Part shown: one piece after another, positions 1-5,118 of the stretch | Position numbering within the stretch: position 1 is the first letter of the stretch | Layout of the letters: each line of letters opens with the position of its first letter | Virus record (IMG/VR): IMGVR_UViG_2548876946_000011 | Span: 1 to 5,118 of that record | Strand: one strand, 5' to 3' | Length of the DNA: 5,118 nt | DNA from: a virus | Taxonomy: Duplodnaviria > Heunggongvirae > Uroviricota > Caudoviricetes | Notes under the pieces: model-generated | Databases searched by the model: none | What the model was told of the DNA's origin: nothing | The model's input: the letters and a program-made list of their open reading frames with translations, nothing else | Made by a program: the position numbers and the translations under genes

Positions 1-128
1 AGAGCGTTTTTGTCGCTCGCAGCTGAATCCAGCCAGAATCCAAACTCAATATCCAGCGCATCAAAAAGCCAAAGCGGCGTTTGCCAGCAGTCCTTGTCGT
101 GTGCTGGCGTATTTGATTTGATAGTCAT
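1..128 (-). CDS. Partial CDS (first 42 codons; gene continues beyond the window start). nin-region protein whose N-terminus resembles phage Dam-type N6-adenine DNA methyltransferases
   Basis: Minus-strand ATG at 128..126 overlaps the ninB stop in an ATGA arrangement (plus 125-128 = tcat). Reverse-complement translation of 128..1 is MTIKSNTPAHDKDCWQTPLWLFDALDIEFGFWLDSAASDKNAL with no stop before the window edge. The D-x-W-x-TP...LF..L...FGF..D.AAS pattern is recalled from phage Dam-like methyltransferases; this is not a computed match. Not in the ORF track because it is truncated. Confidence 0.55.
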   Translation of the reverse strand, partial: MTIKSNTPAHDKDCWQTPLWLFDALDIEFGFWLDSAASDKNA

Positions 129-565
129 GCAGCCCGATCTCCCCATCGCGCTTTCCACTCCAGAGCCAGTCGCGCTTCGTCTGACCACTTAACGCCATGC
201 TCTGTACCAAATGCCTGTATAAGCTCTAATAGCTCCGCAAATTCGCTTACACGCATCCTGCTGGTTGACTGGCCTATTACCACAAAGCCATTCCCGGCAA
301 GGTTAGGAACAACGTCTTGCTGCTTTAATGCTGCGGTAAACACACACTTCCAGCTTTCTGCATCCAGCCAGCGACCATGCCATTCAACCTGACGAGAGAC
401 GTCACCTAAGCAGGCCCATAGCTTCCTGTTTTGGTCTAAGCTGCGGTTGCGTTCCTGAATGGTTACTACGATTGGTTTGGTTGGGTCTGGAAGGATTTGC
501 TGTACTGCGTGAATAGCGTTTTGCTGATGTGCTGGAGATCGAATTTCAAAGGTCAGTTTTTTCAT
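125..565 (-). CDS. ninB: NinB (Orf-family recombination mediator), 146 aa
   Basis: ORF-track protein from MKKLTFEIRSPAHQQNAIHAVQQILPDPTKPIVVTIQERNRSLDQNRKLWACLGD... matches lambda NinB as I remember it. Start chosen at ATG 565..563 (MKKLTF), preceded on the minus strand by GGGGGAGAGGGAAGTC as Shine-Dalgarno. The track's longer start at 583 (MGEREV) overlaps the upstream terminator T-tract and has no SD. Stop TGA at 127..125. Confidence 0.95.
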   Translation of the reverse strand: MKKLTFEIRSPAHQQNAIHAVQQILPDPTKPIVVTIQERNRSLDQNRKLWACLGDVSRQVEWHGRWLDAESWKCVFTAALKQQDVVPNLAGNGFVVIGQSTSRMRVSEFAELLELIQAFGTEHGVKWSDEARLALEWKARWGDRAA

Positions 566-580
566 GACTTCCCTCTCCCC

Positions 581-613
581 CAAATAAAAAGGCCTGCGAT
601 TACCAGCAGGCCT
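581..613 (-). terminator. Rho-independent terminator (lambda tR2-like) between the helicase gene and ninB
   Basis: On the minus strand, 8-bp GC-rich stem AGGCCTGC (613..606) pairs with GCAGGCCT (597..590) around an 8-nt loop, followed by TTTTTATTTG (589..580), 25 nt after the helicase stop. The ninB RBS follows immediately. Confidence 0.8.
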
Positions 614-638
614 GTTATTAGCTCAGTGATGTAGATGG

Positions 639-2015
639 TCATACGTCAGCCCCTTGTGCATATCGTCTGCCACGTGCAGCGGGTGCATTTGATGCTGTGC
701 AAATCTGTCTGGCTTCATCCTGGTCACATGCAACAAAGTGTCCGTTACAGAACCGCTGGTAAACCGTACCAAGCGAGCCAAAACGGTTTTTCGTCACGAT
801 GATTTCAGCAAATGGCGCGGCGCTACTGTTCTCGTCATATACCGCTTCCCGATAGAGCATGATGATTGAGTCTGCGTCCTGCTCAATGCTTCCTGAATCA
901 CGCAAATCTGCGTTTGTCGGGCGTTTGTTTGGTCGCTTCTCAACATCGCGCGAAAGCTGACTCAGGGAGATAACTGGCGTTTTCAGGTCTTTCGCCATCG
1001 CCTTAAGGCTTCCTGAGATGTGAGCAATTGCGAGGTCGTTGCGGTCTGCTTTCGGCTTCTCAATCAGGCCAAGATAATCCGCCATGATGAGTGAGAGGTT
1101 TGGATTTTCCTGTTTGTGCCGCTCTGCGATTGAGCGAATTTCTTCTACCGATAACCGCGAGGCATCGACTACCCATACATCCAAATCTGCAAGCTGACTC
1201 ATGCCGTTAGCAACACGCGCCCAGCCTTCGTCATCCATCGATGCAGGATTTCGCAGTACGCTAACCGACATCCTCCCGGCGTTGGCAATGCTTCGCTCTG
1301 CAATCTGCAATGCGCTCATTTCCATCGAGAAAATCAACACTCCGCGCCGGACGTCAGAACCAGGAATAACGCGGCTTGCCACGCCTTCGGCAATCTTCAG
1401 CGCCAGTTCGGTTTTCCCCATACCAGGACGAGCGGCGATTATCACCAGATCTTCCGCGTTCATCCCTCCGGTGATGGCATCAAGTTCTTCGATTCCGGTC
1501 TTCAGGGTATCGGACTCTTCTCCGTTCCTCAGACGCCTGTCAAGCGTGTCAGTGTAGTCAGTAATGATTTCCCCTAACCGTACAGGTTTTACCTCGTCAC
1601 GGGGCTTTCTGATGGCTGAAAGACGCTTTACAAGTTCATCCATCGCCTGACTCGATGCGTCGATGGTTCCGCTCTGAATTGGTTCACGCATTTCATCCAT
1701 GATTTCCAGCACCAGACGGCGGTGATAGTTATCCGCGACCATTCCGGCATATCCCTTCAGGTTTGCGGCACTCGGGCAGTTTTTGCTGGTCATCAGGATT
1801 GACGTGAAATGCTCCTCTCCGCACGCCTCGGCAACCATCAGCGCGTCGATTAGGTTTCTGTTTCGCGCCTGCTTGCGGATAACCTCGAAGGCTTTCCGGT
1901 AGAGCGGAATTGAAAACGCTTCCGGCTCCAGCGTTGCCAGAACGTCGCTGGCGGTTGGTGTTAATCCACCAATCAGCAAGCCACCGATAACGCTCGCTTC
2001 GATATCCTGTCTCAT
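639..2015 (-). CDS. Replicative DNA helicase, DnaB family (phage P22 gene 12-like), 458 aa
   Basis: Full-length ORF with Walker A motif [16 protein letters not shown], a RecA-like core ([31 protein letters not shown]) and a DnaB-like N-terminal region. Minus-strand RBS AGGGGGA upstream of ATG 2015..2013. The start overlaps the stop of the upstream O-like gene (ATGA), suggesting translational coupling. Confidence 0.95.
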
Positions 2016-2842
2016 GCAATCCCCCTGTCTGCAAACTTCCCTTCCCGTACTCCAGTTAACGAATCTTCCCTCAGCAGGTAATCAAAATCAGCTGTCCAGC
2101 CCGTGTCGTTGTCTCCGAAGTAAAACGGCTTGGCCTGATGCACAAACGCCCTGACATACGCTCTGAAACCGTCCACGTTTGGCGTTTTCAGTTGCGGGAT
2201 GATTTTCTTCAGGCGGCGTTTGCGTTTCTCGTTGACCGCAACAGCGTGTGGCAGTCTGTCACCGACTTCGGTGTTGTAGGCGTTCAGGAAGGATTCATAG
2301 TCGATTCGTTCTGCCTTGCGACGTTCAGGTTTAACCTGCCCATCGCCGCCCCCGTTAGGGGGTAAGGGGGTATTTGTATTTATTGTCTTTTGTATATTGT
2401 CTTTTGTGTTTGACTGATTCGGTAAATTGCTTTTTACCGATTTGGTGAAGGTTTGTTTTACCGAATTGGTAAATGTTTTACCGAATCCGTTAACTTTCGT
2501 TTTCCACTCGGAAATGTTTGTATTCATACCAACTTGACGCCCCACCTGAATGAGAACTCCCATTCTGATAAGCTCGTTTTTGGCGGTAGAGCATTTGGTT
2601 GGTGCCATGCCAGTGAGTTCAGCGAACTGTTCGTTTCCGATCCAATCTATTTTTTTGTTGTAACCGTATGTCTTGCGCCACACAGCCATAACAATCAGTA
2701 ACTGATGTAGAGTAAGTCCAGAAAGCATGGCGGCTTCTAACAGTGTGTTTGCAGTCCGAGTGTAGCCATCTTCGAGTTCTGCCACGCGATGCTCCACGAC
2801 CTCCAGTTGAGGCCTGTAATCAGCTAACTTAACGACGCCCAT
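2012..2842 (-). CDS. O: Replication initiation protein, lambda O / P22 gene 18-like, 276 aa
   Basis: N-terminal region ...[59 protein letters not shown]...[11 protein letters not shown]...NISEW resembles the lambda O N-terminal iteron-binding domain (remembered LDDGYARLSNMLLEAY...ILRKTYGWNK...ISEW). The gene contains the iteron/AT-rich origin. Strong RBS AGGAGTG upstream of ATG 2842..2840. A Pro/Gly linker ([10 protein letters not shown]) precedes the C-terminal domain, which is expected to recruit the helicase. Confidence 0.9.
2371..2493. other. Candidate phage origin of replication (ori-lambda-like): four iterons plus an adjacent ~40-bp AT-rich region inside the O-like gene
   Basis: Iterons at 2409..2493 are followed, in the direction of O transcription, by the AT-rich segment 2371..2408 (tatttgtatttattgtcttttgtatattgtcttttgtg). 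This is the same order and scale as the lambda origin inside O. Assignment is by architecture only. Confidence 0.75.
2409..2493. repeat. Iteron array, 4 copies of an ~18-bp partially palindromic repeat (consensus about TTTTACCGAATTGGTAAA)
   Basis: Copies at 2409..2426 (tttgactgattcggtaaa), 2432..2449 (ttttaccgatttggtgaa), 2456..2473 (ttttaccgaattggtaaa) and 2476..2493 (ttttaccgaatccgttaa), spaced 23, 24 and 20 bp. Each has TTACC/GGTAA dyad arms. They encode a repeated peptide in the O-like protein ([16 protein letters not shown]). Confidence 0.75.
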
Positions 2843-2990
2843 GTTTCACTCCTGCTTTGGCTAGTCTGTAAACACCAACAAGGCGCTCTGCGAACGCCCT
2901 GTTATTTGCTGCGGCTACCACTAATCCCTCAGGTGAATCAGGGTGTCGAATCTCTTCTTTTTCCTGGTATTTCTTACGACGTTTTGTCAT
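2829..2990 (-). CDS. Hypothetical small basic protein, 53 aa, between cII and the O-like gene
   Basis: Not in the ORF track (below its length cutoff). Minus-strand ATG at 2990..2988 is preceded by AGGAGT with 5-nt spacing. My translation is [53 protein letters not shown], with stop TAA at 2831..2829 overlapping the first codons of the O-like gene. No homology is claimed. Confidence 0.4.
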   Translation of the reverse strand: MTKRRKKYQEKEEIRHPDSPEGLVVAAANNRAFAERLVGVYRLAKAGVKHGRR

Positions 2991-2999
2991 AATTACTCC

Positions 3000-3079
3000 T
3001 GTGGATTGATCCAGTAATTCCCTCAGAATTGCATATCAATTTGCTTAAAATCCTCGGTGGCGGCCGGGGATTTTTTCTT
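3000..3079 (+). ncRNA. Candidate OOP-like antisense RNA (about 80 nt), antisense to the 3' end of cII
   Basis: Plus-strand extended -10 motif TGtCATAAT (2985..2993) gives a predicted start near 3000. A strong intrinsic terminator at 3046..3079 lies inside the cII 3' coding region on the opposite strand. Position and size mirror lambda OOP RNA. Inference only. Confidence 0.35.
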
Positions 3080-3319
3080 TGTGATTTCATCAAGCGCATA
3101 CTTAAAAGCCCTGCTAATCGGACTGATGTCTGATGCCATTCCGAAAGCACACAAGACCGAAGCAATAAATCTCCAGTCCGTTCTGCTTATCTTCGATTCA
3201 TGACAGCCAATCATCTTTGCCAGACCGCGCTGGGTAAGCGTTGACAGGTTGATGAGTAAATCTGTTTCTGCGCGATCAATTTCTCGCTGTGTTGGCTTGC
3301 TGTAACTTGCTTGTGTCAT
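3023..3319 (-). CDS. cII: CII-type transcriptional activator (lysogeny establishment), 98 aa
   Basis: ORF-track protein ends ...DEITKKKSPAATEDFKQIDMQF, resembling the lambda CII C-terminus (...NKKRPAATERSEQIQMEF as recalled), with a central HTH-like segment (LAKMIGCHESKISR). It sits between cro and O as in lambdoid phages. A TTGC-N6-TTGC motif lies antisense within its 5' end. Confidence 0.88.
   Translation of the reverse strand: MTQASYSKPTQREIDRAETDLLINLSTLTQRGLAKMIGCHESKISRTDWRFIASVLCAFGMASDISPISRAFKYALDEITKKKSPAATEDFKQIDMQF
3046..3079 (+). terminator. Rho-independent terminator on the plus strand inside the cII 3' end (candidate OOP terminator)
   Basis: Stem 3049..3056 (atcctcgg) pairs with 3063..3070 (ccggggat): 8 bp including one G-U. 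Loop is tggcgg, followed by TTTTTTCTTT (3070..3079). A-T extensions on both flanks (3046..3048 / 3071..3073) could allow some bidirectional function. Confidence 0.65.
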
Positions 3320-3329
3320 TTCTTAATAT
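3297..3329 (+). promoter_or_regulatory. Candidate pRE-like CII-activated promoter (TTGC-N6-TTGC plus -10)
   Basis: TTGC (3297..3300), spacer tgtaac, TTGC (3307..3310), then 13 nt and TAATAT (3324..3329). It lies antisense in the first codons of cII and points toward cro (antisense) and cI. The geometry matches lambda pRE as I recall it. Confidence 0.6.
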
Positions 3330-3404
3330 TTCCAATAGTGAATAGTTAGTTGAAAGGTATGCGTGGAAACGCATATGGCCTTAGTTGGTCAGATATATTG
3401 GGAC

Positions 3405-3450
3405 TCGCTTTTCAGCGACGTAGGACGAATGTCCGTTGTTACAAAGAGCG
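3405..3450 (-). promoter_or_regulatory. Candidate nutR (boxA plus boxB-like hairpin) just downstream of cro
   Basis: Minus-strand boxA CGCTCTTT (plus 3450..3443) begins 12 nt after the cro stop. Then gtaacaac, a small hairpin GGACattcGTCC, tacg, and the boxB-like hairpin TCGCtgaaaaGCGA (plus 3418..3405). The same boxA-aacaac-hairpin-tacg-boxB layout recurs at the candidate nutL. Confidence 0.55.
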
Positions 3451-3460
3451 GACCCGCTTA

Positions 3461-3676
3461 TTAAGCAGCTTTGTGTTCCGGCGGGAACACGTCATCAAGA
3501 CTGACTTTTGCGCCTAACTTGTTTAGGCACTCAACAAGAGCACGGCATGTTTTAAGGTCTGGGAAGCGACGACCAGATTCCCAATGTCCGATAGCTCCCT
3601 GTGTGCATCCAACTGCCTTAGCAAGTGTTGTTTGAGAGATATTCAGTGACTCTCGATATTTTCGTAGGTTGCTCAT
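3461..3676 (-). CDS. cro: Cro-type HTH repressor, 71 aa
   Basis: Small HTH protein MSNLRKYRESLNISQTTLAKAVGCTQGAIGHWESGRRFPDLKTCRALVECLNKLG... divergent from cI, with a recognition helix very similar to that of the cI here (TQGAIGHW vs TQGGIGHW). Start at ATG 3676..3674 has an upstream GGAGGG. The track's longer start at 3703 lacks an SD and lies upstream of the predicted pR start. Confidence 0.85.
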   Translation of the reverse strand: MSNLRKYRESLNISQTTLAKAVGCTQGAIGHWESGRRFPDLKTCRALVECLNKLGAKVSLDDVFPPEHKAA

Positions 3677-3702
3677 ATGCCCTCCATAGTAACCATAACA
3701 CA

Positions 3703-3731
3703 ATAATACGATATGTACTTTTAGAATGCAA
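3703..3731 (-). promoter_or_regulatory. Candidate pR promoter driving cro
   Basis: Minus strand: -35 TTGCAT (plus 3731..3726), 17-nt spacer, -10 TATTAT (plus 3708..3703). The spacer (tctaaaagtacatatcg) is nearly identical to the pL spacer (cagtaaagtacacatcg). Confidence 0.65.
3705..3719. promoter_or_regulatory. Candidate operator (OR1-like) overlapping the pR spacer and -10
   Basis: Minus-strand sequence AGTACatatcGTATT, half-site pattern AGTAC-N5-GTAyT. Same motif and same position relative to the promoter as the pL site at 4586..4600. Confidence 0.5.
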
Positions 3732-3764
3732 ACAAAAAATACATCTTGTGCATGGATGATTTTA

Positions 3765-3779
3765 GTACAGAGCGTAATA
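3765..3779. promoter_or_regulatory. Candidate operator (OR3-like) next to the cI start, overlapping a possible pRM -10
   Basis: Plus strand AGTACagagcGTAAT fits AGTAC-N5-GTAnT. A weaker possible middle site AATACatcttGTGCA lies at 3738..3752. A possible pRM -10 TAATAA at 3775..3780 would put the start near ATG 3788. Confidence 0.4.
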
Positions 3780-3787
3780 ATAAGGGT

Positions 3788-4447
3788 ATGAAAATGAAAT
3801 GGTATGAACTGGCTAGATCCAGAATGAAAGAGCTAGGCATAACTCAAGAGAAGTTAGCTGAAGAGCTTGGTATGACGCAGGGTGGAATTGGTCACTGGTT
3901 GCGCGGATCTCGTCATCCATCTCTTGACGAGATTGGTGTGGTGTTTAAATACCTTGGTATTGATAACGTCTCATTCAACCACGACGGTACATTTTCACCT
4001 GTTGGCGAATACTCATCTGCCCCCGTTAAAAAACAATATGAGTACCCTGTTTTTTCTCATGTTCAGGCCGGGATGTTCTCGCCTGAGCTTAGAACCTTTA
4101 CCAAAGGTGATGCGGAGAGATGGGTCAGCACAACCAAAAAAGCCAGTGATTGTGCGTTTTGGCTTGAAGTTGAAGGTAATTCCATGACCGCGCCAACAGG
4201 ATCCAAGCCAAGCTTTCCTGACGGGATGTTAATTCTCGTTGACCCTGAGCAGGCTGTTGAGCCAGGTGATTTCTGCATAGCCAGACTTGGTGGTGACGAG
4301 TTTACCTTCAAGAAACTGATCAGGGATAGCGGTCAGGTGTTCCTACAACCACTAAATCCGCAATATCCAATGATTCCATGCAATGATAGCTGTTCCGTAG
4401 TAGGGAAAGTTATCGCCAGCCAGTGGCCTGAAGAGACATTTAGTTAA
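3788..4447 (+). CDS. cI: CI-type prophage repressor (HTH N-domain plus LexA/S24-like autocleavage C-domain)
   Basis: C-terminal portion [52 protein letters not shown]...[15 protein letters not shown] is almost identical to the lambda cI C-terminal domain as I remember it, including the Ser (GNSMTAP) and Lys (FKKLI) catalytic context. The N-terminal HTH ([23 protein letters not shown]) is unlike lambda. Start is uncertain: the longest ORF begins at 3746, but 3788 (MKMKW) or 3794 keeps the candidate operators in the intergenic region. AAGGG lies 7 nt before the 3794 ATG. Confidence 0.93.
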
Positions 4448-4477
4448 CAGCCTCACCACTCTAAAACACACAACAAT

Positions 4478-4507
4478 AACCCGACCTTAGCGTCGGGTTT
4501 TCTTTTT
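4478..4507 (+). terminator. Rho-independent terminator immediately downstream of cI
   Basis: Stem aacccgac (4478..4485) pairs with gtcgggtt (4492..4499), 6-nt loop cttagc, T-tract ttttcttttt (4498..4507). It begins 31 nt after the cI stop. Confidence 0.8.
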
Positions 4508-4573
4508 CCAAAATATAAATCAATAAAATACAAAGTGTTATAAAAAACTAAACCATATTTAGAACATTTTGTA

Positions 4574-4602
4574 TTGACTCAGTAAAGTACACATCGTACT
4601 AT
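4574..4602 (+). promoter_or_regulatory. Candidate pL promoter with embedded operator (OL1-like, 4586..4600)
   Basis: -35 TTGACT (4574..4579), 17-nt spacer, -10 TACTAT (4597..4602). A near-perfect inverted repeat AGTACacatcGTACT (4586..4600) spans the spacer and -10. A weaker site AGAACattttGTATT (4561..4575) is centred 25 bp upstream and overlaps the -35. Confidence 0.7.
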
Positions 4603-4647
4603 TTAGCCATCAGCAGGAAGCTGGAAGCCAAACGGAACAGACTGGCA

Positions 4648-4694
4648 TGCTCTTTAAACAACGTCGAGCACTCGACTACGTGGCTGAAAAGCCA
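4648..4694 (+). promoter_or_regulatory. Candidate nutL (boxA plus boxB-like hairpin) in the pL leader
   Basis: boxA-like TGCTCTTTAA (4648..4657), then acaac, hairpin GTCGAgcacTCGAC (4663..4676), tacg, and boxB-like TGGCtgaaaaGCCA (4681..4694). Architecture parallels the candidate nutR. Confidence 0.55.
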
Positions 4695-4792
4695 GATCAC
4701 CCAACCACATGAGCTGTGGGATGCAATGCCGAAGCAACCGTCTCAGGAAGAGCTTCGAGATTGCATCACCAAAGTTTATTCGGGAGGAATCT

Positions 4793-5065
4793 ATGTCCAG
4801 AAAAACAGAATTTAAAGGCACCTCAGCTTCTCGTCGTAGAGCTCGTCGCGCAAACCTGCAAAGTCAGGAGGCGATTAGCTCCGACAAGCTACACAGACCA
4901 ACCCCCTCACGAGTGGTCTTGCAATGTAAGCGCAAACCAGCAATGAGAGCAGAAGTAATAACACTGACAACGCTGACCAGAAAATATGAAGGCTCAACTT
5001 GTCTTCCAAACGTAGCTCTTTACGCGGCAGGCTACCGGAAATCCAAACAACTGACAGCAAGATGA
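4793..5065 (+). CDS. N: N-type transcription antitermination protein, 90 aa
   Basis: N-terminal arginine-rich motif MSRKTEFKGTSASRRRARRANLQSQEA is typical of lambdoid N proteins (remembered lambda MDAQTRRRERRAEKQAQW). The gene lies downstream of the pL-like promoter and nutL-like site. Start at ATG 4793 has SD GGGAGGA 5 nt upstream. The track's upstream start at 4709 has no SD. Confidence 0.8.
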   Translation: MSRKTEFKGTSASRRRARRANLQSQEAISSDKLHRPTPSRVVLQCKRKPAMRAEVITLTTLTRKYEGSTCLPNVALYAAGYRKSKQLTAR

Positions 5066-5118
5066 CTTGTGTTGGTCGCCAGAAAATGAAATTAGGCAGC
5101 AAACCACTTATTTGAGGT

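Follow-up and report, generated by a model that had tools for sequence, protein, structure and literature searches.

A small gene matching HK97 gene 53 lies between cII and the replication initiator of lambdoid phages and is associated with helicase-type replication modules

Results

Gene organization of the window

The DNA analysed here, referred to as the window, is a stretch of 5,118 nucleotides (positions 1 to 5,118 of the IMG/VR virus record IMGVR_UViG_2548876946_000011, Caudoviricetes). It represents a lambdoid early-right region that is read on the minus strand, with the following genes and features:

cI, 3746–4447, plus strand, gene of the lambdoid early-right region
cro, 3461–3703, minus strand, gene of the lambdoid early-right region
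cII of the lambda type, 3023–3319, minus strand, upstream neighbour of the small ORF (Pfam Phage_CII, E 4e-33)
Small ORF of 53 aa, 2829–2990, minus strand, placed by sequence match in the HK97 gene 53/Sf6 gene 42/ES18 gp58 family (phrog_1331)
O-like replication initiator, 2012–2842, minus strand (Pfam Phage_rep_O, E 4e-36; phrog_345)
ori iterons, about 2407–2503, direct repeats within the O-like gene
Phage DnaB-family helicase, 639–2015, minus strand, partner gene of the module (Pfam DnaB_C, E 1e-77, together with a DnaB N-terminal domain)
NinB, 125–583, minus strand, named after the ninB annotation in matching phages

The distance between cII and the initiator is 180 nt in the window and 32 nt in lambda, which bears out the gap of about 180 bp, lacking in lambda, that had been pointed out in an earlier reading of this DNA (the sequence-only reading). 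The gap was said to contain an ORF encoding 53 amino acids at 2829–2990 on the minus strand, and the translation is exactly as it was then quoted. The length of 53 codons is by itself not beyond chance for the window, in which there are 54 ORFs of at least 30 aa. The usual listing threshold of 60 aa exceeds the length of the product and probably explains why the small ORF is absent from the ORF track.

The small ORF corresponds to HK97 gene 53

The encoded protein is 100% identical in amino-acid sequence to Gp53 of phage HK97 (AAF31131; GenBank AF069529), and also to Sf6 gp42 and to the counterparts in dozens of lambdoid and P22-like phages of E. coli, Salmonella and Shigella. It matches phrog_1331, a family without assigned function, over its full length (residues 1–53 of 53, E 1.4e-37). 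HK97 Gp53, Sf6 gene 42, ES18 gp58, epsilon34 gp49 and g341c gp44 all agree with the window in sequence, length, slot and overlap with the initiator, and between HK97 Gp53 and the window ORF there is no difference. Judged by these matches, the window ORF is the same gene, i.e., the already annotated HK97 gene 53, and the window adds nothing to the existing annotation. The ORF slot between cII/oop and the initiator has also been described before, by Hayes et al. 2012 (PMC3349717). The identity with HK97 gene 53, the location of the start codon inside the pO/oop cassette (see below) and the presence of the slot in the literature (PMC3349717) had escaped the sequence-only reading.

Matches to the window ORF are found in 97 phage records, 61 of which are at least 99% identical. 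Of 5426 complete E. coli genomes, 571 (~10%) furthermore carry the ORF DNA, nearly always at a nucleotide identity of at least 99% (566 of 573 matching records), and the carriers include Stx prophages of O157:H7. PGAP labels the E. coli copies 'hypothetical protein'. Relatives with identities down to about 57% are restricted to phages and prophages of Enterobacterales, and when 1.84 billion cluster representatives were searched exhaustively with an HMM, only 24 relatives were returned, all of 29–84 aa, none of which is a fusion of Gp53 to a known domain or a larger protein.

Gene 53 is under purifying selection

Among 80 viral loci that encode an identical protein, all nucleotide differences are synonymous; this pattern was discarded as circular, since the loci had been chosen for 100% protein identity, and selection was therefore assessed on 17 distinct divergent Enterobacterales copies, comprising the window and prophages of Edwardsiella, Trabulsiella, Yokenella, Enterobacter, Citrobacter, Chimaeribacter, Serratia, Rahnella, Brenneria and others. 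In these 17 copies, mean pN is 0.20 and mean pS 0.62, and the annotated frame has a median dN/dS of 0.18, against 1.7 and 2.4 for the two sense frames that are shifted. At the three codon positions, 36, 29 and 54 of 57 sites, respectively, are variable. The conserved residues P20, A27, A34 and A44 are each encoded by four different codons, and L23, A27, F33, A34 and R36 are invariant though synonymous sites are near saturation. One antisense frame also gives a low ratio; it shares wobble positions with the sense frame and is not open in the window.

All indels among the divergent copies comprise whole codons, and frame, start and stop are kept in 100 of 100 loci. Conservation of the frame in lambdoid and P22-like phages, which the sequence-only reading had proposed as a check, is thus what was found, with a dN/dS of 0.18 and indels that stay in frame. 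The small ORF is a genuine protein-coding gene under purifying selection, which in turn means that the peptide itself matters.

The start codon of gene 53 lies within the pO/oop boundary cassette

The 5′ end of gene 53 and the adjoining 3′ end of cII contain the following elements:

Boundary cassette of 33 nt (Sf6 'bsq5'; 'sequence 5' of the HK620 paper), 2983–3015, minus strand, comprising SD, ATG and initial codons of the small ORF, from alignment with lambda and Sf6
Shine-Dalgarno (SD) sequence AGGAGT of the small ORF, 2995–3000, minus strand, read in the sequence
ATG of the small ORF, 2988–2990, minus strand, inside the boundary cassette
Predicted extended −10 element TGTCATAAT of pO for an oop-like RNA, 2985–2993, plus strand, from homology to the lambda pO −10
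Antisense RNA resembling oop, about 77 nt long, 3001–3077, plus strand, overlapping the 3′ end of cII, from alignment with lambda oop (complement 38599–38675)

The SD is located 4 nt from the ATG, or 5 nt when counted from the GGAG core, in agreement with the near-ideal SD at 5-nt spacing reported in the sequence-only reading. In the alignment with lambda and Sf6, lambda O and the small ORF share ACTGGATC.ATC.ACAGGAGT.ATTATGACAAA, and the region from which lambda O is initiated is homologous to the SD, ATG and initial 8 nt (ACTGGATCAATCCACAGGAGTAATTATGACAAA) of the small ORF. It follows from this homology that the small ORF starts exactly at the start site of lambda O. The cassette itself is annotated as boundary sequence bsq5 in the Sf6 record AF547987. 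Hayes et al. 2012 described a 33-bp conserved pO/oop block and mutated the lambda pO −10 at lambda 38684–38688, and the 'sequence 5' of the HK620 paper, which is cited there, is this same boundary block (PMC3349717).

On the opposite strand, the CAT within TGTCATAAT is the complement of the start codon of the small ORF. The pO −35 region would fall in ORF codons 7–9, where the match to the consensus is poor and the sequence differs from that of lambda. A generic sigma-70 promoter scan of the window did not call pO, which is hence assigned as a promoter by its homology with the lambda and P22 sequences; in the P22 annotation, the oop promoter extends across the start of orf48. An oop-like RNA would be transcribed from the predicted pO. 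Its terminator hairpin at 3047–3074 is followed by a T run, and the RNA is predicted to assume a two-hairpin fold (z = −4.1). An Rfam scan of the window with E up to 1 returned nothing, and oop was accordingly identified by alignment with lambda.

The cII-oop-O junction of lambda resembles the window in having an SD and an ATG after a 32-nt spacer that follows cII, the same first coding nucleotides (8 nt, ATGACAAA), the pO −10 and an oop-like RNA with its terminator. In lambda, however, the cassette ATG opens O itself (MTNTAKIL...), which is followed by the loader gene P, whereas in the window it opens a 53-codon gene; the initiator, whose N-terminus is different, begins 149 nt downstream of this ATG. 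The −35 region of pO is not the same either.

The 3′ end of gene 53 overlaps the initiator gene

At the other end of the small ORF, and in its central part, the following elements are relevant:

Junction with the initiator, 2829–2853, minus strand, read in the sequence
Initiator SD AGGAG with a 6-nt spacer, 2849–2853, minus strand, within the last codons of the small ORF
Initiator ATG, 2840–2842, minus strand
Stop codon TAA of the small ORF, 2829–2831, minus strand
Overlap of the small ORF and the initiator gene, 14 nt, 2829–2842, minus strand
Possible conserved mRNA hairpin of 7 bp at codons 31–37 (AGGGCGUUCGCAGAGCGCCUU), 2880–2900, minus strand, from an alignment fold

The stop codon had been proposed to overlap the start codon of the O-like gene, which is not the case; the stop occupies 2829–2831 and the start 2840–2842, so that the initiator ATG lies 11 nt upstream of the stop, and it is the two reading frames that overlap. 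This overlap amounts to 14 nt in 98 of 100 loci and to 17 nt in two Rahnella loci, and the corresponding overlap between orf48 and gene 18 of P22 is 8 nt. From this gene geometry we infer that translational coupling from the small ORF to the initiator is plausible. However, the initiator has a strong SD of its own, and no mRNA structure that hides this SD was detected, either as a local fold (z = −1.16, not significant) or as a conserved masking helix in the alignment fold, and coupling may thus be unnecessary. The earlier proposal of coupled translation into O hence retains the backing of a conserved overlap, including that in P22, and gains none from the structure around the initiator SD.

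The possible hairpin at codons 31–37 is 99% paired across 17 sequences and contains two covarying pairs, and the observed value was reached in 0 of 500 shuffles; its status is uncertain, as the Phe-Ala-Glu codons dictate the inner pairs and a single evolutionary event, or one clade, may account for the covariation.

Gene 53 is part of a portable block

Window and Sf6 are 100% identical at the nucleotide level from about position 3015 to about position 2812, with no similarity outside these limits, which defines the mobile unit, about 205 bp long, as the cassette together with the ORF and the initial 10 codons of the initiator. One further element is thereby added to those listed above:

First 10 initiator codons, 2813–2842, minus strand, travelling with the small ORF, the same N-terminus being present on three kinds of initiator

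The 10-residue N-terminus is common to initiators of the HK97/P22 gp18-like, the Sf6 gp43-like and the lambda-O N-domain kind, the third of which was found behind Gp53 in the cassette census described below. It may resemble a ClpX N-degron. On the downstream side, gene 53 is followed by an HK97/P22 gp18-like initiator in 49 loci and by an Sf6 gp43-like initiator in 44, and these two families are unrelated. On the upstream side, a P22 c1-like cII is present in 90 loci and a lambda cII-like gene in 3, including the window; in the divergent prophages of Serratia, Rahnella and Brenneria, the gene upstream of gene 53 is not cII.

The O protein of epsilon34/ES18 matches lambda O only from residue 17 (epsilon34 paper), and classical lambda/P22 hybrids part from lambda just past the boundary block (PMC3349717). 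The lambdoid boundary or linker sequences (HK620 'sequence 5', Sf6 bsq5) are, like the cassette in the window, short conserved blocks where the immunity/cII and replication modules join; unlike these 33-nt linkers, the conserved block in the window is much longer and takes in an entire gene and 30 nt of the one that follows.

Occupants of the slot and type of replication module

In 92 of 95 Gp53 loci, including the Serratia, Rahnella and Brenneria prophages, the initiator is followed by a DnaB-family helicase. For the cassette census, viral contigs were scanned for the exact cassette, and the loci, at least 119 in number, were sorted by what the cassette ATG opens:

Lambda-type O directly, at least 46 loci; initiator MTNTAKILNF...; followed by lambda P in 32 loci and 2 more with split O, by an IstB/DnaC-like loader in 2, the rest incomplete
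Gp53, at least 46 loci; initiator with the shared 10-residue start; followed by a DnaB-family helicase in 34 loci, by a Toprim + DnaB_C primase-helicase in 3, the rest incomplete
P22 orf48 (Pfam DUF2740), at least 26 loci; initiator starting MSNLATV or MSNISNL; followed by a DnaB helicase in 13 loci, by a Toprim-helicase in 7, the rest incomplete or unidentified
T5orf172 moron, at least 3 loci; other initiator start; followed by a DnaC-like loader

Among the cassette matches listed, Gp53 or orf48 is followed by a helicase in at least 57 loci and by a loader in none. Conversely, modules with lambda P or a DnaC-like loader have neither Gp53 nor orf48 in front of them among the matches listed, at least 36 of these loci being devoid of any small ORF at this place, and self-helicase modules without one of the two in front are likewise absent from these cassette matches. 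After clustering, the matches listed correspond to only about three independent helicase-type and about two loader-type module families, and each helicase-type family among them occurs with both Gp53 and orf48. In the same set of matches, orf48 replaces Gp53 in front of initiator and helicase pairs that cluster at 95% identity or more, an exchange that fits functional analogy and dispensability alike, and the presence of the T5orf172 moron in the same slot shows that the site tolerates unrelated cargo. The association between Gp53 and the helicase applies to cassette-bearing contigs and might be due to common descent and linkage, not to function. It is the only new lead that emerges from the present analysis; helicases are not mentioned by Hayes et al. 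2012 (PMC3349717).

P22 orf48 (DUF2740, PF10872; phrog_1913; hkaW in HK620 and orf48 in HK022) has much in common with Gp53: it occupies the same slot, uses the cassette ATG, is overlapped at its start by the oop promoter, is close in size (48 aa), overlaps the initiator start with its stop (8 nt) and precedes the same initiator and helicase families. However, the two proteins have no detectable sequence relationship (hhalign probability 0.05 for the Gp53 alignment versus orf48). Whereas orf48 matches DUF2740 at 2e-28, the window ORF lacks any Pfam match with E up to 1, and the initiators behind orf48 begin with MSNLATV or MSNISNL, unlike those behind Gp53. Assignment of the window ORF to DUF2740 was considered and is ruled out by the missing PF10872 match and the hhalign result, which leaves an analogy of position only.

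Features of the Gp53 protein

The conserved core of Gp53 comprises residues 12–44 (EE.RHPDSP.GLVVAA.N..FAERL.G..RLA), within which third codon positions vary. Residues 2–11 are the least conserved part, yet still rich in Lys and Arg. An AlphaFold model based on a 35-sequence alignment predicts, with moderate confidence (mean pLDDT 68), a disordered basic region of 20 residues at the N-terminus and two helices, residues 21–29 and 31–49. No matches to this model were obtained with Foldseek in the PDB and BFVD, and searches with the Gp53 sequence in Pfam (E up to 1), NCBIfam, PADLOC and PDB sequence profiles gave no match.

The basic N-terminus had been suggested in the sequence-only reading to bind nucleic acid. 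This suggestion is not sustained by our data; a recognisable DNA- or RNA-binding domain or fold was not found in Pfam, NCBIfam and PDB sequences or with Foldseek in the PDB and BFVD, and the segment in question is the one with the lowest conservation. Two subtypes of Gp53 can be distinguished, one of 53 aa and one of 55 aa with a two-residue insert, which do not track the type of initiator or helicase. The lack of such tracking speaks against a partner specific to one module and in favour of a common target, which may belong to the host. Literature searches on gp53, orf48 and DUF2740 returned no functional, expression or interaction data for Gp53 and no function for orf48/DUF2740.

Discussion

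To our knowledge, no helicase loader has been described for the P22- and HK97-type replication modules, which combine an initiator with a DnaB-like helicase of the phage. The delivery of this helicase to the origin is far less well understood than that in the lambda O-P system. A protein of 48–55 aa that is hard-wired to the start codon of the initiator, and that is confined to self-helicase modules among the cassette matches listed, would be a candidate for the missing loader role.

The reading that we favour, with confidence somewhat above even, is that gene 53 constitutes the first cistron in a portable front end of lambdoid replication modules with a helicase of their own, that it is probably coupled translationally, and that it encodes a small protein acting in trans. 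Ribosomes would enter at the SD/ATG cassette, which lambda uses directly for O and whose opposite strand carries the oop 5′ end together with the −10 of pO; they would translate 53 codons and terminate 11 nt past the initiator AUG, inside the conserved 14-nt overlap, and translation of the initiator would probably be coupled to, or tuned by, that of the small gene. The product, as far as can be judged from a model of moderate confidence, would be small and basic, with a helical core that is conserved and a tail, rich in Lys and Arg, that is poorly conserved. Identical Gp53 is found with unrelated initiators, with helicases that are only about 30% identical and with two types of cII, which makes a common target likelier than a module-specific partner, and we infer that Gp53 most likely acts in trans on such a target, probably either a component of host replication or a step that is specific to the use of a phage-borne helicase. 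A more far-reaching proposal would be that Gp53 and the unrelated DUF2740/orf48 are analogous factors required by self-helicase modules, which might stand in for a P/DnaC-type loader in loading or recruiting the phage helicase, or might neutralise the host DnaB/DnaC pathway, with coupled translation fixing their stoichiometry with the initiator; we regard this proposal as doubtful.

The main rival to a front-end cistron is accessory cargo in a permissive slot, i.e., that Gp53 is a moron-like protein unrelated to replication, serving for example host takeover or anti-defence, and that it occupies a slot immediately behind the conserved cassette which permits recombination, being inherited along with self-helicase modules. 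The variety of unrelated occupants (Gp53, orf48/DUF2740, the T5orf172 protein, or nothing), the lack of covariation between Gp53 and the type of initiator or helicase, the narrow orphan family without a known domain, and the early-expressed position, which is typical of small host-directed phage proteins, are all as expected for cargo. Nevertheless, cargo would not readily account for a rigidly kept stop/start overlap and for 10 initiator codons that travel along; Gp53 also remains linked to the initiator and helicase in loci with a gene other than cII upstream, and is never combined with loader-type modules among the matches listed, despite extensive shuffling in the region. We consider cargo possible, though on the whole unlikely. 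Should gene 53 turn out to be merely cargo, or a leader as discussed next, its value would be smaller, namely that of a well-defined mosaic joint that carries a whole gene.

The selection pattern is a poor fit for explanations in which the peptide plays no part. A cistron that functions as a leader only, whose act of translation sets the level of the initiator or affects the activity of pO/oop while the peptide is functionless, would agree with the conserved geometry of the overlap, with the location of the initiator SD inside the last codons of the ORF, and with the existence of two unrelated peptides (48 and 53–55 aa) that share this position and overlap the initiator in a like manner. A pure spacer, however, would not conserve residues, and the strong purifying selection on the amino-acid sequence across genera (dN/dS 0.18), together with the invariance of L23, A27, F33, A34 and R36 where synonymous sites approach saturation, renders this explanation improbable. 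Highly improbable, and largely refuted by the frame-specific selection test, is the view that the block is conserved non-coding DNA or RNA (a recombination linker, the pO promoter or an RNA structure) in which the open frame is incidental. It could draw on the 100% nucleotide identity of a block of about 205 bp between unrelated flanks, on the 566 of 573 E. coli records that are at least 99% identical, on the pO −10 that overlaps the start codon and on the possible covarying hairpin at codons 31–37; but third positions are near saturation while the protein is conserved, a signal that shifted and antisense frames do not share, except for the wobble-sharing antisense frame that is not open in the window, and indels are all multiples of three, with frame, start and stop kept in 100 of 100 loci.

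Two minor points concern the naming of orf48. The 'orf48:gnarl1' of Silas et al. 2025 was considered as a possible P22 orf48 and rejected, as the number belongs to the screen's own numbering and the source is a lytic phage. In RefSeq and PHROGs, the orf48 family is labelled 'tail protein', which seems to be a mistaken annotation.

Association of the initiator N-terminus with the small ORF

The first ten residues of the O-like initiator (window 2813–2842, minus strand) are the same on three different initiator families and move together with the small ORF (HK97 gene 53, Gp53), as observed in the window, at the compared loci L001 and L132, and at other loci. Initiators preceded by P22 orf48 begin with MSNLATV or MSNISNL; where no small ORF is present, the initiator begins with MTNTAKILNF. 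GVVKL in the Gp53-linked N-terminus may resemble the N-terminal ClpX recognition motif of lambda O (TNTAKI).

The site 3' of the boundary cassette takes unrelated cargo, since in two viral contigs, L143 and L180, a 214-residue T5orf172/MUG113-domain protein lies directly 3' of the cassette, in the slot of Gp53, and is followed by a lambda-like O together with a DnaC/IstB-like loader.

Possible RNA elements and putative origin

The features discussed here are listed below by window position.

Features in the window
2407–2503, plus-strand coordinates: putative origin iterons, direct repeats inside the O-like gene
2880–2900, minus strand: short mRNA hairpin (AGGGCGUUCGCAGAGCGCCUU) over the most conserved codons of the small ORF, R-A-F-A-E-R-L
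3001–3077, plus strand: predicted oop-like antisense RNA, ~77 nt, from alignment with lambda
3047–3074, plus strand: intrinsic terminator of the oop-like RNA

Across 17 divergent sequences, 99% of cells in the small-ORF hairpin are paired, and a synonymous third-position change in Arg is matched by a first-position change in Ala/Pro; the hairpin may be an RNA element, or else a by-product of the codons. The oop-like RNA contains two hairpins and overlaps the 3' end of cII; an Rfam scan of the window gave no match, and this RNA is recognised by the lambda alignment only.

The direct repeats of TTTTACCGA(A/T)T..GGT, of which there are three to four at a spacing of 20–24 nt, are likely to be origin iterons. 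Their placement within the O-like gene is the same as in lambda, P22 and Sf6, and they also code for a repeated 15-residue peptide.

Annotation and assignment of records

In RefSeq and in PHROG phrog_1913, P22 orf48 (Pfam DUF2740; P22 locus L101, 1350–1496; NP_059609) is labeled 'tail protein'. This label is implausible for a 48-residue gene located in the early operon between c1 and gene 18, and probably represents an annotation error that has been propagated. Annotation of the small ORF is inconsistent between records, as several deposited genomes, i.e., IME10 (JN600960/NC_019501), ENT47670 (NC_019927), 2851 (NC_049943) and YYZ-2008, do not annotate it separately; in these, the match falls within a feature called 'O protein' or replication protein, or where no feature is annotated. 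This enterobacterial phage module is also found in the metagenome-assembled 'Bacillota bacterium' contig JAEZIN010000021 (L003; 100% protein identity) and in 'Chryseobacterium sp. 18061' CACSKA010000001 (L006; 83%), and the non-enterobacterial assignment of both contigs likely reflects contamination or mis-binning.

Follow-up and report, generated by a model that had tools for sequence, protein, structure and literature searches.

The window analysed here, which is the whole stretch of 5,118 nucleotides, very probably contains a P22-type lambdoid replication origin, which an E. coli prophage carries within its initiator gene. This assignment is based on 94-95% identity to the stretch annotated as rep_origin in phage P22, on the location within a gene of the Phage_rep_O family, and on an architecture that agrees with that of phage lambda to the base. 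The same lines of homology support the proposal of a preliminary description of this DNA that an origin is embedded in the O-like gene. The element is already known, since it represents the P22 version of the textbook lambdoid origin and public records carry an annotation of it. The value of its annotation in this prophage is that it marks the place where replication would start.

The window corresponds to the immunity and replication region of a lambdoid prophage (Table 1). It is matched by E. coli chromosomes, the best being strain Z1322HEC0003 with 100% identity over 92% of the window, and by the immunity regions of Stx phages at about 96%. The reading frames of the initiator, the helicase, cII, cro, cI and ninB are all intact, and the start of the helicase gene overlaps the stop codon of the initiator gene. 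The gene next after the initiator encodes a phage DnaB-family helicase and not a loader of the lambda P type, which is the arrangement of the P22 module. A PDB sequence search with the initiator found no solved relative. The plus strand also has, at 3047-3074, a strong stem-loop with a T-run behind it, which is antisense to the terminal part of cII; the annotated oop RNA terminator of P22 and lambda occupies this position, and Rfam gave no match to the stem-loop.

Table 1. Genes and origin elements in the 5,118-nucleotide window.
Feature	Position	Strand	Sequence	Remarks
ninB	125-565	minus		
DnaB-family replicative helicase gene, P22 gene 12 type	639-2015	minus		DnaB_C (E = 9.5e-78) and DnaB N-terminal domain; phrog_19
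O-like replication initiator gene	2012-2842	minus		276 aa; PF04492 (Phage_rep_O, E = 4e-36, residues 19-113); TIGR01610; phrog_345
GC inverted repeat	2349-2370		CCCCCTTACCCCCTAACGGGGG (gene sense)	hairpin CCCCC-TAAC-GGGGG at 2349-2362; encodes PLPPNGG
AT-rich tract, presumed DNA-unwinding element	2371-2409			39 bp; after iteron 4 in gene direction; starts with conserved ACACAAAAGA
Two tandem 14-bp units	2382-2409		ACAAAAGACAATAT then ACAAAAGACAATAA (gene sense)	preceded by AC
Iteron 4	2410-2426		TTTACCGAATCAGTCAA	-17 from ACACAAAAGA anchor; abuts AT-rich tract
Iteron 3	2433-2449		TTCACCAAATCGGTAAA	-40 from anchor
Iteron 2	2457-2473		TTTACCAATTCGGTAAA	-64 from anchor; nearest to perfect dyad
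Iteron 1	2477-2493		TTAACGGATTCGGTAAA (gene sense)	first in gene direction; -84 from anchor, like lambda ITN1
Small conserved ORF	2829-2990	minus		
cII	3023-3319	minus		
cro	3461-3676	minus		
cI	3788-4447	plus		
N-like ORF		plus		

With regard to the iterons, the pattern TTTACCGAWTYGGTAAA was searched with up to three mismatches on both strands of all 5,118 bases. It matched at exactly four sites, each palindromic and detected on both strands, and nowhere else in the window, while 200 dinucleotide shuffles gave an expectation of 0.06 matches and never reached 8. The four dyad iterons of about 18 bp reported previously were thus recovered as four 17-bp dyad-symmetric units with start spacings of 20, 24 and 23 bp, which is roughly two helical turns, as expected of a lambdoid intragenic origin. 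They encode residues about 117-145 of the initiator, namely the junction between its N-terminal (PF04492) and C-terminal domains, where they also code for a repetitive inter-domain linker peptide, so the repetition is partly shared with protein constraint. A terminator scan proposed a terminator-like hairpin at 2433-2473, which was rejected because it consists of two adjacent palindromic iterons (2 and 3) inside the ORF. An Rfam scan of the window gave no match at E values up to 0.1, and therefore no known structured RNA accounts for the repeats.

The comparison with the P22 and lambda origins, recommended in the preliminary description, was carried out for the whole element. Over 191 bases around it, the window is 94-95% identical to phages P22, BTP1 and P6. 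In the P22 records (BK000583 and OQ031658), rep_origin at 32840-32984 in gene 18 corresponds to 2349-2493 of the window; with the C5/G5 inverted repeat counted as in the P22 record, the element reaches about 22 bp further to the left, to 2349. The P22 feature was itself annotated by similarity with phage lambda (BK000583), and our literature search for direct biochemical mapping of the P22 origin found none. Both phages have four dyads of the TTTACC type, three of which are identical in pairwise alignment, and share a 75-base block of AT-rich tract with its 14-bp pair and C5/G5 hairpin that is 100% identical. The differences from P22 are a few changes between the iterons, a C-terminal half of the initiator that is HK97/Stx-phage-like (100% identical to HK97 and 60% to P22), and the host, which is E. 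coli and not Salmonella. As a whole protein, the initiator is 92% identical to BTP1 O, 76% to P22 gp18 and 29% to lambda O. In iteron 2, the two central bases differ between the phages (AATT here versus AGAT in P22), and a GATC (Dam) site present in P22 and some relatives is absent here.

The AT-rich stretch of about 40 bp, also reported previously, is a 39-bp tract directly past the last iteron. Its GC content is 22.5% (2370-2409), and it is strand-asymmetric, with 26 of its 39 bases being A on the gene-sense strand (26/39 T on the plus strand). The nearest-neighbour free energy of the 40-mer at 2371-2410 is -42.8 against a mean of -54.5 (sd 3.9), which makes it the second least stable 40-mer in the window and the least stable one within the scanned coding stretch of helicase and O (639-2842). 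The 14-bp direct repeat was placed accurately by the preliminary description: attgtcttttgt occurs at 2382-2393 and 2396-2407, and TRF detects a period of 14 across 2373-2411. Of 20,000 shuffles of the 40-mer with matched composition, 87 gave its run of 13 matching bases at period 14. Beneath this repeat there is a sub-period of 7 bp at 2383-2411, where TTGTNTN occurs in four copies (ACAA every seven bases on the sense strand).

The resemblance to lambda extends to the exact placement of the elements. The annotated starts of lambda ITN1-4 are 39034, 39054, 39078 and 39101, giving the same 20/24/23-bp spacing, and ACACAAAAGA follows directly after iteron 4 in both phages. Moreover, both origins lie at the domain junction of the initiator gene, are A-rich on the sense strand, contain four dyads of 17/18 bp, and carry a second ACAAAAGA about 1.5 helical turns on (period 15 in lambda and 14 here), with a diverged repeat pair in lambda at the position of the 14-bp tandem units. 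On the other hand, the half-site is TCCCTC in lambda and TTTACC here, the N-terminal domains of the initiators are only 43% and the C-terminal domains 22% identical, and the palindrome to the right of the AT tract is another one. In addition, the P protein of lambda hijacks the host DnaB, whereas the module here encodes its own helicase. In lambda and Stx phages, O binds the iterons and the AT-rich region opens (PMC7466680, PMC5043065); among the Stx phages, 933W and P27 have lambda-type iterons, six in number (PMC7466680). The iteron origins of plasmids (RK2, F, P1, R6K and pSC101) are similar in that an array of initiator-binding repeats adjoins an AT-rich unwinding element with short repeated motifs, but plasmid iterons lie beyond the rep gene and are direct repeats to which monomers bind (PMC5043065), whereas those found here are dyads for dimers inside the initiator gene. 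A plasmid-type iteron origin was rejected, since each unit is an inverted repeat within the gene.

By analogy with lambda (PMC5043065, PMC7466680), dimers of the O-like protein would bind the four dyads via the N-terminal winged-helix domain, and the bound dimers would form an O-some in which the DNA is wrapped and bent. The O-some may then open the adjacent AT-rich tract on supercoiled DNA transcribed from pR. The C-terminal domain of the initiator would recruit the DnaB-type helicase that the phage itself encodes in the following gene, in place of lambda P and host DnaB, and bidirectional theta replication would start.

To get insights into the specificity of the origin, we collected 80 initiator relatives encoded on viral contigs and compared 84 loci, each anchored on ACACAAAAGA. 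The loci fell into seven half-site classes (TTTACC, TTAGCC, TTAGCA, GTCACC, GTTACC/GTTCCC, TTACCC and the lambda TCCCTC), and the dyads stood at -84, -64, -40 and -17 from the anchor in all of them. TTTACC was found in every locus with at least 84% N-terminal identity to the window and also in one locus with 61% (L082), while the C-terminal identity varied from 28 to 100%. Conversely, HK97-type genes have a C-terminal domain 100% identical to that of the window, an N-terminal domain with 45% identity, and the half-site TTAGCC. The half-site tracks the N-terminal and not the C-terminal domain of the initiator across the 84 loci, as expected if the N-terminal domain reads the iterons. A P22-type replication specificity distinct from that of lambda, as suggested in the preliminary description, is thus supported by this sequence covariation. 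The pattern also agrees with the literature on the specificities of P22 and lambda (PMC8022706, PMC3349717): P22 gene 18 contains four repeats of about 20 bp that are unlike those of lambda (PMC8022706), and repP22 specificity is described for the lambda hybrid hy106, in which P22 genes 18 and 12 are present (PMC3349717). In all ten divergent loci that were checked, the gene next after the initiator encodes a DnaB-family helicase, and judged by eye the helicase subtype appears to change along with the C-terminal domain of the initiator. Two loci (L070 and L071) represent one lineage with seven TTAGCNGAANNTGCTAA-type iterons of the TTAGCA class instead of four, at about 170 bp upstream of the anchor; their AT-rich motif pair is unchanged, and the arrangement recalls the six-iteron origins of Stx phages.

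The initiator gene itself is a mosaic. Residues about 11-145, comprising the binding domain and the iterons, are P22/BTP1-like at 92%, while residues 1-10 and the C-terminal half show full identity to HK97/Stx-phage alleles. The phages HK97, Nil2, 2851 and 1717 share with the window the AT tract and hairpin (97-100% DNA identity over 2340-2417), the identical initiator C-terminal domain and the same type of helicase, but they differ in the TTAGCC iterons and the N-terminal domain. In HK97, the 75-base AT/hairpin block is 100% identical to the window despite the different iterons. This block, fully conserved in both lineages and situated at the right-hand junction of the mosaic, would be a natural crossover point. 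The replication specificity type of the prophage combines P22-type iterons and N-terminal domain with an HK97/Stx-type C-terminal domain and helicase, and its initiator illustrates the modular swapping of cassettes of origin plus binding domain among lambdoid phages.

There is a possibility that the repeats merely reflect a repetitive linker peptide of the initiator and have no function as DNA, because the part of the protein encoded by the iterons is the inter-domain linker, whose sequence is repetitive, and because the C5/G5 inverted repeat encodes Pro-Pro-x-Gly-Gly, which may be under protein constraint. However, a repetitive peptide can be encoded without palindromes in the DNA, and nevertheless each of the units is a dyad; the dyads keep their fixed positions in seven classes with different peptides; the half-site switches with the DNA-binding domain; and in lambda O binds the positional homologues (PMC7466680). 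Moreover, a second CAAAAGA motif is present in most variants of the AT tract at a period of 14 or 15 and is therefore read in two frames, as IQK here and as ITK in lambda. Its retention in two frames points to constraint on the DNA rather than on the peptide; this is suggestive and, in such an A-rich tract, not decisive. Taken together, we consider the peptide explanation very unlikely. It is somewhat less improbable, though still unlikely, that the element is a P22-type origin by descent from which the prophage no longer replicates. The match of the window to E. coli chromosomes indicates a resident prophage, and related prophages with a broken initiator exist. Against this, the reading frames of the replication and immunity genes named above are not interrupted, the four iterons and the two-copy AT tract are complete, the AT module is identical to those of plaque-forming phages such as P22 and HK97, and the ori allele occurs at 100% identity in other E. 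coli genomes.

The two adjacent, nearly identical 14-bp units could also be taken for the result of a tandem duplication that took place recently, in this phage only, and altered the function of its origin, and the preliminary description indeed spoke of a tandem duplication. The repeat stands, but the duplication event in this phage does not, and we regard such an origin of the repeat as practically dismissed. P22 and HK97 have the two-copy sequence at 100% identity, it is found in exact form in at least 119 viral contigs, against two contigs with one copy and none with three, and lambda has its diverged pair at the matching position, so two copies are the standard state conserved in the family. 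In addition, 14 bp is not a multiple of three, and a gain or loss of one copy shifts the frame of the initiator. This is the case in both one-copy contigs (L086 at 6120-6150, the same contig as L079, and L087 at 7330-7360), where the frameshifted initiator reaches a stop 8 codons past the junction. One of them carries a BTP1-like allele and the other an allele identical to that of the window, indicating independent events. The one-copy form was not found in any of 35 complete E. coli genomes with a full P22-type ori. In prophages, the initiator may become inactivated by slippage at the tandem repeat, which would then be a hotspot for such events; two independent cases were seen, and assembly error is possible for them.

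As judged by this conservation, the 14-bp repeat is a fixed, conserved pair of ACAAAAGA motifs in the presumed unwinding element rather than a recent duplication. The first motif of the pair is invariant across the seven iteron classes. That the paired motifs form a sequence-specific element of the unwinding region, and are not mere AT-rich filler, is a tentative idea that we hold to be rather doubtful at present; they might, for example, serve the initiator as a contact site on single-stranded DNA or act as a mark for helicase loading.

Nearly all variants of the origin have an inverted repeat, mostly C5-N3/4-G5, right after the AT-rich tract (anchor +44 to +51, L001-L085). Other hairpins occupy this position in L058 (GTCATC/GATGAC) and L085 (CCGC/GCGG). 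The presence of a hairpin at a conserved place past the tract hints at a role at the DNA level, although C5/G5 also encodes Pro-Pro-x-Gly-Gly. Finally, in one locus (L084, 2310-3803), the downstream DnaB-type helicase is interrupted past Walker A (GARPKMGK) by a long unrelated insert, which from the translation looks like an intein.

Follow-up and report, generated by a model that had tools for sequence, protein, structure and literature searches.

Positions 2964..3077 (+) of the window (i.e., the whole stretch of 5,118 nucleotides of viral DNA that was analyzed) very probably represent the pO-oop-tO unit of a lambdoid E. coli (pro)phage, with an antisense action on cII proposed by analogy to lambda. 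Judged by its sequence, the element is a homologue of lambda pO-oop-tO and more than OOP-like. OOP was among the earliest antisense RNAs to be described. The original prediction of an OOP-like antisense RNA ending inside the 3' end of cII was supported by an ungapped alignment to lambda, a 33-bp signature and an identical geometry. The element is an ordinary member of the already known lambdoid OOP family, and its sequence variant has been published. With its letters running against the pR operon, the window represents the immunity and replication region of a lambdoid E. coli (pro)phage and includes the following features:

125..583 (-), ninB
639..2015 (-), DnaB-like helicase
2012..2842 (-), O-like initiator (Phage_rep_O)
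2829..2990 (-), 53-aa ORF of the HK97 gp53 / Nil2 ORF53 type (162 nt including the stop codon)
2964..2969 (+), candidate -35 of pO, CTGGTA (best available; weak, with a 3/6 match and an 18-nt spacer)
2983..3015 (no strand assigned), conserved lambdoid block of 33 bp (published consensus ACTGGATCaATCcACAGGAGTaATTATGaCAAA, PMC3349717; 0 mismatches)
2985..2993 (+), extended -10 of pO, TG-t-CATAAT (from sequence; aligns to lambda TGTCATAAT)
2999..3014 (+), LexA-box-like CTGTGGATTGATCCAG across the predicted start (one mismatch to CTGT-N8-ACAG)
3001..3077 (+), predicted OOP RNA of 77 nt (5' G3001, 3' end in the U-run; ends assigned by homology)
3001..3044 (+), stem-loop I (outer stem 3001-3010/3035-3044, inner stem 3014-3020/3026-3032; MFE and centroid fold)
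3023..3319 (-), cII, the proposed antisense target (Pfam Phage_CII, E 4e-33)
3047..3076 (+), intrinsic terminator tO (hairpin 3047..3074 with U-run 3071..3076; terminator scan and fold)
3461..3703 (-), cro-like HTH gene
3746..4447 (+), cI-type repressor, HTH plus Peptidase_S24

Alignment to lambda and structure of the predicted RNA

The window was found to align to lambda 38,599..38,694 without gaps from the -10 box through the terminator, with 58 of the 77 nucleotides of the OOP RNA identical. When identity was scored in 20-nt bins, 14-17/20 positions matched over 2981..3080 compared to 3-8/20 on both flanks, which is the random level. Thus, the homology island coincides with pO-oop-tO, and neither the cII body nor the upstream gene is related to lambda at the DNA level. 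A sharp mosaic boundary was observed in this comparison, with lambda DNA homology confined to 2981..3080. In lambda, OOP starts at base 38,675, the -10 box is located 8-13 nt upstream of this base and 52 nt of oop overlap cII (PMC5869508). These landmarks map in the window to G3001, CATAAT at 2988..2993, a cII overlap at 3026..3077 and an RNA end near 3077. The ends of the RNA were assigned by ungapped mapping of lambda 38675..38599 onto the window; by this approach the start, placed earlier near 3000, is predicted to be G3001. The position, length and antisense relationship claimed to be shared with lambda OOP were likewise recovered, with a predicted RNA of 77 nt and a 55-nt overlap of cII in both phages.

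Within the window, the predicted RNA (3001..3077) overlaps cII by 55 nt including the stop codon, with RNA nt 23-25 facing the stop codon (3023..3025) and nt 26-77 facing the last 52 coding nt (3026..3077). Complementarity of the RNA to cII mRNA is automatic, as the RNA is cis-encoded. Positions 3000..3079 fold as RNA into two hairpins of -30.4 kcal/mol (z = -3.7 vs dinucleotide shuffles). The tO hairpin is composed of 12 pairs, i.e., an 8-bp G+C-rich core (UCCUCGGU/GCCGGGGA) and 4 A-U pairs, closed by a GGCG loop, and was the strongest terminator-like site detected on the + strand of the window by terminator scan. The scan thus agreed with the plus-strand terminator with an 8-bp stem described earlier, giving a hairpin at 3047..3074 with an 8-bp core. 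Its placement within the last ~55 nt of cII on the opposite strand also held, as cII (3023..3319, -) contains both the hairpin and the T-run. The T-tract had been given as 3070..3079; a T-run is present, but the pure run spans 3071..3076 and is followed by C and TT, and position 3070 is an A. The cII tail KKKSPAATEDF (window 3047..3079) is encoded opposite the tO hairpin and U-run, with its lysines derived from the T-run.

The extended -10 element TGtCATAAT was confirmed by sequence at 2985..2993 (+), with TG at 2985-2986 and CATAAT at 2988..2993 (+). This element had been placed about 55-90 nt upstream of the terminator; the measured distances are 54 nt to the hairpin and ~78 nt to the T-run. 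Among the upstream variants listed, the 22 commonest retained the TGn. By contrast to the homology-based assignment, a generic sigma-70 scan of the window left pO uncalled (8/12 matches), because the best -35 matches at 3/6 positions only; the promoter assignment therefore rests on the extended -10 and homology.

A 33-bp block, ACTGGATCaATCcACAGGAGTaATTATGaCAAA, that covers pO and the oop 5' end is common to 23 lambdoid phages (Hayes et al. 2012, PMC3349717) and was first noticed as a boundary sequence shared by HK620 and lambda. This block was detected in the window at 2983..3015 with 0 mismatches, compared to 0 matches expected in shuffles. Included in it are the -10 of pO, the start codon and Shine-Dalgarno of the gene that follows to the right, and oop nt 1-15. 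Because orf53 takes both its start codon and its Shine-Dalgarno from this block, conservation of the -10/start region is not attributable to the promoter alone. In particular, the ATG of the 53-aa ORF plus 3 nt reads as CATAAT of pO on the opposite strand, and the Shine-Dalgarno AGGAG of this ORF (2996..3000) abuts the RNA start, with ACTCC (2995..2999) as its complement. Three signals were thereby observed within the 17 nt of 2985..3001: the pO -10, the start and Shine-Dalgarno of the 53-aa ORF, and the predicted OOP start G3001.

Genomic context and occurrence in related phages

The whole window is a mosaic with 95.7% identity over 83% of its length to the Stx2 phages 2851, YYZ-2008 and Nil2, and no single phage record matched it over >83% of its length. 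Over 92%, the window was 100% identical to a prophage of E. coli Z1322HEC0003. Phage HK106 was 100% identical over the segment 2940..3100; equating the window with HK106 was ruled out, as it is the oop segment alone that is 100% identical and the mosaic window is nearest to the Stx2 phages and the E. coli prophage. When the 53-aa ORF (2829..2990) was searched against Pfam, no match was found.

Additional signals were observed outside of the oop segment. Inside the O-like gene, 2410..2503 contains four copies of a ~17-nt motif (TTTACCGAAT..GT.AA), with direct copies at 2432, 2456 and 2476 and an inverted copy at 2410..2426; these repeats look like origin iterons for the O-like initiator (cf. 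the annotation in the 933W O gene). A TTGC-N6-TTGC direct repeat at 3297..3310 (+), located just within the cII 5' end and pointing towards cro/cI, is the classic site for CII binding at the establishment promoter pRE. The VT2-Sakai record has a 'CII protein binding site' annotated at the equivalent position. Between cro and cII, a nutR-like site at 3405..3450 (-) includes a boxA-like CGCTCTTTG (3450..3442) and a boxB-like hairpin TCGCTGAAAAGCGA (3418..3405) (-). Where the VT2-Sakai record has a putative rho-dependent tR1, the window contains another hairpin, ATGCGTTTCCACGCAT (3376..3361). Just downstream of the cI-type repressor gene, a perfect 8-bp hairpin at 4478..4499 (AACCCGAC...GTCGGGTT) was called as a terminator on both strands; it probably stops transcription from either direction at the border of the immunity region.

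The core of the element (2981..3080) is identical in VT2-Sakai and differs by one loop base (3062) in Nil2, in which the upstream DNA including ORF53 is also identical to the window; 933W is 94% identical over 2983..3100. The oop of Stx-converting and HK-type lambdoid phages (VT2-Sakai, Nil2, 933W, HK97 and HK022) was catalogued by Hayes et al. 2012 (PMC3349717, Figs S1/S2). As VT2-Sakai and Nil2 are both in this published comparison, the sequence variant of the window was already catalogued as oop. A literature search for oop experiments in Stx/933W-type phages returned sequence comparisons and reviews only.

The element was matched in 1,106/5,426 complete E. coli genomes, with 651 records at least 99% identical. 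An oop feature was absent from the lambda, HK106, VT2-Sakai, 933W and Nil2 records, and none was annotated in the eight RefSeq E. coli records among those listed; the P22-pbi record was the only one inspected that marks a promoter and terminator. The practical value of the finding is in the annotation of a common element.

When the window was compared to the covariance models of Rfam 15, no match was obtained at E<=1 and the gathering threshold was not reached. Similarly, the 200-nt slice 2940..3140, the lambda oop locus and the P22 locus gave sub-threshold, terminator-like matches only. Matches to STnc310, AgvB, sar, Ref55 and the Phe/His leaders (E 0.08-5, far below gathering scores) were rejected as terminator-like chance matches, and STnc310 as a disguised prophage OOP was ruled out, since it did not match the P22 locus. 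The lambda oop locus itself gave only chance matches of E~1 in Rfam 15. As the lambda and P22 oop loci were found to be without a family match, Rfam 15 holds no OOP family, and its silence says nothing against membership of the element in such a family. With the 26 to 36 variants gathered in this analysis, there would be sufficient material to seed an Rfam OOP family.

These variants were retrieved by scanning IMG/VR with a -10/5'-end pattern, which fixes RNA nt 1-14 and returned at least 120 loci. Among the loci listed, 36 distinct 85-nt elements and 26 distinct RNAs were detected that group into three families (lambda-type, window-type and P22-type). All 26 of the distinct RNAs among the matches listed fold as a 5' hairpin followed by a terminator at 63-64, 76-77 or 80 nt. 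Terminator sequences are unrelated between the families, yet the shape of a hairpin plus terminator is kept in each. Counts that depend on the flanks were based on the 96 listed loci with enough flanking sequence. In these 96 loci, with one exception, a cII-type protein encoded on the opposite strand terminates at RNA position 23-26. The overlap with cII, including the stop codon, among the listed loci is 55 nt for the lambda-type and window-type, 58 nt for the imm21-type and 39 nt for the P22-type. In every listed locus, the next gene to the right starts at the CAT of the -10: a lambda-type ORF starting MTNTAKILNF (O, mostly 299 aa) in 37/96, a window-type ORF (MT/PKR...KKYQEKE, nearly all of 53 aa) in 35/96 and a 48-aa P22-type ORF in 22/96.

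The terminator helix was found to be conserved in structure. In an alignment of 18 sequences of the 77- and 80-nt forms, the helix was 99.1% paired compared to 36-62% when the partner strand was slid. Two pairs were changed on both sides (CG<->UA and GC<->CG), which represent few independent events. These double changes alter two residues of the cII tail, KK[S/R]PAATE[D/R] (S<->R and D<->R); thus, the hairpin is kept at the cost of amino-acid changes in cII.

Proposed function and alternative explanations

Lambda OOP is a self-terminating 77-nt antisense RNA that is transcribed from pO and pairs with cII-O mRNA (PMC5869508). When abundant, it lowers CII and favours lysis. Down-regulation of cII occurs by RNase III-dependent cleavage of the duplex (work of Krinke & Wulff), a mechanism established for lambda only. 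Small-RNA sequencing revealed a P22 oop transcript, antisense to c1, with a reported sequence that agrees with the P22-type variant of the present collection; the OOP-BTP1 transcript was detected in the transcriptome of the Salmonella prophage BTP1. By analogy to lambda, P22 and BTP1, we infer transcription of the copy in the window, its exact ends, its dependence on RNase III and its effect on CII. By this model, RNA polymerase would start at the extended -10 promoter TGtCATAAT, initiating at about G3001, and would transcribe leftward in phage-map terms, against the pR operon. Transcription would stop at the intrinsic terminator inside cII and release a 77-nt RNA of two hairpins. This RNA would be fully complementary to the cII-orf53 mRNA over a stretch that runs from the spacer end next to cII through the final 52 coding nt of cII. 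As in lambda, the duplex would be cut by RNase III with the cII message then degraded, and the lower level of CII would shift the lysis-lysogeny decision in favour of lysis. In addition, pR read-through into the replication genes may be dampened by convergent transcription from pO.

This last activity could instead be the main one: the unit would be real and act at the level of DNA and transcription, with pO convergent to pR and modulating read-through into the replication genes, and with any antisense effect secondary. We consider such an arrangement possible, albeit unlikely. Plasmid copy number and pR read-through in lambda respond to pO activity and not to raised OOP levels (PMC3985674). 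In the window, pO is located directly upstream of the orf53, O-like and DnaB-like genes, with the ori-like iterons ~500 nt away. By contrast, promoter interference would not require the conservation of an RNA body and terminator with a fixed cII overlap that was observed in every family, and antisense inhibition of cII is experimentally established in lambda. The replication module is also of a different type here (DnaB-like helicase compared to lambda P), and DnaA boxes were not detected near pO (none within one mismatch of TTWTNCACA from 2900 to 3100). As a transcription-level role is compatible with antisense regulation of cII, it would add to this regulation and not replace it.

We also examined explanations in which the element does not generate an OOP RNA. 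The block may have been kept as a ribosome-binding site and gene start and as a recombination joint, with the hairpin reflecting the cII tail or the 3' structure of cII mRNA and no RNA made from this copy. The orf53 start codon is indeed the CAT of the -10, ACTCC is the complement of its Shine-Dalgarno, the homology island is at a mosaic boundary, the block was originally noted as boundary sequence shared by HK620 and lambda, and the -35 of pO is weak. However, conservation runs ~15 nt past the Shine-Dalgarno into the spacer and resumes as a + strand terminator with a U-run, the pairing of which is preserved by double changes that alter cII residues. P22-type hairpins of wholly different sequence are still terminators at the same place, and homologues in the same small-ORF context are transcribed (P22 and BTP1). 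The absence of an RNA from this copy is thus highly improbable. It is scarcely credible that the hairpin is mainly a terminator or barrier for other + strand transcription from the replication-gene region, with TGtCATAAT not its dedicated promoter. While the terminator is strong by itself, promoters were called on the + strand only at 3632 and 4574, with none to the left of the terminator, and the spacing from the -10/start block to the terminator is fixed at 63-64, 76-77 or 80 nt across the families listed. Taken together, we favour a pO-oop-tO unit that acts as an antisense regulator of cII.

Comparison with known OOP systems

The window element and lambda OOP share the extended -10 box, TGTCATAAT, located 8 nt before the G start, as well as a (predicted) length of 77 nt, two hairpins, a cII stop codon at RNA nt 23-25 and a 52+3 nt overlap of cII. 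A LexA-box-like sequence is present over the start in both, with lambda CTGTTGATAGATCCAG at the same place. Differences from lambda OOP were minor. The CAT of the -10 starts O in lambda compared to the 53-aa ORF in the window. Two terminator pairs are swapped between the two elements. DnaA boxes are reported near lambda pO (PMC3985674), whereas none that are DnaA-like were found near pO of the window. The -35 of lambda is TTGAGT (4/6 match, 17-nt spacer) and that of the window, CTGGTA, is weaker (3/6 match, 18-nt spacer).

The DNA upstream of pO in the window is unrelated to lambda, with orf53 instead of O. As this divergence extends upstream from ~2981, the lambda -35 and the upstream sequence reported to be necessary are absent from the window. 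A lambda pO fragment of 45 bp showed no activity, which required 94 bp extending into O (PMC5869508). In light of this requirement, the weaker and differently flanked -35 of the window may matter. P22 has the same small-ORF context upstream of pO, which makes promoter activity in this context plausible.

Stem-loop I also differs between the two types, with pairs 4-14/35-45 in the lambda-type and pairs 1-10/35-44 plus an extra inner stem 14-20/26-32 in the window-type, a register shift of 4 nt. Each register is ~80% paired across sequences of the other type. No double change was found in stem-loop I in either the window-type or the lambda-type register among sequences retrieved with a pattern that fixed RNA nt 1-14. 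We conclude that stem-loop I was re-registered between the window-type and lambda-type, a shift not proven by covariation.

A site for LexA within oop-pO is cited in PMC5869508. The LexA-box pattern was found 4 times in the window compared to 1.9 expected, so that the pattern alone is not significant, and the site over the start is therefore a lead only. Considering the loss of the -35 and upstream O, the reliance on an extended -10, the LexA-box-like start and the re-registered 5' hairpin, the OOP of Stx-/HK-type phages could be regulated unlike that of lambda, although we view this as improbable. If LexA really occupies CTGTGGATTGATCCAG, DNA damage would induce OOP through the SOS response, and OOP would then help to commit Stx-type prophages to lysis and toxin release. 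A LexA-controlled OOP, if true, would represent a variant regulatory input and not a new kind of element.

Compared to P22 oop and OOP-BTP1, the window element is alike in its promoter/5' block, its small-ORF upstream context (orf48 in P22 and BTP1) and a terminator inside the cII-equivalent gene. The P22 and BTP1 RNAs differ in being shorter (63 nt) with a 39-nt overlap, and their body and terminator beyond nt 15 are unrelated to those of the window. As the conservation of OOP in lambdoid and Stx phages is published, including this exact variant, the element carries little weight as a discovery; the original prediction also shows that a true small-RNA gene is recognisable from raw sequence. 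When compared to the oop of Stx-converting and HK-type phages, nothing substantive was found to differ from the window element.

Follow-up and report, generated by a model that had tools for sequence, protein, structure and literature searches.

A predicted CII-activated promoter of the pRE type overlapping the start of cII in a lambdoid prophage of E. coli

The direct repeat TTGCN6TTGC is the recognition site of the lambda CII protein at three promoters, PRE, PI and PaQ (PMC4651098), and is read by two subunits of the CII tetramer (PMC9986795). Phage phi24B has a CII repeat at the same locations with one base changed (PMC4651098), and the same logic was noted in epsilon34 and P22 (PMC2629481). 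In the lambda sequence (NC_001416), the three sites have a common geometry, TTGC-N6-TTGC-N13, followed by the hexamer AAGTAT at pRE, TGTACT at pI and TAGTAT at paQ, while the two other TTGC-N6-TTGC matches in that genome have no -10-like hexamer at 13 nt. The promoter corresponding to pRE in phage HK022 is called pE, and its -10, its -35 and the flanking 4-bp sites were annotated (X16093; Oberto, Weisberg and Gottesman 1989) at bases homologous to those described below. Similarly, a 'CII protein binding site' and a promoter are annotated at exactly equivalent coordinates in VT2-Sakai (AP000422), with 95% DNA identity. The kind of element and the homologous site are thus already known and belong to textbook lambdoid biology. 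A literature search found no experiment on CII binding or pE activity for the HK97/HK022-type protein. A study of an HK022/lambda hybrid showed that a phage with HK022 cII in place of lambda cII is viable and reported nothing on lysogeny (PMC6256539), and a paper on Stx-phage CII and type III secretion contained no binding-site data (PMC3355084).

The site analyzed here occupies positions 3297 to 3329 of a 5,118-nucleotide stretch of DNA, referred to throughout as the window. Very probably it serves an HK97/HK022-type cII module of a lambdoid prophage from E. coli as its pRE, which in HK022 is named pE. That CII would bind it and be required for its activity, where transcription would start and how cI and cro would be affected are all ascribed to it by analogy with lambda.

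Organization of the locus and its CII activator

The window holds, in reverse orientation, the genes for immunity and replication of a lambdoid prophage (Table 1). A prophage in the E. coli chromosome NZ_CP148579 matched it with 100% identity across 92% of the window length, and the best DNA matches of the cII-cro-cI segment, positions 2800-3800, were the Stx-type phages 2851, Nil2 and 1717 at approximately 96%. The start codon of cI is possibly the ATG at 3794 instead of 3788.

Table 1. Promoter elements, genes and predicted transcript ends in the window.
Feature	Position	Strand	Evidence
Promoter-distal CII recognition tetranucleotide TTGC	3297-3300	+	sequence; homologue conservation
N6 TGTAAC, weak -35 region	3301-3306	+	sequence; HK022 'pE -35 region' annotation
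Promoter-proximal CII recognition tetranucleotide TTGC	3307-3310	+	sequence; homologue conservation
13-nt spacer TTGTGTCATTTCT	3311-3323	+	sequence
-10 hexamer TAATAT	3324-3329	+	sequence; HK022 'pE -10' annotation
Predicted start of leftward cI-directed establishment transcript	3335-3337	+	6-8 nt past the -10, lambda analogy
Terminator-like hairpin and T-run just past cI	4478-4499	+	terminator scan
ninB	125-565	-	ORF map/Pfam
P gene, DnaB-like	639-2015	-	ORF map/Pfam
O-type replication gene	2012-2842	-	ORF map/Pfam
cII, activator gene with the site in its first codons	3023-3319	-	Pfam Phage_CII
cro	3461-3676	-	HTH_3, 1.4e-12; labelled cro in relatives
cI repressor, HTH and S24 peptidase	3788-4447	+	Peptidase_S24, 8.9e-29; HTH_3, 8.3e-11
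N gene, 933W-type	4793-5065	+	Pfam N_peptide, 1e-31

Several smaller features accompany these genes. A 53-codon open reading frame on the minus strand (2829-2990) lies between cII and O, overlaps the start of O and has counterparts in HK97 gp53 and HK022 orf48; a Pfam search assigned it to no family. A nutR-like boxA, CGCTCTTTG, and boxB, TCGCTGAAAAGCGA, were read from the minus strand between 3350 and 3450 with the help of a relative's annotation, and a hairpin at 3359-3374 on the same strand corresponds to the tR1 annotation of VT2-Sakai. On the plus strand, a nutL-like boxA, GCTCTTTAAACAA, and boxB, GGCTGAAAAGCC (4682-4693), were located upstream of N at 4647-4693. A plus-strand frame at 5062-5115 overlaps the last codons of N, passes its stop and encodes MTCVGRQKMKLGSKPLI*, which shares 65% identity with the C-terminal end of lambda N; by this likeness the frame is identified as what is left of a lambda-type N at a mosaic junction. 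The prophage of NZ_CP148579 (designated L107) has approximately 830 extra bp between ninB and the helicase gene (L107 20571-21472; window position about 565-640). They hold three small genes, one of them a Lar-family restriction-alleviation gene, that are absent from the window.

The cII product matched the Pfam family Phage_CII (PF05269) with E=4.1e-33 over profile positions 1-90 of 91, a full-length match that took in both the helix-turn-helix and the conserved tail at the C-terminus. It also matched the lambda CII structures 1XWR, 1ZPQ and 8IGR at E=1e-4. The MAFFT alignment with lambda CII, approximately 37% identical, showed ISR..DW in the helix-turn-helix region and KK-PAATE...M-F at the C-terminus, while the amino acid identity was 100% to HK97 CII and 99% to HK022 CII. 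Homology therefore identifies the gene at 3023-3319 as one encoding a true CII-family activator.

The two tetranucleotides, one helical turn apart, cover codons 4-8 of cII in the antisense direction, and the promoter faces through cro to cI. On the cII strand each reads GCAA. The distal one is formed by positions 2-3 of codon 7 and positions 1-2 of codon 8, and the proximal one by the Ala4 codon GCA and the first base of codon 5. The sequence between the repeats, TGTAAC, matches the -35 consensus TTGACA at 2/6 positions and is 17 bp from the -10. The latter matches TATAAT at 4/6 positions, with the A at position 2 and the T at position 6. The cII ATG is read as its complement CAT within the spacer, at 3317-3319. 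The initial annotation, made from the letters of the window, had described a TTGC-N6-TTGC motif with a -10-like TAATAT 13 nt further on, placed on the plus strand antisense to cII and pointing toward cI, at the distance of lambda pRE. The motif was confirmed by reading the sequence at 3297-3329, its strand and direction by the open reading frame map and the Pfam assignments, and the spacing by the lambda sequence itself (NC_001416).

A sigma-70 consensus scan of the window did not call a promoter at 3297-3329, which we attribute to the weak -35 expected of an activator-dependent promoter. No Rfam family matched any part of the window at E<=1.

The site of the window resembles lambda pRE in having a poor -35 between the repeats, in the complement of the cII ATG 6 nt past the proximal repeat and in its direction, antisense to cII and cro and toward cI, with an activator from the same Pfam family. 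The N6 and the -10 differ, GTTTGT and AAGTAT in lambda compared to TGTAAC and TAATAT in the window, and lambda pRE has been proven experimentally, whereas the window site is known from its sequence. HK022, HK97 and the window agree in the location over codons 4-8, in the N6 (TGTAAC) and in a spacing of 13 nt. HK022, however, has TTGT as proximal repeat, Thr4 in CII and TACTAT as -10, while HK97 has the TTGC of the window combined with TAATTT. The Stx phages have a proximal TTGT and a -10 of TAAGAT.

The predicted transcript and other CII-type sites

By analogy with lambda, CII would be supplied after infection by the pR transcript, which runs rightward (on the minus strand in the window). A CII tetramer would set two of its subunits on the direct repeats at 3297-3300 and 3307-3310, flanking the poor -35 TGTAAC, and the bound protein would bring RNA polymerase with sigma-70 to the -10 TAATAT (3324-3329) or stabilise it there. 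The transcript would begin on the plus strand at approximately 3335-3337, cross the spacer between cro and cII and then cro itself in antisense, and continue into cI (3788-4447). The expected outcome would be a burst of repressor and dampened expression of Cro and CII; the lambda paradigm suggests that the effect on cro (3461-3676) would be an antisense effect of the pRE transcript. In lambda the pRE -10 ends at 38350 (NC_001416) and transcription starts at 38343. The hairpin at 4478-4499 is the likely end of the cI transcript.

It could be argued that this is a real CII-activated promoter whose main role is the antisense silencing of cro and cII, possibly with an influence on replication control, instead of the supply of cI mRNA. 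Before it reaches cI, the transcript has to traverse cro in antisense as well as the operators, approximately 450 nt in all, and paQ provides the lambda paradigm of a CII promoter that can act purely via antisense RNA. Nevertheless, a mainly silencing role is improbable in view of three observations, 1) no terminator-like site was found on the plus strand between the promoter and cI (3330-3788), 2) the layout is collinear with that of lambda, where pRE serves both roles, and 3) the Shine-Dalgarno-like AAGGG of cI (3782-3786) is carried only by transcripts that start upstream, such as that of pRE. A pRE whose transcript would serve cI expression is the preferred reading.

The outputs of the other two lambda promoters, paQ and pI, are the anti-Q RNA and the int mRNA, and neither promoter lies within the window. 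Since the window is too short to include such sites, the regulon scan was carried out on the near-identical 46-kb prophage of NZ_CP148579. Both strands of this prophage contained only two perfect TTGC-N6-TTGC sites, one of which is the pRE site of the window. The second, TTGC-GAGGTC-TTGC (TTGCGAGGTCTTGC)-N13-TAAGAT, is on the plus strand at L107 14449-14481, antisense within the Q gene (14286-14774, minus strand). The Q protein of this prophage showed no BLASTP similarity to lambda Q. The paQ-like site was kept in 80/80 close relatives of that Q, with variation only in the spacer.

No pI-like site with 0 or 1 mismatch was found near the integrase (torI-like gene and integrase, L107 32400-34217). 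Expression of int in this prophage, which has a P4-type integrase, may not be controlled by CII, and of the three promoters of the lambda regulon only pRE and paQ have a counterpart among the sites found in it. A scan of the whole prophage for further sites of the pI and paQ kind had been proposed in the initial annotation. HK97, which has an identical CII, has sites at the pRE, pI and paQ positions, and its pI is identical to that of lambda.

Conservation of the site among cII homologues

The conservation of the site was assessed in 320 loci, which were reduced to 125 distinct 130-nt segments from the 5' end of cII, with 51-100% identity to the window CII, plus the lambda type. Homologous sequences are often closely related, so that the counts represent non-independent events. 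The sources were four scans in which viral contigs were queried with CII, one scan of species-representative genomes and the named phages lambda, HK97, HK022, phage 21, phi24B, VT2-Sakai, Stx2 II, 75/02 Stx, Hafnia phage Meifeng and Erwinia phiEt88. The species-representative genomes, scanned with a CII alignment, yielded only 16 loci, and the diversity came from the viral contigs and the named phages.

TTGC-N6-TTG[C/T] was present over the 5' end of cII in all 125 distinct segments. The distal TTGC was invariant (125/125), while the proximal repeat was TTGC in 110 and TTGT in 15. The hexamer was exactly 13 nt past the proximal repeat in every segment, and 20 of the 21 hexamer variants had A at position 2 and T at position 6, although the -10 overlaps the ribosome-binding region of cII on the opposite strand and translation signals could explain part of this conservation. 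Among 34 representatives less than 90% identical, the information content peaked at both tetranucleotides and at positions 2 and 6 of the -10; these two positions were near-invariant and the remaining four columns of the hexamer varied. The pRE-type reading of the initial annotation is supported by this 125/125 conservation together with the neighbouring CII-family gene and the annotated homologous sites in HK022 and VT2-Sakai.

The same pattern could conceivably reflect the constraints of cII itself, its N-terminal residues, the structure of its mRNA or the initiation of its translation, with neither a promoter nor a protein-binding site on the opposite strand. The motif does lie within codons 4-8, the -10 falls between the Shine-Dalgarno sequence and the ATG of cII, and at the amino acid level Ala4 and Lys8 hardly vary. 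The TTCC past the -10, GGAA on the cII strand, is conserved as well. However, several findings make this explanation slightly less probable still than a mainly silencing role, 1) CII residues 2, 3, 5 and 6 are free to vary, always with codons compatible with GCAA...GCAA, while the tetranucleotides are not, 2) the Ala4 codon was GCA in 145/145 distinct coding sequences, a constraint at the nucleotide level and not at the protein level, 3) the composite of repeats and -10 is also antisense in the unrelated gene Q of the near-identical prophage, HK97 and lambda and 4) only positions 2 and 6 of the -10 are fixed, which is a sigma-70 signature. For comparison, the other conserved multi-codon columns used 2-6 synonymous codons each; Ala34, for example, was encoded by GCA in 95 sequences, GCG in 57, GCT in 12 and GCC in 1.

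A further argument came from 13 distinct sequences in which cII is one codon longer at its N-terminus. Here the distance of the -10 from the ATG changed and its 13-nt distance from the repeat did not, so that what is conserved is the geometry of a promoter and not that of the start of cII translation. A purely coding or translational constraint was rejected on the basis of the invariant GCA at Ala4, the -10 that tracks the repeats and the recurrence of the composite in Q. Together these data indicate that the site is conserved among the homologues beyond the coding requirement, as would be the case for a CII-dependent promoter.

The repeat by itself was not distinctive. One perfect TTGCN6TTGC occurred in the window compared to 0.45 expected, and at least one was present in 70 of 200 shuffles (35%), so that the bare TTGC-N6-TTGC is not significant in a 5-kb window. 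Versions with one mismatch were no more frequent than by chance. In contrast, the composite TTGC-N6-TTGC-N14-A-N3-T had one match compared to 0.01 expected, and 3/200 shuffles reached one. The motif is beyond chance because it was conserved in every homologue examined, down to the lambda type and at the exact lambda-equivalent codons; a functionless chance match, effectively refuted by these data, has a negligible probability.

Variation in the proximal repeat and the establishment circuit

The base that distinguishes TTGT from TTGC in the proximal repeat of HK022 and the Stx phages also converts Ala4 (GCA) of CII to Thr4 (ACA). As read from the sequences, one nucleotide couples the putative binding site to the sequence of its own activator. 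It is possible, but rather doubtful, that the TTGC/TTGT polymorphism acts as a natural tuning knob for the frequency of lysogenisation. If it did, the window, which would carry the strong allele with its perfect repeats and a -10 that agrees with the consensus at 4/6 positions, might have a higher or partly CII-independent pRE activity compared to the Stx phages.

A candidate homologue of the oop RNA was observed antisense to the 3' end of cII, on the plus strand at 2985-3080. The region aligned with the oop regions of lambda and phage 21, including the pO -10 CATAAT at approximately 2988-2993. The predicted RNA starts at about 3001 and ends in a terminator hairpin at 3047-3074 that is followed by a T-run; its fold had an energy of -30.4 kcal/mol (z = -3.9). 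There was no Rfam hit in this region.

The cI, cro and operators of the window are of the 2851/Nil2/1717 type, different from the immunity genes of HK022 and HK97, while its cII is of the HK97/HK022 type. The suggestion in the initial annotation that the establishment circuit is conserved despite a different repressor specificity was therefore upheld, and immunity genes that differ in type from the cII module are the expected lambdoid mosaic pattern. With cII, pRE, cI and an oop-like antisense RNA nearby, the prophage appears to have an intact lambda-style circuit for the establishment of lysogeny. The importance of the site beyond its correct annotation is small. The comparative data do provide a clear example of a putative binding site that lies within the gene for the protein that would use it. 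The comparison also provides an annotation rule for CII-dependent promoters in prophages, TTGC-N6-TTG[C/T]-N13-nAnnnT, which, applied to lambda, picked out the three known CII promoters and excluded the two remaining TTGC-N6-TTGC matches.

Follow-up and report, generated by a model that had tools for sequence, protein, structure and literature searches.

Two short sites in the phage sequence analysed here (5,118 nt; the whole stretch is referred to as 'the window') are very probably nutL and nutR, the loading sites of the antiterminator N, which act as RNA rather than as DNA. The window covers a lambdoid immunity region of the Stx-phage type: one strand (+) carries cI, pL, nutL and N, and the opposite strand (-) carries pR, cro, nutR, cII, O, a DnaB-like helicase gene and NinB. 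Much of this is already known, as a near-identical phage has both of its nut sites annotated and the extra hairpin within them has been published for H-19B; the sole uncharacterised aspect is a natural GNRA-tetraloop specificity class. For the window the outcome is a confident annotation and not a discovery; a modest gain is that a natural tetraloop boxB class, and the arginine-rich motif cognate to it, can be defined at the level of sequence. It is through N-nut antitermination that lambdoid phages switch on their delayed-early genes and, in Stx phages, thereby open the route to the Q, toxin and lysis genes.

Placement and anatomy of the sites

An earlier note, made from the sequence alone, had placed the sites where nut sites belong, and the gene layout bears this out: nutL lies between pL and N, about 45 nt from the pL-like promoter and about 100 nt upstream of the N ORF, while the start of nutR is 10 nt past the stop codon of cro, ahead of tR1 and cII. 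The surrounding features are:

4574-4602, + strand: pL-like promoter, TTGACT-17-TACTAT, from a consensus scan; overlaps an operator segment common to pR
3703-3732, - strand: pR-like promoter, from a consensus scan; its operator segment (I2) is common with pL
3461-3676, - strand: cro-like repressor gene preceding nutR (HTH_3, 1.4e-12; labelled cro in relatives)
4793-5065, + strand: N antiterminator gene, 90 aa (Pfam PF25694 N_peptide, 1e-31)
4709-4779, + strand: long conserved hairpin in the leader of N, 3' of nutL and 5' of the N ribosome-binding site (leader fold z = -3.9)
3350-3375, - strand: tR1-type terminator region 3' of nutR, a presumed N target; aligns with the VT2-Sakai annotation
580-613, - strand: tR2-like intrinsic terminator after the helicase gene and before ninB; its GC-rich 8-bp stem is followed by TTTTATTT

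The pL-like promoter is homologous to the 'putative major leftward promoter' of VT2-Sakai, and the inverted repeat I2 (3702-3721 / 4584-4603) is the operator segment common to pR and pL. The VT2-Sakai counterpart of 3350-3375 is annotated as 'putative rho dependent terminator for pR transcript', and the same region is nearly identical to the H-19B nutR/tR1 region, which serves as a Rho-dependent terminator in PMC3526286. The N protein has the arginine-rich motif GTSASRRRARRANLQSQ and a P22/H-19B-type C-terminus; it is 99% identical to the N of VT2-Sakai and 41% identical to that of 933W/H-19B, and a PDB sequence search with it found no relative.

The collinear two-site layout proposed earlier was matched at both places, with boxA, ACAAC, a small hairpin, TACG and boxB following one another in that order:

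4648-4694, + strand: nutL, whole site
4648-4656, + strand: nutL boxA, TGCTCTTTA, identical to rrn boxA UGCUCUUUA
4657-4662, + strand: nutL AACAAC, conserved
4663-4676, + strand: nutL spacer hairpin ('reducer' type) GTCGA-GCAC-TCGAC, seen at minimum energy in short and long contexts alike
4677-4680, + strand: nutL TACG, single-stranded, between spacer hairpin and boxB
4681-4694, + strand: nutL boxB TGGCT-GAAA-AGCCA, 5-bp stem and GNRA tetraloop, from folding and covariation
3450-3405, - strand: nutR, whole site
3450-3442, - strand: nutR boxA, CGCTCTTTG
3441-3435, - strand: nutR TAACAAC
3434-3423, - strand: nutR spacer hairpin GGAC-ATTC-GTCC, in the minimum-energy fold of the cro-cII spacer
3422-3419, - strand: nutR TACG, invariant
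3418-3405, - strand: nutR boxB TCGCT-GAAA-AGCGA, 5-bp stem and GAAA tetraloop, from folding

Both sites carry a boxA of the CGCUCUUA / UGCUCUUUA type 5' of boxB (the reference lambda and rrn sequences are from PMC2724277), and YGCTCTTTR has exact matches in the window only at the two boxA elements. The spacer, put at about 23 nt in the earlier note, measures a similar 24-25 nt from the end of CGCTCTTT/TGCTCTTT to boxB. The arrangement is confined to these two places in the window: GCTCTTT-N(10-40)-GCTGAAAAGC has two exact matches, 4649-4692 (+) and 3449-3407 (-), against 0.00 expected (200 shuffles), and TACGTSGCTGAAAAGCSA with up to 3 mismatches is found at nutL and nutR only (0.03 expected). 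An unsupervised repeat search also recovers the pair, as the inverted repeat I1 (3404-3423 / 4676-4695).

Conserved pairing in the two hairpins

Both sites are kept in all 80 of the 80 loci with a near-identical N, so that the loss of the pattern in close relatives, which had been named as grounds for abandoning the nut assignment, is not what is seen; in distant relatives the pattern is kept with compensatory changes. Both helices covary across 24 distinct relatives. In the 24 distinct tetraloop sites, in an alignment built from sites pre-selected for pairing, in which the scan pattern had dictated the inner 3 bp of boxB, 100% of cells pair, double changes are seen in 7 of the 10 pairs, and covariation scores 0.612 as compared to 0.127 for shuffled alignments (reached in 0 of 500 shuffles) and at most 0.097 for slid partners. 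A less biased test, in which sites were defined only by their upstream boxA, gave 45 of 48 distinct sites that have the free outer boxB pairs and, in addition, a hairpin directly against TACG, the chance rate of such a hairpin being 6.5%; RNAalifold independently finds both helices. The outer boxB pairs covary as UA/AU/CG and GC/CG/AU, TACG is invariant in all 24-29 aligned sites, and nutR boxA with TAACAAC is conserved behind at least three different cro 3' ends. The conserved core of the family is ACAAC, a variable hairpin, UACG and then boxB.

Folding of both leaders, proposed earlier as a check, recovers both hairpins at minimum energy over the full length of the leaders and leaves nutL boxA unpaired. 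Taken alone the short hairpins are thermodynamically unexceptional (z = -1.5 and -0.4). In a 54-nt context the minimum-energy fold of nutR favours a pairing that competes with the spacer hairpin (GUCCG/CGGAC); we rejected it as a functional element, since its upstream partner varies in relatives and it is gone in the longer fold. An Rfam search at a permissive E-value returned no nut or boxB family, only chance matches, and a pattern search with TACGNNGCTGAAAAGC, whose 14 specified bases give too little specificity over 596 Gb of contigs, gave chance matches in unrelated taxa among the matches listed.

The extra conserved hairpin between boxA and boxB is indeed present at both sites, though H-19B-type NUT sites are already known to carry it as their spacer hairpin. 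Its pairs show double changes in 4 of 5 positions and all cells pair (in rows selected for pairing), and at least eight unrelated stems with many loops fill this position across the family, so it is pairing rather than sequence that is conserved. Among close relatives the nutL stem is invariant while its loop varies (CTC, ACTC, ACAC, ATC). Neely and Friedman (Mol Microbiol 2000, 38:1074), on the NUT sites of H-19B/933W, reportedly found that compensatory mutants restore function and that deletion of the dyad has little effect; NusB independence and the spacer as a 'reducer' are also reported for this type of site. We consider it unlikely that the hairpin is instead a specific determinant, for instance one that influences where NusA or Rho binds at nutR/tR1 or times co-transcriptional folding, as opposed to a passive 'reducer'. 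Such a role would fit the H-19B nutR spacer, which is footprinted by both Rho and NusA (PMC3526286), as well as the nutR stem GGAC/GUCC and loop AUUC, which are unusually constant among very different phages (the hairpin is identical in the nutR of H-19B, 933W, epsilon34 and SPN9CC), but the many unrelated stems and loops elsewhere in the family argue for structure over sequence.

As regards boxB, the earlier description of a 4-bp stem with a UGAAAA loop needs correction: folding gives a GAAA tetraloop on a 5-bp stem whose closing pair is U-A, that is, UGGCU-GAAA-AGCCA (nutL) and UCGCU-GAAA-AGCGA (nutR) as RNA. It is very unlikely that N recognises a 6-nt hexaloop on the shorter stem rather than a U-A-closed GNRA tetraloop. 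Nearly every site has an unchanged U and last A, which makes their pairing unprovable by covariation, and the pair could open upon protein binding; the U-A pair is, however, closed in every fold computed, one relative (L272) has a compensatory C-G at this position (UGGCC-GCAA-GGCCA), and the H-19B, P22 and lambda boxB elements likewise have a U-A closing pair under a GNRA-like loop (PMC12027372). The loop variants seen in tetraloop-class relatives, GAAA and GCAA only, both fit GNRA, the nutL boxB of phiSTEC1589-Stx1c being an example of the latter. A compensated boxB stem under a GNRA-type loop, as expected of a nut site, is thus what sequence and folding give, the three-dimensional fold being predicted.

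That the hairpins are ordinary terminators or attenuators of the leaders, or serve RNA processing or stability there, rather than being N-loading sites, is highly improbable. The consensus scan does rate the antisense of the nutL spacer hairpin terminator-like (4676-4663, -), a call we take as a by-product of the palindrome, and in a satellite array it rates boxB plus the next boxA in the same way. On the transcribed strand, however, neither hairpin is followed by a U-run, and the stems have no more than 4-5 bp. The module is found at pL and pR alike and never without a cognate N gene, and the loop type tracks the arginine-rich motif of N, as the loop of a terminator or stability hairpin would not. 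Barely credible is the reading of the palindromes as operator-like DNA sites for a dimeric DNA-binding protein, since, although both helices are inverted repeats in DNA near the immunity region, the real operators lie elsewhere (I2), pairing is kept while the helix sequence changes completely, as is usual for structured RNA but not for DNA bound by a protein, and the G.U pairs of relatives (GATTCG/TGAATC, GGACG/TGTCC and, in SPN9CC, UCGCU/GGCGA) are A-C mismatches in DNA-site symmetry that work on one RNA strand only, so that the helices fit RNA on the transcribed strand alone.

Relation to known nut sites and the specificity of N

Nut sites are annotated publicly in VT2-Sakai, 933W and epsilon34. 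The closest system is VT2-Sakai (GenBank AP000422; also Stx2 II / Stx1-converting phage), in which the homologous stretches are labelled 'putative N-utilization leftward' and 'rightward'. From boxA through boxB the two phages have one and the same nutR, and the tR1-type region is also in common. The VT2-Sakai nutL has the architecture and boxB seen in the window and differs only in the first base of its boxA, G (T in the window), and in its spacer-hairpin loop, CTC (GCAC in the window); VT2-Sakai also has extra ORFs between cI and pL.

The NUT sites of H-19B/933W share with the window the order of boxA, a dyad-symmetric spacer hairpin, UACG and a 5-bp, U-A-closed boxB. The two hairpins of H-19B nutR have been described (PMC3526286), N and NusA protect its spacer and boxB (PMC3526286), and the site has been used in PMC3526286 and PMC4499122. 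H-19B nutR carries the GGACATTCGTCC-TACG sequence of the window, and in H-19B/933W the nutR spacer hairpin GGACAUUCGUCC and the whole nutR-cII spacer are nearly identical to those of the window. The N proteins are homologous and alike at the C-terminus, but differ in length (90 aa in the window, 127 aa in H-19B/933W) and in the arginine-rich motif (RRRARRANLQ in the window, RRRERLKAKALA in H-19B/933W). The boxB loop differs too: GAAA (4 nt) in the window and GACAA (5 nt) in H-19B/933W, the H-19B nutR boxB (UCGCU-GACAA-AGCGA) being set apart from that of the window only by the additional loop C. The window sites thus have the spacer hairpin and conserved pairing of H-19B-type NUT sites and not their P22-type GACAA pentaloop: the architecture is that of H-19B, the specificity class is a different one. 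Finally, boxA matches the consensus in the window, whereas it is degenerate (CGCUAUUUU) or absent in H-19B/933W; a consensus boxA at both sites hints at host-factor needs that would be opposite to the reduced requirement of H-19B (NusB/S10 independent, boxA dispensable).

Likeness to lambda extends to the position of nut in the pL and pR transcripts, the boxA-spacer-boxB order and an arginine-rich N beside nutL (PMC2724277), and to a U-A-closed boxB whose fold is of the GNRA type (PMC12027372). However, lambda boxB has a GAAAA/GAAGA pentaloop with one base extruded where the window has a GAAA tetraloop, the lambda spacer is short and linear (8-9 nt) and lacks a hairpin, its boxA is CGCUCUUA, and lambda N has no detectable sequence similarity to the window N in the RNA-binding part. 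P22 N is related to that of the window in its C-terminal part and P22 boxB has a 5-bp, U-A-closed stem, but the loop is a GACAA pentaloop and the arginine-rich motif, GNAKTRRHERRRKLAIERD, is unlike that of the window. The E. coli rrn antiterminator needs no N, and there boxB precedes boxA.

In every case examined the boxB loop type changes together with the arginine-rich motif of N: all N proteins with RRR[AE][RH]RA.LQ pair with a GAAA or GCAA boxB, while those with RRRERLKAKALA (H-19B/933W) pair with GACAA. Epsilon34 and SPN9CC have their flanks and most of N in common and differ in both motif and loop. Tentatively, and with slightly less than even credence, we suggest that a GNRA-tetraloop boxB and RRR[AE][RH]RA.LQ constitute a separate, orthogonal N specificity class that has no extruded loop base and is represented in Stx phages of the VT2-Sakai type, in Salmonella phages like epsilon34 and elsewhere. 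To our knowledge, every experimentally characterised N-boxB pair has a pentaloop or a larger loop, and for this reason we infer, rather than carry over, the binding of N to a 4-nt loop. Were the class real, the contacts made by the extruded base in lambda and P22 would need another source, perhaps ACAAC and UACG, which the spacer hairpin would bring together, and the N of the window would not cross-activate H-19B/933W-type nut sites, one loop nucleotide apart.

Proposed course of antitermination and trans-activation

N binding, the Nus-factor requirements and antitermination at nutL and nutR are what we infer from these comparisons. The pL and pR transcripts would each carry boxA, the small spacer hairpin, UACG and boxB, and the arginine-rich N-terminus of N (4793-5065) would bind the GNRA-tetraloop boxB hairpin. 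The spacer hairpin would most likely act as in H-19B, folding away 12-14 nt and so bringing the single-stranded ACAAC and UACG, and hence boxA and boxB, close together. NusA would join via N and the spacer, and NusB/S10 probably via the consensus boxA. Tethered to RNA polymerase, the complex would then read through the Rho-dependent tR1 region before cII, with the terminators downstream of N and the tR2-like terminator before ninB (580-613), a presumed downstream target of N-modified polymerase, as further candidates.

The N specificity class of a prophage tells which co-resident prophages or satellites it can trans-activate, and an orthogonal tetraloop class, if confirmed, would matter for the cross-talk of co-resident Stx prophages and of satellites with nut-module arrays. 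Some E. coli satellite islands carry a tandem nut-module array upstream of alpA, with several specificities including that of the window. No tie between this array and published PICI induction data could be drawn, as the int-alpA spacer of EcCICFT073 holds no nut array.

The long hairpin of the N leader (4709-4779) is itself conserved: of its 23 consensus pairs, 8 show compensatory changes across six leader types. Its position is presumably comparable to that of the RNase III hairpin in the lambda N leader.

The nutL/nutR pair and its surroundings

The 5118-nt window covers a lambdoid immunity and early region in the orientation opposite to the usual lambda map, with Stx-converting and related coliphages (2B8, E212, VT2-Sakai, Stx2 II, 2851 and the PA series) as its closest public relatives.

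Features of the window
4648-4694 (+), nutL
3450-3405 (-), nutR
3791-4447 (+), cI-type repressor (Peptidase_S24 and HTH)
4478-4499 (+), terminator-like hairpin, bidirectional
4574-4602 (+), pL-like promoter
4793-5065 (+), N ORF, 90 aa (Pfam N_peptide match, 1e-31)
3732-3703 (-), pR-like promoter
3676-3461 (-), cro
3375-3350, tR1 region, of the Rho-dependent terminator type
3319-3023 (-), cII
beyond cII (-), O-type replication gene, DnaB-like helicase, NinB
580-613 (-), strong tR2-like intrinsic terminator-like hairpin, AGGCCTGC...GCAGGCCT then TTTTATTT, between the helicase gene and ninB

The earlier note had read two collinear segments as nutL and nutR, and we confirm both their positions and their shared layout of boxA, ACAAC, small hairpin, TACG and boxB. 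The pattern GCTCTTT-N(10-40)-GCTGAAAAGC matches exactly twice, at these places and on opposite strands, with no match expected by chance; the 18-nt core TACGTSGCTGAAAAGCSA likewise occurs at two places only, with no third even when three mismatches are tolerated. An unsupervised repeat search recovers the pair as an inverted repeat (3404-3423 / 4676-4695), along with a second, 20-nt one (3702-3721 / 4584-4603, 90% complementary) common to the pR and pL regions, each arm of which probably represents a cI operator/-10 segment, oR in one case and oL in the other. BoxB had been drawn with four base pairs below a UGAAAA loop; in the folds, the U-A pair is closed as well, which leaves a GAAA tetraloop on a 5-bp stem (UGGCU-GAAA-AGCCA in nutL, UCGCU-GAAA-AGCGA in nutR), and the two stems differ by a single compensatory change, G-C to C-G. 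The isolated 54-nt segments are of ordinary stability (z = -1.5 and -0.4), so thermodynamics alone makes a weak case, and the argument rests on comparing relatives.

Between nutL and the N Shine-Dalgarno lies a long, very stable hairpin (4709-4779, +; leader z = -3.9) that is kept across six N-leader types, with both sides changed in 8 of 23 pairs. Since the lambda N leader has an RNase III-sensitive hairpin at a similar position, this element may control N translation. Overlapping the N stop codon is a 54-nt out-of-frame mini-ORF (5062-5115, +; MTCVGRQKMKLGSKPLI and a stop) with a match to the genuine C-terminus of lambda-type N, which phage DE3 N reads in frame. It is kept after VT2-Sakai-type and 933W-type N genes alike, with the sequences diverging right after it, and looks like a relic marking a mosaic recombination joint. 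Clustered repeats of TTTACCGAAT/ATTGGTAAA-type units in the O gene (2400-2500), which scored as a long 'terminator-like' palindrome and, spuriously, as a miRNA match, are probably origin iterons like those annotated in 933W.

Conservation and covariation

Among 80 IMG/VR loci whose N shares 97% or more identity with that of the window, all 80 carry the same nutL and nutR boxB, the reverse of the loss in close relatives that would have spoken against nut sites. The nutR module, boxA to boxB, persists whichever of at least three unrelated cro 3' ends precedes it and thus moves with N, not with cro. The extra conserved hairpin that the earlier note pointed out holds up, with a constant nutL stem and a variable loop (CTC, ACTC, ACAC, GCAC or ATC) in these loci.

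For distant relatives, we scanned viral contigs for CTACG-NN-GCTG-N-AAAGC-NN and added the loci of annotated phages, which gave 46 distinct sites of identical architecture. The spacer-hairpin position is occupied by at least eight unrelated stems (GGAC/GTCC, GTCGA/TCGAC, GGTGA/TCACC, GATTCA/TGAATC, GATTCG/TGAATC, GGCC/GGCC, GAAGAT/ATCTTC, GGACG/TGTCC), boxB has seven 5' stem arms (TCGCT, TGGCT, CGGCT, AGGCT, TAGCT, CAGCT, TGGCC), and the two single-stranded segments that flank the hairpin, CAA[C/T] on its 5' side and TACG on its 3' side, vary little or not at all. RNAalifold recovers both helices. In a 24-site tetraloop alignment, the rows of which were pre-selected for pairing and the inner three boxB pairs of which are fixed by the scan pattern, all cells pair, both sides change in 7 of 10 pairs, and the covariation score is 0.612, against 0.127 when shuffled (0 of 500 reach 0.612) and at most 0.097 with slid partners. 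Because of this pre-selection, we repeated the test with a helix-independent criterion, a boxA-like motif upstream of the scan match. In 45 of the 48 distinct matches so defined, the two free outer boxB positions can pair and TACG is directly preceded by a hairpin of 4 bp or more, whereas shuffled flanks yield a hairpin in this place in 6.5% of cases; the three exceptions look like chance matches. Several G.U pairs in relatives would be A-C mismatches if read on the opposite strand, which assigns the structure to transcribed-strand RNA.

BoxB loop, N motif and known systems

The type of boxB loop tracks the arginine-rich motif in the neighbouring N protein.

N motifs and boxB loops
Window, VT2-Sakai: N motif GT[SA]ASRRRARRANLQ; loop GAAA at both sites
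phiSTEC1589-Stx1c: RRRAHRAELQ; GCAA (nutL), GAAA (nutR)
epsilon34-like: GRRRERRAALQ; GAAA
Other metagenomic variants: RRR[AE][RH]RA.LQ; GAAA or GCAA
H-19B, 933W, HK106: RSRRRERLKAKALA; GACAA
HK620-type (ECP1, HK630, mEpX2): differing motif; CGAAAU-loop boxB, no TACG, no spacer hairpin

As phiSTEC1589-Stx1c (locus L083) combines a GCAA loop (nutL, 4884, +) with a GAAA loop (nutR, 6787, -), its N must be able to use both GNRA tetraloops, just as GAAGA and GAAAA both serve lambda N. The most informative pair is epsilon34 and SPN9CC, which have the flanks and most of N in common and differ in both motif and loop; the epsilon34 genome paper, on the strength of a divergent N terminus, had already predicted a 'novel BoxB specificity' (PMC2629481).

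Terminator, attenuator or processing hairpins would account neither for this tracking nor for pairing kept, G.U pairs included, amid sequence change. Palindromes acting at the DNA level leave the same two observations unexplained, and the hexaloop reading of boxB fails on both as well. The nutL/nutR reading is supported: the analysis establishes the position in the transcripts, two structured elements maintained by compensatory change, single-stranded ACAAC and UACG segments that do not vary, and the joint change of motif and loop.

These sites are of a known kind, already annotated in near-identical phages. In the VT2-Sakai record, the homologous segments bear the labels 'putative N-utilization leftward' and 'rightward', and a 'putative rho dependent terminator for pR transcript' is entered downstream of nutR; the VT2-Sakai nutR is identical to that of the window from boxA through boxB. 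933W and epsilon34 carry nut annotations too. The spacer hairpin, judged by sequence, is the one already known from H-19B nutR (CGCTATTTTCACAAT-GGACATTCGTCC-TACG-TCGCT-GACAA-AGCGA), which shares hairpin, TACG and boxB stem with the window's nutR and has an extra C in the loop; the entire nutR-to-cII spacer is nearly identical. The 'reducer' idea for this hairpin reportedly goes back to Neely and Friedman in 2000, in whose work the pairing of the dyad is said to matter and not its sequence, dyad deletion to have little effect, and H-19B N to require NusA, not NusB/S10 or boxA. Muteeb et al. described two hairpins in H-19B nutR, with spacer and boxB, not boxA, protected by N plus NusA/NusG, and Rho also binding the spacer, nutR/tR1 being a Rho-dependent terminator (PMC3526286).

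Unlike H-19B and 933W, both window sites have a consensus boxA, that of nutL being identical to rrn boxA UGCUCUUUA (PMC2724277), and NusB/S10 may therefore take part. N would bind the boxB GNRA tetraloop, NusA would join via N and the spacer, and the complex would modify RNA polymerase to pass the tR1 region, the tR2-like hairpin before ninB and the terminators beyond N. The tR2-like hairpin occupies the lambda tR2 position and is a likely target of the modified polymerase.

In the P22 GACAA loop, the extruded base is C. In the lambda GNRNA pentaloop, it is the second N (PMC12027372). The GAAA loop of the window equals H-19B GACAA minus this C, a true tetraloop without an extruded base, and this natural GNRA-tetraloop specificity class is the only aspect not yet characterised experimentally.

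Nut arrays in satellite islands

In tRNA-integrated, satellite-like islands, the interval that separates a P4-type integrase gene from an AlpA-family gene (Pfam Phage_AlpA, 7e-20) contains tandem arrays of complete nut modules with differing boxB specificities.

Nut arrays
L311, viral contig, 1500-1980
L333, chromosomal island of E. coli A20 (NZ_CP028755), 9075-9545
L334, chromosomal island of E. coli YJ6, 9075-9320

Each boxB has its own boxA. The modules comprise the window's tetraloop class with spacer hairpin and TACG, P22 GACAA, the H-19B nutL type, lambda boxB GCCCTGAAAAAGGGC, a CACGC-CUAAUA-GCGUG hairpin and the HK620-type CGAAAU loop, and a 15-bp hairpin separates the array from the AlpA-family gene. 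This lends independent support to boxA, hairpin, TACG and tetraloop boxB being one functional unit. The array exists in long and short modular versions: the long form is found in 32 E. coli genomes at a coverage of at least 80%, and extrapolation from evenly sampled rows, not a count, suggests shorter forms in a few hundred more.

In Gram-negative PICIs, helper phages switch on alpA transcription, with the inducer's identity open as of 2018 (PMC6092414); our literature search found no paper combining PICI, alpA and antitermination. Our hypothesis is that antitermination into alpA lets the island sense helper-phage N, and it stays a hypothesis, since the int-alpA spacer of the experimentally studied EcCICFT073 (E. 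coli CFT073) contains no nut modules. Just 3' of int, this island instead has (G)AACAAC-like units, directly repeated five or six times (L344, the CFT073 locus, 29185-29255), which AlpA or Int may bind.

Follow-up and report, generated by a model that had tools for sequence, protein, structure and literature searches.

A 5,118-nt stretch of caudoviral DNA (positions 1 to 5,118 of IMG/VR record IMGVR_UViG_2548876946_000011; hereafter the window) very probably carries, at 3461-4621, a lambdoid immunity module of the VT2-Sakai type ('cI2c/cro4'). The module is complete, running from cro on the minus strand through a three-part OR, cI on the plus strand and a terminator to the three OL sites at pL, and it is already known as the immunity region of VT2-Sakai and many relatives, annotated since 1999. 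The original prediction took the AGTAC-N5-GTACT sites at pR and pL, together with the matching recognition helices of cI and Cro, to suggest an uncharacterised immunity specificity. These features are parts of the annotated VT2-Sakai region, and the window therefore carries an ordinary example of a switch that had already been described. A close match to a characterised immunity region, which the prediction had itself named as grounds for abandoning it, is largely what the comparison with VT2-Sakai and Stx1-phi reveals. The accompanying claim of a coherent module outside the classic lambdoid types stands insofar as the module is coherent and is neither imm-lambda nor H-19B, but the type had already been described as that of VT2-Sakai.

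The cI N-terminal domain is 96-100% identical to those of VT2-Sakai/Sp5, Stx1-phi, Stx2-phi-II (Morioka V526), Nil2, 2851, 1717 and the PA-series Stx2a phages, and its helix-turn-helix (HTH) is identical to that of this group, to which YYZ-2008 also belongs. Against a threshold of at least 90% identity to VT2-Sakai-type phages in both proteins, the window gives 96% for the cI N-terminal domain and 70 of 71 residues for Cro; the Cro figure is that for Stx1-phi, whose full-length cI is 97% identical. A position matrix trained on the window's own six operator sites yields six matches in AP000422 (VT2-Sakai) and in AP005153 (Stx1-phi) that coincide with the coordinates of their six annotated putative operators, although scores in such close homologues are not independent evidence, because of this training. 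The annotations of both records also include pR, pRM and pL, and the window's six sites agree with the published VT2-SA operator list (PMC10742460, Table S1).

The proteins of this type were named cI2c and cro4 by Smith et al. (2012; PMC3430580), who noted that the C-terminus is identical to that of lambda, and the six VT2-Sa operators were listed and synthesised by Sedhom and Solomon (2023; PMC10742460, Table S1). As cited in the latter paper, Fattah et al. (2000) compared the VT2-Sa immunity region with that of lambda and described cross-immunity, which might be explained by heterodimers formed through the identical C-terminal domains. Gel shifts on VT2-Sakai-type operators have employed lambda cI only, which bound weakly (apparent Kd 3.7-6.4 uM), and the searchable literature yielded no assay of the cognate repressor, whether by footprinting, gel shift or reporter. 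Binding of repressor and Cro to the window's operators, and the superinfection immunity that it would confer, are putative activities, with indirect support from the conservation of the operators and from the operator mutations of phiKp_30.

Within the type, the window's sub-variant matches Dewey, Louie, 720R6, 683R2 and phi458, none of them Stx phages, at 96-98%, and it is the one that non-Stx P22-like phages also carry. Its six operators are homologous to those of the VT2-Sakai group, with the same spacing and promoter geometry and a lambda-like C-terminal domain in both, whereas the OR intergenic DNA is only ~83% identical to that of the Stx phages, the changes falling in spacers and central operator bases. 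Moreover, OL directly follows cI in the window, whereas ~1.5 kb of extra genes lie between them in the Stx phages. In Dewey, a P22-like podovirus, the segment 3461-4621 is found at 98% identity but N, cII and the replication genes are different, and in this comparison the immunity module moves as a unit. The exact cI sequence of the window is present on 616 contigs, and the module occurs in about 14% (~1/7) of complete E. coli genomes. Searches of NCBIfam and PHROGs returned generic families only, and members of the sequence cluster bear generic names as well.

Genes, promoters and repressor proteins

Full-length ORFs in the window correspond to ninB, P, O, cII, cro, cI and N, the last of which (4793-5065; Pfam N_peptide, 1e-31) is of the H-19B type. 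The divergent cI and cro genes are separated by a 117-bp gap containing three operator sites, the first of which is overlapped by pR, and a second operator cluster (OL3-OL1, 4526-4601) lies over pL, upstream of nutL and N, toward which this promoter is directed (Table 1). The pR hexamers given in the table were read by eye from the sequence, the consensus scan itself giving TTTGCA-18-TATTAT, and this promoter is the counterpart of the 'putative major rightward promoter' annotated in AP000422 and AP005153. The putative pRM was not detected in a consensus scan of the window, as would be expected of an activator-dependent promoter; its placement follows the annotated homologues, and its transcript is predicted to begin at or near the ATG at 3788. 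The terminator that follows cI has a counterpart in VT2-Sakai, where a rho-independent terminator of pRM transcription is annotated between cI and OL.

Table 1. Features of the immunity region, with coordinates in the window
Feature	Position	Strand	Description	Basis or counterpart
cro	3461..3676	-	71 aa, HTH_3-type Cro	ORF; Pfam HTH_3 1.4e-12
Cro residues 24-35	3572..3607	-	CTQGAIGHWESG, turn and recognition helix	Alignment; aligns with P22 c2 helix 3
pR	3703..3731	-	-35 TTGCAT (3731-3726), 17 bp, -10 TATTAT (3708-3703)	Scan and direct reading
OR1	3704..3720		TAATACGATATGTACTT, over pR spacer and -10	Homologous to putative operator in VT2-Sakai and Stx1-phi
OR2	3737..3753		AAATACATCTTGTGCAT, upstream of pR -35, abuts putative pRM -35	Annotated putative operator in homologues
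Putative pRM	3752..3780	+	Weak -35 ~3752-3757, -10 TAATAA 3775-3780	Position from 'maintenance promoter for cI', AP000422/AP005153
OR3	3763..3779		TAGTACAGAGCGTAATA, over putative pRM -10	Annotated putative operator in homologues
cI	3794..4447	+	Repressor, 217 aa (alternative start ATG 3788)	Pfam HTH_3 N-terminal and Peptidase_S24 C-terminal
cI residues 27-38	3872..3907	+	Turn and recognition helix (QGGIGHWLR)	Aligns with lambda cI 42-53, helix 3
cI residues 82-217	4037..4447	+	Linker and C-terminal domain	~98% identical to lambda cI (BLASTP)
Intrinsic terminator	4478..4509	+	After cI; 8-bp stem, then T run	Sequence scan
OL3	4526..4542		AAATACAAAGTGTTATA	Position matrix, alignment
OL2	4560..4576		TAGAACATTTTGTATTG, overlaps first bases of pL -35	
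pL	4574..4602	+	TTGACT (4574-4579), 17 bp, TACTAT (4597-4602)	Consensus scan; 'major leftward promoter' in VT2-Sakai
OL1	4585..4601		AAGTACACATCGTACTA, over pL spacer and -10	

The window cI combines an HTH domain (HTH_3, 8e-11) with a LexA-like, self-cleaving S24 domain (Peptidase_S24, 9e-29) that retains the Ala-Gly, Ser and Lys expected of such repressors, its QAGMF cleavage region, EGNSM serine and FKKL lysine being identical to those of lambda cI. The N-terminal domain of cI and Cro are paralogous (35% identity, E=3e-13), and alignment confirms that the recognition helices of the two proteins are nearly identical, with the cores TQGGIGHW in cI and TQGAIGHW in Cro. The assertion that these helices are unlike those of lambda, 434 or P22 was too strong with regard to lambda, whose helix 3 (QSGVGALFNG) aligns with and partly resembles that of the window cI. 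Among PDB entries, the cI N-terminal domain has no close structure (best E ~1e-4 to 5e-3, lambda repressor among them), and the window Cro has a match at 2e-16 to 28tn, an unnamed 'lambda repressor-like protein' of 82 aa, its similarity to the N-terminal domain of P22 c2 being only marginal (E ~0.006).

Six conserved operator sites

The 15-bp dyad on which the original prediction was built is present exactly at 4586-4600 (AGTACACATCGTACT) and with one mismatch on the minus strand of 3705-3719 (AGTACATATCGTATT). A third match next to the cI start (AGTACAGAGCGTAAT) is likewise present, at 3764-3778, one base away from the 3765-3779 that had been given for it. The placement of the dyad at pR and pL is also as had been claimed, the 15-mer in both cases extending over 11 bases at the end of the spacer and 4 at the start of the -10 hexamer. 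The analysis extends these AGTAC-N5-GTACT sites to six, arranged as two triplets in the window and in the 40-kb Dewey genome. The six 17-bp operators have the half-site consensus wA[G/A]TACa, corresponding to the full dyad wA[G/A]TACa-N3-tGTA[C/T]Tw, in which A5 and C6 are invariant in 12/12 half-sites.

In the window, enrichment of the 15-mer alone is modest, with 5 matches at <=2 mismatches against 1.09 expected (3/200 shuffles reach 5), and one of the five, at 492-506 inside ninB, is probably due to chance; for the TAC-N5-GTA core, 3 occurrences compare with an expected 0.46 (P=0.013). In the complete Dewey genome, the six best matrix matches (15.2-19.7 bits) are the two triplets flanking cI, and the next best scores 12.2. 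Variable columns account for 8/72 of the operator cores but 58/148 of the remaining control region in a comparison of 8 phages (Fisher p=1e-5), and site spacing is kept in 9 phages (OR 32-33 and 26 bp; OL 33-34 and 25 bp) despite unrelated genes between cI and OL that amount to anything from 0 to 1.6 kb. In phiKp_30, a natural derivative that lacks cI, OR2 and OR3 carry point changes at invariant half-site positions. An inverted-repeat search of OR at seed 6 reported none because the dyad arms are only 5-7 bp, and the position matrix was therefore needed. Neither a fourth OR site nor a closer OR2, ~24 bp from OR1 as in lambda or in the four-site OR of H-19B, was detected above background.

Proposed mechanism and competing explanations

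From this arrangement we infer a scheme of operator binding, site-occupancy order, pRM activation and cooperativity. Dimers of cI would bind the six 17-bp dyads through the HTH_3 N-terminal domain and its helix QGGIGHWLR, and repressor bound at OR1 and OL1, which lie over the spacer and -10 of pR and pL, would block RNA polymerase. The centre of OR2 lies at approximately -43 relative to the cI start, abutting the weak pRM -35, where lambda cI sits when it activates pRM, and OR3, over the pRM -10, would shut off cI synthesis when repressor is high. Cro, bearing almost the same helix, would read the same sites and turn the switch toward lytic growth, whereas induction would proceed by RecA-stimulated self-cleavage, given a linker and C-terminal domain that are essentially those of lambda cI. 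Pairwise cooperativity of the lambda kind is not assured, since OR1 and OR2 are 33 bp apart rather than the 24 bp of lambda. The lambda-identical C-terminal domain may nevertheless work with an OR1-OR2 distance of 33-34 bp, which exceeds 24 bp by about one helical turn, in which case the geometry of cooperativity would differ from that of the textbook switch.

The original reading, a new immunity specificity with no described counterpart, is highly improbable. It could draw on the PDB result for the N-terminal domain (best match only E ~1e-4), on the generic names given to the repressor in databases ('LexA family', 'helix-turn-helix') and on the lack of cognate-repressor biochemistry in the searchable literature. 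Set against these are the 96-100% identity of the N-terminal domain to that of VT2-Sakai, Stx1-phi, Stx2-phi-II, Nil2, 2851 and 1717, the annotation of operators and promoters in AP000422 and AP005153, the existing cI2c/cro4 name, the published and synthesised operators, the immunity tests that Fattah et al. (2000; per PMC10742460) are reported to have run, and a kinship with phage L, VT2-Sa and Nil2 that Villafane et al. (2008) had pointed out. There is still less reason to regard the dyads as by-products of AT-rich promoter DNA with its -10-like TACT and TATT, a reading we consider scarcely credible despite the modest 15-mer enrichment in the window, the short arms and the empty seed-6 search. 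Such by-products would not account for two triplets of fixed spacing with two invariant half-site positions, for selectively conserved cores or for the lack of comparable matches elsewhere in the 40 kb of Dewey; in addition, OR2 and OL3 overlap no promoter hexamer, and the motif recurs in phage ST64T, whose OR does not align with that of the window in DNA.

An unlikely though more serious alternative accepts the operators as genuine and places this copy in a defective or cryptic prophage, in which case the switch would no longer control a viable phage. The window is chromosomal, matching E. coli Z1322HEC0003 at 100%, defective prophages are common in E. coli, and the VT2-Sa copy of cI carries a truncating mutation (Smith et al., 2012; PMC3430580). 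In the window, however, ninB, P, O, cII, cro, cI and N are all full-length, the six operators and both promoters are intact, and free-living phages (Dewey, Louie, 720R6, 683R2 and phi458) possess a module that is 98% identical.

As a copy of the VT2-Sakai-type switch, the window adds nothing new to the existing picture. The type itself controls induction of VT2-Sakai (Sp5) and of many O157:H7 Stx2a and Stx1 phages, and it therefore bears on the amount of Shiga toxin made. For specialists, the points of interest are that a common and medically relevant switch is one for which cognate-repressor biochemistry was not found, and that it probably has a recognition code in common with phage L.

Relation to other immunity systems

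The window and lambda have a common switch architecture, with OR2 and OR3 placed as in lambda relative to pRM. The N-terminal domain is, however, only ~30% identical to that of lambda and lacks the N-terminal arm, lambda Cro is unrelated in sequence to the window Cro, and the lambda operators (TATCACCGC) are unrelated to those of the window, which contains no lambda-type operators; conversely, the matrix finds no match at lambda OR or OL. An assignment to imm-lambda was rejected on these grounds. In both 434 and P22, similar helices in Cro and in the N-terminal domain of the repressor read one set of operators. P22 c2 matches the window only weakly, and the 434 operator consensus, ACAA-N6-TTGT, differs from that of the window.

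The repressors of H-19B, 933W and BAA2326 are biochemically characterised cI-type repressors of Stx-associated lambdoid phages and fall in the same functional class as that of the window. Identity with H-19B, suspected because the window N is of the H-19B type, was rejected, its cI and cro being ~22% identical and effectively unrelated (operators characterised by Shi and Friedman, 2001). BAA2326 was likewise set aside, its published operators being different sequences (e.g., ATAACTGTGCGTAATG), as was 933W, which the classification of Smith et al. (2012; PMC3430580) separates as a different cI variant.

A closer parallel is provided by the Salmonella phages L and ST64T, whose immC region (cII/c2 repressor and Cro) is genetically defined as heteroimmune to P22. 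The recognition helices of the L repressor (KTQGAIGHWLNG) and L Cro (CTQGAIGHYESG) are nearly identical to those of the window, the ST64T cores being TQGAIGHW and TQGAIGHY, and the L/ST64T operators (e.g., TAATACATTTCGTACTA and AAGTACATTTTGTATTG) fit the window consensus. With the window-trained matrix, the ST64T sites score 18.8, 12.3 and 15.3 in OR and 10.7, 17.9 and 17.9 in OL. Their arrangement also corresponds, with spacings of 34/26 bp in OR and 30/25 bp in OL of ST64T against 33/26 bp in the window OR, and with 9 nt between the end of OR3 and the repressor ATG in both. This agreement in motif, helix and spacing exists even though the OR of ST64T and phage L does not align with that of the window at the DNA level. 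On the other hand, the N-terminal domains are only 44-54% identical, below the ~90% protein identity offered by Villafane et al. (2008) as a rule of thumb for same specificity, the C-terminal domain of L/ST64T is not that of lambda, and the hosts differ. The window is accordingly not assigned to 'imm L'.

Because helix, operator consensus and site spacing are the same, the L/ST64T and window systems may share DNA specificity, and a recognition code common to the window type and phage L is probable from these alignments. The broader proposal, that the VT2-Sakai-type and L/ST64T repressor-Cro pairs all use one code in which TQG[GA]IGH[WY] reads wA[G/A]TACa, is more tentative, and we would give it slightly less than an even chance. 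If true, the two 'immunity types' would cross-react across genera; a cross-immunity test between phage L and the window type was not found in the literature. A more distant relative is the epsilon34/g341c repressor, to whose N-terminal domain those of L, VT2-Sa and Nil2 are closest, at ~50% identity (Villafane et al., 2008). Its proposed operator (WTACRAWWTGTAT) has the TAC-N5-GTA core in common with the window and its C-terminal domain is lambda-like, whereas its helix (TKGAVSHW) and outer operator bases differ, and only one of its sites passes the window matrix.

Operators and promoters of the module

The window comprises the early regulatory and replication region (5118 bp) of a lambdoid prophage of E. 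coli and has a 100% match in the chromosome of E. coli strain Z1322HEC0003. The finding described here extends from the -10 element of pR to that of pL. The original prediction had placed copies of a 15-bp dyad in this interval. The copy at pL, AGTACACATCGTACT, is an exact match at 4586-4600, and the minus-strand copy at 3705-3719, AGTACATATCGTATT, is likewise present; the third, AGTACAGAGCGTAAT, also exists, although its position had been given one base off and is 3764-3778. As had been proposed, the dyad lies over spacer and -10 element at both pL and pR; in each it takes up the final 11 bp of the spacer plus four bases at the beginning of the -10.

By itself, the 15-mer shows only modest enrichment in the window, with five matches at ≤2 mismatches against 1.09 expected (equalled in 3 of 200 shuffles), and the TAC-N5-GTA core occurs three times against 0.46 expected (P=0.013). 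The twelve half-sites of the six predicted operators yield the consensus wA[G/A]TACa, in which A5 and C6 are invariant. A matrix built from these six window sites was used to scan phage Dewey (complete genome, 40 kb), which shares the module and is a P22-like podovirus obtained from sewage in Switzerland: two triplets on either side of cI scored 15.2-19.7 bits and all other positions ≤12.2 bits. Among eight phages carrying the module, operator core columns are variable at 8 of 72 positions, compared with 58 of 148 other non-coding control-region columns (Fisher p=1e-5), and the substitutions are located in the central three operator bases and in the spacers.

Features of the window and their coordinates
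Feature	Position	Strand	Remarks
ninB	125-583	-	
DnaB-type replicative helicase	639-2015	-	
O-type initiator	2012-2842	-	
53-aa ORF	2829-2990	-	
cII	3023-3319	-	
cro	3461-3676	-	
pR	3731-3703	-	TTGCAT-17-TATTAT; promoter scan and direct reading
OR1	3704-3720		17 bp
OR2	3737-3753		17 bp
OR3	3763-3779		17 bp
cI	3794-4447	+	
cI terminator	4478-4509		OL directly after
OL3	4526-4542		17 bp
OL2	4560-4576		17 bp
pL	4574-4602	+	TTGACT-17-TACTAT; promoter scan and direct reading
OL1	4585-4601		17 bp
N	4793-5065	+	

Repressor bound at OR1 and OL1 would most likely occlude pR and pL. OR2 has its center ~43 bp before the cI start and touches the weak, putative -35 element of pRM, which is where pRM is activated in lambda. 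OR3 covers the putative pRM -10, and because the first ATG (3788) follows that element by ~8 nt, pRM may, like its lambda counterpart, produce a leaderless transcript. Many database entries begin cI at an upstream TTG (231 aa; window 3746-3793), but this codon resides inside OR2/OR3, upstream of the putative pRM -10, and is therefore probably a gene-caller artefact; a start at ATG 3788 or 3794 fits the promoter.

Operator spacing is a real departure from lambda. Center-to-center distances are 33 bp (OR1-OR2), 26 bp (OR2-OR3), 25 bp (OL1-OL2) and 34 bp (OL2-OL3). The longer of these distances are greater than the shorter by 7-9 bp, or about one turn of the helix. The asymmetry is kept in all relatives including the Salmonella phage ST64T (33-34, 26 and 25 bp for OR1-OR2, OR2-OR3 and OL1-OL2).

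Outside the operators, nutL (4649-4693, +) and nutR (3406-3450, -) each have three parts: a boxA-like GCTCTTT[A/G][A/T]AACAAC, an additional short hairpin (GTCGAGCACTCGAC or GGACATTCGTCC), and a boxB with a GAAAA loop whose stems, GGCT/AGCC and CGCT/AGCG, differ by compensatory changes. This structure fits the H-19B-type N of the window.

The cI and Cro proteins

Matching recognition helices are found, as originally described, at cI residues 27-38 and Cro residues 24-35 (CTQGAIGHWESG). Cro and the N-terminal domain of cI are paralogues (35% identity, E=3e-13). In phage 434, Cro and repressor also have a recognition helix in common, and the shared helix is thus expected rather than surprising. 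The closest solved structure to Cro is PDB 28tn (82-aa chain, E=2.4e-16, helix TAGAICHYENG), deposited only as 'lambda repressor-like protein'.

From residue 82 to its end, cI is ~98% identical to lambda cI, a stretch that includes the cleavage region (QAGMF) and the motifs of the catalytic Ser and Lys. This near-identity strongly suggests that the protein would undergo RecA-stimulated self-cleavage and form lambda-type dimer and tetramer contacts. In contrast, the N-terminal domain is only ~30% identical to that of lambda cI and lacks the N-terminal arm, although helix 3 can still be aligned (QSGVGALFN in lambda, QGGIGHWLR here), and lambda Cro is unrelated to the window Cro. OR1-OR2 spacing is 33-34 bp; in lambda, with which the C-terminal domain is shared, natural operators are spaced by 23-24 bp.

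An immunity region of VT2-Sakai-type phages

The module had been proposed to represent an uncharacterised immunity specificity. This reading is partly supported: the module is coherent and distinct from those of lambda, 434 and P22, but comparison of the cI N-terminal domain and Cro with databases returned close matches in annotated VT2-Sakai-type phages. Across 63 phage records the 75 N-terminal residues of cI show 96-100% identity; among these records are Stx2-phi-II, 1717, Stx2a_WGPS and F349, the PA series, phi458 and 683R2, and the same region is found at the DNA level in Nil2, 2851, VT2-Sakai (Sp5) and YYZ-2008. The Stx1-converting phage from O157:H7 Morioka V526 encodes a cI with 97% identity to that of the window and a Cro matching at 70 of 71 residues. 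The VT2-Sakai entry (AP000422) annotates pR, pRM, pL, three OR and three OL 'putative operators', nutL, nutR, tR1 and pRE, and that of the Morioka phage (AP005153) is much alike; matrix matches in both loci coincide exactly with the annotated operators. The proteins have been named cI2c and cro4, and identity to lambda cI in the C-terminal half of the repressor was pointed out (Smith et al., 2012; PMC3430580). The six VT2-SA operators, including OR1 AAGTACATATTGTATTT and OL1 TAGTACGATATGTACTT, have been listed and gel-shifted with lambda cI, which bound weakly (apparent Kd 3.7-6.4 uM; Sedhom and Solomon, 2023; PMC10742460). The latter paper also cites a comparison of this immunity region with that of lambda by Fattah et al. 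(2000), in which cross-immunity was reported. Given these annotations, names and operators, the module is already described; no footprint with the cognate repressor was found in the searchable literature.

Three other identities were rejected: H-19B immunity (cI and cro unrelated), BAA2326 immunity (operators differ) and imm-lambda (no lambda-type operators in the window).

The module is common: of 5426 complete E. coli genomes, 768 carry ≥80% of its 1.16 kb; identical cI occurs in 616 contigs and identical Cro in at least 1000. Dewey matches the window at 98% over 3461-4621 and differs in N, cII and replication genes. The limits of this match define the exchangeable unit, bounded by the cro stop codon and a point slightly beyond the pL start, which is the classical 'imm' segment. 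Stx phages carry 0.9-1.6 kb of unrelated genes between cI and OL, whereas OL directly follows the cI terminator in the window; despite this difference, operator spacing is unchanged in the phages compared.

Beyond N, a 17-codon ORF (5062-5115, +; MTCVGRQKMKLGSKPLI*), whose ATGA start overlaps the N stop codon, resembles the lambda N C-terminus (GITCSGRQKIKGKSIPLI*), and H-19B has the same DNA after N (~2186-2243, -). The ORF looks like a fossil lambda-type N 3′ end at a mosaic junction behind an H-19B/HK97-type N.

The P22-like sewage phage phiKp_30 of Klebsiella (LC768498, 917-1177) has the same cro and OR, but a 6-bp deletion affects the beginning of its cI, of which nothing remains beyond ~60 nt; OL2 lacks its left half; and an invariant half-site position bears a point change in both OR2 (TGTGCAT to TTTGCAT) and OR3 (CGTAATA to CGCAATA). 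The phage appears to be a virulent derivative that arose naturally without cI, and it lends weak genetic support to the operator assignment.

Comparison with phage L and ST64T

Salmonella phage L, to which ST64T is 99.9% identical (PMC8022706), has an immC region that genetics defines as heteroimmune to P22. A grouping of the L, VT2-Sa, Nil2 and epsilon34 N-terminal domains has been published, and WTACRAWWTGTAT was proposed as the epsilon34 operator (Villafane et al., 2008; PMC2629481). A statement of a recognition code shared by VT2-Sa and phage L was not found in the searchable literature. The L/ST64T N-terminal domain is only 44-54% identical to that of the window, and at the DNA level no alignment is obtained between the ST64T and window OR. 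The ST64T sites nonetheless fit the window matrix (OR 18.8, 12.3 and 15.3; OL 10.7, 17.9 and 17.9), with spacings of 34/26 and 30/25 bp, and, just as in the window, 9 nt separate the end of OR3 from the repressor ATG; the helices are KTQGAIGHWLNG in the repressor and CTQGAIGHYESG in Cro. A modest reading of these comparisons is that the VT2-Sa type and phage L probably employ a common recognition code.

Follow-up and report, generated by a model that had tools for sequence, protein, structure and literature searches.

That repressors of the VT2-Sakai type share only a split homology with lambda cI has been known since 2000. PMC10742460 cites Fattah et al. (2000, Genes Genet Syst 75:223) for a homology between VT2-Sa cI and lambda cI that is high in the C-terminal part and low in the N-terminal part, and credits the same work with the observation of cross-immunity between lambda and VT2-Sa; PMC10742460 explicitly leaves the hetero-cooperativity of lambda CI and VT2-Sa CI as an open question. 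PMC8951638 groups CI of the VT2-Sakai type (Eru2/Eru3 Stx phages) with lambda CI in its 'Clade I', the two being 61% identical overall, and reports S150, the autocleavage residue of lambda cI, as conserved across the Stx-phage CI clades. For the repressor of epsilon34, PMC2629481 reports a C-terminal protease domain that is about 80% identical to those of lambda and HK97, and an N-terminal part that is only about 50% identical to those of L, VT2-Sa, and Nil2. In the passages on Nil2 of PMC2903704 and PMC3349717, we found no statement on cI chimerism.

Here we analyze the cI gene of a 5118-bp stretch of DNA (hereafter the window), which the initial annotation had described as a chimera of a non-lambda DNA-binding domain and a near-lambda C-terminal domain. 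The gene is an ordinary repressor of the common VT2-Sakai/Nil2 immunity type found in E. coli prophages. Its product (window 3788-4447) is very probably the maintenance repressor of such a prophage, carrying an old and recurrent joint in its hinge that did not arise from an event between this phage and lambda.

Organization of the cI gene and its control regions

Based on the list of open reading frames, Pfam matches, and promoter and terminator scans, the window covers the part of a lambdoid phage or prophage that serves early regulation and replication (Table 1). A search of the whole 5118 bp against Rfam, using the gathering thresholds, returned no family. The cI product has 219 residues when read from ATG 3788 and 217 residues when read from the alternative ATG 3794. 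Both starts are used in databases, the equivalent of 3788 in the RefSeq record of phage 2851 and that of 3794 in 720R6; from our reading of the sequence, the AAGGG at 3782-3786 has a good ribosome-binding-site spacing for ATG 3794 only.

The protein consists of an HTH_3 domain (residues 9-56, E 8e-11) followed by a Peptidase_S24 domain (residues 85-207, covering the whole profile, E 9e-29), an order that places it among the self-cleaving S24 repressors of the LexA/cI type. With phmmer, its best match in the PDB is lambda repressor 3bdn (E 2e-96), and the further matches 8gmu, 2ho0, 1f39, and 1kca are constructs of the lambda cI C-terminal domain. The Ala-Gly scissile bond and the Ser/Lys dyad expected of S24 repressors are both found, inside a stretch that is 98% identical to lambda cI. 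The proposal that the C-terminal module retains the lambda functions of oligomerization and cleavage agrees with these observations: the cleavage site, the dyad, and the oligomerization surface of lambda are kept almost unaltered. The lambda cleavage bond, Ala112-Gly113 when Met is counted, is commonly given as Ala111-Gly112, in the numbering of the mature protein. Similarly, lambda Lys193 appears as K192 in the names of PDB entries (2ho0, 'cI101-229DM-K192A'). We asked whether an alternative-frame ORF inside cI (3882-4187, 'ORF b65' in AP005153) might be an overlapping gene of the Hex kind, and judged it spurious because its stop differs, lying at 4187 in the window and at the equivalent of 4127 in AP005153.

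Table 1 Features identified in the window, with their coordinates and the evidence used.
Feature	Position	Strand	Sequence or residues	Evidence and remarks
ninB	125-571	minus		
DnaB-type helicase	639-2015	minus		
O-type initiator	2012-2842	minus		
cII	3023-3319	minus		
Whole immunity module (cro, OR, cI, terminator, OL/PL)	3461..4621			98.2% to 720R6 and Dewey
cro-type lytic repressor	3461-3676	minus	71 aa, HTH_3	Pfam; co-inherited with cI N-terminal domain and operators
Putative operator nearest cro, OR1-like	3705..3721		TAATACGATATGTACTT	overlaps rightward promoter -10
Putative middle operator, OR2-like	3737..3753		AAATACATCTTGTGCAT	
Putative operator nearest cI, OR3-like	3764..3780		TAGTACAGAGCGTAATA	overlaps presumed PRM -10 (TAATAA)
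cI repressor gene	3788..4447	plus	stop TAA 4445-4447	HTH_3 and Peptidase_S24
N-terminal HTH DNA-binding domain and first part of hinge (specificity module, non-lambda type)	3788..4036	plus		
Identity breakpoint, 4036/4037	4034..4039	plus	Gln-Tyr codons before EYPVF	alignment; start of blastn HSP
Lambda-type C-terminal module (cleavage-site region, S24 autoprotease core, dimer/tetramer surface)	4037..4444	plus		
Predicted self-cleavage bond	4067..4072	plus	Ala92-Gly93 (GCC GGG)	aligned with lambda Ala112-Gly113 counting Met
Ser130	4181..4183	plus	TCC in GNSM	alignment; lambda nucleophile Ser150 counting Met
Lys173	4310..4312	plus	AAG in TFKKL	lambda general base Lys193 counting Met
Intrinsic terminator downstream of cI	4478..4507	plus		terminator scan; lambda has rexA-rexB, then a terminator, there
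Putative OL3-like operator	4526..4542		AAATACAAAGTGTTATA	pattern match; one arm of inverted repeat I1
Putative OL2-like operator	4560..4576		reverse complement CAATACAAAATGTTCTA	overlaps PL -35
PL-like promoter	4574-4579 and 4597-4602		TTGACT, 17-bp spacer, TACTAT	promoter scan
Putative OL1-like operator	4585..4601		AAGTACACATCGTACTA	matched on both strands; overlaps PL -10
N antiterminator	4793-5065	plus		

The pattern ARTACNNNNNGT gives eight matches in the window, corresponding to six sites, two of which are palindromic, and all of them are located in the two control regions; 0.67 matches are expected by chance, and none of 200 shuffled sequences reached eight. Like the OL1-like site, the OR1-like site is matched on both strands. 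The three OR sites are homologous to operators annotated as 'putative' in AP005153, with 1-3 substitutions per site, and the presumed PRM was assigned after the annotation of that same record. An exact-seed search for repeats in the OR region found nothing, the operators being too degenerate for such seeds. The centre-to-centre spacings are 32 and 27 bp in OR and 25 and 34 bp in OL, compared with 24/23 and 24/20 bp in lambda; because these spacings differ despite the same cooperativity module, a lambda-like pairwise cooperativity is an assumption here. The operator consensus of the epsilon34 repressor, WTACRAWWTGTAT, is similar to that of the window, and its operator specificity was predicted to be different (PMC2629481). 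Downstream of cI, positions 4470-4505 align at 89% identity with lambda DNA that includes the rexB stop codon and the bases immediately after it.

Based on its sequence, the switch is intact, with cI, cro, 3 + 3 putative operators, the cleavage site, and the catalytic dyad. We propose that the N-terminal HTH_3 domain (3788-4036) recognizes six pseudo-palindromic operators, each of 17 bp with the pattern A-R-TAC-N5-GT. Three of them lie in the cI-cro intergenic region and the other three at PL, and binding of the dimer would repress PR and PL. Dimerization and pairwise cooperativity would come from the C-terminal module (217-aa numbering, residues 82-217). From its 98% identity to the lambda module, we expect that RecA stimulates self-cleavage at Ala92-Gly93 by Ser130/Lys173 upon SOS, and a cleavage module this close to lambda's suggests that the prophage would be SOS-inducible in the lambda manner.

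A step in identity to lambda cI at the hinge

The initial annotation predicted a breakpoint in identity near 4030..4060, and the alignment with lambda cI located it at 4036/4037. With blastn against lambda (J02459), similarity within cI is confined to window 4037-4441 (93.6%, 26 mismatches in 405 nt, no gaps). In a codon-guided alignment, 95 of 243 nucleotides (39%) are identical before 4037 and 380 of 408 (93.1%) from 4037 to the stop (Fisher's exact test, p = 1e-51). The protein shows the same change, from 17/81 identical residues (21%) upstream to 133/136 (98%) downstream, so that the C-terminal part is indeed near-lambda; only C120, D198, and S217 differ, where lambda has S140, E218, and G237, respectively (Met counted in both proteins). 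The step falls within one codon and shows no gradient (KKQ/YEYPVF in the window and RSE/YEYPVF in lambda), the first 32 nt downstream of the junction are identical to lambda, and a two-rate likelihood split was placed at window residue 82. The divergence is thus not uniform and moderate along the protein, a pattern that would have spoken against a junction. Counting Met, the junction corresponds to lambda Tyr102, which precedes the Ala-Gly cleavage site by about 10 residues and is past the folded N-terminal domain of lambda cI (about residues 1-92).

Less of the original claim holds for the N-terminal part, which had been described as some 95 residues unrelated to lambda cI. It is divergent, at 21% amino acid identity, but extends over 83 residues from 3788 or 81 from 3794, and it has an HTH_3 homologue in lambda. 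The N-terminal domains of both repressors match Pfam HTH_3, phmmer aligns them from lambda repressor residue 24 onward, and the two N-terminal halves are of unequal length and require several gaps to be aligned. Judged by profile and alignment, the N-terminal domain is a distant homologue of that of lambda, with no detectable similarity at the DNA level.

A step of this kind could be produced without recombination if the window cI and lambda cI had a single history and the C-terminal half evolved more slowly under protein constraint. The C-terminal domains of cI/LexA-type repressors are generally more conserved than their DNA-binding domains, and the shared half has a dN of only 0.009. However, synonymous sites change at the same place, from a saturated pS of 0.81 before the junction to a dS of 0.36 after it, and therefore a stronger constraint on the C-terminal protein is not the cause of the step. 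Constraint also fits poorly with a change that occupies one codon and lacks a gradient, with N-terminal halves that differ in length and take several gaps to align, with relatives of the N-terminal domain (41-50% identical) whose C-terminal domain is lambda-type (80%) in some and P22-c2-type (41-45%) in others, and with pairs of repressors from different N-terminal families whose C-terminal modules are 100% identical. We consider an explanation by constraint extremely improbable. The proposed recombination junction inside cI is borne out by a sharp joint at the inter-domain hinge that includes the synonymous sites. We regard the step at 4036/4037 as the product of genuine recombination in the flexible hinge, immediately before the region of the cleavage site, and this position would allow the substrate loop, the protease, and the oligomerization surface to move as one module.

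The age of the joint is a separate matter. This phage and lambda, or another phage of lambda immunity, could have crossed over recently and in this lineage alone, making a new hybrid repressor. Such an event would agree with the 98% amino acid identity of the C-terminal half to lambda and with the flanks of the immunity module. Similarity to HK97 is 97.8% over window 2766-3451, ends at 3451, and returns only as the island 4037-4447, at 94.2%; similarity to lambda ren/ninB extends over window 210-642 at 98.8%. These flanks indicate that lambda-immunity phages do recombine with this lineage. Nevertheless, the island differs from every lambda-immunity allele by 26-28 positions in about 405 nt (93-94%), in contrast with 97-99% in the flanks, and among the lambda-immunity cI genes of the phage collection, none has a C-terminal half with a nucleotide identity to 4037-4447 above 99%, the best being 94.3%. 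Moreover, the same cI architecture is found, at 92-99% full-length identity, in 62 phage records, 768 of the 5426 complete E. coli genomes examined carry the immunity module (with an identity of 100% in NZ_CP148579), and collinear relatives exist in Citrobacter and other genera. The prevalence among complete genomes is that of a common, well-sampled repressor, and a recent crossover is, in our estimation, highly unlikely. Because isolated phages and hundreds of complete genomes contain the same gene, we also rejected an assembly artefact or a chimeric contig. The description as a chimera of lambda is therefore right about the joint, which is real, but not about its origin: the gene is not lambda-derived within this phage, its shared half being 7% different in nucleotides with a dS of 0.36.

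Recurrence of the joint and exchange within the C-terminal module

The C-terminal module was searched against 5.8 billion proteins, and 116 proteins were analyzed, comprising 111 full-length matches and 5 reference cI proteins. This survey across N-terminal families was done at the protein level with representatives of 90%-identity clusters, and the independence of pairs was judged by their distinct C-terminal alleles. In enterobacterial prophages, the lambda-type C-terminal module occurs on at least five N-terminal families with a distant relationship or none between them, namely the window type, the lambda type, an HTH_19 type (Lambdavirus PDP110P1), and two others. Many cross-family pairs among the 116 proteins have C-terminal identities of 95-100% and N-terminal identities of 12-32%, and in some of them the C-terminal modules are 100% identical. 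The best two-rate breakpoint lies at window residues 81-84, within the motif [YF]-x-Y-P-[VL]-F, in 15 of the 16 pairs examined, and in at least 12 cross-family pairs the change of identity lies no more than about two residues from this same hinge motif. The exception is PDP110P1 compared with lambda, for which the best breakpoint is inside the C-terminal module, at about residue 121. For 81 of the 116 proteins, the nearest C-terminal neighbor belongs to another N-terminal family, and C-terminal alleles of several levels of divergence are each common to different N-terminal families at 98-100%.

Could a single ancient fusion of the two domains, followed by vertical descent only, account for these repressors? 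In favor of such a history, identity to the window in the N-terminal part roughly follows that in the C-terminal part within the window-type subfamily (85/84, 80/83, 71/64, and 69/60%), and N- and C-terminal identities within families are correlated (Pearson 0.52-0.82). Descent without continuing exchange of the C-terminal half is nonetheless contradicted by the alleles shared across N-terminal families at 98-100% and by the extra junction of PDP110P1. It also conflicts with the comparison between the window cI and the Stx1-phage cI, whose N-terminal parts differ less at synonymous sites (dS 0.19) than their C-terminal parts do (dS 0.48; Fisher p 0.014). In its C-terminal part, the window allele lies nearer to that of HK97 (dS 0.29), and to that of lambda (0.36), than to the Stx-phage allele of its own immunity group (0.48). 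Finally, in a four-gamete test of the C-terminal module with eight alleles, 48 of 91 informative site pairs were incompatible, which indicates that alleles of lambda-immunity and VT2-Sa-immunity phages recombine with each other. A single fusion without later exchange therefore appears very improbable, and we retain the old, recurrent joint described above.

The co-varying identities do indicate that the combination of domains is old, and labeling this gene rather than lambda cI as the 'chimera' is consequently arbitrary. Because the N- and C-terminal identities track each other in relatives, a non-lambda domain grafted onto lambda is no better justified than the reverse. A comparison of the lambda/window allele with the consensuses of the window-type and lambda-type families gave no polarity to the exchange (0 vs 3 diagnostic C-terminal sites), and this allele carries about 17 states that are missing from the majority of each N-terminal family. 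Modular exchange of specificity, as suggested in the initial annotation, remains the best explanation, with the same junction in at least 12 independent cross-family pairs.

The DNA-binding domain, cro, and the operators would constitute a second module, moving together. OL lies beyond the shared module, and a single crossover in the hinge would thus part the N-terminal domain from OL. As to the mechanism, the shared island would be more readily accounted for if C-terminal segments were replaced in patches by homologous exchange (gene conversion) between heteroimmune genomes, or if double exchanges took place. Finding this hinge joint in many N-terminal families modestly extends what was known and fits the established mosaicism of lambdoid phages, of which this gene is a clean textbook case with the joint at a protein-domain boundary.

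A more speculative idea, which we hold to be rather doubtful, is that the cleavage and oligomerization module is actively homogenized among heteroimmune prophages through this same hinge junction, permitting mixed oligomers or synchronized induction. If so, co-resident repressors of the lambda and VT2-Sakai types would carry near-identical dimer/tetramer interfaces and cleavage kinetics, and polylysogens might show mixed dimers or hetero-cooperative binding and a synchronized SOS induction. Homogenization of the module might then also underlie the cross-immunity between lambda and VT2-Sa attributed to Fattah et al. in the citing paper. The present gene is relevant to whether repressors of different immunity that share an identical C-terminal module interact in polylysogens.

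Immunity type and comparison with known phages

Over its full length, the cI gene is 99.3% identical in nucleotides to that of vB_EcoP-720R6, and its closest allele group (98.6-99.3%) consists of the non-Stx phages 720R6, 683R2, Dewey, Louie, and phi458. It is 92.3% identical to cI of VT2-Sakai, Nil2, the Stx1-converting phage AP005153, 1717, 2851, YYZ-2008, the PA series, and others. Window 2981-4447 is similar to AP005153 without a break, at 94.1%. In a mosaic map of the immunity module (3461-4621), the island 4037-4447 is the sole part in common with lambda-immunity phages. The N-terminal domain belongs to the VT2-Sakai/Nil2 group, with 78 of 81 residues identical to the Stx1-phage cI and the three changes (D/S, E/D, and V/I) all outside the recognition-helix region, and cro and the operators are homologous as well. 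In contrast, the locus does not belong to the imm-lambda group, as its N-terminal domain is 21% identical to that of lambda without nucleotide similarity, its cro is of the HTH_3 type, and its operators differ in sequence and spacing. Homoimmunity with the VT2-Sa type is a prediction, and the operator substitutions relative to that type could in principle shift the specificity. At the level of the window, the value of these findings is small, since they name the immunity type of a common lambdoid prophage; their wider relevance is that this type of cI controls the induction of Shiga-toxin prophages.

Among described systems, cI of VT2-Sakai (Sp5), Nil2, AP005153, 1717, 2851, YYZ-2008, and relatives has the architecture, length, HTH recognition region, and junction to lambda cI of the window cI. 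The Stx-phage and window proteins are 96% identical in the N-terminal domain and 97% in the C-terminal module; in nucleotides the N-terminal part is the closer one (94.7%, dS 0.19), whereas the C-terminal part is at 91.2% (dS 0.48). The Stx phages possess extra ORFs downstream of cI that are absent from the window. Lambda cI, like the full-length lambda-type cI of HK97, HK106, HK542, SfI, ev243, and PhiR5_2, is shared from Tyr82 onward (98% amino acid and 93-94% nucleotide identity). The plan of the switch is that of lambda, with cI and cro diverging from each other and three sites each in OR and OL, but the window lacks rexA/rexB, its operators have the ARTAC-N5-GT form instead of lambda's, and its cro is of the HTH_3 type.

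Other relatives combine the same N-terminal family with more distant C-terminal domains. In Salmonella phages epsilon34, g341c, and vB_SosS_Oslo, cI has 217 residues, an N-terminal domain of the window family (49% amino acid identity), and a lambda-type C-terminal module (80%); this epsilon34 type is far more diverged. The repressors of phage L/ST64T (c2), Erwinia Midgardsormr38, Vibrio H20, and Klebsiella phi10.1 also have an N-terminal domain of this family (41-50%) in an HTH + S24 arrangement, but their C-terminal domain is P22-c2-like and 41-45% identical to that of the window. With these two partners, lambda-type and P22-c2-type, the N-terminal family of the window repressor thus occurs with two C-terminal lineages.

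Boundaries of the mosaic segments

We compared the window with related phage genomes and found that the boundaries between its mosaic segments are sharp. The segment at 210-642 matches ren/ninB of lambda (98.8% identity), the segment at 2766-3451, which runs from the start of O across cII to where cro ends, matches HK97 (97.8%), and the segment at 3461-4621 matches 720R6 and Dewey (98.2%), two of the non-Stx phages that carry the closest group of cI alleles. One joint lies at the stop of cro (3452-3460), the other shortly past the transcription start of PL, the promoter on the N side (about 4621).

A joint at another position is found in the cI of Lambdavirus PDP110P1 (OZ035751, at about 970-1608). 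This repressor carries a third type of N-terminal region, HTH_19-like, and its identity with lambda cI begins only at about the equivalent of window residue 121; it thus contains a second junction, one that lies within the C-terminal module and not at the hinge.

Start codon of cI and an overlapping reading frame

The start of cI is annotated inconsistently in public records, the equivalents of 3752, 3788 and 3794 all being in use. Since position 3752 falls inside the OR2/OR3-PRM region, which includes the promoter for cI itself, the longest form is unlikely to be produced from the PRM transcript.

An alternative-frame ORF within cI was also considered as a gene, which it probably is not, because its stop lies at 4187 in the window and at the equivalent of 4127 in AP005153, a Stx1-converting phage.

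Features of the cI-N region (window coordinates)
Feature	Position	Strand	Remarks
cI start	3752 (equivalent)		231-232 aa; AP005153, Dewey, database cluster of 1686 sequences
cI start	3788 (equivalent)		RefSeq phage 2851
cI start	3794 (equivalent)		720R6
Alternative-frame ORF within cI, 101 codons	3882-4187	+	"ORF b65" in AP005153; spans the domain junction
Intrinsic terminator	4478-4507		directly after cI stop
boxA-like sequence GCTCTTTAA	about 4649-4657		N leader (4647-4780)
boxB-like hairpin GTCGA-GCAC-TCGAC	4663-4676		N leader, 3' of boxA-like sequence
Long hairpin, 16-nt arms	4720-4735 / 4752-4767		directly 5' of N ribosome-binding site
N ORF, 90 aa	4793-5065	+	stop TGA 5063-5065

Leader and 3' end of N

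The N leader folds better than shuffled sequences (z = -3.6), and its long hairpin is reminiscent of the RNase III-sensitive structure in the lambda N leader.

At the other end of the gene (5050-5118), a 17-codon ORF in the -1 frame, encoding MTCVGRQKMKLGSKPLI followed by a stop, overlaps the N stop as ATGA. The encoded peptide is the tail with which lambda-type N proteins end at the C-terminus and through which lambda N binds RNA polymerase. Dewey N contains it in frame, whereas it is out of frame (-1) in the window; the same out-of-frame arrangement is present in Stx phage 2851, which matches the window without mismatch from 5038 to the window's end. This out-of-frame tail may have been left behind by recombination with a joint inside N, or it could be translated separately or fused to N by frameshifting.

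Surroundings of cI compared with other lambdoid phages

Downstream of cI (4448-4621), rexA and rexB are absent. Window 4470-4505 shares 89% identity with lambda 35799-35834, a stretch that takes in the stop codon of rexB and the sequence immediately 3' of it. In lambda and SfI, rexAB lies between cI and the terminator, whereas HK97, HK106, HK542 and Stx phages carry other ORFs at this position; the cargo is variable, and the terminator itself appears to be conserved.

The candidate operators are spaced, centre to centre, by 32 and 27 bp at OR (3705-3780) and by 25 and 34 bp at OL (4526-4601), unlike those of lambda (24/23 at OR and 24/20 at OL). Despite these different spacings, the cooperative-binding module of the repressor is 98% identical between the window and lambda.
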